DNA of 63,880 bases, the filler included, from an uncultured Acidimicrobiia bacterium (GTDB lineage: Bacteria; Actinomycetota; Acidimicrobiia; Spongiisociales; JAOTWH01): assembly GCA_964347285.1 (NCBI GenBank). It is 8 parts of 8 records of this genome, joined end to end, with 100 filler letters (N's around TTAATTAATTAA, not from the genome) between each part and the next. Parts side by side here need not be neighbours in the genome. Positions count along the whole stretch, not along the records: positions 17,662 to 26,180 come from CAYFYE010000098.1; 7 more parts are not named here. One strand, 5' to 3'. The position numbers were made by a program, and so were the translations under genes. Positions 1-63,880 of the stretch are shown here, in pieces (positions within the stretch are counted from its first letter, which is position 1; every line of letters starts with the position of its first letter). The notes under the pieces are model-generated. The model did not search any database. It was not told the DNA's origin and saw only the letters and a program-made list of their open reading frames with translations.

Positions 1-544
1 CGGACAGCTCGGCATCGAAACTGGTCCCCCGGTAGACGTAGCCGGCTCCGTTGACGCCGACCGTGGCACAGATGTCGAGGGGGTGTTCCAGGTTCCCGCC
101 CGGAGTGGTGGACGTAATCGCCCCTTCCGGTGTGGTCGTCGAGTGCTGGCCGCCGGTCATCCCGAAGTTGAAGTTGTTGAAGACCAGCACGGTGATGCCG
201 ATGTTGCGGCGAGCGGCGTTGATGAGGTGGGTGCCGCCGATGCCGGTACCCCCGTCGCCCATGATCACGATCACCGTCAAGTCGGGTTGGGCCAGCTTGA
301 TGCCGGTGGCATAGGTGACGCTTCGGCCGTGCAGGCCGTGGAAGGCGCTGGTCGTGAAGTACTGGTCAGACAAGCCGGCGCACCCGATGTCGCTGACGAT
401 CACGACCTGGGCCGGATCGAGCGCTGCCCTGGTCAACGCCCCGTCCAGCCGGTCGAGAATGCCGCCATGCCCACATCCCGGGCAGAACGGATACGGCGTT
501 TCGTTTCGGTAACTGCCGAGGGGAGTGATGGTGGTGTCCGTCAT
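1..544 (-). CDS. korB: 2-oxoacid:ferredoxin oxidoreductase beta subunit (3' end runs off the window)
   Basis: Not in the ORF track; translated by hand as MTDTTITPLGSYRNETPYPFCPGCGHG...SDIGC...HGLHGR...MGDGG...NNFNFGMTGGQ (TPP-binding motifs). ATG overlaps the alpha-subunit stop (ATGA). Confidence 0.93.
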   Translation of the reverse strand, partial: MTDTTITPLGSYRNETPYPFCPGCGHGGILDRLDGALTRAALDPAQVVIVSDIGCAGLSDQYFTTSAFHGLHGRSVTYATGIKLAQPDLTVIVIMGDGGTGIGGTHLINAARRNIGITVLVFNNFNFGMTGGQHSTTTPEGAITSTTPGGNLEHPLDICATVGVNGAGYVYRGTSFDAELS

Positions 545-1644
545 TCCAGCACCTCGAGAATCTCTTCGGGACCGATCATGTCGCCGTCCACACGATTGAC
601 GCCTACCACCCGGCGATCTGGTGCCAGCAGTTCGATCTCCCTGCGGTAGAGCCCCAAGTTGAGCTCGGCCACCACGATCCGCCCCACACCGGTCAGGGCC
701 CGCTCGATCGCCGTCTGCGGCACCGGCCACAAGCTTTGCACCACCATTCCCGAAACCTTCTCTCCGCCGGCACGGGCCAGCCTCACCGCCCTTCGTACCG
801 CGCCGCCGGTGATCCCGTAGCCGAGCAGCAACGTCGCCGCGCCCGGCTGCAGGTCGACGTCGACCATTTCGATCTCGTCGCGATGCAGCTCGATCTTGGC
901 CGCCAGGTGTCGGTTGAGAGCGTCGACGGTGGGCGGGTGCTTGGTGATGTAGCCCTCCTCGTTGTGAGTCGAGCCCGTGAACCTCACGGTGCCGGCGCCG
1001 CCGTACTCATGGAGAGGAAACACTTCGTCCGCCGGCTGGTAGCGATAGGGCGGCCCGTCCGTTGTGGTCTTCCGGGACCGCACCTCCACCTCCGGGTACG
1101 AGGAGAGGTCGACCGTGGTGAGGGTCGTGGCGATCTCTTTGTCGGTCAGCAGGAATACCGGACAGCGAAAGCGCTCGGCGAGGTCGAAGGCCTTGGCCGA
1201 AAGGACGTACGACTCCGGCACGGTCGAGGGGGCCAGGGCGATGATGGGGTATCCGCCGGCCGTTCCCCAGCGCACGAACTGCACGTCTCCCTGGGAAACG
1301 GTTGTGGCGCCGCCGGTCGAGGGCCCCAGGCGCTGCACGTCGACGATGACGAGCGGAACCTCGCCGATGATGGCCAGGCCGATGCTCTCGCTGTACAGGC
1401 TGATCCCCGGTCCGCTCGTGGCCGTCATGGCTCGGGCTCCGGCCAGGGTGGCACCGATGCACATGCCGATCGAAGCCATCTCGTCCTCGCCTTGCACGGC
1501 GATACCGCCGACCTTGGGCAGTTCCCGCATCATGGCCATGAGGATCGGTGACGCTGGCGTGATCGGATAGCCGGCGAAGAACGTACACCCGGCGTCGAGG
1601 GCACCCCGCACAATTGCGGTCGACCCGTCTACGTACTCACGCAT
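541..1644 (-). CDS. korA: 2-oxoacid:ferredoxin oxidoreductase alpha subunit
   Basis: Motifs AGYPITP, EDEMAS, TATSGPG, DVQRLGPSTG and ELNLG; likely start MREYVDG at 1644. Confidence 0.93.
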   Translation of the reverse strand: MREYVDGSTAIVRGALDAGCTFFAGYPITPASPILMAMMRELPKVGGIAVQGEDEMASIGMCIGATLAGARAMTATSGPGISLYSESIGLAIIGEVPLVIVDVQRLGPSTGGATTVSQGDVQFVRWGTAGGYPIIALAPSTVPESYVLSAKAFDLAERFRCPVFLLTDKEIATTLTTVDLSSYPEVEVRSRKTTTDGPPYRYQPADEVFPLHEYGGAGTVRFTGSTHNEEGYITKHPPTVDALNRHLAAKIELHRDEIEMVDVDLQPGAATLLLGYGITGGAVRRAVRLARAGGEKVSGMVVQSLWPVPQTAIERALTGVGRIVVAELNLGLYRREIELLAPDRRVVGVNRVDGDMIGPEEILEVLE

Positions 1645-1699
1645 GAGGCTCCCTTGCGAACCGAGCCCATTCTCAGCCGATCGCCTCGCCCGCGGGTAG

Positions 1700-1980
1700 G
1701 GACGAACGGCACTAACTACGCGGTCCATCCCGGAGATCTCTACGCGCTGCGGCGTCGGTCGACTTCCTACTCCCCGGCTGGTAGCTCCTGCGGGTGGGCT
1801 GCTGCGAGCTTCGGCCGCTCACTCGTCCTTGCCAACGCCCTCGGCGCCTTCTCCACACGTTATGGCTTCTGGTGGCGCTTCGGGTCGAGCAAGTGTCGCC
1901 GGGCCGCTCGCCGGAACCACGTCCGGCTTCCGGCCGCCCAAGGCGAGCGGCGGCCGGTCCCGGTCCCGAGTCCTGCTGAA
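1700..1980 (+). pseudogene. Decayed, internally deleted copy of the MFS gene at 4549-5685
   Basis: CATCCCGGAGATCTCTAC at 1726-1743 equals 4656-4673; further shared blocks such as CTCGTCCTTGCCAACGCCCTC, TGGCTTCTGGTGGCGCT and ACCACGTCCGGC occur in colinear order with deletions. Confidence 0.85.
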
Positions 1981-1988
1981 TCGGCTGG

Positions 1989-3425
1989 CTACGGCGGCAC
2001 TTGAGGCCCGTGGAGTTGGGCGAGCTGCCCTCGCGCCGCAGCGCCATGGCCGGGAACACGGCCCGCCGCCTCGGTGTGCGCCAGGCCGACCCCGGCCCCC
2101 ATGAGAACCCAGAACGTCCATGACCCGGCAACCTCTGCCGTCATGAACGCGTCGGTGACCACATGCCCGGTCACAGTCGCCAGGAGCGCAACAAAGGCCA
2201 GGCGAGTCCAGGTGGTCGCGGCACTGCGTATGGCGCGGGTGAACATCACTACGACGCCACCGATGATGGCCAGGTAGGCAGCCAGGGCCGGAAACCCCGC
2301 CCCGGCCGCGGTCGCCAGATACACGTTGTGGGGGCTCTCGGGCCTGAAATGCCGCAGTGCCTCGGCGTGGTACGGGTCCAGAGTCGCGTCTCGGTAGCCG
2401 TCGAACAACAGGGGATAGGTCTCCTGGCCCGCACCCAGCAGTGGATGATCGATGGCGATCGCGGTGCCCACCTCCCACAACGCCAGATGCTGGCGGATAT
2501 CGAAGCTGTCGAGTTCCGCTGCCGACCGGGCCCGATCCCACACCTCGGACACGGCCTCACGCGCCGGAGCAAGAAGCGCCCCGGCCACCACGGCCGCAAC
2601 CAACACGACAGCGGCGGCCCTCAGATCCTTCGACTGCACGCGCCAACGACGCGCCGTCACAACCGCGACGACGAGAGCCGCCGCCACAAACGCCAGATAA
2701 CCGGCGCGGCTCATGGTGAAGGCCAGAGCGGCGACCATGGCGAGTACCCCGCCGATGATCATCCATACCGTCCACCTCCGTCGGCACCGCCAAGCGAGAA
2801 CTGCCAGGGACGGTATGGCCAAGAGCAGGAATGCGGCCAACCAATTCGGCTGCCCCAGCGTCGACGTCACCCTCCCTTGGGGCAGGGCGTCCCAGATCGG
2901 GTCACCGCCGGCCCTTTGCAGCAAGGCATAGGCGCCAGCCACTGCTCCCGCAACGCCGACGGCTCCAAAGAGAACAGCGAACCGGCGCTCTGACAGGAAG
3001 GTCATCCGCGCCAGGTAGAACGAGGCCACATACAGCAAGATCGTCAAGAGCCCTTGCCACTGCAGGCGCTCGCCGAAGAAGCTTTGCGTCCGATCGACAG
3101 AGGCCGCCAAGGCGGCCACATTCAGGGCAACGTAGACGAGAAGGGCGACGTCGAGCCAGCCCGGACGGATCATCCCCCGAATCCCACTCGACAGGAACCG
3201 CATCGCCAGCGGAATCAGCGCCGCAATGACGGCCACCCGGAGCCCAATCGCCTTTGGAAGCGCGAACGTGTCTTCCACCCCGGTGAAGAAGACGAGCGGC
3301 AACAGCACCGAAGCCGAAGCCAACAGCGCGGTCAAGAGCACGTCGGCCCACGCCGCCAGGCTCAGGGCGTGTCGCTCATTCGCACCGACGGCGGCGGCTG
3401 CCTGAGAATCACCGAGGCCGGCCAT
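1989..3425 (-). CDS. O-antigen ligase (Wzy_C) family GT-C membrane protein
   Basis: Many TM segments; motifs RVTSTLGQPNWLA, FTMSRAG, DHPLLGAG and ESPHNVYL. Start uncertain (3425, 3479 or further upstream). Confidence 0.85.
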   Translation of the reverse strand: MAGLGDSQAAAAVGANERHALSLAAWADVLLTALLASASVLLPLVFFTGVEDTFALPKAIGLRVAVIAALIPLAMRFLSSGIRGMIRPGWLDVALLVYVALNVAALAASVDRTQSFFGERLQWQGLLTILLYVASFYLARMTFLSERRFAVLFGAVGVAGAVAGAYALLQRAGGDPIWDALPQGRVTSTLGQPNWLAAFLLLAIPSLAVLAWRCRRRWTVWMIIGGVLAMVAALAFTMSRAGYLAFVAAALVVAVVTARRWRVQSKDLRAAAVVLVAAVVAGALLAPAREAVSEVWDRARSAAELDSFDIRQHLALWEVGTAIAIDHPLLGAGQETYPLLFDGYRDATLDPYHAEALRHFRPESPHNVYLATAAGAGFPALAAYLAIIGGVVVMFTRAIRSAATTWTRLAFVALLATVTGHVVTDAFMTAEVAGSWTFWVLMGAGVGLAHTEAAGRVPGHGAAARGQLAQLHGPQVPP

Positions 3426-3552
3426 CACGAAGCGCTGTGAGAGGAAGCTCGAATGGCCCGGTCCCCAGCCGCCACTCATGATCGGGCCACGCAGGTCCCG
3501 ACTTGGCAGCCCAACCGGGCCTCTGGTCCGCAAGGGCACTCCTGGCGAGCCG

Positions 3553-4146
3553 TCACTCTCCAGCTCGGCCCGTACCGGCGAGTCCGGCCGGGCATTCACC
3601 CTCGAGGCCGGGCGGACCGTCGCCGCCGAGCCCGGGTGCACCTACGCCGCCGCGTCCGGGCGGGCCGTCTTCGCCCAGCCCGGGTGGGCATTCACCCTCG
3701 AGGCCGGGCACACCGGATTCTTCGAGCCCGGGCGGGCCTTCTCCATGGAGCCCGGGCGGGCCGTCGTCCGGGGGTCCCGCGGGGGGATCGATCGGCGGGC
3801 GATCGGCCGGCGGTCCGACGGGAGGATCGATCGGCGGGCGATCGGCCGGCGGTCCGACGGGAGGATCGACCGGCGGACGATCGTCTGGAGATCCCACCGG
3901 AGGACTCAGCGGCGGACGATCGTCTGGAGGTCCCACCGGAGGACTCAGCGGCGGGCGATCGTCTGGAGGTCCCACCGGAGGACTCAGCGGCGGGCGATCG
4001 TCTGGAGGTCCTGCAGCAGCGAAAGCCAGTGGCGCAAGAAGACCCGCCACCGCGACAACGGACACGACGAGTAGCCCCCTTGTCAGAAACCCGTCCAGCC
4101 CCCACAGGCGGTTTCGACCTCTCCTGGTGCTGCCATTCAACTTCAT
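3553..4146 (-). CDS. Secreted Pro/Gly-rich tandem-repeat protein
   Basis: Hydrophobic signal-like N-terminus ending LAFAAA, then about 6 x GPPDDRPPLSPPV-type and about 8 x GPPGLEGE-type repeats; RBS-like GGAGAG upstream. Confidence 0.7.
   Translation of the reverse strand: MKLNGSTRRGRNRLWGLDGFLTRGLLVVSVVAVAGLLAPLAFAAAGPPDDRPPLSPPVGPPDDRPPLSPPVGPPDDRPPLSPPVGSPDDRPPVDPPVGPPADRPPIDPPVGPPADRPPIDPPAGPPDDGPPGLHGEGPPGLEESGVPGLEGECPPGLGEDGPPGRGGVGAPGLGGDGPPGLEGECPAGLAGTGRAGE
3560..4012. repeat. 39-bp tandem repeats (about 3765-4012) and degenerate 24-bp repeats (about 3560-3765)
   Basis: Directly visible units, e.g. GATCGTCTGGAGGTCCCACCGGAGGACTCAGCGGCGGGC and GGCATTCACCCTCGAGGCCGGGC. Confidence 0.92.
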
Positions 4147-4177
4147 CCCACTCTCTCCCGTCGTAGGAGTTCCCGCT

Positions 4178-4206
4178 AGACTACTATGAGTAGTAGAACA
4201 TCGCAA
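4178..4206 (-). promoter_or_regulatory. Putative sigma70-type promoter for the repeat-protein/ligase cassette
   Basis: Minus strand TTGCGA-N17-TAGTCT about 30 nt upstream of the ATG at 4146; a short inverted repeat CTACT-ATG-AGTAG overlaps the -10 and spacer. Confidence 0.5.
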
Positions 4207-4304
4207 AAAGTAGCTGCGGCAGTCCCGGCGCCGATAAACCGCCCGGGAGGCCGCGCTCTCCAGCGATGGCGGCCAAGCAGGATGTTTCGGCGCCGGCGCC
4301 CGCA

Positions 4305-4510
4305 CCGATGATGGCCGCGCCGATGCTCCCGCGTACAGGCTGATCCCCGGTCCACCCTCATGGCGGAGGCTCGGGCCGGAGTGGCGCCGACGCACTTGCC
4401 GACCGGGGCCATCCCGCCCTCTGAGCGATCGCTGGTACCCACGAACGGCATCGATCTTGCGGTCCATGCCGGCCCACCGCCCCGATGGCGGCACCCCGTG
4501 ATGACGGTCG
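4305..4510 (-). pseudogene. Decayed copy of the 5' part of the oxidoreductase alpha gene
   Basis: GTACAGGCTGATCCCCGGTCC at 4333-4353 is identical to 1393-1413; flanks match 1364-1480 with substitutions and deletions. Confidence 0.82.
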
Positions 4511-4548
4511 CCGAATGGAAACACACGACCGGGTGAGAGAATCCACCG

Positions 4549-5685
4549 GTGTTCGGACCCGCCCGCCTCCTATACGCCTTCCGCCCCCGGGCGCCGCTCG
4601 GGATCTTGACCGGTGCCGCCGCAGTGGGGACGATGTACGTTGCCACCCCGTTTCTCATCCCGGAGATCTCTACTCGCTACGGCGTTTCCGAGGGACTGGC
4701 GGGCGCGATATCGGTGGCTCAGGTGGGCGCATTCGCCGCCGCCAACTTCCTACTCCCCCGGCTGGTAGCCCCTTCGGGTGGGCTACTGCGAGCTTCGGCC
4801 GCTGCCCTCGTCCTTGCCAACGCCCTCAGTGCCCTGACCGGCACGTTCTGGCTTCTGGTGGCGCTCCGGGTGGGAGCGGGCGTGGCTGCCGGGGCGATCA
4901 CCTGGGTGGCATGGGACGACGCCATGCGGCAGCCTCACTCGCTGGCTGCAGTGGCGGCCGCCGGGCCGGTCACGGCTCTCGTCGCAGCACCAGTTCTGGC
5001 CGCGGTTGCCGAGTCGGGAGACCGGGCCGTCTACCTCACGCTGGCCCTCGCCACCGTCCCCGCCGCGCTTCTTCCCGTTACCACGTCCGGCCTCGGTTCG
5101 CGAGAGGGGAGCGTCAGCCGTTCCCGGTCCAATCGCGTCCTGCTGGCCGCGCTGTTCCTGCTCACTTTCGCCGGATCCGGCCTGTTCGTCTACCAGGCGG
5201 TGGCGGCCCGCGAGGTCCTGGACTTGAGCCCCGTCGTCACCTCTTTCGCTTTCAGCCTCAACTCGGCCGGTGGGCTGCTGGGGGCACGACTCTCGGCCCG
5301 CCACCGTCGGCCGGGATGGTGGCTGGCCTCGGCCGGGCCGGCCGCCTATCTCACCATCGGCGGCGGCCACCCGGCGTTCTTCTTCCTGGGAATGGCGTGG
5401 TGGGGGTTCGCCTTCTGGATGGGAGTGCCGGGGGTGCTGCAGATGCTGGCGGCGAGATCTCTCGAACCGGGCGAGCGGGCCGGGGATGCTCAGGGTCTCA
5501 TGGCGGTAGGCCGTGCCCTGGGGCCGGCGCTGGGGGGCGGTCTGGCCGATACCGGGGCCTACACCGCGATGGCGGCCGTGGCCGGAGTGGGAATCTCGTC
5601 GGCGGGCATCACGGTGATCGGAGTGCAGGAGGGACGTGATCGCCTCCCGCCCACCGATCCCCGCACGATTCGGCCGCAGCCGTGA
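4549..5685 (+). CDS. MFS-like membrane transporter
   Basis: 378 aa with about 11-12 hydrophobic segments and MFS-like spacing (LVALRVGAGVAAG; GRALGPALGG). Confidence 0.75.
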   Translation: MFGPARLLYAFRPRAPLGILTGAAAVGTMYVATPFLIPEISTRYGVSEGLAGAISVAQVGAFAAANFLLPRLVAPSGGLLRASAAALVLANALSALTGTFWLLVALRVGAGVAAGAITWVAWDDAMRQPHSLAAVAAAGPVTALVAAPVLAAVAESGDRAVYLTLALATVPAALLPVTTSGLGSREGSVSRSRSNRVLLAALFLLTFAGSGLFVYQAVAAREVLDLSPVVTSFAFSLNSAGGLLGARLSARHRRPGWWLASAGPAAYLTIGGGHPAFFFLGMAWWGFAFWMGVPGVLQMLAARSLEPGERAGDAQGLMAVGRALGPALGGGLADTGAYTAMAAVAGVGISSAGITVIGVQEGRDRLPPTDPRTIRPQP

Positions 5686-5840
5686 CCTCAGCGCTTCGGC
5701 GCCGCCTCCGGACGGGCACCTCCCTCGCCGGCCGCACGGGTCGATTCAGGGCGGGGCCCAAGCGAGTCACATGGAGGCACGGACGCTCCCGGGTGGAGCG
5801 ATCTGTTCCATTCGCCCCCACCCTCGCCTCCTCTGTTGCC

Positions 5841-6665
5841 TCACTCGAGCTGGAGCTTCCCGGGATGTGGGCCGGGAACCGGCGACCCCAGGAAGGACTC
5901 GACGGCCGCCAGCAGCGCCGCCGGCTGCTGAAGCTGGGGACAGTGGCCGCAGTCACTCAGCACGACCCGGCGAGCATCCCGAATGCCGTCCGCCAGCTCT
6001 TCGGCCATCTTCGGCGGAGTGGTCTCGTCGTCGGCACCGACGATCACCAGGGTCGGGTTGCGTATCGATCCCAGACCAGAACGGAGGTCCATGGCGGCCA
6101 GGGCCCGGCAGGCCACCCCGAACGCGCCGGGATCGACCTCGATCAGCGCCTCACGCCGCTCTTCGATCACCTCGGGGTGCTGCTCCAGGTAATGGACGGG
6201 AAACATGCGCCTCACGGCCGCGTCGACCACGGCTTCCATGCCGCCCTCCTCGACCAGGCGACTCATCGTGCCGAAGCCCGCCGCCCGCTCGAACGAGAAG
6301 ACCGCCCCGCAGCTAGTGGCCACCAGTTTGCCGAAACGCTCGCCGTAGCGGATCGCCAGGGCGACGGCCGCGGAACCGCCGAGCCCGTTGCCCAACACCG
6401 CCGTGTCGGGGCCCAGCTCGAGTTCCACCAACACACCGGCCAACAGGTCGGCGAAGGCGCCTATGCCGGGCTTGTCCTGCTCCAGGGGCGTCGAGCGGCC
6501 GAACCCTGGTAAGGAAACGCGGCACACCACGTGCCGGCTCGCCAGGGCCGGCACGATGAGGTCGAAGGACCTTGCATCAGTGAAAAGGGAGTGCACCAGG
6601 ACGATCGGCGGCCCTTTGCCTTCCAACTCGACCTCGACGCGGCCGCCCTTCACCTCAATTTCCAC
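5841..6665 (-). CDS. Alpha/beta hydrolase fold protein (enol-lactonase-like) with an atypical GNGLGG elbow
   Basis: VLVHSL, SLPGFGRS, PTLVIVGADDETTP and CGHCPQLQQP; GTG start at 6665 preceded by GGAGGAG. Confidence 0.85.
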   Translation of the reverse strand: MEIEVKGGRVEVELEGKGPPIVLVHSLFTDARSFDLIVPALASRHVVCRVSLPGFGRSTPLEQDKPGIGAFADLLAGVLVELELGPDTAVLGNGLGGSAAVALAIRYGERFGKLVATSCGAVFSFERAAGFGTMSRLVEEGGMEAVVDAAVRRMFPVHYLEQHPEVIEERREALIEVDPGAFGVACRALAAMDLRSGLGSIRNPTLVIVGADDETTPPKMAEELADGIRDARRVVLSDCGHCPQLQQPAALLAAVESFLGSPVPGPHPGKLQLE

Positions 6666-6869
6666 GGCTCCTCCTCCGAATTGTTCTGTCGGGCCTTCGC
6701 CGGGGTTGGGCGCCTCGGAGTCTGGCACGCCCAGCCATCGTCTCCTCTTACCCGAGAGTCACGGACCGGCCCACCGGGAGGAGGGATTCCTCCAACCGGT
6801 TCTCCCGGGCCACCGTCAGCGCGATGTCGCGTGTGGCAATCTCATCCCGACGAGCCGGAGGACCGAAAG

Positions 6870-7685
6870 ATGAAGACTTCGTTCAAGACCACTCCCATGA
6901 ATTCCGATTGGCCCGCGAATCGCGACGTGTGGAAGGCGGCCGACGAGGCTGACGTGTTCGTAGGCGGCTGGACTTTCGACCACTTCATGCCGTTGCGGGG
7001 CAACGAGGAAGGCCCTTGTTTGGAGGGCTGAGTGTTGCTGGCGTCACTGGCCACCGTCACCTCACGCCTGAGACTGGGGGTCATGGTCACCGGGAACACC
7101 TACCGGCATCCCGCGGTACTGGCCAACATGGCGGCGACGCTGGACGTCGTTTCCAGCGGGCGGCTCGATCTCGGGATCGGTGCGGGATGGTTTGCCAAAG
7201 AGCACGAGGCCTACGGAATCGACCTTCCCCCGTTGAAGGAGCAATTCGATCGGTTCGACGAGGCGGTCGAGGTGATCCATCTGTTGCTGACCGAGCAGGT
7301 GAGCAATTTCGAGGGTGAGCACCACCAATTGCGCAACGCCCGCTGTGAACCCAAGGAAGTGCAACGACCTCGGCCCCCGATCGTGATCGGTGGCGGGGGC
7401 GAGAAGCGGACCCTACGCACGGCCGCCCGCCGGGCAGATCACTGGAACTTCCCCAGTATGGACTTCGATATCGCCTCCTTCCGCCGCAAGATGGAGGTGC
7501 CGGAGATGTGGTGCGAGACGGTCGGCCGACCCTTCGACGACATCGAGAAGTCGATCCAGATCGCAGCCGGCGACATTGCATCGCTGCCGGACCGCCTCGG
7601 CCGGGCCGCCGAGGCGGGAGCGGATCACGTAGTCATCGGACTACCCCGCCCCCCACCGGGTCAACGACCTTATCGCAGTCGCTGA
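6870..7685 (+). pseudogene. LLM-class F420-dependent oxidoreductase interrupted by an in-frame TGA
   Basis: MKTSFKT...WTFDHFMP...CLEG*VLLASLA...MVTGNTYRHPAVLANMAATLD; TGA at 7029-7031 sits where Trp (EGW) is expected; C-terminus looks frameshifted. Confidence 0.82.
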
Positions 7686-7822
7686 GGCGGTAGAGGCCTG
7701 ATCCGGGCCTCGAAACATCTCGGCGCCGATCGCCCGACACGAAGATCTGGGCCTTGGTACCTGCGACGCCCGGATCTGCAATCACCTAGGATCCGGCAAG
7801 CTCGAGACAAGGGAGGAACAGC

Positions 7823-8218
7823 ATGAGCGAGCATCCCAATGTCGAACTGGCCCGCCGCGGCTATGCCGCCTTCGGGTCGGGAGACATGGACACACTCACC
7901 GAGCTCATCGCCGAAGATGCCGTGTGGCACGTCGGAGGGCGCAGCGATCTATCCGGTGATTACAAGGGTCGCGAGGCGATCTTCGGCCTGTTCGCCCAGA
8001 TCGCCCAGCGCAGCGAGGGAACGTTCTCGCTCGAGATCCACGACATCTTGGCCAATGACGATCACGCCGTGGTGCTGACCAAGGTCACAGCCGGTGGGTC
8101 GAGCGGCAAGACACTTTCCGGTCAGACCGCCGACACTTCCCATATTCGGAACGGCCAGGTCGTGGAGTTCTGGTCGTTCAACTCCGACCCCTACGCCTGG
8201 GACGAGTACTTCTCCTAG
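7823..8218 (+). CDS. SnoaL-like / NTF2 family protein
   Basis: RRGYAAFGSGDMD...AEDAVWHVGGRS.LSGDYKGREA; strong RBS GGGAGG. Confidence 0.88.
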   Translation: MSEHPNVELARRGYAAFGSGDMDTLTELIAEDAVWHVGGRSDLSGDYKGREAIFGLFAQIAQRSEGTFSLEIHDILANDDHAVVLTKVTAGGSSGKTLSGQTADTSHIRNGQVVEFWSFNSDPYAWDEYFS

Positions 8219-8434
8219 GTCTCCGGGCGGCGAGCCGACACCAACCGGGTCCTGACCTCGGACGGTGCTCGCGAGCTGTTCGAATGAGGCGTGAACGCTC
8301 GGCCCACCCCAGCCGTGTGGTCGGGCGCGGCCTCCTCTGGATGGGATCGGCGGCGGTCGCATAGTCGGCTCGACGGCAGTCGGCCTCAGCTCTCGGTCGC
8401 CGACACCGCCCCGGCCTTCATACCCTACGGGGGG

Positions 8435-8656
8435 ATGGAGGCCTGGAAGATCTGGGTGTTGATCGGAGGAGCCGCCCTGCTCATCGGACTGGCGTTGCGG
8501 TTCGCCCCCGGGCTGCTCTCGTGGTTCGGCCACCTACCCGGAGACATCCGAGTGGAGGGCCAACGCAGCACGTTCTTCGTTCCTATCACATCGATGATTG
8601 TGGTGAGCGTGCTGGCCACGATCGTGGTGAACATCGTATGGCGCTGCGGTAAGTGA
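8435..8656 (+). CDS. DUF2905-type small membrane protein
   Basis: WFGHLPGDIRVEG...FFVPITSMIVVS signature; ATG at 8435. Confidence 0.82.
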   Translation: MEAWKIWVLIGGAALLIGLALRFAPGLLSWFGHLPGDIRVEGQRSTFFVPITSMIVVSVLATIVVNIVWRCGK

Positions 8657-8787
8657 CGGCCCCGGGTCCACCTCATCTCATCGCCTGAAAACCTAGGCTG
8701 GCGCCGGAACGGTCTGGTCCCGTGCAGTGGCTCGCTGGTTCTTCCTTGCAGCTTTTCTCGCGCTTCTACCGAGCGCCTGCTCGGGCG

Positions 8788-8887
8788 NNNNNNNNNNNNN
8801 NNNNNNNNNNNNNNNNNNNNNNNNNNNNNNNTTAATTAATTAANNNNNNNNNNNNNNNNNNNNNNNNNNNNNNNNNNNNNNNNNNNN
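8788..8887. other. Artificial contig linker
   Basis: N44-TTAATTAATTAA-N44 with stops in all six frames. Confidence 0.99.
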
Positions 8888-11124
8888 AATACCTGCCATT
8901 CAGCTTCTCCCGCCGCCACGGCGACCCGAGCCGACCCTGGAATGCCTTCGCCATTCGTGTGCGCGACGAAACGGGCCGGCCCCACGTGTCCTACGAAGGC
9001 AATTGGCGCGACATCTTCCAGAATTGGGAGGCGCTGTGCAGGAGCTTCCCCGAATACCGACCCGGCGTGATATCCGTGTTCGTCAACGCATCGACGCCGG
9101 ACGGCTTCAACCCGTATCGCATCACGCGCAACGGCATCGACTGGGAAATCCCCGACCCCGATGATCCGTGGAGCAACATCGGATACTGGGGGGACCACCA
9201 GATCGTGTACCTGCTCCGGCTGCTCGAGGCCGGTGACCGGTTCCTGCCGGGCGAAACAGAGCGGCTGCTTGGTGAGAGGTGGTTCTCCTACGCCGACGTG
9301 CCCTACCGCCTGGCCCCCTACGAAGAGCTCGTGCGCGACCCGAAAGCGACCATCGACTACGACGAGTCGGCGGCGTCGGGGTCGGCCACCCGAGTCCGTG
9401 AGGCGGGCAGCGACGGGAAACTGCTGTGGGGCGACGATGGAGAGGTGTACCAGGTCACTCTCGTCGAGAAGCTGCTGGTGCCCGCCCTGACGAAACTTTC
9501 CAACTTCGTCCCCGGCGGGGGCATCTGGATGAACACGCAACGACCGGAGTGGAACGACGCCAACAACGCCCTCGTCGGCTTCGGGTTGTCGATGGTGACC
9601 CTGTATCACCTCCGTCGATACCTCCACCACCTCAGATCGCTGATCCGTGCGACACAGCTGGCAGACGTGGCCATGTCGAAGGAGATCGCCGATTGGACCT
9701 CGGCCGTCACCGGCGCGCTTCGCAAGTCTCACCAGCGAGCCGCCGATGTCACCGACCGGGGCCGCAAGGATGTCATGGACGAGCTCGGACGCGCTTTCTC
9801 CGAATACCGGGCCCGCGTCTACGCCTCCGGTTTCTCGGGATTCACTCCGGTCGCCCCGGACGAAATCGCCGAGCTGTGCGATATCGCAATCGAGCATCTC
9901 GACGAGACGATCCGCAGCAGCCGCCGCGCCGACGGCCTCTACCACTCCTACAACCTGATCCGCTTTGCCCCCGACGGGTCGGCGGCTTCCGTGGAGCGCC
10001 TGCACGAAATGCTCGAAGGCCAGGTCGCCGTCCTCAGCTCGGGCGTGCTGTCCCCAGAAGAACAGGCCGATGTGGTCGATGCCCTGCTGGCCAGCGCGAT
10101 GTATCGCCCCGACCAACGGAGCTTCCTGCTGTACCCGGTCCGGCACCTTCCATCGTTCCTCGACAAGAACGTCGTGCCGGCGGAAGCCGTTGAGGGCAAC
10201 CCGCTCCTCGCGGCGCTACACGAAGCCGGTGACCGCTCGGTGGTCGCCATCGACGCAGACCGCCGATTCCGGTTCAATACCGCCTTCGCCAACCGGGACG
10301 ATCTCGAAGCGGCGCTCGATCGCCTCGCCGTTGATGCGCAATGGAGCAGCCTGGTGCCACGACACCGCGACGCGACGCTGGAGACCTACGAGAAGGTCTT
10401 CCGCCACCATGCCTATACGGGCCGCTCCGGATCGATGTACGGCTATGAGGGAATCGGCTCCATCTATTGGCACATGGTCGCCAAGCTGCTCGTCGCGGTA
10501 CAGGAGTCGGCAGTCGCCGCGGCATCCGGCGGCGCATCGCCCGCGACGGTGGAGCGCCTCGTCGACGCCTACTGGCGGATTCGATCGGGACTGGGCTTCA
10601 ACAAGACTGCCGAGGAGTTCGGCGCCATCCCAATCGATCCCTACTCGCACACACCCGCCCATGCCGGCGCCCAGCAGCCCGGCATGACAGGACTGGTCAA
10701 GGAGGAACTGCTCACGCGACCTCTCGAGGTCGGTGTGCGTGTTGAGAGCGGGGAGATCCGATTCGACCCGCTATTTCTTCGCCGTCACGAGCTGCTCGCA
10801 GAAACGGAATCATGGTTGGTATACGACCTCGCCCCCGCACCGTCGGTGATTCAGCTCCCCGAGGGCTCCTTGGGCATGACCCTGTGCCAAGTGCCGATCG
10901 TCGTCTCGGTGGCACGAAGCGATGCCAGGGTCGAGGTGCTCTTCGCCGACGGCACGACGAAATCGCAGTCCGGCCTGCATCTCGACCGCCAAACCAGTGC
11001 CAGGGTCTTCGCTCGATCGGGTGAGATCACGCGAATCCACGCCTACGTGCCCGACGAAGTGGTGGCCCGGCACCCGGCGGCGGAGCCGATGGAGAGACTC
11101 GACAGGGGGCACTCTCCCTCTTAG
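8888..11124 (+). CDS. Probable GH149-like beta-1,3-glucan phosphorylase (5' partial)
   Basis: Frame is open from the contig edge: YLPFSFSRRHGDPSRPWN, YEGNWRDIFQNWEAL, GYWGDHQ, YEGIGSIYWHMV and DPYSHTP...QQPGMTG, motifs recalled from GH149 proteins. Confidence 0.72.
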
Positions 11125-11259
11125 TGACCAAGCGTCTCCAGGCACGTCGTCCTTGAAGTCGACCCGGCCGCTGATGCCCTCGAATCCGTCCGGGCCCTCC
11201 ACGATCGGCGTCCCAGACTCGGCCCTAGCCGTACGTGATGTGGCGCACGATGAGGGGCG

Positions 11260-11359
11260 GATGGCGGAGCTGCTCGCCAAACCCGCCGAGCTCGCACCGT
11301 GGTTCGACAAGGCCTGGGACTGGATCGGCTCGCTGCCCGCCAAGCCGACGAAGAAGTAG
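11260..11359 (+). pseudogene. C-terminal relic of a small TfoX-like/hypothetical protein
   Basis: ELLAKPAELAPWFDKAWDWIGSLPAKPTKK* resembles the C-terminus of TfoX-like proteins; no N-terminus seen. Confidence 0.35.
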
Positions 11360-11655
11360 GCGCCAAGGCGCGGCCAACGAGCCACGAAGTCGCGCCGGCG
11401 ATCGGGACACACGGGATCCAGCAGAGGGTGCGCTAGGGGCTCTCCGCTATGCGTGCCGGGGGGCGAACCCTCGACAGGACACGACTGACTGCGCAGGAGA
11501 TGGCTCTCAACTGCTCTCAACTTACGAGAGAAGCCGTGAAGAGGCCCTCGTGCAGTAGCCCGAGCTTGGCCATCTCGATGAACACAGCAAAGATCAGTGG
11601 GGGAAGGCCGACACCGCCGAGGTTGGGTCCATCCTGTACGTAGCCGGCGCGGGCG

Positions 11656-12371
11656 TCAGGCGCCGACGGCGGGGACGTCGCGGCGGAAGAGGGCTTCTTC
11701 GGAGGATCCACCGAGCTCCTCGGCGAACCGCCGCCCGTCCCAAACGGCCGCGGCAATGGTGCCCGGTGCGAGCGCATCACCGACCGCACGCATGGTCTGC
11801 AGCCCGGCGTCGGCCCAGGATGCACGCATCTGCGCAAGAGCGACCGCGAGCTCGTCATGGGGAGTGCGCGACTTCACGAGGACGATGGCCCCACTATCGC
11901 GCAGGGCCGGGTCACCGCCGAACACACTATGCAGGACCACTCCGTCAGTGGTGCTTCCGGCGACCACATGGTGCGGAACGATGTCGACGCCCAGGTCGCG
12001 GAGCCGCCTCTGAATGCGGTACTGCTCCATCGTGTTGTGAGAGATCCCGCTGGGGACGAGCTCGATCGCTGCAAGGGCACCGTGTCGATGGATCGCCTCC
12101 ACCACGAGCCGGTACGCCGGGATATCTGCGTCGTCCCACAGCCTCCCCTCGATGTAAGGAGCGGTCTCCGACGACGGATGGATCTCGACTTCCTCGGTCG
12201 ACACCACCGCCCAGCCACCCTCTGCCTTGACCCCGCGCATGGCGGCGAGGGCCGAGGGGTCCGGTGACCCATGCCGTTGCGGTGCGGCGTCTGGAAGAAG
12301 CGGTTGCGAGCCACCACGGGCCCGATGGGGACGGGGTGGAAGAAAACGTCGTATCGGGGGTCTCGGGCCAC
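11656..12371 (-). pseudogene. Trimethylamine/histamine dehydrogenase-like flavoenzyme relic (frameshift plus large internal deletion)
   Basis: MARDPRYDVFFHPVPIGPVVARNRFFQTPH, then a shift to MRGVKAEGGWAVVSTEEVEIHP...HGALAAIEL, joined directly to C-terminal GDALAPGTIAAAVWDGRRFAEEL; about 240 aa versus about 700 typical. Confidence 0.85.
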
Positions 12372-12793
12372 GATCGGATCCTACGTGCGACGGATCCCAG
12401 TTGTTTTGGCACCCGTGGCCCCTTCACCATCCGGGTGCCGTGCCTGCTCCCGGCCTGGTAATGCTCGGCCGATCGCGCACCGTCGGGCTCCGGTTGGAGA
12501 ACACACCCTCGTGTCCACAGCACCTTGAGGGGGACCGATACGGGCTACCCACTGGCGGCAACGAACCTGGTGCCCGGCGGCGAGGGCCCCAGTTGGAGCC
12601 GTGCCGATTCCACGATCTCCCCGGCAACGATCGACCATCTCCCCGAGCCGGCAACTGCGATGCCTGGCCGGCTCGTTGGCGATCGCGGGATGGGCCTTGA
12701 GCTCGAAGAGCTACCCCACTGCTTTACCCCCCATTCGCAGCCGAAAGGATTTTCACTCAGAAGTAGCGATCGTGAACGCATCCGTGACCGGGG

Positions 12794-13711
12794 TCAACGC
12801 TGCCCGCTCGAATCCGCCCATGCCCGCGCCGTTGCTGCAGCTACCCGGGCAACGAACGTCGTCGCGGACGCTTGGTCCAGCTCCCAATCGATGACGATCT
12901 CCTCCACGTCCTCGAGCTGATCGGCGTCGAGCTCGATCGCCCGAGGATGGACCACGAAATCGACGCCGATGAACGGATGCTTGTCATCGAGGTCGGGGGT
13001 GAGAACCGTGCCTGCGTAGTACTGGCCGACGAGCGCCCGCATTCGTTCCACCCCGCGCAGTGTGGGGGCCGCGACGGCAACGACTGCGTTCGGAGCGAGC
13101 GTCGACAGCTGCCGCAATACCGACGGCGACGGAATGAAGTTGAGCTCGACGACCCGGTCGAGATCCTCCGATACCTGAACGAGGTCCGCCAGGTGGAACA
13201 CCGGAGTAACCACTACGTCGATCTCCGCCTCCCATCCGGGCTGGAGCGCGTCGAGCATCCTCGGCTCTAGTGCAACTCCCGTCGTGTTCTCCACCAGGGA
13301 GGCCATGCGATCGAGGTCGGGCCGATTGCATTCGACAAAGACCACCGTGCCGGTGTCGGGAGAGCCGATGGCGAGAGCAGACTCGAACAGCTCCCGAATC
13401 CGATCGGCACCGAGTCCCGAACTGCGGGCCGTCAGCACCGCATCGCGGATGACTCGATCTACCTCATCCATGCTCAACTCTGGAGCGGCGCCGGCATTGA
13501 CCAGGAAGCTGCCCACCCGCGGTTCGGTCCGCACCAGGCCATGGCGAGCCAGCCTCCGAATGGCGCGGTTGACGGTGCTTGGGTTAGACCCAAGCTCCTT
13601 CGCAAGGAACCGGCACGTGGGCAGCTTGCTGCCCACCTCGATTGCCCCCGCTCCGATGCGCTCGAGAAGCGCTGCATAGACCTCGTCGACACCGGGGGCG
13701 GGAGCGGTCAT
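12794..13711 (-). CDS. GntR family transcriptional regulator with extended C-terminal domain
   Basis: GSKLPTCRFLAKELGSNPSTVNRAIRRLARHGLV winged HTH followed by about 200 aa (VFVECN...). Confidence 0.88.
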   Translation of the reverse strand: MTAPAPGVDEVYAALLERIGAGAIEVGSKLPTCRFLAKELGSNPSTVNRAIRRLARHGLVRTEPRVGSFLVNAGAAPELSMDEVDRVIRDAVLTARSSGLGADRIRELFESALAIGSPDTGTVVFVECNRPDLDRMASLVENTTGVALEPRMLDALQPGWEAEIDVVVTPVFHLADLVQVSEDLDRVVELNFIPSPSVLRQLSTLAPNAVVAVAAPTLRGVERMRALVGQYYAGTVLTPDLDDKHPFIGVDFVVHPRAIELDADQLEDVEEIVIDWELDQASATTFVARVAAATARAWADSSGQR

Positions 13712-13988
13712 CGCCGGGCTCCCTTCGAAACGATCTGAGGCTCGGGCGGGTCGATCACGGCCACTTCCTCTAAGTCGGCCGACCCGATCATCGATCGCTG
13801 CGTCGCCAGCGCGTGCGTCGCCCCTCCGGTCTCAACACGCATCATCACGTCGCACATCGTCTGCGAGAGCATCACGCAACCGCAGGCGCTCTCGGGCCAT
13901 GATCCCCGTGGCGGGCTGATAGCCCGTGAGCGGGTCGAGGAACCCGAAGAGGTCCAGGACCCCGTTCGTGACGGTGGGCTCGAATCAC

Positions 13989-15368
13989 TCACAAGTGCGA
14001 AAACCCTGCGGCTGCGAGCCCCGATTCCCTCACCAGTCGCTCGGCGAGGGGGCGGCACCTGGCGATCTGCGCCGCCTCGTCCACCGTGGTCGAAACCCCA
14101 CCGTCCAGAAGCCGGCGGCCGTCGACCCACACATCGGTGACCGACCGCGGGCTTGTGCAGTAAACGACCTGTTGGTAGGGGTCGTGCAGATTGGCCAGCT
14201 CTGCGGAACTGCCGAGCAGGACTACGTCTGCTCGCTTGCCGGGCTCGAGGCTGCCGATGATGTCGGACAGTCCCAGTGCCTCAGCGCCCCCGAGGGTTGC
14301 CATCTGTAGAACCTCGGAGGCGCTGACGGCCGACGGGTCGAGGCGGTGGACCTTCTGCAGCAGCGCCGTCATCTTCACCGCCTCCAGCATGTTCTGCGAG
14401 TCGTTGGACGCCGCCCCGTCGGTGCCGATGCCGAGCCGGAGGCCTGCCCTCAACAGGCGGGGCACCGGGCTCACGCCAGATCCCAGGATCATGTTCGCCA
14501 CCGGGTTGTGCGCTCCCGCCGTGTCGTGGGTTGCCAGCAGCTCGACGTCTTGCTCGGTGAGCCAGACGAGATGGGCGGCGATCACGTCGATAGCGAGTAG
14601 CCCAACAACAGCAGCTTGCTCGATGCTGGAGCGACCCCAACGTGCGCGCGCCGCAACGGTCTCCTCGCGCGCCTCGGCGAGATGGGTGTGGACCGCCCAT
14701 CCGCGCTCACCGGCCATGGCGAGGGCAGCGTCGAGCAGCTCGTCGCTCGATCCGAGCATCGTCCCGACACCTAACCGGAACGCCACGAGCTCGGTGGCGC
14801 CGGCGGCCTCGGCAAGCGCTTGATGCTCTTCGATGACCTCGGCGACAGTGAAACGGCTACCCCCCAGCGCCTCGAATGCATCCTCGGCCCCGAACGCGGT
14901 GACGCCGCGCAGCCCCGACTCGGCAAGGCCCTCGGCCACGCCCAGGCTGGCAAAGGATCCCGGCCGGTAGTGGTGGAACATGTCGTTCACGCACGTGACC
15001 CCGGAGTGCAGAAGCTCGACCGCCTTGAGCAGGGTGCCCTGTCGCGCCATCTCCCGTGTCAGCACCGAGCCCGCGGGAGTGATCACCCGCCGTCCCCACT
15101 CGAACAGCGTGAGGTCAGAACCCATGCCGGGGATCAGCGCCTCCGACAGGTGGGTGTGGGCATTGACCAGACCGGGAATCACCACCCCGGTTCCCTCCCC
15201 CACGGTGGCCACGTCGGGATGAGCCCGGCGGAGCTCGTCGGAGGAACCGACGGCGGCGATCGCTCCGTCTTCGATGAGTACGGCGCCGTCCCGGATGTCT
15301 CCGGCCGGCCCCATCGTCAGCACCCAAGATCCTCCCACGAGCGTCCGCTCCGGGGCCGGCAGGCTCAT
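13989..15368 (-). CDS. Amidohydrolase (MtaD/AtzA-like deaminase family)
   Basis: PGLVNAHTH, HTHLAE, AAHLVW, HNPVANMILGSG and GTDGAASND; ATGA coupling to the aminotransferase. Confidence 0.9.
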   Translation of the reverse strand: MSLPAPERTLVGGSWVLTMGPAGDIRDGAVLIEDGAIAAVGSSDELRRAHPDVATVGEGTGVVIPGLVNAHTHLSEALIPGMGSDLTLFEWGRRVITPAGSVLTREMARQGTLLKAVELLHSGVTCVNDMFHHYRPGSFASLGVAEGLAESGLRGVTAFGAEDAFEALGGSRFTVAEVIEEHQALAEAAGATELVAFRLGVGTMLGSSDELLDAALAMAGERGWAVHTHLAEAREETVAARARWGRSSIEQAAVVGLLAIDVIAAHLVWLTEQDVELLATHDTAGAHNPVANMILGSGVSPVPRLLRAGLRLGIGTDGAASNDSQNMLEAVKMTALLQKVHRLDPSAVSASEVLQMATLGGAEALGLSDIIGSLEPGKRADVVLLGSSAELANLHDPYQQVVYCTSPRSVTDVWVDGRRLLDGGVSTTVDEAAQIARCRPLAERLVRESGLAAAGFSHL

Positions 15369-16600
15369 CGGGTGGCCTCGACCGTTGTGAGGGACTCGTC
15401 GAGCGCCCGGAACATCTCGTCCAACTCTGCGGTGGTGACCACGAGGGGAGGGGCCACCCGGATGGTGCCGTCGGCGTTGAGCATCGAGCCGACGAGAACA
15501 CCCCGCATCTCCATGGCCTTGACCACGGGCATCGCCAGGTCGGCCGGGGTCACGTCGAATCCCCACCACAAGCCCAAGCCCCTGGCGTCGGCGAGTATCC
15601 GGTGATCGCTCCGGAGACGGGACAGACCGGCCCGCAGGTACTCGCCCATTTCTCGGGCCCGTTGCACGAGGCCCTCGCGCTCGATCACGTCGAACGCGGC
15701 ACACGCCGCCGCGCACGAGACCGGGTTGCCACCAAAGGTCGTGACATGGGACAGGGGTGGATCGAGAAACGTGGCGAAGATCTCCCGTGTGGAGATGAAC
15801 GCCCCGAGGGGAAGCCCACCGCCCACGGCCTTGGCGACGGTGATGATGTCGGGAGTGACGTCCCACTCCTGGCACGAGAACCAGTGACCGGAGCGCCCCA
15901 TCGCCCCCTGCACCTCGTCGGCGATCAAGAGGGCACCCCGCTCGGTGCAGAGCTCCCGCAACCCGGGGAGAAAGGCGTCGGGTGGGATGCGAACCCCCGC
16001 CTCCCCCTGCACCGGCTCGACAATGACCGCTGCAGTGTCATCTCCGATCGCTGCGGCAGCCGCATCGAGGTCGCCGAACGGTACGAACGTCACCTGCTCG
16101 AGAAGCGGCTGGAATGAATCCCGATATCGCTCCCGCCACGACACCGATAGCGAGCCGAAGGTGCGGCCGTGGAACGACCCCTCGAACGCCACGTAGCCCG
16201 GCCTTCCCGTGTACTTGCGGGCGAGCTTGAGAGCCCCCTCGTTGGCCTCGGTACCGGTGCTGGTGAGGAAGGCGACGTCGAGATCCCCGGGCGTGACCCG
16301 GGCCAGGCGCTCGGCGATCTCCACCTGGGGCGGCAACACGAAACGGCCATACACGTTGATGTGGGCGTAGCTCTGCATCTGGGCGATGACGGCCGCAACC
16401 ACCTCGGGGTGGGAATGACCGACGTTGGCCACCGCGATGCCGCTGATCATGTCGAGGTAGGTGCGGTCTGCCGTATGGATCCGGCACCCCTCCGCGGCGG
16501 TGACGACGATCTCCTTTCGGCCGGGGACCGTCTGGGAGAGGTGAGTGAGGAACCGGTCCTTGTACTGCTCGGCAACCTCGGAGCTCATCGGTTTGGTCAT
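15365..16600 (-). CDS. Class III PLP aminotransferase
   Basis: SFHGRT, EPVQGEAG, LIADEVQ, VAKAVGGG and TTFGGNP. Confidence 0.92.
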   Translation of the reverse strand: MTKPMSSEVAEQYKDRFLTHLSQTVPGRKEIVVTAAEGCRIHTADRTYLDMISGIAVANVGHSHPEVVAAVIAQMQSYAHINVYGRFVLPPQVEIAERLARVTPGDLDVAFLTSTGTEANEGALKLARKYTGRPGYVAFEGSFHGRTFGSLSVSWRERYRDSFQPLLEQVTFVPFGDLDAAAAAIGDDTAAVIVEPVQGEAGVRIPPDAFLPGLRELCTERGALLIADEVQGAMGRSGHWFSCQEWDVTPDIITVAKAVGGGLPLGAFISTREIFATFLDPPLSHVTTFGGNPVSCAAACAAFDVIEREGLVQRAREMGEYLRAGLSRLRSDHRILADARGLGLWWGFDVTPADLAMPVVKAMEMRGVLVGSMLNADGTIRVAPPLVVTTAELDEMFRALDESLTTVEATR

Positions 16601-16625
16601 CGCCCGACCTCCATCCACACGAGCG

Positions 16626-17279
16626 TCATGCCGACCCGAAGGTGGCGTCGAACCAAGCCATGGCTCGCCCCAGCTCGGCACCCGTGTGGCGGAACCGGCG
16701 CCCCCATTCGATCCTGCCTCCGCCGGCCCGCGCCCCCATCGCCACCTGGGCCCGTTCCTCCAGGAAGTAGAGGCGGGTCAGGGCCTCGAGGGTCGTTGCC
16801 CCGACGGCCAGACAACCGTTGGAGCGCAAGATGACCGCATGGTCCTCGCCAAGGGTCGCCGCCACCGCTTCCCCCTGGGGCAGGGTGGTGATGAGGTCGG
16901 TGTCGGGATGGACCGGGACTCGGGTACCCGCCAGGGCCCCGAGCCCGTGAAGCAGCGGGAGCTCCTCGGCGCCGGTGCCCCACAGGACGACGGAGGGCGG
17001 GTGGCCCCGACAGATGGCACCGACGTCGGGCCGGGTCCCATATACCGCGGCATGCATCGGCACCTCGAGCGGAACTTCCGAGCCACCCAAAGGAAGGTTT
17101 CCTGCATCGGAGACCACCACCACATCCTCCGGGCCGGCGCGGGCGAAGGGCAGCGTGCTGGTGATGGCGAATCCTCCTTCCCATCGGACTGAGACATGAC
17201 CGAAGGCCGCGGCGAGGCCGGCAGCGGACATCATCCGCGCTGCGTGGGCAACCGACTGGCGGACTCCCAGCTCATCCAT
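16626..17279 (-). CDS. Class II aldolase/adducin family protein
   Basis: FGHVSVR, LEVPMHAAVYGTRPDVGAICRGHPP and ILRSNGCLAVG. Confidence 0.85.
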   Translation of the reverse strand: MDELGVRQSVAHAARMMSAAGLAAAFGHVSVRWEGGFAITSTLPFARAGPEDVVVVSDAGNLPLGGSEVPLEVPMHAAVYGTRPDVGAICRGHPPSVVLWGTGAEELPLLHGLGALAGTRVPVHPDTDLITTLPQGEAVAATLGEDHAVILRSNGCLAVGATTLEALTRLYFLEERAQVAMGARAGGGRIEWGRRFRHTGAELGRAMAWFDATFGSA

Positions 17280-17561
17280 TTCCCCGACCCTCCACAGGCG
17301 TGCCGGGCGGACGCACACCCCTGATGGCGATGAACCGGGGGCGAGTCAGCTCCTCGTAGGTGTAGCCGATCCCCTCCCTGCCGGTACCGGCGAGCCCGAA
17401 GCCACCGAAGCGAACCACCGGCGGCCGGTAGTTGTTCGTGCCGTTGACGACCACCCCCCCGACTTGGAAACGTTGGGCTGCCGTCATCGCCCTCTCCAGG
17501 TCACCGGAGAACACGGCGGCAGTGAGGGCGAGCTGTGACGAGTTGACGATTTGGATGGCTT
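17272..17561 (-). CDS. Aldehyde dehydrogenase C-terminus (5' partial)
   Basis: LTAAVFSGDLERA...GGVVVN...FGGFGLAGTGREG. Confidence 0.85.
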
Positions 17562-17661
17562 NNNNNNNNNNNNNNNNNNNNNNNNNNNNNNNNNNNNNNN
17601 NNNNNTTAATTAATTAANNNNNNNNNNNNNNNNNNNNNNNNNNNNNNNNNNNNNNNNNNNN
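17562..17661. other. Artificial contig linker
   Basis: N44-TTAATTAATTAA-N44. Confidence 0.99.
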
Positions 17662-20510
17662 GAGTCGTTCTGAGCCACCGGGGCGTCGTTGACGGCGGTG
17701 ACGGTCAGAGTGACGGTGGCGGTATCCCAACCCCCGGCGCCGTCGCTGGCGGTGTAGGTGAAGGAGTCGATTCCCTCGAAGTGGGGGTTCGGGATGTACG
17801 TTAACGAGCCGTCGGGGGCAAGCGATACCGCGCCGTTGGCCGCCCCACTGGCAATCGACGCTGCGAGCGGATCCCCATCCACATCGGTGTCGTTGCCGAG
17901 AACCCCCGGCGCGGGCACCACCAGCGGCGATTCTTCCTGTGTCGTATAGGAGTCACTGCCCGCCTTGGGGGCATCGTTGGTCGGTTTCACCGTGATGGTT
18001 ACAGCGACCGTCGCGGATCCCCCTCGGCCGTCGCTCACCGTGTAGTCGAACGAGTCGGTCCCGTTGTAGTCGGGCGCCGGTGTGTATTGGAGGCTGCCCA
18101 GGGCAACCGTGCCGCCCGCACTCGTGATTGCGTCGAATGAAGCCACAACCAGCGGATCCCCGTCGGGATCGGTGGCGCCGGCCAGTGGATCGAAACTGAC
18201 CATTGTGTCCTCGTCCGTCGTGAGCGGTCCCGGTCCCGGTACCACTGGCGGAGCGTTCACCTCGACGACGTCGACGGTGACGGTGACCACGACCGTGGTC
18301 GATCCGTCGGAGACGGAGTAGCTGAACGCGTCGCTTCCGACGAAGTGGGCGGTCGGGGCGTAGGTGATGGTGCTATCGCCGTGTTTGGTGATCGTGGCGC
18401 CTTCGGCGCTCATTGCCGGCGCCGCCACGGTGAGCGAATCACCGTCGGCATCGAATGCGCCTTGGAGGGCGTTGAAAGTGAAAGTGCCATCCTCGGGCAC
18501 GACGATCGACCCGGGCCCGGGCACGACCGGAGCATCGTTCACCGGGGTCACCGTGACCGACACCGCGGCGGTACCGCATTCGGCGCCGGCGTCGCACAGC
18601 GTGTACGTGAACTCGTCCATGCCGTTGTAGTCGGGGTCGGGTGTGAACGTGACCGTTCCGTTGGTGTTGGGTGCGGCCTTCCCGTTGGCCGGCCCGACGA
18701 CTATCCGCAAACTGCCGAAATCGAGGAGGCCCTCGAGATCGACGTCGTTGCTGGCGACGGCGATTGCCGCTTGGGCGTCCTCTTTCACCGTCGCTGTATC
18801 GTCGGCGAGGTCGGGTGGGTCGTTGACCGGGGTGACCTCGATGCTCACCCGTGCCGTTGCGGTGTTGCCGTACACGTCGTCCACTGCGTACATGAAGCCA
18901 TCCCGCCCCGAGAAGTCGGACGCCGGGGCGTAGGTGATCGTCCCCGACCGGGAAGCAACGACTGCCGCGCCGTTCGGGGGAGCAACGGTCATCCTCAGCG
19001 AGGCGCGATCCAGGTCGCCGCCGTCGTTGCCCAGGACATCCACCGTGATGCGACCGTCTTCGGGAACCGAGGCGGCGTCGTCGACGGCAACTGCATGCGC
19101 ACCGGGGGTCACCTCGACCGATACGTCGGCCACACCCAGCACCTGCCCCCTCTTGCTCACCGCATAGGTGAAGGAATCAGTGCCGTAGAAGCCCGGATTG
19201 GGCACGTAGGTGACGGTCCCGTCCGTGTTGATGACCACGGTCCCGAATTCGGGTCCGTCGACTATCGACACCACGGCCCCGTCGACCACCTGGTCGTTGG
19301 CGAGGACGGAGATCGTGGTCGCCCGGCCCTCCACCGTCGCACCGCTGTCGGCGGCAACCATGTACTCGACGACGACCGGCTCGGGCTCTGGGACGATGGG
19401 CTCGTCGGGGATGTTGAGGATGCCGGCCCCCACCACTCCGGCGGCCGCAGTAGCCGCAAGCCCGGCCACGCCCACGGTTGTGCCGATCTGCTGCACAGCG
19501 CCTACGAAGTTGAGGAACGGCAGCTGGGCCAGCCAGGACAGCGGACCGGCCACCCAGCGGAGCCGTCCCACCGACAGGCTGAGGAAGGCCCGGACGACGC
19601 CAGCGTCGAACTGGGCACCGGCGTGGCGGGCCAGCTCCTCGCGCGCCATGGCAGCCGGCACTGGTTTCTTGTACGAGCGCACGGTCGTCATCACGTCGTA
19701 GGCATCGGCGACACAGACGATGCGGCCGCCGAGGGAGATCTCCTCACCCTTCTTCCCGGCCGGGTAGCCGGCGCCATCCCAGCGCTCGTGGTGGTCGGGG
19801 ATCGTGGCCGCCCAGTCCCCCAGCCACTCCATCAGCGGAGCGCAGATGTCGGCACCGAAGACCGGATGCTTGCGAACGACCTCCCACTCGTCGTCGTCGA
19901 GCCGCCCCGGCTTGTTCAGGATCTCGGCCGGGATCTTCAGCTTGCCGATGTCGTGCAGCAGCGAGGCCCACCGCAGCTTGGCCCGGCCCTCCTCAGCGAC
20001 GCCCATCTCCTCGGCGAGCATCTCGGTGTAAGCCCGCACCCGTTCCGCATGGCCACGGGTGCGCCGGTCGTGGGAGTTGAGAGCATTCGACAGCTGGAGG
20101 ATGAAGGCGGCCGCCTCGGTGGGGTCGTCCTGGAGACCTTTCTCCTCAGCCTTCTTTAGCTGAGCTTTGAGATGCTTGACCGACGAGCCGCTCTTGAGAG
20201 CGGTGCTGAAGCGTCGCGGCGCCCGGTCGGGAAAGACCATCGTCAGCTGCATCAGGGCCGCCAGAGGCAGAAGACGTCGCGCGCCCCGGTCGACCACGAA
20301 GAGCACCGTGGTCGACACCGCAATGATGAGCAGCCACCACCCCAAGAGCGTCCACAGCGTCGAGGGGGTGGGCAGCGCCTTGCTCAGCCAGATCGAGGCC
20401 CCGATCGATGTCATGATCGGAACGATGAAGACCGAGGTTCGAACGATGAAGGCAAGCACCGGCCGCCCTTGCCAACGGCCGGCACCTTCCGATGCCGGTT
20501 CTCTGCCCAT
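17662..20510 (-). CDS. Membrane HD-GYP phosphodiesterase fused to at least 6 cadherin-like/Big_9 Ig repeats (3' partial)
   Basis: N-terminal TMs; HDRRTRGH, LLHDIGK, HHERWDGAGYP and ADAYDVMT..RSY; hydrophobic linker; repeats VNDAP..EDG..ND.D..TYTP..GTDSFTY. Confidence 0.9.
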
Positions 20511-20637
20511 GGCACCTCGACGAGTGTTGCTGCGCAGCAGGGTCCGGCGGTGCCGGACTAGACACCGATGCCATCGGCTAATGGGGAGCCGAACTTGAAG
20601 CAGTTGAACCGGGGAGTCGACCCCTTCCCGGCACCGC

Positions 20638-21873
20638 TCAAGGACGTGGACCGATCTCCACGAGTCGCTCGATGGCCCGGTAGGCCCTCTCCGAGAAGTC
20701 GGGGTCGTCGGGATCCAGCAAGTTGGCCATCACCTTCAACACGAACTCCATCGCAGGTCGCACCCGCATCCCGGCCCGCGTGAGCGATCGCATCACGCTC
20801 GGCGTCCCGATGAGCCGCAGAAAGGCTCGAGCCACCCCGTTGTACGCCTCGTAAGTATCGGCCAGCTCCTGGGCGTAGCCGTGGAGACGGCTGAGATCAC
20901 CGGTGCCCAGGGCCGCCGAGATGTGGGCGGCGGCCATCCGTCCCGTCTCGTAGGCGTAGTCGATTCCTTCCCCGGTGAACGGGTTGATCGCCCCGACGGC
21001 ATCGCCGACCAGCAGCCAATTGGGCCCGACCTTGGGCCCCACCGAAAGTGACATCGGGAGCTTGCCCCCCCTGGGCTCGGTGAGGGCCGACTGCGCCGTG
21101 ATCTCCCAATAGTCGGGCAGGGTGGCGACGAGCAACTCCATGAGACTGGAGGTATTGATGTCCTTCCACCCTTTGAAGGTGGACATGACTCCCACCCCCA
21201 CATTCACCGTGCCGTCGCCGAGCGGGAACAGCCATCCGTAACCGGCCACCGATCGGCCGGCCTGATCGGGGATGCCCAGGTGGCTCTCGAGGTACTGGTC
21301 GTTCGACCGGGGGGTGGAGAAGTAGCCCCTGGCAGCCAGCCCGTACGGAAGGCTCCGGTCGCGGTAGACGCCCAGCGCCCGTCCGAAGCGGGACAGCGAT
21401 CCATCGGCGATCACCACGATTTCGGGCTCGACGCGCTCGATCTCTTCGCCATCCACGAGGTCGACTGCGGTCAGGACGCCTTCCTCGATCACCGGGCGGG
21501 CCTCGGTGCGCTGGCGCACCACCGCACCCTGCTTCTCGGCGAGGCCGACCACCCGGCCGTCGAGGTCGGCTCGCCTGATCACCCCGCCCCAGGACGGGAA
21601 GCGGGAATGCTCCGGCCAGGGCAGCTCGAGCATCAGGTCCCCCGCATAGGCCCGCAGCCCGACGATGCGGTGAAACTCGGGAAGCGAGAAATCGAAGCCC
21701 ATTTCGGTCAGCTCGTAGATGGCGCGCGGGGTGAGTCCGTCGCCGCAGACTTTGGGGCGCGGGAACTCTTTCTTCTCGACGACCACCACCCCATGCCCGT
21801 TGCGGGCCAGCCAGTAGGCGGCAGCGGCTCCGCCGGGGCCGGCGCCGACCACCAGGACTTCAGGGGAGGGCAT
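20638..21873 (-). CDS. Geranylgeranyl reductase family FAD oxidoreductase (MenJ-like)
   Basis: VVGAGPGG, FPRPKVCGDGLTPRA, GYGWLFP and GDAVGAINPFTGEGI. Confidence 0.9.
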   Translation of the reverse strand: MPSPEVLVVGAGPGGAAAAYWLARNGHGVVVVEKKEFPRPKVCGDGLTPRAIYELTEMGFDFSLPEFHRIVGLRAYAGDLMLELPWPEHSRFPSWGGVIRRADLDGRVVGLAEKQGAVVRQRTEARPVIEEGVLTAVDLVDGEEIERVEPEIVVIADGSLSRFGRALGVYRDRSLPYGLAARGYFSTPRSNDQYLESHLGIPDQAGRSVAGYGWLFPLGDGTVNVGVGVMSTFKGWKDINTSSLMELLVATLPDYWEITAQSALTEPRGGKLPMSLSVGPKVGPNWLLVGDAVGAINPFTGEGIDYAYETGRMAAAHISAALGTGDLSRLHGYAQELADTYEAYNGVARAFLRLIGTPSVMRSLTRAGMRVRPAMEFVLKVMANLLDPDDPDFSERAYRAIERLVEIGPRP

Positions 21874-21910
21874 GGTCGGAGGCTACCGCCGGAGTCGGCC
21901 TACCCCAGGC

Positions 21911-22825
21911 TCAGGGAGCGGCGGCGGTCATCTCGCCCTCGCCCTCTCCGGCGCCGATCTCCAGGAGCCCGCATTCCTCTTCGGCAGAGGCCAGGTCCTG
22001 ACCGCCGTGGCTCACCCGCTCGAAGAGCACCACCGAGCCCAGCTCCTCTTCGGACAGCGTGTCGCCGAAGGCCGGCATTTGGGCACCGCTCCCGCCCAGC
22101 GGCTTGGCTGTGGCTCCATAGGTCGGCTCCGGCCAGCCCAGCGTGCCCACCCGCACCCATTCGACGTGATCGGTGCACGAGCCCTCCGGGAACGTGACCA
22201 ACACCTCACCTCCGGCCAGGGCGGGGAAGTTCCCGCCCCCCTGACCCTCGGAGCCGTGGCAGGCCGAGCAGATCGACCCGTAGATCTCCTCACCTATGGC
22301 CAAGAAGTTCAGGGACTCCTCGCCGAATGCCGTGCCGTCGCAATTGACCGCCTCTCCGGTGGCCGGGTCGACCAGGAGCTGAGCGCCGACTCCGCATTCG
22401 GGGCCGTTGGGGAAGAACAGGGCATAGAAGAGGGCGATCGCCGGCACGATCATGAACGTCGCCGCCAGCCAGGCAGGGATGGCCAGGGGCCGAGCGGCCT
22501 CCTCCGGCTCTTCGGGAATCTCCTCGGGCTCCTCCTCCTCCACCCACGGGGCCTCGGGGGCGAGCACCTCGACCTCCGGTCCGGCGGGCTCGGCCGGGGC
22601 GGCGGGCTCGGCCGGGGCGGCGGGGGGCGCCGCGGCTTCCTCGGCCGCCTCGGCGGGGGCTGCTTCGGCGGGTGCTGCCGCGGCGATCTCGCCTCCTCCG
22701 GCCCAGGCGGTCAGCACCGCCTCCACCGGGACGCCGTCGGCAGCCGCTCGGGCCCGGGCAGAGCGCTCGACCATTCCCGGAGGGAACCCCAGCACCTCGG
22801 CCGCTCTTTCAACCAGCTCTTCCAA
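21911..22825 (-). CDS. Membrane-anchored monoheme cytochrome c
   Basis: Helical N-domain, Ala/Pro/Glu linker, one TM, then CSACH and distal QMPAFG. Confidence 0.88.
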   Translation of the reverse strand: MEELVERAAEVLGFPPGMVERSARARAAADGVPVEAVLTAWAGGGEIAAAAPAEAAPAEAAEEAAAPPAAPAEPAAPAEPAGPEVEVLAPEAPWVEEEEPEEIPEEPEEAARPLAIPAWLAATFMIVPAIALFYALFFPNGPECGVGAQLLVDPATGEAVNCDGTAFGEESLNFLAIGEEIYGSICSACHGSEGQGGGNFPALAGGEVLVTFPEGSCTDHVEWVRVGTLGWPEPTYGATAKPLGGSGAQMPAFGDTLSEEELGSVVLFERVSHGGQDLASAEEECGLLEIGAGEGEGEMTAAAP

Positions 22826-22835
22826 GGCGGCGCTC

Positions 22836-24752
22836 CTATTCCAGAGCGGACACGTACAGGCCGACCGCAGTGAGGTCGGCGTCGCTCAGGTAGTCGTAGG
22901 ACGGCATGATCGACCAGGACCGGGCCCCCGGGCCGGTGCGCGGCGAGCGGAGGTGGGCAATGACCCAGGTCGCCTCATCGGTCGGGCTGCGCGCCCCCGC
23001 ATGGGTGAGATCGGGGCCGATACGCACCGACCCCAACAAGGGTGGGACCTCCAGCGCGTAATCCCCGGGCAGGGACACGGGCCCGAGGTCCACGTCGGTG
23101 ATGATCGGGCGGACTTGCTGGGTGTGGCAGTACATGCACCCTTCGCGCACATAGACGTCTCGCCCCACGGCTTCCACCGATCCCGATGCGAAGTCGAGCA
23201 CTTCGGCTCGGGCCGTGGGCCGGCGATGTGAGATCTCGAGGGACGGAATCAAGAAGACGGCTACTGCGGCCAGGACGAACAGGCCCACCGCCCCTCGCAC
23301 CACCGTGACGGTCGGGATGGGACGGGCCGGTTCCGCGTTGGAATCCGGCGGTTCCTCGACGGGACCCCGGACGGCGGATTCCTCTGGTTCGGTTGCGCCC
23401 CGTCTCATCGCAACCATCAGCCCGAACAGAACCTGGGCGCCCAGCACCACGACCAAACCGACGGCGGCAACGACATGCCAGGCCCCCATGGGCTCCACCG
23501 AGTTGATGAACCCCTGGCCGACCGACGCCACCCCCTCGGAACGGGCGTCGGCGAGCCATGTGAACCCCTGCTGTAAGCCGGCCGCCGACTCGGCCACCAA
23601 CGCCAGGCCCAGCCCGACGATCGTGAACCACCAGTGGGCGCGGGCCACCGGGACCGCCCCCGGTGCCCAGGCCTGGTAGACGAAAGCGAACAACCACATC
23701 GAGGCCACCCCGAGGATCACCAGCAACTCGAAGGCGACCTTCCACCCGGTGAACTGGACGACGGCGCTGGGAGACCGCAGCGCCTCCACCAGGTTCGCCA
23801 CCGGCAGAAGTGCCAGAAAGCAGGCGCCGGTGACCAGGAAGCGCCGGGCCGCCGATGCCGGCCCAGAGACGGCGCCCCGCAACGAGCCGGCCAGATCACT
23901 CACCACCGCCCACAGGGGCACGACCAGAACGAAGGAGAAGACGATGGCCACGGTCTCCAGCCAATCGGGTAGCGGTCCGAACACCCCGAACCGGGGGGCG
24001 ATCCAGGCGGTGACGAATGCGAACGACCAAAAGGCGATCTGGCTCACCCTGGTACCGAGCGGACCACGCCCGGAGACCCGGCCCGCCACGTAGTAGGCCA
24101 GTCCGATGGCGGCTCCCACCAACCCCAGCAGCGCCAAGGCGGTGAACCCGAACCAGTACTGGAGCGCCGAGTTGACCCCCCTTAGTCCGGGAACGGCGCC
24201 GGCCAGGAGGGCCAGCGGAACCCACCACACCGCCGCAACCAGGAACCACTGGGCGGCCGCCGACGATCCCTCGTCCTCCCTCATGGTCCTGGTCACGATG
24301 TAGGCCGAGACGAAGAACGAGAGCGTGACCACCACGTCCGACCACCACGGCAGCTCGAAGAAGGGGAGGCCCTGATTGCCTCCGGCGGCCACGGCAACGA
24401 TGCCGGCCAGCAAGCCCGAGGCTCCCAGGACGAGGTTGGCCCGGGCCAGCGGTTCCTTCCACAGCCTGAGCCCGCCCAACCGGGGAATGACGTAGTAGGC
24501 CGCCCCCACCAAACCGAGGCCCAGCCAGCCCAGAAGAAGCGCATTGGTGGCCACCGGGCGGACCCGGCCGAAGCTCAAGAACGCGGTGCCGCCCAAGAAC
24601 TGCGGCCACACCATCTGGACGGCGTTGACGGAAGCCGCCAGCAGGCCCAGGACCAGGAAACCGATGGCGACCGCGACATGGGCCCTGGCAGCGGAGTCGG
24701 AAGGGACGGTCGGCGCGTCCGTACCATCGCCCGGTTGGGCTATTGAGGTCAC
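22836..24752 (-). CDS. CcoN-like membrane scaffold lacking metal-ligand His, fused to a CcoO/FixO-type cytochrome c
   Basis: CcoN-like landmarks LSFGRVRP, AYYVIPRL, GPLPDWL and VQFTGW; C-terminal GRDVYVREGCMYCHTQQVRP...GSVRIGPDL...SIMPSY. GTG start at 24752 with GGAGGAG RBS. Confidence 0.85.
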   Translation of the reverse strand: MTSIAQPGDGTDAPTVPSDSAARAHVAVAIGFLVLGLLAASVNAVQMVWPQFLGGTAFLSFGRVRPVATNALLLGWLGLGLVGAAYYVIPRLGGLRLWKEPLARANLVLGASGLLAGIVAVAAGGNQGLPFFELPWWSDVVVTLSFFVSAYIVTRTMREDEGSSAAAQWFLVAAVWWVPLALLAGAVPGLRGVNSALQYWFGFTALALLGLVGAAIGLAYYVAGRVSGRGPLGTRVSQIAFWSFAFVTAWIAPRFGVFGPLPDWLETVAIVFSFVLVVPLWAVVSDLAGSLRGAVSGPASAARRFLVTGACFLALLPVANLVEALRSPSAVVQFTGWKVAFELLVILGVASMWLFAFVYQAWAPGAVPVARAHWWFTIVGLGLALVAESAAGLQQGFTWLADARSEGVASVGQGFINSVEPMGAWHVVAAVGLVVVLGAQVLFGLMVAMRRGATEPEESAVRGPVEEPPDSNAEPARPIPTVTVVRGAVGLFVLAAVAVFLIPSLEISHRRPTARAEVLDFASGSVEAVGRDVYVREGCMYCHTQQVRPIITDVDLGPVSLPGDYALEVPPLLGSVRIGPDLTHAGARSPTDEATWVIAHLRSPRTGPGARSWSIMPSYDYLSDADLTAVGLYVSALE

Positions 24753-24921
24753 GTCGGCCCGCTCCTCCCACTCATCGACGGGTGCCCCGAGACCGCCTCC
24801 GGCCCGGCGCGGCGCCGCATTGTCCTCGGTGATCGGGTAATCGTCAAAGCTCACTGCACGGCAGTTTCTTGCGGCCGGCACGCCACTTACAATGTGCCGC
24901 CGCTGCCCCTAGGAAGAGCCG

Positions 24922-25509
24922 GTGGACGACGTACAGCGCAGACGCCTCGGTGTGGTGGGCCTGGTTGCGGGCCTCCTGGTGTTCACCCTGGGATGGCTGG
25001 CCGCCCACTTCACCGGGCTCCCCGAGCAGAACTCGGTGGGCCAGGACATCTACCCGGCCATACCGCGCGGGTGGCAGTGGGTGACGCTGTCCAAGATCGT
25101 GGCCCTCATCGGCGGCCAGATCGCCATGGCCGCGGTCGTGGTGGGGTGGTTGTGGGAACGGCCGATGACCTGGGCCCGGGCCAGCGTCGGGGCGCTCCTG
25201 TTCTCCCTCGAGATCCTCATCGTCTTCGCCTTCATACCCAACGAATGGTTGGGCCTGACCCAGGGCGAATTCGAATGGACCTCCCAGAAGATCGCATTCA
25301 CGATCCCTCCGTGGCTGGTGCTCAACAACACCGTGGAGATCAGCTATGGAGCAATCAAGGACGTGGTCTCGGGTACGTACAGTGCCGTAGCCCTCGGGGC
25401 GCTGCTGGTGATCGTCTATCAGGTGCAAGAACGCGGCAAGAAGAAGGCCGCAGAGCCGCCGATCAAGCTCTCCGACTACGGGCGGCCGATGGTGAGGGGG
25501 GGCCGGTAG
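24922..25509 (+). CDS. Conserved hypothetical membrane protein upstream of the ferredoxin and cytochrome b genes
   Basis: About 4 TMs; motifs RPMTWARA, FIPNEWL and LSDYGRPM; abuts the ferredoxin gene. Confidence 0.78.
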   Translation: MDDVQRRRLGVVGLVAGLLVFTLGWLAAHFTGLPEQNSVGQDIYPAIPRGWQWVTLSKIVALIGGQIAMAAVVVGWLWERPMTWARASVGALLFSLEILIVFAFIPNEWLGLTQGEFEWTSQKIAFTIPPWLVLNNTVEISYGAIKDVVSGTYSAVALGALLVIVYQVQERGKKKAAEPPIKLSDYGRPMVRGGR

Positions 25510-25956
25510 ATGGCAAAGGCCGATGTCTGGTTCGAAACCCCGCCGTTTCGTGACGATTACCAGCTGGTCGAGGTCGACGGCGAATACTTGAAGACGGCGG
25601 TCAAGCCGAAACAGTTCCTCCACATCGACCAGGCGGAGTGCATTCTGTGCGAGGGCTGCGTCGACATCTGCCCGTGGAAGTGCATCCACTACCTCTCCGT
25701 CGAGGCGATCGCCGAAGCGACCAACACGGTCGACCCCGGCGCCGACGCCGAGGCGAAAGGGATCTTCGTGGTCGACGAAGACGAGTGCACTCGCTGTGCG
25801 CTGTGCATCGACCGGTGCCCAACCGGCGTGATCACCCTCGGCAAGTTCGAGGGGTCGCTGGCCGACCAGGTGGTGCAGGCCGGCTTGGCACCGTGGGAGA
25901 CCGACACCGGCCAGCGTGATTTCAAGAACGGGTACGCCTACGGCATGCGGTGGTGA
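25510..25956 (+). CDS. 2[4Fe-4S] dicluster ferredoxin-like protein
   Basis: CILCEGCVDICP and CTRCALCIDRCP. Confidence 0.93.
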   Translation: MAKADVWFETPPFRDDYQLVEVDGEYLKTAVKPKQFLHIDQAECILCEGCVDICPWKCIHYLSVEAIAEATNTVDPGADAEAKGIFVVDEDECTRCALCIDRCPTGVITLGKFEGSLADQVVQAGLAPWETDTGQRDFKNGYAYGMRW

Positions 25957-25960
25957 CGCA

Positions 25961-26180
25961 TTGACAGACGGCAACGGAGCGGGGAACGGAAGGATCAGAC
26001 TGCGGGAGCGCCTGTCGGAGGCGGCCGGCCGGGTGCGCTCCAGTCAGGTGTGGTCGAGCGTGTTCCGGCCCGGCTCACCGTTCCGGGAGGGGTACGCCGA
26101 CAGCCCCCGCAACCGCTCGTACGTGATCATGAACAACGTGCTGTATCACCTCCACCCGGTGAAGGTGAAGCGGCACGGCG
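25961..26180 (+). CDS. Cytochrome b (b6-like) N-terminus (3' partial)
   Basis: VWSSVFR...DSPRNRSYVIMNNVLYHLHPVKVKRH, resembling the N-terminal extension of bc-complex cytochrome b in this clade. Confidence 0.68.
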
Positions 26181-26280
26181 NNNNNNNNNNNNNNNNNNNN
26201 NNNNNNNNNNNNNNNNNNNNNNNNTTAATTAATTAANNNNNNNNNNNNNNNNNNNNNNNNNNNNNNNNNNNNNNNNNNNN
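26181..26280. other. Artificial contig linker
   Basis: N44-TTAATTAATTAA-N44. Confidence 0.99.
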
Positions 26281-26354
26281 GGCACCGGCGCCAGGGCGCC
26301 GGCGACGACAATCGCAGTGAGCAGCGAGCCCAGGCTGATCTTGCGTTTTGACAT
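26281..26354 (-). CDS. Signal peptide of an exported protein (3' partial)
   Basis: MSKRKISLGSLLTAIVVAGALAPV after RBS GAGGAG. Confidence 0.6.
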
Positions 26355-26699
26355 CAGAGACTCCTCACCGAAAGCGGGATCCCACGGATGGGAACGAGAG
26401 CGACGACACCGAAGAGGATCAGGCGGCGGACGGCTCGTCGATCCGATATCCCTTCCCCCGGACGCGTAGCCCCCATGACCCGCCTCCTCCCGATCGATGT
26501 CTTTGCCCACAACGGTCGACGGCCCGATCGAGGTTGTATAGGGCCGAAAGTCACATCCAGTGGTCGAGGCCACCGGCCAGCCCACCGACGGTCGCCGGGG
26601 GCCGGACCCCAACGACGGGTCCGCCGAGAAGATGCGGCGTTTCTCTCTCCCGTGCCCGGCCCGAGCCCGGCCCGGCCCGGCCCGGTAGATTGGCGGCCG

Positions 26700-27617
26700 A
26701 TGGACCAGGCATCGGGCGTCGTGGAAGTCCCCGCCGAGGTCCCCGACGTGGTCGCCCCGTCGCCGCGCCGGCCGTGGCGGCAGGTCACGTGGGTCCGGCG
26801 CACCCTGGCTTTCCTGACGATCCTGGCCGCTCTCGTCGTGCTGTGGGAGCTCTACAAGCTGGTGTGGCGGGCCGCCGGCTGGCAGTGGCCGGTCAACCCC
26901 TCCAACGATTCGATGCCGCACACCTGGGACATCGCCGATGCCCTGTTCTCGCCGGCCCGACGCGGCGGAGAAGACATCTTGCTGGTCATCCTGTTGCGCT
27001 CGGCGCTGTTCACGTTTCGCTCGGCGGCGGTGGGCTTCGCCATCGGTGCGGTGATCGGCTTCGGAATGGCCGTGCTCTTCGTGCGCTCGGCGGTGGTCGA
27101 GCGGGGCCTGATGCCGTACGTCATCGCCTCCCAGACGGTCCCGCTCATCGCCATCGCCCCGATGGTGGTGATCTGGGGGGCCCAACTCGACCTGCCCCGC
27201 TGGCTCATGGTGTCGGTGATCGCCGCCTACCTGACGTTCTTTCCCGTGACGATCAACACCCTGCGGGGCCTACGCTCTCCGCCGGCGACCAGCGTCGAGA
27301 TGTTCCGGTCGTATGCCGCCCGGCCCGGCCAGCTGCTGTGGAAGCTCCAGGTGCCGGCGGCACTGCCGTTCATCTTCACCGCGCTCAAGATCTCGGCGAC
27401 GGCCAGCGTCATCGGGGCGATCATCGGCGAGCTGCCCGCCGGGCTCAGCGAAGGCCTGGGCCGACAGCTCCTCACCTTCATGTACTACTACATCTCGGGC
27501 CCGCCCAAGCTGTACGGTGCGATTCTGGTGGCCGCCCTGGTGGGGATCGTCTTCGTCGGGCTCGTCACCTTCGTCGAGCGGATGGTGCTGCCCCCGGCCC
27601 GGAGGCTGGAGACGTGA
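26700..27617 (+). CDS. ABC transporter permease (NitT/TauT family)
   Basis: ASQTVPLIAIAP, FFPVTINTLRGL and ALPFIFTALK. Confidence 0.92.
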   Translation: MDQASGVVEVPAEVPDVVAPSPRRPWRQVTWVRRTLAFLTILAALVVLWELYKLVWRAAGWQWPVNPSNDSMPHTWDIADALFSPARRGGEDILLVILLRSALFTFRSAAVGFAIGAVIGFGMAVLFVRSAVVERGLMPYVIASQTVPLIAIAPMVVIWGAQLDLPRWLMVSVIAAYLTFFPVTINTLRGLRSPPATSVEMFRSYAARPGQLLWKLQVPAALPFIFTALKISATASVIGAIIGELPAGLSEGLGRQLLTFMYYYISGPPKLYGAILVAALVGIVFVGLVTFVERMVLPPARRLET

Positions 27618-28405
27618 GCGGCCCGGTCGTGTCCCTTCAGTCGGTCGGCAAGGTGTTCGACGCCGGAAAGGACGGTGGGGTCGAGGCCCTGCGGGGGATC
27701 GACCTCGAGATCGAGGAGCGTGAGTTCATCTCGCTCATCGGTCCCTCCGGCTGCGGCAAGAGCACCCTGCTTCGGCTGGTGGGGGACTTGACCAGGCCGT
27801 CCAGCGGCCGCCTCGAGGTGAACGGCAAGGCCCCCAGCCAGGCCCGAATGGACCGCGACTACGCCATGGTGTTCCAGCAGGCCACCCTGCTGGAGTGGCG
27901 CTCGGTGGCTCGCAACGTGAAGCTTCCGCTGGAGATCACCGGGATGTCCTCCGAGGAGCGCACGCGTCGCACCGAGGAACTGCTCAGCCTCGTCCAGCTC
28001 GAGGATTTCGCCGACCACTACCCCTGGCAACTGTCGGGCGGCATGCAGCAGCGGGTGGCGATCGCCCGGGCCCTGGCCCTCGAGCCGTCGATCTTGCTGA
28101 TGGACGAGCCCTTCGGGGCCCTCGACGAAATGACGCGCGAGGCCATGCAGATGGAACTGATGAGCATTTGGGGTCAGACCAACACCACCGTCGTCTTCGT
28201 CACTCACTCCATCCCCGAGGCGGTCTTTCTCTCCACCCGGGCGGTGGTGATGTCGCCCCGACCGGGACGCATCACCGACATCATTTCGGTCGATCTGGCC
28301 CAGCCTCGGCAGTTCGGGACTCGGGAGGACCCCGCCTTCTTCGACAAGATCACCGAAGTACGGGAGGCGCTGCGGGCCGCCGAGTCCAAGGTGGAGTCGT
28401 CGTGA
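27614..28405 (+). CDS. ABC transporter ATP-binding protein
   Basis: GPSGCGKS, LSGGMQQR, LMDEPFGALD and VTHS. Confidence 0.95.
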   Translation: MSGPVVSLQSVGKVFDAGKDGGVEALRGIDLEIEEREFISLIGPSGCGKSTLLRLVGDLTRPSSGRLEVNGKAPSQARMDRDYAMVFQQATLLEWRSVARNVKLPLEITGMSSEERTRRTEELLSLVQLEDFADHYPWQLSGGMQQRVAIARALALEPSILLMDEPFGALDEMTREAMQMELMSIWGQTNTTVVFVTHSIPEAVFLSTRAVVMSPRPGRITDIISVDLAQPRQFGTREDPAFFDKITEVREALRAAESKVESS

Positions 28406-29271
28406 GCACCCACGACTTCGAGCACGATCCGGACGTCTACGCCGCCTTCGACACCGATTTGCCCACCGGCACGGCCCGCACCGGCATGATCGGCAGGGCG
28501 ACCCGCCGCTACCTGCCCGCCGCGCTGATCTTCGTGGGCGGTCTGGCGACGTGGGAGATCCTGGTCCGCGTCTTCAGCATCGAGCGCTTCCTCCTGCCCC
28601 GGCCCAGTGAGATCGGCTCGACGTTTCTGAGCGAGTTCGGCACGGTGTGGTCGGCGGGCTTGTTCACGTTTCGGGAGTCGCTGGGCGGGTTCGTCATCGG
28701 CGCCACCATGGGCGCCGGGGTGGCCCTGGCCACGGCCCGCTGGCCGCTGGTGAGGGATGGAGCCCTGCCGTTCGCCATTGCGGTCAACTCCACACCGATC
28801 ATCGCGTTGGCCCCGATCATGAACATCTGGTTCGGAATCACCGACCCGGTGGCCAAGATGGCCGTGGTGGCGGTGATCGTGTTCTTTCCGGTGATGATCA
28901 ACATGGTGCGGGGCCTCACCGAGGTGGACGCCGGCGAATTGGAGCTCATGCGCTCCTACGCCGCCTCCGATGCCCAGACCGCCCGCCGGGTCCGGCTCCC
29001 CAACTCGCTGCCGTACTTGTTCAGCGCTCTCAAAGTGGCCAGCGCCCTTTCCGTGATCGCCGCCATCGTGGCCGAGTATTTTGGAGGCCCCCGGGAGGCC
29101 CTCGGCGTGTACATCAGCCAGCAGGCGGCGCTGTTCCACTTCGCAGAAGCCTGGGCCGCCATCGTCGTCGGAACGATCCTGGGAGTAGCCTTCTACGCCG
29201 CCATCTTGTTGGTCGAGCGGCTGGTCATGCCCTGGCATGTGTCGATCCGGGCCGGCGAGGCGGCTGCATAG
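28402..29271 (+). CDS. ABC transporter permease (NitT/TauT family)
   Basis: STPIIALAP, FFPVMINMVRGL and AIVAEYFGG. Confidence 0.92.
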   Translation: MSTHDFEHDPDVYAAFDTDLPTGTARTGMIGRATRRYLPAALIFVGGLATWEILVRVFSIERFLLPRPSEIGSTFLSEFGTVWSAGLFTFRESLGGFVIGATMGAGVALATARWPLVRDGALPFAIAVNSTPIIALAPIMNIWFGITDPVAKMAVVAVIVFFPVMINMVRGLTEVDAGELELMRSYAASDAQTARRVRLPNSLPYLFSALKVASALSVIAAIVAEYFGGPREALGVYISQQAALFHFAEAWAAIVVGTILGVAFYAAILLVERLVMPWHVSIRAGEAAA

Positions 29272-29316
29272 CCACGTCAATTGAAGGGACCAACGTCCTC
29301 GAGGAGGAGACAACGG

Positions 29317-30477
29317 ATGAGAAACAGATGGAAATGGCGGCTGGCGGCGCTGCTGGCCGTATTGGCGCTGGTGGGCGCCGCCTGCGGCGACACCGAAGAG
29401 GGCGCCGCCGAGGAGCCGGCCGCCACCGAGGCGGAGGCGCCGGCCGAGACCGAGGCGCCGGCCGAGATGGTCGACGTCAAGCTCCAGCTGCAGTGGGTGA
29501 CCCAATCCCAGTTCGCCGGCTACTTCGCCGCGGTGGACCAGGGTTACTACGAAGAAGAGGGCCTCAACGTCGAGATCCTCGAGGGGGCCGTCGACATCGT
29601 GCCCCAGCAGGTGCTGGCGTCCGGGGCGGTCGAGTTCGGCTTGGCCTGGGTGCCCAAGGCGCTCGTGTCCCGTGAGGAAGGCGCCGACATCATCAACATC
29701 GCCCAGCCATTCCAGCGGTCGGGAACGCTGGAAGTGTCCTGGGCCGACTCGGGAATCACCCGGCCCGAGGACTGGGCCGGCAAGAAGGTGGGCACGTGGG
29801 GATTCGGCAACGAGTTCGAGCTCACCGCGGCCATGACCCAGGTCGGTCTGGATCCAGAGACCGACCTCGAGTTGATCCAGCAGCCATTCGACATGTCGCT
29901 GCTGCTCAACCGCGAGATCGACGCCGCCCAGGCCATGACCTACAACGAGTACGCCCAGGTGCTGGAGGCGACCAATCCCGAGACCGGCGAGCTGTACCAG
30001 CCGGAGGACCTCAACGTCATCGACTTCAACGACGTGGGAACGGCGATGCTCCAGGACGCCGTGTGGGTCAACGCCGACTGGATCGCCGACTCGGCCAACG
30101 AGGACATCGCCCGGCGATTCCTCAAAGCGTCGTTCAAGGGCTGGATCTTCTGCCGGGACAATTTCGATGCGTGCGTCGAGATCGTCCTCGAGAACGGGCC
30201 GACGCTCGGCTCCAGCCACCAGGCCTGGCAGCTCAACGAGATCAACAAGCTGATCTGGCCGTCGCCCGACGGCATCGGGATCATGGATCAGGGCCTCTGG
30301 GACCAGACGGTGGCGGTGGCCACCGACCAGGGCGTGATCACGGAGCCGCCCAGTGAAGGTTCGTTCCGCACCGACTTGGCCCAGGCGGCGATCGACGAAC
30401 TGGTTGCCGAGGGCTTCGACGTGGTCGGTGCCGATTGGACGCCGGTCGAGGTCACCCTCAACCCCGGCGGCGAGTAA
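29317..30477 (+). CDS. ABC substrate-binding lipoprotein, NMT1/THI5-like
   Basis: Lipobox GAAC; LQLQWVTQSQFAGYFAA and AMTYNEY; RBS GAGGAGG. Confidence 0.92.
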   Translation: MRNRWKWRLAALLAVLALVGAACGDTEEGAAEEPAATEAEAPAETEAPAEMVDVKLQLQWVTQSQFAGYFAAVDQGYYEEEGLNVEILEGAVDIVPQQVLASGAVEFGLAWVPKALVSREEGADIINIAQPFQRSGTLEVSWADSGITRPEDWAGKKVGTWGFGNEFELTAAMTQVGLDPETDLELIQQPFDMSLLLNREIDAAQAMTYNEYAQVLEATNPETGELYQPEDLNVIDFNDVGTAMLQDAVWVNADWIADSANEDIARRFLKASFKGWIFCRDNFDACVEIVLENGPTLGSSHQAWQLNEINKLIWPSPDGIGIMDQGLWDQTVAVATDQGVITEPPSEGSFRTDLAQAAIDELVAEGFDVVGADWTPVEVTLNPGGE

Positions 30478-30497
30478 AGAGCGGGAAGACCGACGGC

Positions 30498-30529
30498 GAT
30501 GAGGGGCGGGTTCCGGCCCGCCCCTCATC
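30498..30529 (+). terminator. GC-rich hairpin after the substrate-binding gene
   Basis: GATGAGGGGCGGG-TTCCGG-CCCGCCCCTCATC perfect 13-bp stem; no U-tract. Confidence 0.6.
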
Positions 30530-30619
30530 CCCCGGGTGCCGTTTGCGCCCGATGGCCACGGTCGAAGGACCCTTTCTCCTCTTCCCCGGCCCTCGTACCC
30601 TTTGCCGGAAAGGAGGCCA

Positions 30620-31468
30620 ATGGCCGCCCCGGTGTCCTACGCCGAGAACTACGTGCGGCCCTCGTCGCTCGACGAGGTCCTGGCTTTGGTGTCGGCCGGG
30701 GGAGCCCGCATCGTGGCCGGTGGAACCGATGTGATCCTCCATCCCTCGCCCGAGGTGCGCACGCTCGTCGACCTCTCCGCTCTCGACCTCGACTACATCG
30801 ACGGCGATGGCGATCATTTCCGCATCGGGGCCATGGCCACCCTGACCGCCATGCTCGAACACGATGGCCTGGCCGGGCTGCTCGACGGTTTCATCGCAGG
30901 CATGCTCCGTCAAGTGGGCTCGCCACTGCTGCGCAATATCGCCACCATCGGCGGCCATCTGGCCCGGGGTCGCCTCTCCGACGTCATTCCGGTGCTGTTG
31001 GCTCTCGATGCCCGAGTCGGTTTCTTCGACGGCGCCCACCGGGAACTAGATCTGGCCGGCTACTACGGCGGCGACCTGCACCGGACCCCGATGGTGGTGA
31101 CCGAGGTCGTCGTTCCCCGCCCCGGCGGGGAGGCGGCGGCCTCCTTCCTCAAGTTTGCCCGCACCGCCTACGACCTGGCCGCGCTGAACTGCGCCTGCCT
31201 GGTCCGGGTGGAAGACGGCCGGGTGGCCCACAGCCGGGTGGTGATCGGAGAAACCCCCCGGCTGGGCCGTTCGGTGGCCGCCGCCGAGGAGGCACTGACC
31301 GCCAGGCCCCTCGACGGTGACACCATCGAGGCGACTGCCCGCGTCGCAAGCGAGACGGTCGAAGTGGGCGACGATCTGCGGGCGTCCGCCGACTACCGGC
31401 GACACCTCGCCTACGTCCTGACCAAGCGCTGCTTGACCGAGATCTCGGAACGGCTGGAGGCGAGGTGA
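30620..31468 (+). CDS. Xanthine dehydrogenase family FAD-binding subunit
   Basis: AGGTD, RNIATIGG and DDLRASADYRR. Confidence 0.92.
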   Translation: MAAPVSYAENYVRPSSLDEVLALVSAGGARIVAGGTDVILHPSPEVRTLVDLSALDLDYIDGDGDHFRIGAMATLTAMLEHDGLAGLLDGFIAGMLRQVGSPLLRNIATIGGHLARGRLSDVIPVLLALDARVGFFDGAHRELDLAGYYGGDLHRTPMVVTEVVVPRPGGEAAASFLKFARTAYDLAALNCACLVRVEDGRVAHSRVVIGETPRLGRSVAAAEEALTARPLDGDTIEATARVASETVEVGDDLRASADYRRHLAYVLTKRCLTEISERLEAR

Positions 31469-31935
31469 TACACGTCCGCTGCACGATAAACGGCACCGCC
31501 GCAGTCGCTGAGGTCGCCGCCGGGGACACCCTGCTCACCATGCTGCGACGATCGGGCTGGAAGAGCGTCAAAGACGGATGCGCCCGGGGCGACTGCGGCT
31601 CGTGCGCCGTACTCGTGGACGGTCGAGCGGTGACCGCCTGCCTGGTTTTCGCCGCCAAGGCCGAGGGGACCGACATCATCACTGCCGAGGGGCTGGCCCC
31701 CCGCGGCGAGCTCCATCCGCTGCAACGGGGACTGCTCGACAGCGGGGGAGTGCAGTGCGGGTTCTGTACCCCGGGGGTGCTGATGACGGCGGTGGAGCTG
31801 TTCACAGCCGAGCCCGAAGCCTCCGCAGCCGAACTGACCGCGACCCTGGCCGGCAACATGTGTCGCTGCACCGGGTACGTCAAGCTCATCGAGGGGTTGC
31901 TGGCCGGCGCCGAGACGATGCGGGGGTCACGGTGA
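31465..31935 (+). CDS. Xanthine dehydrogenase family (2Fe-2S) subunit
   Basis: GCARGDCGSC, QCGFCTPG and NMCRCTGY. Confidence 0.95.
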   Translation: MIHVRCTINGTAAVAEVAAGDTLLTMLRRSGWKSVKDGCARGDCGSCAVLVDGRAVTACLVFAAKAEGTDIITAEGLAPRGELHPLQRGLLDSGGVQCGFCTPGVLMTAVELFTAEPEASAAELTATLAGNMCRCTGYVKLIEGLLAGAETMRGSR

Positions 31936-34241
31936 GCGAGAAGTTCGACGTCGTCGGCCACAACGAGGAGAAGCTCGACGGGGCGGCCTTGGTGACGGGC
32001 AAGCCGGTGTTCGTGGCCGATCGTGACCTACCGGGGACGCTGCAGCTCAAGATCCTGCGTAGCCCCCACGCTCACGCCCGCATCCGGTCGATCGACGCGT
32101 CCCGAGCCGAGGAGCTCGACGGCGTCGCCTGCGTCCTCACCCACCGCAATACCCCTTCCACCCGCTACACGACGGCGGGCCAGGGCTATCCGGAGCCCTC
32201 GCCCTACGACGCCCGCATGTTCGACACCAAGGTCCGCTTCGTCGGCGACCACGTGGCGGCGGTGGCCGCCGAGAACGACGCCATCGCCGAGGAGGCCCTC
32301 GATCTGATCGAGGTGGACTACGAAGTCCTCCCTCCGGTGCTCTCGATGGACGAGGCCCTGGCCGAAGGCGCTCCGGTGATCCACGACGAGGACGATGCCG
32401 AGCACGTCTGGGACGCGGCCCACAACACGTCGGCCGCTTTGGACGCGCCCGTCGGCGACGTCGCCGCCGGCTTCGCCGAATCGGACGTCGTCATAGAGAC
32501 GACGTGTGAGACCCAATACACCCAGCACGTCCCGCTGGAGAACCACGTGGTGCTGAGCTACCTGGACGAGAACGGGCGACTGACGCTCTACTCGTCGACC
32601 CAGGTGCCGTGGCACGTCCGTCGCATCGTGGGGATGGTGCTCGATCTACCCATTCACCGCATCCGGGTCGTCAAGCCTCGCATCGGCGGCGGGTTCGGAG
32701 CCAAACAGGAAGTCATCCTCGAGCCGATCGCCGCTCTGGCCACACTGCGCACCGGCCGCCCGGTCTTCTGCGAGATGTCCCGGGAGGAGGAGTTCGTCGC
32801 CAGCCGGACCCGTCATCCAATGCGGATCCGGGTCAAGTTGGGGGCCGGATCGGACGGCACCTTGCATGCCATCGAGATGGAGGTCCTCTCGAACACCGGC
32901 GCCTACGGCACCCACGGGCTCACGGTGCTCTCCAACTGCGGCTCGAAGACGCTGCCCCTCTACAACCGAGCTCCCCACGTCTACTTTCACGGCAAGGCGG
33001 TGTACACCAATCTCCCCGTAGGCGGCGCCTACCGCGGCTACGGCGCCAGCCAGGCCTATTTCCCACTGGAGACGGCCATGGACGAACTCGCCGAGCGCTT
33101 GGAGATGGATCCGGTCGAGCTGCGGCGCCGCAACCACATCAGAGTGGGGGAGTCTTCGCCCATCTTCGAGCAGCTCGGTGAGGGACGACCGGGAGTGGAG
33201 CAGACCATCAAGAGCTGCGCCCTCTCCGAGTGCATCTCGGTTGCCGCCGAAGAGATCGACTGGGAGGGCAAGCGGGCCCGGCCCCGGCGCGACGGCCGCC
33301 TGGCCCGGGGGGTGGGCATGTCGGTGCACATGCAGGGCTCGGGGATCCCCCTGATCGACATGGCCGCCGCCACGATCAAGATGAACGAGGACGGATCGTT
33401 CAACCTGTTGGTCGGGGCAACGGACCTCGGCACCGGCTCGGACACCATTCTCGGCCAGATCGCCGCCGAGGTGCTCGGCGTCCCCCTGGATCACCTGGTG
33501 GTGTATTCCTCCGACACCGACGTGGTCGCGTTTGACGTCGGCGCCTACGCATCATCGACGACGTACGTTTCGGGCAAGGCGGTGGAGGAGGCCGCGCTCG
33601 ACCTGCGCCGCCAGATTCTCGCCGTGGCCGGGGCCATGCTCGGTGTCGACCCCGACGAGTTGGAGATCGACGGGGAGCGGGTTACTTCTCCGGGCGGCGA
33701 GAGCGTGGCTCTGGCCGAGGTGGGCACCCGTGCCTTCTACACCCGGGATCAGGCCCAGCTCGCCGCCACCGCCTCTTTCGTACCCGAGGAGTCGCCGCCC
33801 CCGTTCCTGGCCAGCTTTGCCGACGTGGAGATCGACACCGAGACCGGGATGGTGCGGGTGGTGGACTATGTGGTCGCCGTCGATTGCGGCACCGCAGTCA
33901 ATCCCCAGCTGGCCGAGGGACAGGTGGAGGGGGCCATTGCCAACGGCATCGGCTACGCATTGACCGAGCAGTTCCAGATCGACGAGCGGGGCCGGGTGCG
34001 CAACCCCGACCTGGCCCGCTACAAGATCCCCGGTGCGCTCGACCTGCCTCCGATTAGCGTCGTCCTCGTCGAGTCGTACGAGCCGACCGGCCCGCTCGGC
34101 GCCAAGTCGGTGTCGGAGATCCCCATCAACGCCCCCCTCCCCACGATTGCCAACGCCATCTACGACGCCATCGGCATCAGGCTCCGAGAGCCGCCCTTCA
34201 CGCCCGAGAAGGTGTGGAGGGCGCTGGCGGCTCGAGGCTGA
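31932..34241 (+). CDS. Xanthine dehydrogenase family molybdopterin-binding subunit (XdhD-like)
   Basis: RSPHAHA, IGGGFGAKQ, AYRGYG, AYASSTT, GQVEG and GAKSVSE. Confidence 0.94.
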   Translation: MSEKFDVVGHNEEKLDGAALVTGKPVFVADRDLPGTLQLKILRSPHAHARIRSIDASRAEELDGVACVLTHRNTPSTRYTTAGQGYPEPSPYDARMFDTKVRFVGDHVAAVAAENDAIAEEALDLIEVDYEVLPPVLSMDEALAEGAPVIHDEDDAEHVWDAAHNTSAALDAPVGDVAAGFAESDVVIETTCETQYTQHVPLENHVVLSYLDENGRLTLYSSTQVPWHVRRIVGMVLDLPIHRIRVVKPRIGGGFGAKQEVILEPIAALATLRTGRPVFCEMSREEEFVASRTRHPMRIRVKLGAGSDGTLHAIEMEVLSNTGAYGTHGLTVLSNCGSKTLPLYNRAPHVYFHGKAVYTNLPVGGAYRGYGASQAYFPLETAMDELAERLEMDPVELRRRNHIRVGESSPIFEQLGEGRPGVEQTIKSCALSECISVAAEEIDWEGKRARPRRDGRLARGVGMSVHMQGSGIPLIDMAAATIKMNEDGSFNLLVGATDLGTGSDTILGQIAAEVLGVPLDHLVVYSSDTDVVAFDVGAYASSTTYVSGKAVEEAALDLRRQILAVAGAMLGVDPDELEIDGERVTSPGGESVALAEVGTRAFYTRDQAQLAATASFVPEESPPPFLASFADVEIDTETGMVRVVDYVVAVDCGTAVNPQLAEGQVEGAIANGIGYALTEQFQIDERGRVRNPDLARYKIPGALDLPPISVVLVESYEPTGPLGAKSVSEIPINAPLPTIANAIYDAIGIRLREPPFTPEKVWRALAARG

Positions 34242-34343
34242 GGCCGAGCCGGCAGAGCCGGTCCGATCTCCGATACCCTTGCCTGGTCGTCCGGTCCGCC
34301 CGAAGGCGCCCGCGGGGCGCCCGCTGAGAGGAAGGCAGTCGCA

Positions 34344-34640
34344 ATGACCGAAGGCTCACAACGCCCCATTCCCCCGGAGGGAGAGCAGCAGTCGCTCGCG
34401 GCGCGCATCGGCTACGGCCGCCTGGCCCGGCTCGTGGCCCTGGGAGTGCTGGTGGCGGTGTTCGTGGCGTTTGCGGTGCAGAACACCGAATCGGTCGACA
34501 TGGATTTCCTGTGGTGGCAGTTCGAGGCGCCCCGAATCCTCCTGCTCGCCATTGCGGCTGTCCTCGGCATCGCGGTATGGGAGCTGGGAGGCCTCCTGTG
34601 GCGACGCTCCCGCAAGCGCCGGGCCGGCGAGGGCGGGTAG
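34344..34640 (+). CDS. LapA-like (DUF1049) small membrane protein
   Basis: TM-FAVQNTESV.MDFLWW..P-TM with a basic tail. Confidence 0.78.
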   Translation: MTEGSQRPIPPEGEQQSLAARIGYGRLARLVALGVLVAVFVAFAVQNTESVDMDFLWWQFEAPRILLLAIAAVLGIAVWELGGLLWRRSRKRRAGEGG

Positions 34641-34733
34641 GCCGGGTGGCCCAGCCGCGCGGTCAATAGCAGGCCCCGTCACTCGACCAGTCGCAGTGTT
34701 CCCGGGAGGTCCATACGGCGCATCCGTCGGGCG

Positions 34734-34833
34734 NNNNNNNNNNNNNNNNNNNNNNNNNNNNNNNNNNNNNNNNNNNNTTAATTAATTAANNNNNNNNNNN
34801 NNNNNNNNNNNNNNNNNNNNNNNNNNNNNNNNN
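34734..34833. other. Artificial contig linker
   Basis: N44-TTAATTAATTAA-N44. Confidence 0.99.
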
Positions 34834-34976
34834 CGTTCCTTCTACGACCCACTGAACCAACGGGTCCGGGGCTGATTCGGTCTTCTCCATCGGTCGCAGG
34901 TTGAGTCCTGCCGGGCCCACCGGCGAGAGTCCTGGTCAGAAGCCTCTTCATCCCACAGGTCTTCAGGATCTGGGGT

Positions 34977-35093
34977 CGGTTCCCCCAGACCAAGACCCTC
35001 GACGACTTCGACTTCTGCCACCAGCAGTCGGTCTCCCGGACCCAGATCACCCACCTCCACCAGCTCGACTTCCTCCGCGAAGCCCACAACGCC
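34977..35093 (+). mobile_element. istB: IS21 IstB helper ATPase fragment
   Basis: Hand translation RFPQTKTLDDFDFCHQQSVSRTQITHLHQLDFLREAHN; it breaks off just before Walker A. Confidence 0.82.
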
Positions 35094-35547
35094 AGGGCGC
35101 CTCGGCCGGCGGACTGCTTGCTGCCCGCGTGGCGTGCGAGTTGTCCGACCGAGTGGCCGCCGTTGGGACCGGAGCAGGTTTCGGCTTCCCCGATCCCATC
35201 AGCTGCGAACAGCCTGGTCGCGCGGTGCCGGTCACTTCGTTCATCGCTCCCAACGACCCGTACTTCGCGCTCGACGAGGTGATGGCGGCGCACGCCCAGT
35301 GAAGGCGGCGTGGAACAGCTGCGTTCTGGACCCGTCCACCGACGAGGTGACCGCCGGGATCACGCTCACCCGCTGGACCGGCTGCTCCGACGACGCCACT
35401 GTTGAACTGTACGTCGTCGACGGCCTGGGGCATTCCTGGCCGGCCCGATGCCTCCCGACCGCACAAGCGGGACTGTGCGTCCAGCGCGACGAGTTCGACG
35501 GCGGTGCGCTGCAGTGGGACTTCTTCGTGGAGCACCCCATGCCGTGA
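35094..35547 (+). pseudogene. PHB depolymerase/LpqC-like esterase relic
   Basis: ASAGGLLAARVACELSDRVAAV..., then in another frame WTGC...VELYVVDGLGHSWP...WDFFVEHPMP. Confidence 0.68.
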
Positions 35548-35674
35548 GATGCGAGCCGCTGGGTGCATGCTCGCATCTCTCGAGAATGCCCGGCATGTCG
35601 GCCATACAGACCTGTTCCGGGAGGTCCTTGACGGCCTGATAAGGGAGGACCCGCCTCCGGCTTAACTGGTCCGC

Positions 35675-36088
35675 TCATCGCATCACTTCCACGGTCGTCC
35701 TGCCTCCGCGCGATTCCCCCTGACGTATCACATATCCCGTCGTCAGCGGCCCCTGGCGGGAGAACAGCGTCTCGTCCAGCCCAGGGCCGGTCACCTCGGC
35801 GATCCGATCCGGATCGTCGTCGACCAAAGCGGAGCCGTAGGCCACCACTGCGTCGTTGACGGTGTGCCAGCCACAGCGCAGCTCGGCTGCGACCTCGTTC
35901 ACTGTCCGGCCACACCGCCCCACCTGATCGGTCACCCAGCGGCCACCCGACCGTTCAACGCCACTGCGGGTGCGTATCGAGACCCGCAGTCCCCGACCGA
36001 GCTTCGGGTTGTGGGGTGGGGTCGTGCTAGCAGAACCCACGTCGACCAGCGCCAAGCCGCGTCGTTCCGACCCAAAACCGAGACTCGG
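35675..36088 (-). mobile_element. ISL3 family transposase relic
   Basis: RWVTDQVGRCGRTVNEVAAELRCGWHTVNDAVVAYG..LVD.DPDRI..V...GLDETLF. Confidence 0.8.
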
Positions 36089-36559
36089 TCACCTCTCCGA
36101 CTGGTCGTTGACCAGTTCGACTTCGGCGACCTCGACACCGATTTCCTCGGCGCGACCGATCACCGCCACTTCTCCAAGCTCGGTCTTAAGGCGGGTGAGC
36201 CCTGGGACCGAATCCGGCCAAGACTCGAGCCGGTGCCAGGCAAGGACCAACCGCCCAATGGTCTCGACGGGGAGGTGGAGATCACGCTCGCCGAACAGGT
36301 AGAGCAGAGAGGCGCGATTCAGGGCGTCCAGGTTGGCATAGGGCTCGTGGCCGGCGAGGACTCGATCCATGCTCGGGCCAGAGCGGCTCCGCCAATCGTA
36401 AGCGATTTCTGAGGCGGGCAAGTGGATGCCCAACTCGTCAGCGACTCGAAGGACCTCCGCTATCAGGGAACCGCGCCAGTCGACGACCGTACCGAAGACG
36501 TCAAAGAGCAACGCACGAACCCCGGCAAGGCGTTCCACAGCGCCATCATCGCTGATCAA
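36089..36559 (-). pseudogene. Haloacid dehalogenase type II, C-terminally truncated
   Basis: ALLFDVFGTVVDWRGS and AWHRLESWPDSVPGLTRLK, then loss of similarity next to the ISL3 relic. Confidence 0.8.
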
Positions 36560-37025
36560 ACGGGGCGTGTCACGGCGGACTGCCCCGCTATGCCAGGCGA
36601 TGATTCACCTGGCGGTGATTGAGAGTCGGAATGAGGTTAGAAGTGCCTCGGACCTCTGACCTTCCGGCCCGGGCTCTGGGGACATTCGTGAACGCTGGGG
36701 CTTCCCAAGGGATGGGCACTGAGGTCGTGAAAAGACCATGACAGCGGCCGCTCAGGTTGCCCGTTATCTCTCGGTCCTGGGGTCTTTAGTGGGATCCCAG
36801 CTGGCGTGACTATTCGTGACCACGTAGGGATCGTTACTCACCCGAATCAGCTTCTCCATGGCCTTTTGGCCCTACCACCTGCATGCGCACGGTGGCAATG
36901 TTCCCGTCGAGGGATCAGCGAAGGGGTGGGGAATGCGAAAGCCACACTTCATCCTATGCGGCGCAGGGTCAGAGCGGCATGAGACGCGTGGTGCTACTGC
37001 CCGGATCATCTGGAGGTGATTCCCT

Positions 37026-37511
37026 ATGAGGAGATTCACGACTGTTGCGATAGCCGTGCTGCTGCTGGGTGCATTGGCGCCGCAGGCGCTGGCCGGCCCA
37101 CCTGAGCGCTACACCGTTGAGTTCCAGCTTGCTCCCATTCCACCAGACTTCACCACCGGTGTTGCTGACAGGGCATACGTGTGTCCGGTTGACACCCTGG
37201 TCTGCGATGAGGCTTCGGCGCTCGATGTGGGAACCGTCGCCAGTTCCTGGGCCTTCCGACCCAACTTCGAGAGCCGGCGCACCGTGCACGGCGAACATAT
37301 CTTCATTTCCACCGATGGCAGCGGCAGCTCCTTCACGGTCCGATTCCAGGCTGTGCCCGATCCGACAGGAGAAGCCAACTTCAGGGAAAACTGGTCGGTC
37401 GCCGATGGCCTGGGGCGCTACGCCGACCTACGGGGACACGGCCATGGCGCCGTCGACAGCTTCTTTGTCAGCGTGACTCTGAAGGTGGTCAACGCAGAGT
37501 TTGACAGCTAA
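37026..37511 (+). CDS. Secreted hypothetical protein
   Basis: RBS GGAGG; signal peptide MRRFTTVAIAVLLLGALAPQALA; C-terminal WSVADGLGRYADLRGHG; followed by a terminator. Confidence 0.72.
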   Translation: MRRFTTVAIAVLLLGALAPQALAGPPERYTVEFQLAPIPPDFTTGVADRAYVCPVDTLVCDEASALDVGTVASSWAFRPNFESRRTVHGEHIFISTDGSGSSFTVRFQAVPDPTGEANFRENWSVADGLGRYADLRGHGHGAVDSFFVSVTLKVVNAEFDS

Positions 37512-37532
37512 TGGTCAAACCCACCCACGAAT

Positions 37533-37562
37533 GGGACCCCTGCTCCGGCGGGGGTCCCTTTT
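37533..37562 (+). terminator. Rho-independent terminator
   Basis: GGGACCCCTGC-TCCG-GCGGGGGTCCC-TTTT. Confidence 0.72.
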
Positions 37563-37639
37563 CGCCCTCTCTAGGAACACTCGTGAACCCCCGTACACCG
37601 AGCGGTGGTGTCACGTCGGGACGGGAGCCCGAGCAGAAT

Positions 37640-38070
37640 GAATCTCGTATGGGTGTCAAGTGGCTTGTCGGTGACGGGGTTGGGTGCGCGTCGAAGTGGC
37701 CGGTTGCATGCCGGCGGCGGTTCCGGTTGAGCTGGGTGGACACGACAGGGATGAGCCACTCGCTGGCGGCGGGGGCACTCTCGGAGGAAGTCACACCGGG
37801 CCCGTCCGGCTCTGGGTGACGTGGCGGGGTCGGCAGGTCAGTCGTTGCACAGCCCGTGGGTGTGAGCCGGTTCGTTGGGGCCAGACCCCGGCCGGGTGGG
37901 GTCAGGGCGGATCGAGGCAGCTGCTTGAAGACTTCCCGGGCAACGTAGCGCTTGAGAATGCGGGCGACTTCGCCCATGGTCTTACCTTCGGCGAGGCGCT
38001 GGGCCCGGCGCTAACAGGCCCGGTCGTCGTCTCCCGCCCGACCGGTGAGTGCCGTTTCCAGGGTCCGCCG
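37640..38070 (-). mobile_element. Internally deleted IS110-family element
   Basis: RLAEGKTMGEVARILKRYVAREVFKQLP (IS110 transposase C-terminus); downstream CTTGACACCCATACGAGATTC resembles an IS110 end. Confidence 0.65.
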
Positions 38071-38410
38071 GCGGGTCATTCGAAGGACAACCCGGCCGTC
38101 GAGGTGTCAGCCGGTTCGCGAGCCAGGCGAAACCCCGGGAACTGACCAACCGTAGAACCCGGCCGAGGGTGACAGCCATCGCCCACGATCAGCGCACCCC
38201 AACATCCTCCCTGCCGGTTATGCGCGCTGCAGACTTCCGGATAGAAGCCAAACTCCTAGACATCATGACGCCACATATGGCCCGGCGCCCCGATTCGAGC
38301 ATGAAGCCGACGCCCCAGCACGATTCCGACACGAGGACTCATTCGCCGAGTGAGCGAGATTGGCACCTTTGTGCTCGTCTATCAGAGCTCCTCTAGGAAC
38401 AGTTGTCCCG

Positions 38411-40069
38411 TCAGCGCATCGCCAGGCATGAGCTGTCGGGAAGTGAATAGGGATCGTCGATGAACTGGAGGCCGATGTCACGGCCACAGGCGTCGGACCG
38501 CATTACGCCGTGGGACAGATCGGCAAACTCGAAATAGAAGCTGCTCTCCAGGTTGGCTGCCGTCTCCCTGCTCCATGATGCAGGGGTGACGGGGTCGAGC
38601 TCCCCGGCGAGGACCAGTACCGGCACGTCGGAGACGACCGGTTCGGTTTCTCGTGGCCCGGCTGGCTTCACGGGCCAGACGTCACAGACCGCGTACTCCA
38701 GTGCCACGTTGTTCGATACGGCGTAGTCGACGATCGTGTCAGGCAGGGAGGCGGCCCGGGCTCGGACTTCCTCCATTGAGACGAACGGAGCTTGCTCCTG
38801 GCACTGGAAGGAGAAGTACACGGCCCAGTTGCCGGGATACTGAAACCGCTGCGGGAACGCCGAGGACAGTATGTCGATTTGTCCACCGGCAACGGCGTGG
38901 ATGTAGCGGGGAGCCTCTCGCCAGCCCCATGTGGCCTGCAACATGCCGTAGATCAGATCGATGAACCGCTCACCGTCGAGCACCACCTCGCCGCCGGGAT
39001 AGGAAACGATGCCCGGGTGCGCGTTCAGGTGGTCGACCGAAGCGAAGAACGTGCCGGCCAGATCCGGATAGCGAGTCGAACAGGACGGGTCCGCGAGGCA
39101 CCGCTCGAAGACCCGGCTCAGCGCATCGTTGACGTTGAGTGCCCATGATCCGTACCAGTCGGCCTGGGGCGGGTAGACGGAATCGAGAATGATGCTGCGA
39201 ACACCCTCCGGGCGATCCCTGAGCAGGGCGAGGCCGATCCGGGTCCCATACGACGTTCCGTAGTAATTGGCCTGCTCATACCCGAGCGCGGCGCGCAGAT
39301 CGTCGGCATCGGCGGCGTTGAGGGCGCTCGAGTACATCTGGAGGTCGATGCCTCGGGCGGTTAGGGCGGCCTGGCAGTCCTGCCAGAACGCCACCTGAGA
39401 GGCAATGGCCTGCTCCCTCGATAAGCGCTCGGCAGCCAATTCCTGCAGCAGCGAGTCGTGTCCCCGGCAGTCGAGCGGAGGCTCGGTGAGCGGCGCCCCA
39501 CGTTGGTTGTACATGATGAAGTCGCGGGTTGCCGTCACCTCGACCACGACGTCCCGGTACCAGCCCATCATCCCCATCTGATCGACGCCGCCTCCACCCG
39601 CCAGATAGATCACCGGGTCGGGCAGCGGGTCGTGGGCACGAGCCTCGAACACGATCACCGGCAGGCGCACCTCTGAGGCGGCCGGGTCCCGACGATCTTC
39701 CGGCACGATCAGGTAACCACAGTGGTGGGGAAGGTCGAGCGTGACCGCAAACCCGCACTTGGTGGGCTCGAAACGAGGCCGATGATCGGGCCGCGGCGGC
39801 ACACCGGTCTCGGGGACGGGCACCGTGACGGACCCAGACGATGGAGCCGCGGTCGAGGAACTGGCTGACGCGCCCGGCCCTGTCGTGAGCTGGGGAGGGG
39901 GCTCGGCGGACATGGACGACGTGGCCTGCTCGGCCGCCGTCGTCTTCGATGATGAACCCGTCCCGGTCACTTTTTCGTCGGAGCATCCCCCGGCGGCCAG
40001 TATCACCATAAAGAGGGCGATCGCTGTCGCCAGGCGATGTGAGCCGACCGGCATGACCGGATTCGCCAT
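38411..40069 (-). CDS. Lipoprotein alpha/beta hydrolase (TAP-like peptidase/esterase)
   Basis: Lipobox AGGC; CGYLIVPEDR, YNQRG, YYGTSYGT, GELDPVTP and SHGV. Confidence 0.88.
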   Translation of the reverse strand: MANPVMPVGSHRLATAIALFMVILAAGGCSDEKVTGTGSSSKTTAAEQATSSMSAEPPPQLTTGPGASASSSTAAPSSGSVTVPVPETGVPPRPDHRPRFEPTKCGFAVTLDLPHHCGYLIVPEDRRDPAASEVRLPVIVFEARAHDPLPDPVIYLAGGGGVDQMGMMGWYRDVVVEVTATRDFIMYNQRGAPLTEPPLDCRGHDSLLQELAAERLSREQAIASQVAFWQDCQAALTARGIDLQMYSSALNAADADDLRAALGYEQANYYGTSYGTRIGLALLRDRPEGVRSIILDSVYPPQADWYGSWALNVNDALSRVFERCLADPSCSTRYPDLAGTFFASVDHLNAHPGIVSYPGGEVVLDGERFIDLIYGMLQATWGWREAPRYIHAVAGGQIDILSSAFPQRFQYPGNWAVYFSFQCQEQAPFVSMEEVRARAASLPDTIVDYAVSNNVALEYAVCDVWPVKPAGPRETEPVVSDVPVLVLAGELDPVTPASWSRETAANLESSFYFEFADLSHGVMRSDACGRDIGLQFIDDPYSLPDSSCLAMR

Positions 40070-40720
40070 CCGGCACCCTTCTCGATGCTCCGAGTATGTC
40101 GAAACCTTCAGGCGACGCCAAGAGTCGAAGGCCCCGGGCCCACGCGTGCCGCGGGCGAGCGCCCAAGCTTTCTCGAATAGCTCCTACAAGCGCGCCAGAA
40201 ACCAGCAGCGAGGATCTGAACCCGACTTGCCGAACACCGAGTCAGTCGATCCGCTCGACCGCTCGACCTGGAGCTGAATCTGGAAGGAGCGAGGGAGACA
40301 TGGCCCAACAAGGGCTGGCGACGAGGACTTCGTCGCCGGCGCGCTTGCCGAGTTCACGTTCGAGGGCGTCAGCTACCCCGTGGCGGAAGGCGGGTTCACA
40401 GAAGGCGGGTGGGTGGCACGTCGTTCGGCTCACCGACGGCTCTGAGGCGACCGACCCTGCGCTCACCGCGACCGAGCACTTCTCTGGAGAAGGTCAGGGG
40501 TCCCGAGGGGCCGTTGTCCCGGGGGCTCTGTGTCGGGGCAGCAGGCGATCTCGTGTCTGATGGCACCTCGAAGCGCCGGGGTCCTTGAGGCTGTTTGATC
40601 CGGCGCCATGGAACTGGGAGGATCACGATCGCTGCCCGCCCCTTGGAGCAGGCTGAACCTGCGGAGAGGGCGCCCGTTCAGGCCGGGGCTTTGATCGGTG
40701 CGAGTGTCGTGGAGGATGCT

Positions 40721-41188
40721 GTGCTCCAAACGTACCGTCTGCTGCACATCATTGGACTGGTCCTTTGGTTCGGGGCGCTGGCTGGCGACCTGTTCCTTGT
40801 TCCTGCCGCTCGGAAGAAGGAACTCCAGATTCGGGCCTGGGCTCTGGGCGTCTACGCCAAATCGATGTGGATCGAGGTAGTCGGATCCGCTCTGCTGCTG
40901 GCCAGCGGCATCGGCCTCCTTGTCGAGTTCGCTTGGGTGCCGTGGGAATCCACCTGGCTACTCGTCAAGTTGATCGCCGTGGTTGTGCTCATGGCCGACC
41001 GATTCATCGTCTTCTTCGCGACGAGGCACCACTTCCTGGGTGCCGCCACCGGCTCCGAGGAGGACGTGGAGCACCGCGTCGCCGCGGGGATCGCATGGCA
41101 CGACGGGCACGCCAAGGCCTTCGGGCCGATCGGTCTCATCGGGCTGGTCGCCATCTTCTGGATGGTCATGTGGAGGCCCGGCTTCTGA
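40721..41188 (+). CDS. 4-TM membrane protein (DUF2269/CopD-like)
   Basis: GGAGG plus GTG; LLHIIGLVLWFG, LLASGIGL, WLLVKL and MVMWRP. Confidence 0.68.
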   Translation: MLQTYRLLHIIGLVLWFGALAGDLFLVPAARKKELQIRAWALGVYAKSMWIEVVGSALLLASGIGLLVEFAWVPWESTWLLVKLIAVVVLMADRFIVFFATRHHFLGAATGSEEDVEHRVAAGIAWHDGHAKAFGPIGLIGLVAIFWMVMWRPGF

Positions 41189-41189
41189 G

Positions 41190-41620
41190 AGCCGGCTACC
41201 AGACCGTCATCGGATCGATCCAGGATCAGATGCATCCAGGTCCTCAAAACCGCCGAGATCCGAGCCACTCCATCGTCGCGGTGCTCACGGTTCCGCTTGT
41301 TCCAGATCGTCGCCATCCGCGCCGCAAGGATCGGCAGGCCGATCCTGCCCTGGGGGGTCACCAGGTGAAGTAGCGCGCCCCGCTTCGGGTCGGCTTCCAC
41401 CCCACTGATCTCACCCAGGGGCCAAGAGGTCATGTCCGTCAGCAACACTCCGCGCGGCCCGACGGATCGCAGGGCTGCCGGGATGTTGAGTGGATCCCAG
41501 ATCAGCCTGTGCGTGGTGAGAACCAGAGTCCCTCCGACCGCTCCGGATGCAACGTTCTTTACACCATGAGCAGCATCGACGGCTTCGACGTCACCCTCAT
41601 AGCGCCCCACATCTTGAACC
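41190..41620 (-). CDS. Possible PH/GRAM-like small protein or relic
   Basis: AVGGTLVLTTHRLIWDP...WPLGEISGVE resembles PH-like beta strands; boundaries unclear and the reading frame overlaps the opposite gene. Confidence 0.3.
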
Positions 41621-41756
41621 CGGCCTATCGCCTCCGCAGCTACCCCGCGGGCCCATCGACCGCCCACCGCTTGACATTCCACCCGACCGGAAGGAGTAGA
41701 AGGGGGGCGTAAGCGGCGACTTGGATGGCCGCGCCCAGACGGAACAGAGGTAAGAC

Positions 41757-42932
41757 ATGGACGAGAAACAAATCCGGGTGGGAGTCAATGGTTATGGGGT
41801 GATCGGGAAGCGTGTCGCCGATGCCGTGACATTGCAGGAGGACATGACCCTGGTCGGGGTGGCGGACGTCGGGTTCGACTGGCGCGTCAAGGTGGCGGTT
41901 GAACGCGGCCATCCGGTCTACGCCTCGGCGCCGGAACGCCGCGGAGAGATGGAGGCCGCCGGGATAGGCGTCACCGGCACGCTGGCGGACCTCCTCACCG
42001 AAGTCGATGTGATTGTGGACTGCACACCGAAGGGGATCGGCGCCGTCAACAAGGCCGCCTATGAGCGTGCCGGGGTGAAGGCGATCTTCCAGGGTGGAGA
42101 GTCGCACGAGCTTGCGGGCTACTCGTTCGTGGCCCAGGTGAACTACCCCGACGCCATCGGGAGGCAGTTCACTCGGGTGGTGTCGTGCAACACGACGGGC
42201 ATGTCGCGGGTGCTGCACGCTCTCCACCGCCGCGGCTGGATCGATCGGGCCCGGGTGGTGGTGTTGCGGCGCGGCACGGATCCGTGGGAGTCGCACGACA
42301 CGGGGATGATCAATACCGTTATCCCCGAGACCAGGGTCCCCTCCCATCAGGGCCCCGACGCCAACAAGGTGCTTCCAGACCTGGACATCACAACCATGGC
42401 GGCTGCTGGTCCCTTCAACTTGTCCCACATCCATTTCGCCATGGTGGAAACGACCCACCCGGTCTCGGTTGCCGGGGTGCGGGACGCGCTCTTCGATGAG
42501 CCACGGGTGGCGTTGATCCGCGCTGCAGATGGTCTGGTGGCCCTCAACAGCGTCGTGGAGCTGATGCGGGACCTGGATCGGCCTCGCGGCGACATGTGGG
42601 AGGTGGCCGTGTGGGACGACGCCATCGCCACCGACAGTCGAGAGATCTACCTCACCTACCAGGTCCACAACGAAGCGATCGTCGTCCCCGAGAGCATCGA
42701 CGCCATTCGGGCCCTCACCGGGTTCGCCGATGCCGTGGCGTCGATCGACGCGACCGACAGTGCCCTTGGTATCACCTCGGCGTTCCTCCCCGCCACCGAC
42801 GAGCCGATCGTCCACCTTGCCGGCTCCGACGTCGACCACCCCGCCCTCGCTGCGGTGCGGGCCCGTCACGCCGAGTTCGCCGAGATGGGTTTCAAGGGTG
42901 CCGAGGAGCCGAGCGAAGAGGAGACCGACTGA
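41757..42932 (+). CDS. gap: Type II (archaeal-type) glyceraldehyde-3-phosphate dehydrogenase
   Basis: VGVNGYGVIGKRVADAV..QEDM, VDCTPKG, FQGGE, RVVSCNTT, PSHQGPD and VHNEAIVVPE. Confidence 0.92.
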   Translation: MDEKQIRVGVNGYGVIGKRVADAVTLQEDMTLVGVADVGFDWRVKVAVERGHPVYASAPERRGEMEAAGIGVTGTLADLLTEVDVIVDCTPKGIGAVNKAAYERAGVKAIFQGGESHELAGYSFVAQVNYPDAIGRQFTRVVSCNTTGMSRVLHALHRRGWIDRARVVVLRRGTDPWESHDTGMINTVIPETRVPSHQGPDANKVLPDLDITTMAAAGPFNLSHIHFAMVETTHPVSVAGVRDALFDEPRVALIRAADGLVALNSVVELMRDLDRPRGDMWEVAVWDDAIATDSREIYLTYQVHNEAIVVPESIDAIRALTGFADAVASIDATDSALGITSAFLPATDEPIVHLAGSDVDHPALAAVRARHAEFAEMGFKGAEEPSEEETD

Positions 42933-43151
42933 TGACTGGCACCCACACCCACGGGGACCCACGAGACGATCACCGTGCAGACCGGTGGGATGCAGTTCGC
43001 GTCGGAGAAGCACAAGTTGGTCGTCACCCACGAAGACTTGATGGAGCCGCTCGGGTTGGCTGCCGCAGTAGAACGAGAATCCGGGCAATCCCTCGCCGAA
43101 GCGGGGGTTCGCTACGCGGACGAACGAGGAGGCGAGTCAGCGGCGACGGGG
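42932..43151 (+). pseudogene. Possible relic of a heavy-metal P-type ATPase N-terminus
   Basis: TGATG-coupled ATG; MTGTHTHG, then after a shift in GGGG (42953-42956) THETITVQTGGMQFASEKHK, resembling degenerate HMA domains (GMxxASE). Confidence 0.35.
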
Positions 43152-43251
43152 NNNNNNNNNNNNNNNNNNNNNNNNNNNNNNNNNNNNNNNNNNNNTTAAT
43201 TAATTAANNNNNNNNNNNNNNNNNNNNNNNNNNNNNNNNNNNNNNNNNNNN
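43152..43251. other. Artificial contig linker
   Basis: N44-TTAATTAATTAA-N44. Confidence 0.99.
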
Positions 43252-44372
43252 TGCACGGCGACCCCCCGGCCATTCAGATCCCCGCCGATCTCCTGCCGAG
43301 CGACGGACGCTTCGGGTCGGGACCCAGCAAAGTGCGGCCCGAAGCGGTGTCCGCCCTGGCGTCCATCGCCTCCACCTATCTGGGCACCAGCCACCGCCGC
43401 TCCGACGTCAAAGCGGTGGTCAACCGGCTCCGGACCGGGCTGGCCGAGCTGTTCTCCCTCCCCGATGGCTACGAGGTGCTGGTGGGCATCGGGGGGACCA
43501 CGTTGTTCTGGGACGCCGCCACCTTCTCGCTCATCGAACGCCGCAGCCAGCATCTCGCCTTCGGCGAGTTCTCCGCCAAGTTCGCCGCCGCCGTCGCCGG
43601 CGCGCCCCACCTGGAGCCTCCCCAGGTCATCGAGGCCCCGCCGGGGACTCGCCCCGAACCGGCCCCCGATCCGTCGGTGGACCTGTACGCCCTCACCCAC
43701 AACGAGACTTCGACCGGTGTTATGGCCCCGGTGGTCCGCCCGGCCTCCGAAGGGCTGGTGGCCGTGGATGCCACCTCGGCGGCCGGTGCCGTGGCGGTCG
43801 ACCCGTCCCACTTCGATGCCTACTACTTCTCTCCACAGAAGGCCTTCGGGTCGGAAGGAGGGTTGTGGACCGCCCTGTGCTCACCGGCGGCCCTGGACCG
43901 CATTGCATCCGTCAAGGCGGGCGGAAGATGGATGCCGCCGATGCTCGACCTCTCCATCGCTCTCGAGAACTCGCGCCGGGATCAGACCTACAACACACCG
44001 GCGCTGGCGACCCTGTTTCTGCTCACCGACCAGGTGGAATGGCTGCTCGGCAACGGCGGCCTGAGTTGGGCAACCAGCCGATGCAGTCGGTCCGCGGAGG
44101 TGGCCTACGGATGGGCGGAGGCCAGCGACTACGCAACCCCGTTCGTGACCAACCCCGCCGACCGGAGCATCACCACCGCCACCTTCGATCTCGTCCAGGA
44201 GGTCGAGGCCGACGTGGTCATCTCGGTCCTACGGGCCAGCGGCATCGTCGACATCGGCGGCTATCGCAAGCTGGGACGCAACCAGCTCAGAATCGGCATG
44301 TGGCCGGCCATACCCACCTCCGACGTCGAGGCCGTCACCCGGGCGATCGACTATGTGGTGGAACGGCTCTAG
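43252..44372 (+). CDS. serC: Phosphoserine aminotransferase, actinobacterial type (start at contig edge)
   Basis: IPADLLPSDGRFGSGPSKVR, HNETSTG, DATS, YYFSPQK, QTYNTP and YRKLGRNQLR. Confidence 0.94.
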
Positions 44373-44863
44373 GCCTCCCGGGCCCCCAACTCCTGATCGA
44401 GGAGAAGGAGACCGGCGCCGTCGTCGCCGACCAGCCGGAGACGCTCGACGATGGTTCCGACCGCATCCTCCTCCTCCACCTGCTCGGCCAGAAACCATTC
44501 CAGCAACGGGAAGCTGGCGTAGTCCTTTTCCTTGGAGGCCAGCTCGTAGAGGCTGCGGATGGAAGCGGTCACCCGACGCTCACCCTCCATGGCCTTCTCG
44601 AAAGCCAGCCGGGGAGACTTGAAGTCGGAGATCGGCTGGGGAATGGCCGGCAGGTCCACCGCTCCGCCCCGCTCCAAGAGGTAGTCGAAGAACTTGCGGG
44701 CGTGGGCCGTCTCCTCCTCGTACTGTCGCGTCATCCAATTGGCGAATCCAGACAGGTGGATCGACTCGAAGTAGGCCGCCATCGCCAGGTATTGATAGGC
44801 ACTGGCGTACTCCAGGCCCACCTGGTCGTTGAACGCCTTCTCCAGTCTCTTGCTGAGTTCCAT
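44369..44863 (-). CDS. ftnA: Non-heme ferritin
   Basis: NDQVGLEYASAYQY, EETAHA and WFLAEQVEEE ferroxidase residues. Confidence 0.93.
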   Translation of the reverse strand: MELSKRLEKAFNDQVGLEYASAYQYLAMAAYFESIHLSGFANWMTRQYEEETAHARKFFDYLLERGGAVDLPAIPQPISDFKSPRLAFEKAMEGERRVTASIRSLYELASKEKDYASFPLLEWFLAEQVEEEDAVGTIVERLRLVGDDGAGLLLLDQELGAREA

Positions 44864-44921
44864 AGCGGTGCCTCTTCCTCGCGCTAACCGATGCTACCGG
44901 CACCCCGGTAGGCTCCCATCG

Positions 44922-45476
44922 GTGCACAGCGTCCTCTGGCAGCGTCTCGACCTTTCCGGCCACGATCGGGCCGTACTGGCCACGGATGCGAAGGGCCAAC
45001 GCATCGCCGGCACGGCCCTCTTCGCCCTCGACGGAAACTCGTACGACATCCGCTACACGGTCCTTGTCGATCCGGCCTGGTGCACGACCGTGGTGGCGGC
45101 CCACGTCCAGGGACCGGGAGGCGATCGCCGCCTGTCGTTGCGAGGGGACGGTGCCGGACGCTGGTGGATGGGCGACAGGTCTCTCCCCGACCTCGACGGC
45201 TGTCTCGATGTCGACTTCGCCTTCACCCCGGCTACCAACACGCTGCCCCTGCGGCGGTTGCGCCTGGCCGTCGGCGAGGCCCAGGACGTGCGGGCGGTCC
45301 GGGTGGGCTTCCCCGGTCATGATCTCGAGCCGGTCTGGCAGCGCTACCAGCGGCTGGCCGAGGATCGCTACGGGTACTCCTCGGGGGCGTTCAGCGTCGA
45401 GCTCACCGTCGACCCAGAGGCATTCGTGACCGAGTATCCCGGATACTGGACGGCGGTGACGCGAGCCAATGGTTAG
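44922..45476 (+). CDS. Putative glycolipid-binding domain protein
   Basis: LDGCLDVDFAFTPATNTLPLRRL, QRY and VTEYPGYW. Confidence 0.85.
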   Translation: MHSVLWQRLDLSGHDRAVLATDAKGQRIAGTALFALDGNSYDIRYTVLVDPAWCTTVVAAHVQGPGGDRRLSLRGDGAGRWWMGDRSLPDLDGCLDVDFAFTPATNTLPLRRLRLAVGEAQDVRAVRVGFPGHDLEPVWQRYQRLAEDRYGYSSGAFSVELTVDPEAFVTEYPGYWTAVTRANG

Positions 45477-45526
45477 CCGTCGACCGTCGGAATCGGGACA
45501 ACCGAGAAGCGACAGCTGAGGACGTC

Positions 45527-46036
45527 GTGTCCAAACGCCTGATCCTGCTCCGCCACGGCAAGTCCGACTGGGATGCCGATTACAGCGGCGACCGGCATCG
45601 CCCTTTGGCAAAACGGGGGCTGCAGGCAGCCCGGACCATGGGCCGCCTGCTGACCGCCGTCGACCAGATTCCCGAGAAGGTGATCAGCTCCCCTGCCCTG
45701 CGGGCGCGCGCTACGGCCGAGTTGGCAGCCGAAGCGGGGCGCTGGGGCTGCCCGATGGAACTGGACGAAGGGCTGTACGCCACCTCGCTCGCAGAGGTCC
45801 TCGACGTCGTTCGGCGGCAGGACGACGACCTGGAGCGCCTGTTGCTGATCGGCCACGAGCCCACCTGGTCGAATCTCGCCGAGGTCCTGTCTGGAGGGCG
45901 GGTCCGGGTACCCACTGCGGCGGCGGTCGGCATCGATTTCGACGTCACCGTCTGGCGGGCGGTGGGACCCGGTCGAGGGCGGGTGGTGTACGTTTTTCCC
46001 CCGCGTCTGTTCCGCTCGATCGAGCTGGACCGCTGA
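45527..46036 (+). CDS. sixA: SixA-type histidine phosphatase
   Basis: LLRHGKSDW, SSPALRA and IGHEP. Confidence 0.88.
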   Translation: MSKRLILLRHGKSDWDADYSGDRHRPLAKRGLQAARTMGRLLTAVDQIPEKVISSPALRARATAELAAEAGRWGCPMELDEGLYATSLAEVLDVVRRQDDDLERLLLIGHEPTWSNLAEVLSGGRVRVPTAAAVGIDFDVTVWRAVGPGRGRVVYVFPPRLFRSIELDR

Positions 46037-46121
46037 CTGGTGCCGGCCACCGACCGGAGGAGCGACAGGCAAATCCTGGCCGGTGGACGCTCGGCGCCAA
46101 GGCAGACCAAGGAGGTTCTCC

Positions 46122-46913
46122 GTGCCGGAACGCACGTCGTACGCGCCGGGCACCCCGTCGTGGGTCGACCTGGCCACCAGCGACCAGGCTGCATCCACGG
46201 CTTTCTACTCCGAGCTGTTCGGCTGGGAATCTCGTGAGGAACCGGCCGGAGAGCAGGGCACCTACACGATGTTCGCCAAGAACGGCAAGGATGTGGCGGC
46301 TCTCATGCAGCAGAGTCCGGATGAAGCTTCCCAGGGAATCCCACCCCACTGGAACACCTACATCACCGTCGAAGACGTAGAAGCCTCGGCCGCCAGGGCA
46401 TCCGACGCCGGAGGCACGGTGATCGTTCCGCCCTTAGACGTCATGGGATCGGGTCGGATGGCGGGGGTGCAGGATCCCACCGGAGCGATGTTCTCGCTGT
46501 GGGAGCCCAGGACGCACATCGGTGCCGGCCTCGTCAACGAGCCCGGGACCCTGTCGTGGAACGAGCTGCTCACCGACGATGTGGCCACCGCCCAGAAGTT
46601 CTATGCCGAGCTGTTCGACTGGGGCGCCGAGACCCAGGACATGCCCAACGGTCCGTACACCAGCTTCAAGGTGGGCGACGCCTACGTGGCCGGCATGATG
46701 GCCAAGACCGAAGAAATGGGACCGATCCCCAACTACTGGGGCGTCTACTTTGCCGTCGACGATTGTGACGATTGTGTCACCAGGGCCGAGGACTTGGACG
46801 GCAGGACGCCGGCGCCCGCCTTCGACGTGCCCGAGGTGGGGCGCATCGGGGTCCTCCAGGACCCCCGGGGCGCCGTCTTCTCCGTGCTCGAGCCGGCCCA
46901 ACCGCCGCAGTAG
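46122..46913 (+). CDS. VOC/glyoxalase family protein (two-domain, Rv0577-like)
   Basis: PGTPSWVDL..FYSELFGW, DPTGAMF and PGTLSWNEL..FYAELFDW. Confidence 0.92.
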   Translation: MPERTSYAPGTPSWVDLATSDQAASTAFYSELFGWESREEPAGEQGTYTMFAKNGKDVAALMQQSPDEASQGIPPHWNTYITVEDVEASAARASDAGGTVIVPPLDVMGSGRMAGVQDPTGAMFSLWEPRTHIGAGLVNEPGTLSWNELLTDDVATAQKFYAELFDWGAETQDMPNGPYTSFKVGDAYVAGMMAKTEEMGPIPNYWGVYFAVDDCDDCVTRAEDLDGRTPAPAFDVPEVGRIGVLQDPRGAVFSVLEPAQPPQ

Positions 46914-47144
46914 GCGAACGCCGCGACGTGCCGGCGCCACCGATGGGGCGCTCGGGCCGTTTCCGCGTAACCGGCCCGGCGCCTGCAGTAGGCTGAGGCC
47001 GGGCCAGTCCGCCAACCGTGTTGTGTCGGCGCTCTCCCGACTGCGCCCCAGGTCCAGCACTCAATGACCGGTAACAACTCTCCACGGAGCCAGACCGAAC
47101 CACTTAGGCGGGCGGCGCGCCGTCTTCGCGACGGACCGAAGACC

Positions 47145-48659
47145 ATGGGGCGGTCCCGATTCCTCATCCCGGCGGTTGCCCTGGTGGTGATGGCTGCTTC
47201 CTGCAGCACCTCGCCCGGGCAATCGTCCGATCAATCGGCGGCCACTGGGCTCACCAGCGACATCCCGGTGCTGGGCACCGAGGACGATTGCGTCGAGGGC
47301 GGCGACTGTTCCCCGGCCGGCGACTCGGTGCCGTCCGACCGGTCTCCATCCACCACGGAAGCCCCTCCACCCACCTCGGCCACGGCGCCGCTGCAAGATC
47401 CCGCCGATGCCCGCCGCGAGCTCTTCGCCGGCTATCCGGTCGGCTTCACGGAGGAGGGCTATCCGTATCTCGGAAACCCAGACGCCACCGTGTCGCTGAT
47501 CGAGTTCAGCGACTACCAGTGCCCTTTCTGTGCTCGCCACTTCCAACAGACCGAGCCGACTCTCTTCGAGCGCTACGGCAACGGCGCCGACGTCAACTTC
47601 ATCTACCGCGATCTTCCCCTGGTGTCGCTTCACGCCGCAGCGCCGGCGGCGTCGGCGGCCGCCCTCTGCGTATCCGAGCAGGGAGCGGCGCTGTTCTGGG
47701 CCATGCATCATGCGATCTTCGACACCCAGAGCCAGTGGGCCGCTCTACCCGATCCGGTGCCGTTTCTCGCCGGCCTGGCCGCAGACATCGGGGCAGATGT
47801 CGACGCCTACAACCTGTGCATGGCGGCCGGGCGGACCCGCACCATCGTCGACCAGAGCGTGGCCGAGGCTCAACAGCTGGGCTTCAGCGCCACCCCCACA
47901 TTCCAGTTGGTGAACAACGAAACCGGGGAGATCTACGTCCTGTCCGGTGCCCTCCCGGCCGAGACCTTCATCACCTGGCTCGAGGCGGTGGTTGCCGGGG
48001 AGGGTCCGCCCGTCGAGGAGCAGCAGGCAGCCGATCAGACCGATTCGTCCCGACTGCCCTTCTGGGCGACGCCCGAGGGATTGGCCCCCGACCCCGATCG
48101 TCCAGGACGCACGATCGCCGGCGATCCCTTCAAGGGTGATCCCGATGCGCCACTGGTCGTCGTCGAGTTCGGCGACTTCCAGTGCCCGGCATGCCGGGCC
48201 CATGCCCTCGATACGCAGCCCGTGCTCGACACCGCCTTCGTCGACGCCGGCGACGTGCTCTGGGTATTCAAGAACCTGCCACTTTCCATCCATCCCCAGG
48301 CTCCGGCCGCCGCCGCCGCCGCCGAATGCGCCGCCGACGAGGGCAGTTTCTGGGAGATGCACCACCTCCTCTATGAGACCGTCGACCGCTGGGCGGTCGA
48401 CCCGCCCGACCCCCAACTGATCGGCCTAGCCGAAGAACTCGGTCTGGACACCGGTAGGTTCGCCACGTGCCTCGGTGGCCGGGACAGCCTGGAGCACGTC
48501 CTCGACGACCTTTACGACGCCCAGGGCATCGCCGAATCCACCCCCAGCTTCGTCATCATCTACGGCGGCACCGGTCAGCTGCTGCGGGGTTCGCTGCCTC
48601 CCGACCAGTTCGTGGCCGCCCTCGACAGCGTGCTGGAAGAGGCACGACCGGCCGGCTGA
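47145..48659 (+). CDS. Lipoprotein with two DsbA-like thioredoxin domains
   Basis: Lipobox AASC; EFSDYQCPFC...ATPTF and EFGDFQCPAC...STPSF. Confidence 0.9.
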   Translation: MGRSRFLIPAVALVVMAASCSTSPGQSSDQSAATGLTSDIPVLGTEDDCVEGGDCSPAGDSVPSDRSPSTTEAPPPTSATAPLQDPADARRELFAGYPVGFTEEGYPYLGNPDATVSLIEFSDYQCPFCARHFQQTEPTLFERYGNGADVNFIYRDLPLVSLHAAAPAASAAALCVSEQGAALFWAMHHAIFDTQSQWAALPDPVPFLAGLAADIGADVDAYNLCMAAGRTRTIVDQSVAEAQQLGFSATPTFQLVNNETGEIYVLSGALPAETFITWLEAVVAGEGPPVEEQQAADQTDSSRLPFWATPEGLAPDPDRPGRTIAGDPFKGDPDAPLVVVEFGDFQCPACRAHALDTQPVLDTAFVDAGDVLWVFKNLPLSIHPQAPAAAAAAECAADEGSFWEMHHLLYETVDRWAVDPPDPQLIGLAEELGLDTGRFATCLGGRDSLEHVLDDLYDAQGIAESTPSFVIIYGGTGQLLRGSLPPDQFVAALDSVLEEARPAG

Positions 48660-48710
48660 GCCGGGCGACGGGACGGCCACCCGGCTCCGGCAGTCTGCCG
48701 GTCCGGGGGC

Positions 48711-49856
48711 CTAGCGGTCCTCTCTCTTCCCGGCCCGCAACGCCCTGTGGGAGCGCTGGGTGATCAGCACCAGCAGGCCGCCCAGGGCGAGGACGATCAA
48801 GCCCACCGCAGCCACGGATGACGACACGCTGCCGGTGACGGGAAGGGTCGCCGGGGCGACGGCGGCAGTGGTGGAAGTGGTGGCCTGTTCGGCCAGCACC
48901 GCCTGGAGCTGGGCCTGGTCCTGGGCGGTGAGCGGACCGATCTCGGCAAACGTGACCGTCACCTGATTGACCAGATTGGTGGTCGCCAGCGGAGCCGTCG
49001 CCGTCAGGTTGTACGTGAAGGATTCCGTGGCGCCCGATGGGATCACCTCGCCCGCTTGGAGATTGGTGACCAGCTCGGTCACGGTTGCTTGAGAACTGAC
49101 CCCACCGGCGGTGACGGTCACCTCATCGGTCAATCCGGTGACGGTGAGATCGCTGCCTCCGGTATTGGTGATCGTGAACGTCCCCGTCACCACGAAATCG
49201 GCCGTAGTCGCCGTCTGGGGAACCGTGCTCACCGAGGAAATCGTCTTGCCGAGGACACCGCTGGGAGCCGCGATCAGCGTGGTCGGCGCCACGGTCGCAG
49301 CCGTGGGGATGGTTGTCGTTGTGGATGTTGTAGTCGTCGTGGTCGGCGCCACGGTCGCAGCTGTGGGGATGGTTGTCGTTGTGGTTGTTGTCGTCGTCGT
49401 GGTCGTCGTGGTCGTCGTCGTGGTCGTGGTGGGCGCATCGAGGTCGTAGCAGAACTCGATGTGGCTGATCGCGTACGGCTGGTTGTTGTTCGGATTGATC
49501 GGCGAGCTCAGCCCGGTGTCGGAGAACGCTTCCGGGCTATAGACGTACACGTTGGCGTTGGGCCCGCCCTTGACGATCACCGCGTCGATACCGATCGTCG
49601 ACGTCCAGCCAAAGAACGTGCCGTCACTCGTGATGGTCACCGTCTCGCTGGTTCCCGGGAACGTGTACGTGCCCGAGGGCGGCGGCTCCGGCTGCGGCTT
49701 GAAGCCGGAGGCGTAGCCGAGACTCGTACACGAGGGATTGCCCGGTACAACCTCTTGAGCCTCGACCGGTGCGGCCGAGGCCAGCAGTATTCCCGCCACG
49801 GCCGCAAGCGCGGCGATACGCACCCGGCTGCGGCTTAGAGTCTTCGTAAGTCCCAT
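48711..49856 (-). CDS. LPxTG-anchored surface protein with a Thr-rich stalk
   Basis: Signal peptide (VEA/QE); small domain with AVIVKGG and ISHIEFC; poly-Thr; Ig-like domain; LPVTG-TM-basic tail. Confidence 0.85.
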
Positions 49857-49970
49857 ACGACCCTTCTCCTCCTCTAGGAGACCCACCCCTCGAAGGCCTA
49901 TGTCTGGGAACGGCGACGAGGCAAGATAGCACGGCTATCCCCGATGACAAGAACTAAAAAGCGTAAACGT

Positions 49971-49996
49971 AAGGGCCCCTCCGAAGAGGGGCCCTT
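49971..49996 (-). terminator. Terminator between the two LPxTG genes
   Basis: AAGGGCCCCTC-TTCG-GAGGGGCCCTT on the minus strand followed by a T-rich tract. Confidence 0.75.
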
Positions 49997-50022
49997 CGTA
50001 CGCCCCCACCGTGTGTCGGCGC

Positions 50023-51369
50023 CTAGGTGTCCCTGCTTTCCTTCAGCGCCCGGCGAGAGCGATAGGTGATCAGTACCAGCAGACCGCCGAGGCCCAGCAG
50101 CACCAATGCGGTCGTTGCCAGCCGGCCGGTTTCGGAGCCGGTCACCGGCAGCGCCTCGGCAGTGGTGGTCGCAGTGGTCGTGGCAGTGGTCGGAGCCGTG
50201 GTCGTCGTCACCACCTGGGTGGTGGTCCCCAGAACCTGAGATACCTCGATCTTGTCCTGGTCGCGGTCGTCGCCGATGCCGTCGCCCGTTACGGAGTCGA
50301 CGTCCACTTCATCGGCCGCCGTCACCTCGGCCGCGTCGGTCATGATCCCGTCCTGATCGAGATTGACCACGATCGTGAACTGGACCGTGGCCCCGGCGGC
50401 CAGGGTGCCCACGTGCCACAGTCCGGTGGCCGGGTCGAAGGCGCCTCCGCTGGTGTCGGACGCGAAGCTGACACCGGCCGGGAGCTTGTTGGCGACTACC
50501 ACCCCGGTAGCGTCCGAGGGGCCCATATTGGTCAGAATGATCGTGTACGCCCCCTGCAGGCCGACCGTGCCGAACTGGGGCTGGGCCACCACGTTGAGCT
50601 CGAGGTCGATGACCGGAGTGAAGGTGACGATTGCAGTCGCGGTGCCCTGAACGGCGTTGCCATCGTCGTCTTGGCCGCTGGCGGTGACCACGTTGGTGTG
50701 ATCACCGGGAACGGTCCCCGACAGGAACTGGGTGAACGTGCAGGTGAGGGCGGCCCCCGGCGCCAACACGGCCGGAAGCGTTGGCGTGCATCCGGCCGAC
50801 AGGTCGCCGAACTGATCGTCGCTCACCTTGTCGATGGTGACCGTATCGGCCACCGAGGTGTTCTTGATGACCACGTCGAAGGTGACGTCGCCGCCGGTCC
50901 TGAGCACCGTGGCCGGGCCGGCGGTCTTGCTCACCTCGATCGCCGACGGCAGGTCGCCGAGCGTGACCGTGTGGTCGTCCTGGCCGCTCACCGGGATCTG
51001 CTCGTCGTCGACTCCGCTGACGGTAACGGTGTCGGTCTCCACATCTCCGGCGTTGCCGGTGAACTGCCCCTCGAAGGTGCAGGTGTAGGTCGTGGCCGGC
51101 TGGATGATCGCCAGGGCGCAGGTGGAGTTGGAGACGAGCGGATTGGCGGCATCGGTGAGATCGCCGTAGACGTCGTCGACGATCGACAGCAGGCTCACCG
51201 GGTCGTTGGGATCGCTGGTGTTGGTGATCGATACCGTGTACGTGATCGTTCCGCCCGGTTCGGCGATGTCGGCCACTGCGGTCTTGTCCACCGTGATCGA
51301 GGGCAACGCGTCGATGAAGGTGACGATTGCAGTCGCGGTGCCCTGAACGGCGTTGCCATCGTCGTCTTG
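50023..51369 (-). CDS. LPxTG-anchored protein with DUF11/Ig-like repeats (5' partial)
   Basis: Repeats SITVDKTA..GG.ITYTVSITNTS; DUF11-like TNMGPSDATGVVV..KLPAG; LPVTG-TM-basic tail. Confidence 0.85.
   Translation of the reverse strand, partial: QDDDGNAVQGTATAIVTFIDALPSITVDKTAVADIAEPGGTITYTVSITNTSDPNDPVSLLSIVDDVYGDLTDAANPLVSNSTCALAIIQPATTYTCTFEGQFTGNAGDVETDTVTVSGVDDEQIPVSGQDDHTVTLGDLPSAIEVSKTAGPATVLRTGGDVTFDVVIKNTSVADTVTIDKVSDDQFGDLSAGCTPTLPAVLAPGAALTCTFTQFLSGTVPGDHTNVVTASGQDDDGNAVQGTATAIVTFTPVIDLELNVVAQPQFGTVGLQGAYTIILTNMGPSDATGVVVANKLPAGVSFASDTSGGAFDPATGLWHVGTLAAGATVQFTIVVNLDQDGIMTDAAEVTAADEVDVDSVTGDGIGDDRDQDKIEVSQVLGTTTQVVTTTTAPTTATTTATTTAEALPVTGSETGRLATTALVLLGLGGLLVLITYRSRRALKESRDT
51315..51369. 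repeat. Exact 55-bp repeat of 50619-50673 at the contig end
   Basis: TGAAGGTGACGATTGCAGTCGCGGTGCCCTGAACGGCGTTGCCATCGTCGTCTTG occurs at both sites. Confidence 0.92.
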
Positions 51370-51469
51370 NNNNNNNNNNNNNNNNNNNNNNNNNNNNNNN
51401 NNNNNNNNNNNNNTTAATTAATTAANNNNNNNNNNNNNNNNNNNNNNNNNNNNNNNNNNNNNNNNNNNN
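51370..51469. other. Artificial contig linker
   Basis: N44-TTAATTAATTAA-N44. Confidence 0.99.
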
Positions 51470-52100
51470 GGTAACCAAGCGCTCCGTCGACTACTACACC
51501 CAGCCCAAAGAGGAGAAAGACCTGGTGGTGCTCGAGGTGGATCGAGAGGAGCGCATGGGCCGGATCGGCCACGCGCTGGGAAAAGTCGAGGTGGAGAGCC
51601 GGGTCGTCGCCTATCAGCGCAAGGCCATCCGCACGGGCGAGATCCTGGCTACCGAGCCCCTCGACTTCCCTCCGGTCCGCCTGGTGACCCAGGCATTCTG
51701 GTTCGCCATCCCCGACGAGCTGTTCTCCGGAGCCGCCCTCGGCGCTGCAGAGGCCCCGGGCACGCTGCACGCCGCCGAACACACCGCCATTGCCATGCTG
51801 CCGCTGTTCGCCATCTGCGACCGGTGGGACGTGGGCGGCCTGTCCACAGCCGTCCATCCCGACCTCGGCGGCGCCGGGTTCTTCATCTACGACGGCTACC
51901 CGGGCGGCGCCGGTATCGCCCCCATCGGCTATCGGGCCGGCCGTCGCCACCTAGCCGCCACCCTGGCAGCGCTCGAGGAGTGCCCATGTAGTGCCGGCTG
52001 TCCGTCGTGTGTGGTCTCCCCCAAGTGCGGCAACTTCAACGAACCTCTCTCCAAAGACGGGGCAATCCGGTTGCTGCGCGTCGCTCTGGCCGAGTCCTAG
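51470..52100 (+). CDS. DEAD/DEAH helicase C-terminus with DUF1998 (SftH/MrfA-like; 5' partial)
   Basis: LHAAEH, CDRWDVGGLS, YDGYPGGAG and CPC..GCPSCVVSPKCGN.NEPLSK. Confidence 0.92.
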
Positions 52101-52531
52101 CCGGAACGCACCGTCGAGCCGACGACCAGCCCGGCCGACAGCAACACCAGGTTCTTGACGACGAACTCACCCTCGACGGTGAGCCGAAACGGGTTGCCGT
52201 CCTGGAAGGCCACGTCGGGCTGAACCACGAGCACCAGGAATGTGCCCACCATCTGCAGGGCGAATATGGCCAGCACGGCGCGCAAGGCCACCCCAGTGAT
52301 GAGGCCGAGACCGACGACCAGCTCGGCCACACCGAGCACCGGAACAAACCAGTCGGGGTCCACCCAATAGACCGTGTCGGCGACGAGGTCGGTGACCGGG
52401 GTCACCCCGAACACCTTGAGAGCACCGAACCACGCAAACACGACCCCGAGCGAGATGCGCAGGGCCGGGATGGCCCATCGGCCCAGAAACGCCACGATCT
52501 TTCGATCCAGCCGATCCCATAGAGTGGTCAT
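52097..52531 (-). CDS. DoxX/YkgB-like membrane protein
   Basis: LRISLGVVFAWFGALK and EGEFVVKNLVL. Confidence 0.85.
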   Translation of the reverse strand: MTTLWDRLDRKIVAFLGRWAIPALRISLGVVFAWFGALKVFGVTPVTDLVADTVYWVDPDWFVPVLGVAELVVGLGLITGVALRAVLAIFALQMVGTFLVLVVQPDVAFQDGNPFRLTVEGEFVVKNLVLLSAGLVVGSTVRSG

Positions 52532-52570
52532 CGCCGGGCCAGCCTACCGAGGGCCGGCCATTACCCGATC

Positions 52571-52984
52571 TCAGCGCCGGACCACGACCGGAAGGTTTGG
52601 CTGGTACAGCCGGGGCGGTTCGAAGCGGGCCCGACTACGGGCCCGTACGGTGCGGTGGCCGAACCACAACACCTCGGCCGACAGCTCAACCTCGACGACG
52701 ACCGTGCGCGGCTCCCACGATCTATCCACCGGGCAGGAGCACCAAGCCAGCCGGGCACCGTTGGCCGCGGCGAAGCGGCTCGCCTCGGCGGCCGGCGTGC
52801 CCGCCGCCCCATAAGGACGAAACGTCACCGGGGCCGCGGCCAGGGCGGCCGCGTCGGCGGCCGCCGACGCCTGGGAGCGGGCGGTCAGGTACTGGCCCAC
52901 CGCGACAACCACCGTCGTGGTCCCCGCCAGAAGCACGGCCACGGCCAGCAGCAGGACCGACGCCGCCCCGCGCTCGCCGCTCAC
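52571..52984 (-). CDS. TadE-like protein (Rv3654c family)
   Basis: ERGAASVLLLA...A.AAADAAALAAA...AAANGARL. Confidence 0.85.
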   Translation of the reverse strand: MSGERGAASVLLLAVAVLLAGTTTVVVAVGQYLTARSQASAAADAAALAAAPVTFRPYGAAGTPAAEASRFAAANGARLAWCSCPVDRSWEPRTVVVEVELSAEVLWFGHRTVRARSRARFEPPRLYQPNLPVVVRR

Positions 52985-53343
52985 CGCTCGACCCGCATCA
53001 CCGCCCGGGCCCGAAGCTGGACCATGAACCCGCCGAGCAGCGGAGCCGCCAGTCGATGGGGCAGCCGCAACGTCACCTCGGCCGGCTCCCCCACGTTCGA
53101 GGGCCGCCGCACCGACGCAGCTACCCGTGCTCCCAGCGTCGGCCCGAGGGAACGCTGAGCTGCGGCGACGGCCTGGGCGGGATCGGGATTGGCGGCCGCC
53201 TCGCGAGCCGCTTCCCGGGCCGCGTTGACCAGCTCGAGCTGGGTACGGGCCACGACGGTCACCTCCACGCCTGCCAGCAGCACAACCAGCACCAGCGGAA
53301 CGACCAGTGCAAACTCGACGACGGCGCTCCCCTGCTCCGTCAC
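52981..53343 (-). CDS. tadE: TadE family pseudopilin
   Basis: EQGSAVVEFALVVP...AAREAAR. Confidence 0.88.
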   Translation of the reverse strand: MTEQGSAVVEFALVVPLVLVVLLAGVEVTVVARTQLELVNAAREAAREAAANPDPAQAVAAAQRSLGPTLGARVAASVRRPSNVGEPAEVTLRLPHRLAAPLLGGFMVQLRARAVMRVER

Positions 53344-53516
53344 CCCACTGGTGCTCCACCGACCAGATCGCTGATCTTGCGCACCACCGCGGTGAAGAGG
53401 GTGGGCAGCACGTCGGTCGAGGCTGCCCAGATGATGAGGGCGAGGGCGATGGCGGCGGCCGCCACCATCACGAGGGCATATTCGGCGGTGGCCTGACCTT
53501 TCTCGCATCGAATCAC
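53340..53516 (-). CDS. flp: Flp pilin (DUF4244-like), 58 aa; absent from the ORF track
   Basis: Hand translation MIRCEKGQATAEYALVMVAAAAIALALIIWAASTDVLPTLFTAVVRKISDLVGGAPVG with G/xxxxEY prepilin motif; RBS AAAGGA. Confidence 0.9.
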   Translation of the reverse strand: MIRCEKGQATAEYALVMVAAAAIALALIIWAASTDVLPTLFTAVVRKISDLVGGAPVG

Positions 53517-53530
53517 AGAGGTTCCTTTCT

Positions 53531-54190
53531 TCAGGTCGGCAGCCGGCCGACGACGGTGGGAAGTGTCAGGGTGAGTCGCTCCAGTCCGGCCAGCAGCGCC
53601 GGGCCCAAGGTGAGAAGCACGAAGCCGGGAAGAATGAGCAGCGCCAGGGGAAGGAGGAGGCGCACGGGCAGACGCCGGATCGACTCGAGGGCCCGGGCTC
53701 GCTGTGCGCGTCGCAGCTCGTTCACGAGGCCGGCCACTGCCTCCCCCACCGGAGCCCCACTCGCCGCTGCCCGAGCCGCCAACCGATACAAAGGTGCTGC
53801 CCGGCCCTCGGCAACGGCCAGGGCCGTCTCGAGGCCGGTGCGACGCGATCTGCGAAGCACGCCGTTCACCTCATCGCCGAGCAGCGGGTGCACCTCACCG
53901 GCCGCCGCCTCCAACGCTGTCCGGAACGTGAGGCCTGCGCTCAGCCCCAGGCCGACCATTTCGGCCAGAACGACCACGTCGCCATCGGCGGCGACTTTGG
54001 AGCGTCGCCGGCCGACCCGGCCGGCTCTCAGGCGGCGGGCCCACCAAGCGATGCCGAGCAATGTGGCCACCGCCGGCTGCCAGGCGGCCAGCGTGACCCC
54101 CAGCCCGATGGAGACCGGCGGCACCCCGACCCGGCCGGCGGCCAACTCCGCAGCCGCCCAGCCGACCACCAGGGCCAGCAGAAGACTCAC
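53531..54190 (-). CDS. tadC: TadC-like type II secretion F-family protein
   Basis: LGLSAGLTF..AL, SGAP and LLLPLALLILPGFVLL. Confidence 0.85.
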   Translation of the reverse strand: MSLLLALVVGWAAAELAAGRVGVPPVSIGLGVTLAAWQPAVATLLGIAWWARRLRAGRVGRRRSKVAADGDVVVLAEMVGLGLSAGLTFRTALEAAAGEVHPLLGDEVNGVLRRSRRTGLETALAVAEGRAAPLYRLAARAAASGAPVGEAVAGLVNELRRAQRARALESIRRLPVRLLLPLALLILPGFVLLTLGPALLAGLERLTLTLPTVVGRLPT

Positions 54191-54867
54191 ACCAACGCCC
54201 GCCGCATCATCAACCACACGGCGGTCGCCCCCAGGGCCTCCAGAAACAAACCCGCTCCCCCGAGCACCCAACCGGACGGCCCGGCCGCCAGCAAAGACGA
54301 AAAGCCCCCTCCCAGGACGGACGTCAGCGCCAGCAGCACCAGCGGAGCAGCGCCGACCACCCACGCCGACAACCGAGCTTGAGCCGTAGCGGCTCTCTGC
54401 TCTCTGAGCAGGTCGCCCGCCTCAGCAGAGCGGACGGCGAGCGCACCGAACAGAGATGCGGTGCGAGCGCCGGTGACGGCCGCCAGCCGGAACGCGGCTG
54501 CCACCAGGCGCCCGTTGGTCGGCAGGGCCGGGCCGAGAGCCTCGGCGACCTCGGCGGCCGGCCGCCCGGCCCGGGCCCGGCGAACCGCCAAGTGAAGAGG
54601 AAGGCCGGGAGCGCGCATGGCGGCCGCCTCCAGCGCGCCTCGCAGGGATGCCCCGGCCTGTAGCTCGGCCGCCATCCCTTCCAGGAACCCGGTCTCCCCG
54701 GCGGTGCCGTCGGTCCGGCGCCGACGCCACAGCCGATAACCGACGGTCCACAGAGCACTGAGCAGGAGGAACCACAGGGGACGAAGCAATGCCACGGCAA
54801 CGATGACCACGGCCACCGGATGTGTTCCGACCCACATCAGCCATGCCAGCGCCAACGCCGTCAGCAC
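54187..54867 (-). CDS. tadB: TadB-like type II secretion F-family protein
   Basis: AAELQAGASL, TAQARLSAWVV..P and G..LEALG..W. Confidence 0.85.
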   Translation of the reverse strand: MLTALALAWLMWVGTHPVAVVIVAVALLRPLWFLLLSALWTVGYRLWRRRRTDGTAGETGFLEGMAAELQAGASLRGALEAAAMRAPGLPLHLAVRRARAGRPAAEVAEALGPALPTNGRLVAAAFRLAAVTGARTASLFGALAVRSAEAGDLLREQRAATAQARLSAWVVGAAPLVLLALTSVLGGGFSSLLAAGPSGWVLGGAGLFLEALGATAVWLMMRRALV

Positions 54868-55922
54868 CGCAAGACCTCTCGGCAGCCCTCGTCGGTTACC
54901 TCGGCGATCATCTCGACGCGCCGCTTCCCCTTGCGGCGGACCATGAGCACCACCAGGTCGAGCGCGGAGCGGAGTTGGCGCCGAACGGTTTCGGCCACCA
55001 CCCTCCGCTCGCCGGAAAGCGCCAAATTCTCGAGACGCAGCAACGCCTCGTCGGGACTCGAGGCATGCACGGTCGACATGGATCCGTCGTGCCCGGTGCT
55101 CATCGCCTGGATCATGTCGAGGGCCTCGGGACCACGAGCCTCCCCTACGATGATCCGGTCGGGGCGCAACCGCAGCGCGTGCCGCAGGAGGGCTTGGAGC
55201 GAAACCTCGCCCGCACCCTCGGCATTTGCCGGGCGGGCCTCCAAGCGCACCACGTGCCCGCTCATCCTGAGCTCGGCGGCGTCTTCCACCGTCACCACCC
55301 GCTCGTGGTCCGGGATGACCTTCGAGAGCAGGTTGAGGAGGGTGGTCTTGCCGGCCCCGGTCCCCCCGCACACCAACAGGTTGCACCGTTCCGTTACGGC
55401 GTGAGCCAGGAGATCGGCGCCTGCGGGGGTGATGGCCTTGGAGGCGACCAGGGAGGGGAGATCGGGAACGGCCTCGGTGAAGCGTCGCACCGTGACCACC
55501 GGGCCGTCGACCGCTACCGGAGGAATGACGGCGTGAAGGCGGGAGCCGTCGGGGAGGCGGGCATCTACGGCCGGCGAGGCCTGGTCGAGACGAAGGCCGA
55601 GCGGAGCCAGCACCCGCTCCACTGCGGCGATCACATCCTCTGGCCCTTCGAAGCCGATGTCGACCCGCCTCAGCTCCCCGTGGCGTTCCACCCACACCTC
55701 TTTGGGACCGTTGACGAGTACGTCGCTCACCGCCGGATCGCGCAACAACGGCTCCAGAGGTCCCAGTCCGACGACGGCGTCGACGGCGTCCACCGCAGCC
55801 TCCGGTCCGGCCAACGGCGCCTCCTCGGCAGCCACCCGTCGCGCTTCCGCCAGCAACGGAACCCGCTCCAGGGGCACGTCGGACTCGACGAGGCGCCGGG
55901 CGATCCGCTCGGTTACCGCCAC
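54861..55922 (-). CDS. cpaF: CpaF/TadA pilus assembly ATPase
   Basis: GLGPLEPLL.DP, DARLPDGSR, GGTGAGKTT, EDAAEL, LRPDRIIVGE and TGHDGSMSTVHA. Confidence 0.95.
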   Translation of the reverse strand: MAVTERIARRLVESDVPLERVPLLAEARRVAAEEAPLAGPEAAVDAVDAVVGLGPLEPLLRDPAVSDVLVNGPKEVWVERHGELRRVDIGFEGPEDVIAAVERVLAPLGLRLDQASPAVDARLPDGSRLHAVIPPVAVDGPVVTVRRFTEAVPDLPSLVASKAITPAGADLLAHAVTERCNLLVCGGTGAGKTTLLNLLSKVIPDHERVVTVEDAAELRMSGHVVRLEARPANAEGAGEVSLQALLRHALRLRPDRIIVGEARGPEALDMIQAMSTGHDGSMSTVHASSPDEALLRLENLALSGERRVVAETVRRQLRSALDLVVLMVRRKGKRRVEMIAEVTDEGCREVLRC

Positions 55923-56467
55923 GGCATACTCCAGACCCGACGCCAGGTCCGGAGCCAGCGATCCGGCACCGGGCGTAAACCCTGGGCCAGTGCCGACCAG
56001 GTGCGGGGTCGGGGTCGAGGCAGGACGATGGCAGGCTGGGGTACCGACACCTTCCAGCCGGAGTACTGATAGACGGCCGGGCCCGATTCGGAGGGAAACA
56101 GTCCCCCGGGGATCAGCACTCGTACCGGAACGACGGGGACCCCGGTCGCCTCGGGCCGGGGCCGCCCTCCCAGTCGCAGCACGACGAACGGCCAGCGCTC
56201 GACGAGGGCCGTCACCACCCCGTTTGCTTCCGCAGCCCCCACCCCGCCGTTACGCAATACCGCCAGGTCCCCGAAGCGGGGTTCGAGATCGTCTCGACGA
56301 GGACCCCCGGCAACCAGGGAGGCCAGGGAGGCCGGCCCGGGGTAGAGCGGTCCGTCCGGATCGAGATCGACGACCAGTGCCGGGCCCCCCGCCGCGGCCG
56401 CCAGCCCGAGGGGCGCCACGGCTCCCAGGATTCCGTCCTCCGGCGTCCATATCGAAAGGACCGGCAC
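55913..56467 (-). CDS. Reduced Ssd/CpaE-like protein lacking a canonical Walker A
   Basis: AVAPLGLAAAAG.ALVVDLDPDG and LVERWPFVVLR; located directly upstream of cpaF. Confidence 0.65.
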   Translation of the reverse strand: MPVLSIWTPEDGILGAVAPLGLAAAAGGPALVVDLDPDGPLYPGPASLASLVAGGPRRDDLEPRFGDLAVLRNGGVGAAEANGVVTALVERWPFVVLRLGGRPRPEATGVPVVPVRVLIPGGLFPSESGPAVYQYSGWKVSVPQPAIVLPRPRPRTWSALAQGLRPVPDRWLRTWRRVWSMPWR

Positions 56468-56690
56468 CGGATCTGACCTCAGGTTGAGCTTCGACAACGT
56501 AGGTTGGGGCGGTGACGGGTTCAAGGGGTCCGCGCCGGCCGCGACGGGTCTTTCGCCCCTATCGGTCGAACCGGGCGGGCTCATACCCTGACGATGAGCC
56601 CGGTGTCGAGATGCGTACCGGGTCGGAGGTAGCCTCTCGACGCCACGCTGAATCGAGGTAGATCCTGGCGTTGGGCCTACTGGTCTGCGA

Positions 56691-56735
56691 GCAACGGGGC
56701 CGGAGTGGGAGCCGAGGGGGCTCCGGCCCCGTTGC
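56691..56735 (-). ncRNA. Candidate 6C-like RNA hairpin
   Basis: Perfect 15-bp stem with C-rich loop CCCCCTCGGCTCCCA on the minus strand, between the ssd-like and HAD-IB genes. Confidence 0.4.
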
Positions 56736-56763
56736 CCCGCCCAGGATTCCCCGGACCCCTTCG

Positions 56764-56769
56764 TAGAAT
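56764..56769 (+). promoter_or_regulatory. -10 element of a probable leaderless transcript
   Basis: TAGAAT 7 nt before the ATG at 56777; no SD sequence. Confidence 0.55.
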
Positions 56770-56776
56770 CCCGTTG

Positions 56777-57559
56777 ATGCAGCAAGCGGCGTTCTTCGAT
56801 CTCGACAAGACGGTCATTGCCAAGTCGTCGGCGCTGGCCTTCCGCCGCCCTCTCTACAAGGCAGGGATGCTCGGGCGTCGATCGCTGCTCAAGGCCGGCC
56901 TCGGCCAACTGTTCTACGTCCTGTTTGGTGCCGACCACGACCAGATGGAGCGGGTCCGGGCCGCCATGCTCTCTCTGACCCGGGGCTGGAACCGAGACGA
57001 AGTCGAGGATCTGGTCGAGGAAGCGCTCGAGGAGATCGTCGCGCCGCTGGTCTACGCAGAAGCGCTCTTTCTCATCGATGACCATCTGCGCCAGGGGCGG
57101 CGGGTGGTCATCATCTCGGCCAGCCCCGAAGAGATCGTCCGGCCCCTGGCCCACTACATCGGGGTCGACGAGGTGATCGCCACCCGGGCCAAGGTGGACG
57201 CCGACGGACATTTCACCGGTGAACTCGAGTTCTACGCCTACGGCGAAGACAAGGCGGCCGAGGTGCGACGCATCGCCGAACGGGACGGCCTGGCCCTCGA
57301 TGAGTCTTACGCCTACTCGGACAGTGCCACCGATATGCCTCTTCTCGAAGAGGTGGGCAACCCGGTGGCGGTCAACCCCGACAAAGAGCTGCGCAGGGTG
57401 GCCGAGGAACGGGGCTGGCCCATTCTGGAGTTCCAGCGCCAGGTGAGCCTGCGCACCCGGCTGGCGCGGCCGGTGCCGATCATCTCGGGCGCCACCCTGG
57501 CCCTGGCGGCCGGCGCCCTGACCGCCGCCGCCATCCTGCGCTCCCGGCGAAGGGGCTGA
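56777..57559 (+). CDS. HAD-IB family hydrolase (Rv3661-like)
   Basis: AAFFDLDKTVIAKSS, ISAS, YAYG..KA and AYSDSATD.P. Confidence 0.93.
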   Translation: MQQAAFFDLDKTVIAKSSALAFRRPLYKAGMLGRRSLLKAGLGQLFYVLFGADHDQMERVRAAMLSLTRGWNRDEVEDLVEEALEEIVAPLVYAEALFLIDDHLRQGRRVVIISASPEEIVRPLAHYIGVDEVIATRAKVDADGHFTGELEFYAYGEDKAAEVRRIAERDGLALDESYAYSDSATDMPLLEEVGNPVAVNPDKELRRVAEERGWPILEFQRQVSLRTRLARPVPIISGATLALAAGALTAAAILRSRRRG

Positions 57560-57562
57560 CCG

Positions 57563-58891
57563 CTACTCAGCGGATCGCCCGGCTCCGGCTCGAGCCTGCT
57601 CGATCCGCTGGGTCGTCAGCTTGGGAGCGGCGTAGACGAAGAGGAGCACATAAGCGGCGGCCGCCACGATGAACGGCATCCGCAGGGCCAGGCTGCGGTC
57701 GCCCATCCGCTCGAAGACCCACACCATGGCTCCACCGAGGGCCGCTCCGATCGGCATCATTCCCCAGCCAAAGAACCGATACACGCTGTTGACCCGGCCC
57801 AACAGCTGATCGGGAATGATCGATTGGCGCAACGACACCGTGATGACGTTCCAGAGCACGGCCAGGAACGCCGCCAAGACGAGCGCTCCGTAGGCGACCA
57901 CGAAGAACGACGTGACCCCTATCAGCAGCGCCGACGCTGACTCTCCGGCCAGCGTCATCCGCAGCGCGTTTCCGCTTCCCACGGCGCGCGATATCCGGGA
58001 TGCGGTGAAAGCTCCGATCACCCCGCCCACGGCTCCGGCACTGCCGAGGATGCCAAACAACTCGGGGCCGACCTCGAGGATCTCCTGGGCGTAGAGGACC
58101 AAGACCGAGAACCCCATCATGGCCAACCCGTTGATGAGCCCCAGGATCACCGCCAGCGAGCGGAGCAGGGGGTGGCGCCACAGCCAGCCGAAGCCCTCGG
58201 CGATCTCCCCGCGCCAGCCCGCTTCCCCGGCGGCGGCTCGGCCCGCTCCGGCCGGAGAGAAGCTGCCGGCGATGAGGGCGACGAGCACCACCGCCAATGC
58301 GAACGTGGCCGCATCGAAGAAGAACGGCAGCGAAAACGCAACGGCGATCAGCACACCACCCAGCGGAGGGCCCAGGAAGTCGTTGGTCACCGTCTCCGCG
58401 CCCCACAGGGTGCCGTTGGCTCGCTCCAGCTGGTCGGTACGGACCACTGCGGGCAAGATGGTTTGCGCGGCGTTGTCTCGCAGCACCTCGGCGAAGCCGA
58501 AGATCAGGGCCGAGGCGTACAGCAGCACCAGATAGGCCTCCGGCCCCGTGCGGAAATCGCCCTCCGCCACCGCCGCCGGATCGGGAAGCGACCCTTGGCC
58601 GGCCAGCACGACCACAGCCACGAGGGTCGTCGTGGCGAACCGGATCACGTCCATCCACAGGATCAGCTTGCGCCGGTCGACCCGATCGGTGACGACGCCG
58701 GCCGGAAGGGCGAACAGCAGCCAGGGCACCCGCTGCACGACCCCGATGAGGGCGATCAGGAGCGGGTTGCGCGTCACGGCCGAGGCCAACCACGGATAGG
58801 CGACCCGGCCCACCCCGTCTCCCAGATTGGAGACGACGCTTGCCGACCAGAGTTTCCAGTAACGGGAGCCGAGGCCGGTGCGCTCGCTCAC
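57563..58891 (-). CDS. MFS transporter (MFS_3/DHA3-like)
   Basis: VSNLGDG, GVVTDRVDRRKL, LERANG and LLGRVNSVYR. Confidence 0.92.
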   Translation of the reverse strand: MSERTGLGSRYWKLWSASVVSNLGDGVGRVAYPWLASAVTRNPLLIALIGVVQRVPWLLFALPAGVVTDRVDRRKLILWMDVIRFATTTLVAVVVLAGQGSLPDPAAVAEGDFRTGPEAYLVLLYASALIFGFAEVLRDNAAQTILPAVVRTDQLERANGTLWGAETVTNDFLGPPLGGVLIAVAFSLPFFFDAATFALAVVLVALIAGSFSPAGAGRAAAGEAGWRGEIAEGFGWLWRHPLLRSLAVILGLINGLAMMGFSVLVLYAQEILEVGPELFGILGSAGAVGGVIGAFTASRISRAVGSGNALRMTLAGESASALLIGVTSFFVVAYGALVLAAFLAVLWNVITVSLRQSIIPDQLLGRVNSVYRFFGWGMMPIGAALGGAMVWVFERMGDRSLALRMPFIVAAAAYVLLFVYAAPKLTTQRIEQARAGAGRSAE

Positions 58892-59417
58892 TGCCGGAGA
58901 CGTCGGGCGTTCAGCACCCCGATGAGGAGATCGGGCCGGTCGGTGACGATGCCGTCCACCCCGACATCGAGTAGACGATGCATCTCGGCCATCTCGTTGA
59001 CCGTCCACACGTGCACGTGCTTACCGCCGGCGTGGGCGGCGGCCACGAAGCGCTCGTCGATCGTGCCCAATCCTCTCAGTCGGGCCGGGATCTGGAGTGC
59101 GTCGGCCGGGCCGGGGGCGGCCCGTCCCACGCGGGAGGCGGCCCAGGCCGCCGAAGCCTCGGCGGGACCGGCCGAGGTGGCCACCCGGCCGGCGCTGGCC
59201 TTGCGGAAGCGCTGGATGCGCCGATCGTGAAACGAGCCGACCAGCACCCGATCCTCGGCGCCGAGGCGCCGGACCAGCTCCGCCAGATCGCCCTCGATCC
59301 CCGGCTGCTTCACGTCCAGGTTGAAGAGGCGGTCGGGGTAGATGAGCAGCGCCTCTTCCAGTCCGGGAATGCGCTCTCCGGTTCCCCGGCGCGGGTAGTC
59401 CTCGTCGGGCCGGAACC
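58888..59417 (-). CDS. Glycerophosphodiester phosphodiesterase (5' partial)
   Basis: FNLDVK, VGSFHD, HVHVWTVNE and GVDGIVTDRP. Confidence 0.9.
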
Positions 59418-59517
59418 NNNNNNNNNNNNNNNNNNNNNNNNNNNNNNNNNNNNNNNNNNNNTTAATTAATTAANNNNNNNNNNNNNNNNNNNNNNNNNNN
59501 NNNNNNNNNNNNNNNNN
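59418..59517. other. Artificial contig linker
   Basis: N44-TTAATTAATTAA-N44. Confidence 0.99.
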
Positions 59518-59743
59518 TGCCCAGTGCGTCAACCCCGGAGGGAACGAGCCAAAGGCCGACAACAAGGACGAGGTCGCTGCTCAAGACACCTTCCCGGTGC
59601 AGAACGGCAAGGCGCTCTTCGAGCTGACCGTCGTGGCTGAGTTCCAGCCTGATTGCAGTCCACCGATGACCGTCGTGTTCACTGATCTGGTCGTCACCGA
59701 CCTGACTCACGACATTTCGAGGAGCTTCCCCGGACCGTTCTAG
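59518..59743 (+). CDS. C-terminus of a hypothetical, probably secreted, protein (5' partial)
   Basis: Hand translation AQCVNPGGNEPKADNK...FQPDCSPPMTVVFTDLVVTD...GPF*, followed by a hairpin. Confidence 0.65.
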
Positions 59744-59765
59744 AGAGGGAGGTCTAGTGCAACCT

Positions 59766-59792
59766 GCGGGGACCCCTGCGAGGGGTCCCCGC
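59766..59792 (+). terminator. GC hairpin / terminator
   Basis: GCGGGGACCCCT-GCG-AGGGGTCCCCGC. Confidence 0.65.
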
Positions 59793-60374
59793 TCTAGTGC
59801 CTTCGCCGCTGAGCCAGCCAACCCCTTCCGCCGCGACCATGCCAGCCTCGAGGCGCTGACCAGGGTTTTGCCGTCATCCGATCGCTGGATTAGCGCTGTG
59901 TCCAACCCTTCGGAGGCCGCGATGGCGGGAAAGACGGGCCTCTCAGCGGCTCTGAGGACCGGCCCCCCTGGCGGCGTTCGGGTTGTCGGACAGCTCCGCA
60001 TGAGAGCGCCGATACGGCTGTACCAGGTGGTATCGGGCACGCCTTCAGCGCGTTCGGCGTGTCGAGGGGACCTACTGGGGTGATCGTTCCCGCCCATCTT
60101 CCCCCCGTTTGCGGGGTCCTTCGAGGGCGAATCACAGGGTTACAACAGGGAGGGTTAGCCCCCACCGACGGGACAAAGGGGGCCAAAGAGTCACAAAGGC
60201 ACCCGCCCACCGGTGAGAGCCGGGGCAGTGTAACGCCGGGGTTGACGGCCAGGAACTTGACCCCCTCAACTTGCTAGGCCCCCCCCGTCCACACAGACCC
60301 CGCTCGCCCCTGTGGCACGCTACCGCGTAGCTTCCAGATTTTGACACGTGTGGATTCGGTCTCTGGTGGCGGTG

Positions 60375-60821
60375 CTAGCCCTTCCGGGCGGCGGCCACCG
60401 CAGCCATCGCCGCCAGGCCAACCCGGTCCTTGGGCCGCACGTACTGCCGCATCACGTCGGGGTCCTTGTGACCCAGCGCCCGCATCAGCTCTAGGTCGGA
60501 GACCCCGTTCAGCTCCGCCGTCGTGGCAAAGCCCGCCCGGAGGTCGGGCGCTCGCGGACGGCGCTCGTACTCAGTCACGTACTCCTGCGTCACCCCGGAC
60601 CGCTCGGCTGCGGGGTGCCACGCGTCCGCAAAGCCGCTCTGCCGCACTGGCGCGGCGCCGGTCAGGGACCGGAACACGAGGTCGTAACGCTCGCCGTCGA
60701 TCTGGACCGGGTTCTCCAGGCCGAAGACCCGGTTCCCGTCGAAGTGCTTGCGCAACGGCTCCACGAGGTGGTAGGGCAGCCACACCGTCCTGCTCTTAGC
60801 CGTCTTGGTCCCCGGCGCCAT
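60375..60821 (-). pseudogene. Tyrosine recombinase/integrase C-terminal relic
   Basis: TKTAKSRTVWLP, PDLRAGFAT (H of HxLR replaced by P), ALGHKD and catalytic Y; N-terminal half and first catalytic Arg absent. Confidence 0.78.
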
Positions 60822-60895
60822 AATGGGTCCTCAGACCGGCGAATAGCCTTGAGTGCGGAAGCGGCCGACCGGGCACTCCTACAGGAGGTCGCACG

Positions 60896-62170
60896 ATGCC
60901 CAGCAAATGGGATGATCAGAGCAAGGAGCGGAAGTTCCACCCCGAAAGCCTGATGATGGGCTACGGCTACCACCCCGAGTGGTCCGAGGGATCCCTGAAG
61001 AGCCCGATCTTCCAGACCTCCACGTTCGTCTTCGAGACGGCCGAAGAAGGCAAGGCGTTCTTCGAGGTGGCCTACGGGCTCCGAGAGCCCGAGCCTGGAG
61101 AGGAGATCGGGCTGATCTACAGCCGCCTCAACAACCCCGACCTGGAGATCCTCGAGGACCGCCTCACGTTGTGGGACCGGGCCGAGGCGGCCGCAGTGTT
61201 CAAGAGCGGAATGGCCGCCATCAGCACCACCCTGCTGACCTTCCTGCGGCCCGGCGACGCGCTGCTCTACAGCCGCCCCATCTACGGCGGCACCGACCAT
61301 CTGGTCAATCACGTCCTCCCCCAGTTCGACATCGAGCCGATCGCGTTCCCGGCCGGCGCCGGTAGTCAAGAGGTCGAGACGGTGATCGCCTCCTCGGGCG
61401 CAGCCGACCGCATCAAGATGATCCTGATCGAAACGCCGGCCAATCCCACCAACGATCTGGTCGACATCGAGGGGTGTGTGCGAAGCGCGGCCCGCCTCTC
61501 CGACGACGAGCGCCGGGTCCTGGTGGCGGTGGACAACACGTTCCTGGGTCCGCTCTTCCAGCACCCCCTCGACCACGGCGCCGATCTGGTCCTGTACTCG
61601 GCGACAAAGTACATCGGCGGACACTCCGACCTCATCGCCGGCGCCTGCCTCGGCAACGGGGAGCTGCTGGCATCGGTCCGGGCCATGCGCACGTTCCTGG
61701 GCACGATGACCGGGCCATGGACCGGCTGGCTGATGATGCGCAGTCTGGAAACGCTCAAGCTCCGCATGACCCGCCAGGTGGAAACCGCCGAGCAGATAGC
61801 CCGCTACCTCGCCGGGCATCCCAAGGTGGAACGGGTCTACTACCTGGGCCTGATCCAGCCCGGCGATCCCCAATTCGACGTCTACAAGAGACAATGCCTG
61901 TCCCCGGGAGCGATGATCTCGTTTGACGTTCCCGGCGGGGAACCGGCCGCCTTCCGCTTCCTCAACGGGCTCCAACTGGTCAAGCTGGCCGTGAGCCTGG
62001 GCGGCACCGAGTCGCTGGCGGAGCACCCCTGCTCCATGACCCACGCCGACGTGCCCGACGAGGAGAAGGAGCGGCTCGGCATCTGTCGGGGCATGGTCCG
62101 ATTGTCGGTGGGCGTCGAGCACCCCGACGACCTGGTCGCCGACATCGAACACGCCCTCTCGCTCGTCTGA
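60896..62170 (+). CDS. Methionine gamma-lyase / cystathionine gamma-synthase family PLP enzyme
   Basis: IYSRLNNP, SGMAAI, ETPANPT, VDNTF, YSATKYIGGHSD and AVSLGGTESL. Confidence 0.92.
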   Translation: MPSKWDDQSKERKFHPESLMMGYGYHPEWSEGSLKSPIFQTSTFVFETAEEGKAFFEVAYGLREPEPGEEIGLIYSRLNNPDLEILEDRLTLWDRAEAAAVFKSGMAAISTTLLTFLRPGDALLYSRPIYGGTDHLVNHVLPQFDIEPIAFPAGAGSQEVETVIASSGAADRIKMILIETPANPTNDLVDIEGCVRSAARLSDDERRVLVAVDNTFLGPLFQHPLDHGADLVLYSATKYIGGHSDLIAGACLGNGELLASVRAMRTFLGTMTGPWTGWLMMRSLETLKLRMTRQVETAEQIARYLAGHPKVERVYYLGLIQPGDPQFDVYKRQCLSPGAMISFDVPGGEPAAFRFLNGLQLVKLAVSLGGTESLAEHPCSMTHADVPDEEKERLGICRGMVRLSVGVEHPDDLVADIEHALSLV

Positions 62171-62220
62171 GCACCGGTGGTGATTAGCCTCGCTTCGATC
62201 CGCCGAGGTTGGAGGCGCCG

Positions 62221-63168
62221 GTGAATCCGTTGCGGAGCGCCCTGCTGTGGGCCTCGGAGAGTCCAACGCTCAAGGAACGCGTCCCCACGTGGCGCTTCGT
62301 CCGCAGGGCCCTCCGCCAGTTCATGCCCGGTGAGAAGCTCGAGGACGCCCTGGGTGCCGCCCGGGGGCTGGCGCAGCGAGGCATCGTGACCACGTTCACC
62401 GCACTCGGCGAGCACCTCAACGACATCGCCGAGGCCGATGGAGTGACCGACCATTACCTGGGCGTGCTCGACGAGGTGCACCGGCGCGGGCTCGACACCG
62501 AGATCTCGGTGAAGCTGAGCCACCTGGGCCTCGACCTCGACCAGGCCCGGACCTCCCGCCACCTCCGCAGCCTCGCCGAGCGGGCCCGGGAGCTGGACAA
62601 CTGGGTGTGGATCGACATGGAGTCGAGCACCTACATCGACGCCACTCTCGAGGTCTTCCGACAGGTCCGCCCCGACTTCCCCAACGTGGGCATCTGCCTC
62701 CAGTCCTACCTCCGTCGCACCGGCGCCGACCTCGATGACCTGCTGCCCCTCCACCCGGGAATCCGATTGGTCAAAGGGGCCTACCGCGAGCCCAATGAGA
62801 TCGCCTTCCGGTCCAAGCGCGACGTCGATGCCGAGTTCCTCCGGCTGAGCGTGACACTGCTCGATCGGGCCGCCGACGGGGATCTGCGGATCGCCATGGC
62901 CACCCACGACGTGCCGCTGCTCGACCGCGTCGCCGCCCTGGCCAGCGAACGGGGTCTGGGCCGCGACGCCTACGAGGTTCAGATGCTGTACGGGATCCGC
63001 ATGGCCGACCAGTACCGGATCGCCGCCGAGGGATACCCGATGCGGGACCTGGTGGCCTACGGCTCGGCCTGGTACCCCTGGTACGTGCGGCGACTCGCCG
63101 AGCGCCCCGCCAACCTGCTCTTCGTGATGCGCAACATGTTCGGTGCGCCGCCGCCGCAATTGGACTGA
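62221..63168 (+). CDS. Monofunctional proline dehydrogenase
   Basis: SVKLS, IDMES, LQSYLRRT, RLVKGAY, ATHD, QMLYGIR and YVRRLAERPAN. Confidence 0.93.
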   Translation: MNPLRSALLWASESPTLKERVPTWRFVRRALRQFMPGEKLEDALGAARGLAQRGIVTTFTALGEHLNDIAEADGVTDHYLGVLDEVHRRGLDTEISVKLSHLGLDLDQARTSRHLRSLAERARELDNWVWIDMESSTYIDATLEVFRQVRPDFPNVGICLQSYLRRTGADLDDLLPLHPGIRLVKGAYREPNEIAFRSKRDVDAEFLRLSVTLLDRAADGDLRIAMATHDVPLLDRVAALASERGLGRDAYEVQMLYGIRMADQYRIAAEGYPMRDLVAYGSAWYPWYVRRLAERPANLLFVMRNMFGAPPPQLD

Positions 63169-63464
63169 GTGCCCTTCACCGGCGCACCTGGGGGGCGCAA
63201 CCGCAATCGGTGTGTTCGCTCTCCCCTGATGTTGCGGAAAGTAGTTAAGATGCTGCTGATTGCGGCCGCGGGGCACCGCAAGCAGCGTCACGTGGAGAGG
63301 GCCACCGGCCATGTCCGACAGAACCGACCAGATCTCGTCGACCGAGTTGCCCCCCGCTGTCGGCCCAACCACCGCCCGGAGCCCCTCCGCAACGCCTCAT
63401 TGCCCGCCGTCCACCGCCTCACGACCATCGGCGTCGTCCCTCGAAGTCCTCAAAGGCAGTGCTC

Positions 63465-63880
63465 GTGTCCGATGAGGGTGGCTTCGACTCGGCGGCGAGC
63501 CCCGGCGGCAGCCCGAACCTGAAACAGGCAACCGTATCCGGAATGCTGTGGACCGGGGTGGGCAAGGCGTCCATAGCCATCCTCCAAATCCTCGTCCTGG
63601 CGGTACTGGCCCGTCTGCTCACTCCGACGGACTTCGGGATCATCAGCGCGGCGCTGGTGATCACCCTTCTTGCAGAGCGGTTCTCCAGGCTTGGGCTGGG
63701 CCAGGCCCTCATCCAGCGCAAGAACCTCGATGCCGCCCACGTCGAGGTCGCCTTCGCCTTCACGCTTCTGTTGGGCGTTCTCCTCGGAGCCGTAGTGTGG
63801 ATCACCGCCCCTCAGGCCGCTTCGTTCTTTGGGATCAGCGAGGTCGACCCCGTCCTTCGCGTCCTAGCGTGGCTGTTCCC
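63465..63880 (+). CDS. wzx: Wzx-type polysaccharide flippase (3' end runs off the window)
   Basis: Hand translation LKQATVSGMLWT...LARLLTPTDFG...LGLGQALIQRK...APQAASFF; start uncertain. Confidence 0.88.
   Translation, partial: MSDEGGFDSAASPGGSPNLKQATVSGMLWTGVGKASIAILQILVLAVLARLLTPTDFGIISAALVITLLAERFSRLGLGQALIQRKNLDAAHVEVAFAFTLLLGVLLGAVVWITAPQAASFFGISEVDPVLRVLAWLF

Follow-up and report, generated by a model that had tools for sequence, protein, structure and literature searches.

The window analysed here is a stretch of 63,880 nucleotides from an uncultured Acidimicrobiia bacterium, in which eight contigs of a metagenome-assembled genome (MAG) stand end to end with 100-base spacers between them; the real gene context of the locus described below is that of one contig, C98 (positions 17662-26180). 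At 22836..24752 on the minus strand, this contig carries a gene for a 638-aa protein in which a CcoN-like and a CcoO-like part are fused, as judged from its translation and from matches to the Pfam families COX1 (114.2 bits, cut-off 34.8) and FixO (84.1 bits, cut-off 29.6). Its stop codon occupies 22836-22838. Within the longest ORF at this place (22836..24881, minus strand, 681 aa), the GTG at 24752 is the likely start, based on an upstream ribosome-binding site and on agreement with the N-termini of homologues. The site itself, GGAGG at 24764-24768, was read from the sequence and lies 11 nt upstream of the GTG, so that the intact frame of about 638 aa with a strong ribosome-binding site, on which the original prediction had built, is borne out.

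Two further genes follow on the same strand. The first (21911..22825) encodes a membrane-anchored monohaem cytochrome c of 304 aa, recognized by alignment and by Pfam Cytochrome_CBB3 (34.7 bits), which comprises a conserved 45-aa N-terminal domain, a Pro/Ala/Glu-rich linker, one transmembrane helix and a CxxCH domain with Met250. The second (20638..21873) encodes a MenJ-like FAD protein of 411 aa from the geranylgeranyl-reductase family (NCBIfam TIGR02032, 212.6 bits, cut-off 158.8); against the MenJ model proper it scores 293.5 bits, under the cut-off of 700. An ORF at 17610..20510 was set aside, as it crosses an inter-contig spacer and is cut at the contig end.

On the plus strand, a divergent operon begins with p195 (24922..25509), read from its translation and with a GC3 of 0.88 as a hydrophobic protein of 195 aa that likely spans the membrane several times and fits no described family: p195 had no NCBIfam match, its homologue at a related locus, L010, reached 25.1 bits with DUF7139, below the cut-off of 30, and its atlas neighbours are 'hypothetical protein' clusters of Actinomycetota. 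Next come a 148-aa ferredoxin with two CxxCxxCxxxCP motifs (25510..25956; Pfam Fer4 families) and the 5′ end of a cytochrome b6 gene (25946..26180), which was located by tblastn of the L010 and L006 operon proteins on the genome and is cut by the contig end. The b6 gene resumes on contig C60 of the same genome (tblastn, Pfam), where it is followed by genes for a PetD-like protein, a Rieske protein, a 495-aa cytochrome c with two c domains, and a 178-aa protein; past this operon, C60 holds a Rex-like regulator and unrelated genes, and no oxidase genes were found there. The cytochrome b homologue at L010 scores 304.9 bits on the ExtP-type model NCBIfam NF040969 (cut-off 290). A 376-aa ORF at 24844..25974 on the minus strand, a candidate upstream gene, was rejected as an antisense shadow of two plus-strand genes because it has no family match and an Arg/Gly/His/Asp-rich translation, and because GC3 and conservation favour the plus strand.

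The CcoN-like membrane domain, placed at residues 20-449 (23406..24695, minus strand) with 12 helices by structure alignments, the AF2 model and the codon map, lacks the histidines for haem b, haem b3 and CuB. To set the ligand columns, we used a HMMER alignment to Pseudomonas stutzeri CcoN (3mk7_A, E 1.6e-21), along with 9g6b_A and 6xkw_n. FGRLRPLHTNA of 3mk7_A here reads FGRVRPVATNA, QWWYGHNAVGF reads QYWFGFTALAL, YIWAGPHHLHY reads TAWIAPRFGVF, and WTIGHVHAG reads WKVAFELLV. None of the six ligand histidines is left (0/6); in the 638-aa numbering, with codons checked on the minus strand, their substitutes are A68 (24549-24551), F203 (24144-24146), R254 (23991-23993), F255 (23988-23990), F341 (23730-23732) and L343 (23724-23726). 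The cross-link tyrosine of helix 7, six residues before the HH pair, is likewise replaced, by A249 (24006-24008). Canonical controls in the same homologue alignment retain all six histidines. Alignment to three solved CcoN chains thus upholds the claim that all canonical ligand positions are substituted, and that to the P. stutzeri protein puts no other histidine at these sites. The set expected of cNOR, three histidines plus a glutamate for FeB and histidines for two haems, is absent too, the six columns being empty of histidine. Family models likewise place the protein apart from cbb3 oxidases, as it stays below the equivalog cut-off for cbb3 subunit I (TIGR00780, 119.7 versus 583.15) and that of the CcoN-CcoO fusion model (NCBIfam PRK14485, 230.7 versus 1080). 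With the six histidines gone, the CcoN-like domain would be unable to reduce oxygen, and we infer from its sequence that it would hold neither haem b, haem b3 nor copper. Unusual ligands, or a lipid or quinone bound in the former haem pockets, would be compatible with the same sequence.

Despite this loss, the 12-helix CcoN fold is predicted to be retained. The AF2 model of the fusion protein (pLDDT 88.6, pTM 0.92) found cbb3 CcoN chains as its best PDB matches in Foldseek, with a probability of 1.00, target-normalised TM-scores of 0.83-0.87 and rmsd values of 2.7-3.1 Å; the NOR chains 4xyd_A and 3o0r_B were weaker fold matches. Its subunit I profile match and 12-helix fold place the protein in the haem-copper oxidase superfamily. 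After a low-confidence linker, a 13th transmembrane helix of the CcoO anchor type (residues 481-501; 23250..23312, minus strand; DSSP of the AF2 model) leads to a CcoO-type monohaem cytochrome c domain (residues 526-638; 22839..23177, minus strand), assigned by Pfam FixO and by matches to 6xkw_o, 8smr_F and 3mk7_B. As had been claimed, translation and alignment show that this domain keeps its CxxCH (C539, C542 and H543; 23124-23138), the GPDL motif and a candidate distal ligand, M616 (22905-22907); across 35 fused homologues, C539, C542 and H543 are invariant and M616 nearly so. The second half of the protein therefore has the hallmarks of CcoO, an N-terminal membrane helix and a monohaem c domain with CxxCH and Met, at a score under the NCBIfam CcoO equivalog cut-off (73.3 versus 200.65).

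Catalytic oxidases are encoded separately in the same genome, which has three His-complete haem-copper oxidases, two of the CtaD type and one further, and the fusion gene is its sole FixO match. A search of this MAG, 90.5% complete, returned no FixH/CcoH and no FixS/CcoS match, an absence that counts as weak evidence at this level of completeness. ResB was not found in the genome; two Cytochrom_C_asm genes make haem c attachment plausible.

A word-based search that found eight proteins had suggested a rare family. This reading was overturned by a profile search of 1.84 billion representatives, which gave 464 matches at E<=1e-30, and by a genome scan for related loci built on a 5-row alignment; the family is large. 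Among the 128 top profile matches having a full N domain, 76 have no ligand histidine. In the 80 best related loci of the scan, at most one of the six histidines is present in 65, almost all of them from Acidimicrobiia MAGs, and one locus was too partial to call. The other 14 keep all six and belong to Dehalococcoidia, Anaerolineae, Bacteroidota, Ignavibacteriota, Brocadiaceae and Bacillota, with one labelled Eubacteriales and one Caldilineaceae. In the tree, our protein falls on the 73-row side of a branch with a FastTree support of 99 (69 rows without ligand histidine, four with one), and once the ligand columns are removed it lies in a 31-row, entirely His-poor set (SH-aLRT 97). A single origin of all His-poor proteins was rejected by the AU test (35 rows held together, lnL 259.7 lower, p 4.9e-39). 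The His-poor proteins thus comprise a main clade and, apart from it, separate losses; C-family relatives have lost the ligands on more than one occasion.

Purifying selection maintains the His-less gene across one order of Acidimicrobiia. Dozens of species have its frame intact, some of the loci lying on contigs that are complete or of megabase scale, and N-domain dN/dS (NG86) ranges from 0.07 to 0.20 in 13 His-less pairs, next to 0.05 and 0.12 in two canonical pairs. The proposal that the gene is not decaying therefore stands, and the two findings that would have spoken against it did not materialize: close relatives do not all keep the histidines, and selection is not relaxed. With values as low as those of real oxidases, the 12-helix domain exceeds the constraint seemingly needed by a mere anchor, and this strong constraint hints at a function not yet named. 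The residues kept by the clade are G, P, W, R and Y positions common to canonical CcoN, and the polar columns near-invariant in canonical CcoN (E, T, Y, N, Y) are not conserved. Comparing the clade with canonical proteins, we found no polar, His, Met, Lys or Cys residue in the N domain whose conservation is specific to the clade.

Gene neighbourhood is conserved along with the frame. Across 55 fused His-less loci, the 304-aa cytochrome c gene follows the fusion gene in 50 and a geranylgeranyl-reductase-like gene is present in 43; p195 is found in 48, the ferredoxin gene in 47, and the divergent p195-ferredoxin-cytochrome b6-PetD-Rieske-cytochrome c operon in 48, the seven fused loci lacking it having at most 941 bases upstream. 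The operon also accompanies five of six unfused His-less loci, the same adjacency being seen for N-only forms, and at canonical loci p195 occurs in 0/11 and cytochrome b6 in 1/11. The suggestion that the gene belongs to a respiratory module thus holds in the sense of a conserved gene cluster. To speak of a new system was an overstatement, as the His-less gene is a one-order add-on to a class-wide Rieske/cytochrome b6 complex: in 301 sampled genomes of the class, ExtP-type cytochrome b6 is present in 281 and the His-less gene in 47, 46 of these from one order. Since most of the class has the Rieske/b6 complex without the His-less gene, the His-less protein is not an obligatory subunit.

Complex modelling pointed to a partner. 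The fusion protein and the 304-aa cytochrome c (transmembrane and haem domain) gave a median score of 0.63, as compared to 0.00 for the best of three controls; the score mark applied is reached by 116 of 157 solved complexes and by 2 of 215 mismatched pairs. Runs shared at least 79% of contacts, with a partner pLDDT of at least 79, and the transmembrane helix of the cytochrome c was modelled on residues 258-285, 326-330 and 400-406 of the His-less domain. The tool itself warns that such a pass may reflect likeness to solved CcoN-O-P structures. Of the roles floated originally, this modelled interface favours a scaffold or anchor; an ion or proton conduit is disfavoured by the loss of the canonical polar residues with no new ones gained.

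We consider it probable that the fusion protein, in cooperation with the Rieske/b6 complex, acts as a redox-dead membrane platform for c-type cytochromes. The platform would carry its own CcoO-type haem c and dock the monohaem cytochrome c of the next gene. This dead-oxidase/cytochrome c unit would sit within, or beside, the divergently encoded Rieske/cytochrome b6/ferredoxin complex and may relay electrons from the cytochrome c of that complex to the genome's real, A-family oxidases. The putative association with b6 is drawn from a shared promoter region and synteny, and the direction of electron flow is likewise a proposal. The carriers belong to a group abundant in sediments and waters, mostly uncultured and taken, like actinobacteria, as single-membrane. 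In such cells, a freely diffusing cytochrome c would not be usable.

A simpler account, to which we assign a clearly smaller though appreciable chance, makes the protein a membrane-anchored cytochrome c carrier, with the CcoO haem c shuttling electrons, the dead CcoN part serving only as a large anchor, and the gene being co-regulated with the Rieske/b6 operon, to whose products the protein would not be physically bound. The intact, highly conserved CxxCH and Met would fit such a carrier, as would the O domain, which has the lowest dN/dS (0.02-0.17, NG86), and the class-wide occurrence of the Rieske/b6 complex without the His-less gene. However, one helix would suffice as an anchor and residues 481-501 already supply one, yet purifying selection on the 12-helix domain matches in strength that on canonical oxidases. 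Moreover, N-only forms exist beside a separate CcoO gene, which argues that the N part is retained for its own sake.

Rather doubtful, in our view, is that the emptied CcoN has gained a new membrane activity, such as menaquinol or lipid binding in the former haem pockets or ion conduction, with the haem c reporting to or drawing from that site. The strong constraint on the membrane domain and the menaquinone-reductase-like gene as a conserved neighbour are in keeping with this idea, and among 97 fused rows, 67 combine a basic residue at one of the three former CuB-ligand columns with an acidic one between the two former helix-10 ligands. Yet the N domain conserves only shared structural G/P/W/R/Y positions and no clade-specific polar residue, and the canonical polar residues are lost. 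When relatedness is allowed for, the Arg/acid pairing becomes a trend among 11 independent pairs (4.7 changing the same way, 0 the opposite way, median p 0.06), which leaves the putative salt bridge as a lead only.

Very improbable is a protein that still binds haem or metal through non-His ligands and acts as a novel type of catalytic oxidase or NO reductase. Single ligand changes do occur in other haem-copper families; in the parts of the survey drawn on here, gNOR has one active-site histidine replaced, and nNOR and eNOR have Met or Lys on the low-spin haem (Murali, Hemp et al., bioRxiv 10.1101/2021.10.15.464467). Here, by contrast, all six positions have changed, and differently between sub-clades: A/G/S/F at the first column, F/A/R/E/V at the second, and R/A/H, F/N/E/T, F/V/Y/T and L/Q/V at the others, which is unlike a conserved alternative ligand set. 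The lack of a CcoH or CcoS match in the genome also speaks against an active enzyme. The fragmentation of the MAG into 187 contigs might suggest an artefact of assembly or binning, or a pseudogene in decay, but the intact frames here and across species, the dN/dS values and the conserved synteny refute this.

How would the favoured membrane platform compare with known systems? The full-length homologues of the fusion protein are cbb3 CcoN/CcoO/CcoP (P. stutzeri 3MK7/5DJQ) and natural CcoN-CcoO fusions (PRK14485). Shared with cbb3 are the predicted 12+1 helix fold, topped by a cytochrome c domain, the CcoO CxxCH and Met, and a further membrane-anchored cytochrome c encoded alongside, its helix modelled against the CcoN-like domain. 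Unlike cbb3, however, the protein has the six histidines and the cross-link tyrosine replaced, belongs to a separate clade and scores far under the family cut-offs; its partner cytochrome c has one haem, where CcoP has two, and its own genome (the 90.5% complete MAG) gave no ccoH or ccoS match. Also comparable, and the best sequence and fold matches, are the bc1-cbb3 supercomplexes (Rhodobacter capsulatus 6XKW, P. aeruginosa 8SMR, alphaproteobacterial 9G83), in which a cbb3-type module stands with a Rieske/cytochrome b complex. In these, cbb3 is a working terminal oxidase, which the CcoN-like part here could not be. Moreover, the putative partner differs, being a split b6-type, ExtP-like complex with a ferredoxin gene.

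A parallel from actinobacteria that have no soluble cytochrome c is the obligate bcc-aa3 supercomplex of Corynebacterium and Mycobacterium, where c haems held in the membrane connect the quinol oxidase complex to the terminal oxidase; there, the dihaem QcrC itself forms the bridge, with no dead oxidase subunit. The Core 1/2 proteins of mitochondrial complex III, which are related to the matrix processing peptidase but inactive and are kept as structural parts, offer an analogy in principle only, as their fold and family are unrelated to those of the fusion protein. gNOR and other recently defined haem-copper families, as described in the consulted parts of bioRxiv 10.1101/2021.10.15.464467, share the superfamily, have altered active sites, were found by sequence mining and are often mis-annotated; unlike gNOR, the fusion protein has lost all six histidines, haem ligands included.

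Mis-annotation affects the present family as well. As foreseen, automated annotation presents the His-less proteins as active cbb3 oxidases: NCBI and JGI name them 'cbb3-type cytochrome c oxidase subunit I', 'subunit II' or 'subunit I/II'. Based on such cbb3 calls, metagenome papers credit Acidimicrobiia with high-affinity respiration at low oxygen. For example, the consulted part of one report (PMC8357290) gives cbb3 oxidases for MAGs 3, 4, 6, 8, 9 and 10, with 3, 4, 6 and 8 listed as Acidimicrobiia. The inference would be wrong where the only 'cbb3' is the His-less protein; the genes in PMC8357290, as far as this part of the report goes, may or may not be of that type.

In the literature searched, with subscription journals outside its scope, no account of a CcoN without these histidines came up. 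Invariant histidines are commonly taken as the defining feature of the haem-copper oxidase superfamily. Likewise, a 2021 survey, in the parts used here, describes the active-site histidines as completely conserved in all families but one (bioRxiv 10.1101/2021.10.15.464467). A large clade under selection with none of the six histidines counters this working assumption and indicates that the fold can persist for a non-catalytic role. Going further, we tentatively raise the possibility, less likely than the platform as such, that in one order of Acidimicrobiia a haem- and copper-free CcoN stands where the terminal oxidase would be, next to a Rieske/b6 complex with a ferredoxin, and forms the organising core of an unseen respiratory supercomplex. 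It might hold two c-type cytochromes that pass electrons to the A-family oxidases or another acceptor, its emptied pockets stapled by an Arg-Asp/Glu pair or binding a new ligand, e.g., menaquinone. If true, the haem-copper oxidase superfamily would thereby have its first non-catalytic branch. The locus points to an undescribed arrangement of the respiratory chain.

The fusion gene lies on contig C98 (window 17662-26180) of a MAG of 2.63 Mb in 187 contigs, 90.5% complete, eight of whose contigs (C96, C97, C98, C99, C101, C102, C103, and C142) make up the window; features spanning the 100-base spacers at 8788-8887, 17562-17661, 26181-26280, and so on are artefacts of joining. Within the longest frame, 22836-24881 on the minus strand, we place the start at the GTG at 24752, which agrees with homologues and a GGAGG 11 nt upstream and gives a protein of 638 aa. 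Pfam recognizes COX1 (114.2 bits; cut-off, 34.8) and then FixO/CcoO (84.1 bits; cut-off, 29.6). The nearest NCBIfam model, that of fused cbb3 subunit I/II, yields 230.7 bits versus a cut-off of 1080, and the ccoN equivalog 119.7 versus 583.

A HMMER alignment to the solved CcoN chains 9g6b_A, 6xkw_n, and 3mk7_A (E values of 2e-25 to 2e-21) bears out the original prediction that all six ligand His are substituted, with every replacement in register: RPLHTNA of CcoN reads RPVATNA in the fusion protein, WWYGHNA reads YWFGFTA, YIWAGPHHLHY reads TAWIAPRFGVF, and TIGHVHAG reads KVAFELLV. The tyrosine of the cbb3 His-Tyr cross-link is also substituted in the same alignment; the usual numbers of the canonical residues are H60, H207, Y251, H257, H258, H345, and H347 (3MK7). 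The CcoO part is intact, as likewise proposed, keeping CxxCH (C539, C542, and H543), GPDL, and Met616. The gene encodes a CcoN-CcoO homologue without any ligand for haem b, haem b3, or CuB. A preprint surveying new haem-copper families (bioRxiv 10.1101/2021.10.15.464467) describes the active-site His as completely conserved in all families save gNOR, where one is changed, and full-text searches outside subscription journals yielded no description of a His-less CcoN.

One genome per prokaryote species was scanned, which gave 576 related stretches. Among the best 80, inspected as loci, 65 have His in no more than one of the six ligand columns, 14 keep all ligands, and one is too partial for a His call; of the 65, L044 and L052 span two reading frames, the N and O parts of L052 perhaps being separate genes, and L054 is incomplete. 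That 14 loci show all ligands in the same alignment makes it trustworthy. These belong to Dehalococcoidia, Anaerolineae, Bacteroidota, Ignavibacteriota, Brocadiaceae, and Bacillota, with one labelled Eubacteriales and one Caldilineaceae; titles of the His-less loci are, almost without exception, Acidimicrobiia or Actinomycetota. Three loci with an Acidimicrobiia-type His-less gene (L012, L040, and L058) come from MAGs titled Kiloniellaceae or Gammaproteobacteria and are probably mis-binned contigs or mislabelled bins; L012 and L040 carry the full gene cluster too.

When 1.84 billion representatives were searched exhaustively with a profile, 4993 matched at E ≤1e-3, and 464 of these reached E ≤1e-30. 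In the 128 proteins with a full N domain among the 150 matches listed plus word-search homologues, we counted no ligand His in 76, one in 9, two to four in 18, and five or six in 25. The tree sample is skewed to His-less proteins, from which the profile was built; in it, FastTree puts the query on the 73-row side of a branch with support of 99 (69 rows without ligand His, 4 with one), and IQ-TREE (quick, LG+C20), with ligand columns removed, puts it inside an all-His-poor set of 31 rows (SH-aLRT, 97). Forcing every His-poor row into a single group was rejected (p-AU, 4.9e-39), so ligand loss also arose separately outside the main clade. A second group of CcoN-CcoO fusions, of 680 to 930 aa (P0084, P0088, P0090, P0101, P0103, P0108, P0110, P0118, P0122, P0128, P0132, P0143, P0146, P0149, and P0157), branches with canonical enzymes, apart from this clade. 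These proteins retain between one and four of the ligand His; often both ligands of haem b and that of haem b3 are present and the CuB His are gone. They may represent a different kind of haem protein, free of copper. As had been anticipated, the databases give oxidase names to members of the His-less family: NCBI and JGI label them "cbb3-type cytochrome c oxidase subunit I," "subunit II," or "subunit I/II," with "c-type cytochrome" also in use.

The His-less proteins, which form a clade of their own, are under purifying selection. Nei-Gojobori dN/dS of the N domain is 0.07 to 0.20 in 13 His-less pairs, against 0.05 and 0.12 in two canonical pairs, values that are rough where dS exceeds 1, as in several pairs; the three closest pairs (dS of 0.1 to 0.7) give 0.14 to 0.20. 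The CcoO domain gives 0.02 to 0.17. The leading rival reading is that of a free carrier. The low dN/dS of the twelve-helix part, together with the existence of N-only forms, indicates that this part has a specific role. The AlphaFold2 model, from a 35-row alignment (pLDDT, 88.6; pTM, 0.92), consists of twelve helices and a linker that is poorly predicted, then a thirteenth helix and the cytochrome c domain. The top PDB matches in Foldseek are cbb3 CcoN chains, with target-normalised TM-scores of 0.83 to 0.87 and rmsd of 2.7 to 3.1 Å at 20 to 23% identity.

A second rival places a new ligand or ion site in the N domain. In 67 of 97 fused rows, Arg or Lys in one of the three columns that formerly held CuB ligands is accompanied by Asp or Glu between the two former helix-10 ligands; with relatedness allowed for, the pairing is only a trend (11 independent pairs, a mean of 4.7 going the same way and 0 the opposite; median p, 0.06), and the pattern may matter. 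The residues kept across the His-less clade are G, P, W, R, and Y common to canonical CcoN, and the alignment revealed no new conserved polar or ligand-type residue in its N domain. Polar residues at least 92% conserved in canonical rows (E, T, Tyr, N, and a second Y) have lost their conservation in the clade. This loss, with no new polar residues in return, speaks against both an alternative ligand set and the canonical proton path, and thus against the ion or proton conduit that the original prediction had offered as one option. An unusual catalytic centre is far less likely still.

Downstream of the fusion gene, on the same strand, lies the gene of a membrane-anchored monohaem cytochrome c of 304 aa (21911-22825, minus), followed by that of a geranylgeranyl-reductase-family flavoprotein (20638-21873, minus) scoring above the TIGR02032 cut-off and MenJ-like, under the MenJ cut-off. 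The cytochrome has a conserved N-terminal domain (residues 1-45), in which R21, A23, A25, R26, E35, W41, and G43 are invariant across 23 rows, and a linker rich in Pro, Ala, and Glu (residues 46-110) preceding its membrane helix; from the sequence, the small domain would be on the cytoplasmic side. Upstream and divergent are genes for p195 (hydrophobic, 195 aa, likely a membrane protein, belonging to no family so far described), a ferredoxin of 148 aa bearing two CxxCxxCxxxCP motifs, and the start of cytochrome b6, truncated at the contig end. The remainder of the operon opens contig C60: cytochrome b6, a PetD-like protein, Rieske, a cytochrome c of 495 aa containing two c domains, and a protein of 178 aa. 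The b6 homologue of one related locus, L010, exceeds the NCBIfam cut-off for ExtP-type cytochrome b (304.9 versus 290).

This neighbourhood is conserved: of the 55 fused His-less loci, 48 have p195 and 40 to 47 have the later operon genes, as loci run out; the seven fused loci without the operon have at most 941 bases upstream. Five of six unfused His-less loci also carry the operon, and the 11 canonical loci yielded no p195 and a single cytochrome b6. Linkage to the Rieske/b6/ferredoxin operon, the cytochrome c, and the prenyl reductase is fixed. Directly past the operon, on the opposite strand, is a Rex-like redox-sensing regulator with CoA_binding and Put_DNA-bind_N domains (L085, G000:C60, 4317-5000, minus). 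At the other end of C98, window 17664-20510 (minus) encodes a large protein, truncated at the contig end, with an HD/HD-GYP-type domain near its N terminus and then at least six Big_9/cadherin-like repeats, an odd union of cytoplasmic signalling domain and surface-type repeats. Its ORF is matched in 11 of the best 80 loci, and in L010 and L070 open frames of 1854 to 1910 codons that follow the reductase gene are candidate relatives.

The original prediction had suggested modelling complexes with the adjacent cytochromes. A model pairing the fusion protein and residues 108-292 of the 304-aa cytochrome c, using alignments for both, reached a median score of 0.63 (best of three controls, 0.00). 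Of 157 solved complexes, 116 attained that mark; of 215 mismatched pairs, 2 did. The runs have at least 79% of their contacts in common, with a partner pLDDT of at least 79. The modelled cytochrome helix rests on the His-less domain at residues 258-285, 326-330, and 400-406, and the Cys-rich segment of the cytochrome rests on the CcoO domain. Since CcoN-O-P complexes have been solved, the pass may reflect likeness to these rather than binding of this pair itself.

The same genome holds other, intact oxidases, namely three further subunit I genes. Two are of CtaD type, scoring 657.6 and 650.1 bits with TIGR02891 across the part that matches, and the third, L003 (G000:C2:64505-65842), is divergent, with only 121 bits on the CtaD model, all His motifs, and an HPxxY motif. 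The fusion gene is the only FixO match, CcoH and CcoS have no match in this 90.5% complete genome, and two cytochrome c assembly genes are present. Contig C147 carries a second ferredoxin-cytochrome b6-PetD set and C7 a Rieske-cytochrome b pair, which, with the operon next to the fusion gene, makes three Rieske/cytochrome b-type loci in a 2.6-Mb genome. We propose that the N domain, free of cofactors, would serve as a platform for c-type cytochromes, and that the fusion protein would work together with the neighbouring Rieske/b6 complex and deliver electrons to the A-family oxidases.

Of 301 genomes sampled evenly across the class, 281 have an ExtP-type split b6 (233 above the NCBIfam cut-off). 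The ExtP model takes its name from a Geobacter selenite/tellurite reduction operon, and this name is probably too narrow for the apparent main quinol-oxidising complex of Acidimicrobiia. The fusion protein is matched at E ≤1e-30 in 47 of the same genomes, 46 of them in the MAG's own order. Taken together, these counts mark the Rieske/b6/ferredoxin complex as class-wide and the dead oxidase as an order-level addition, always beside the genes of that complex.
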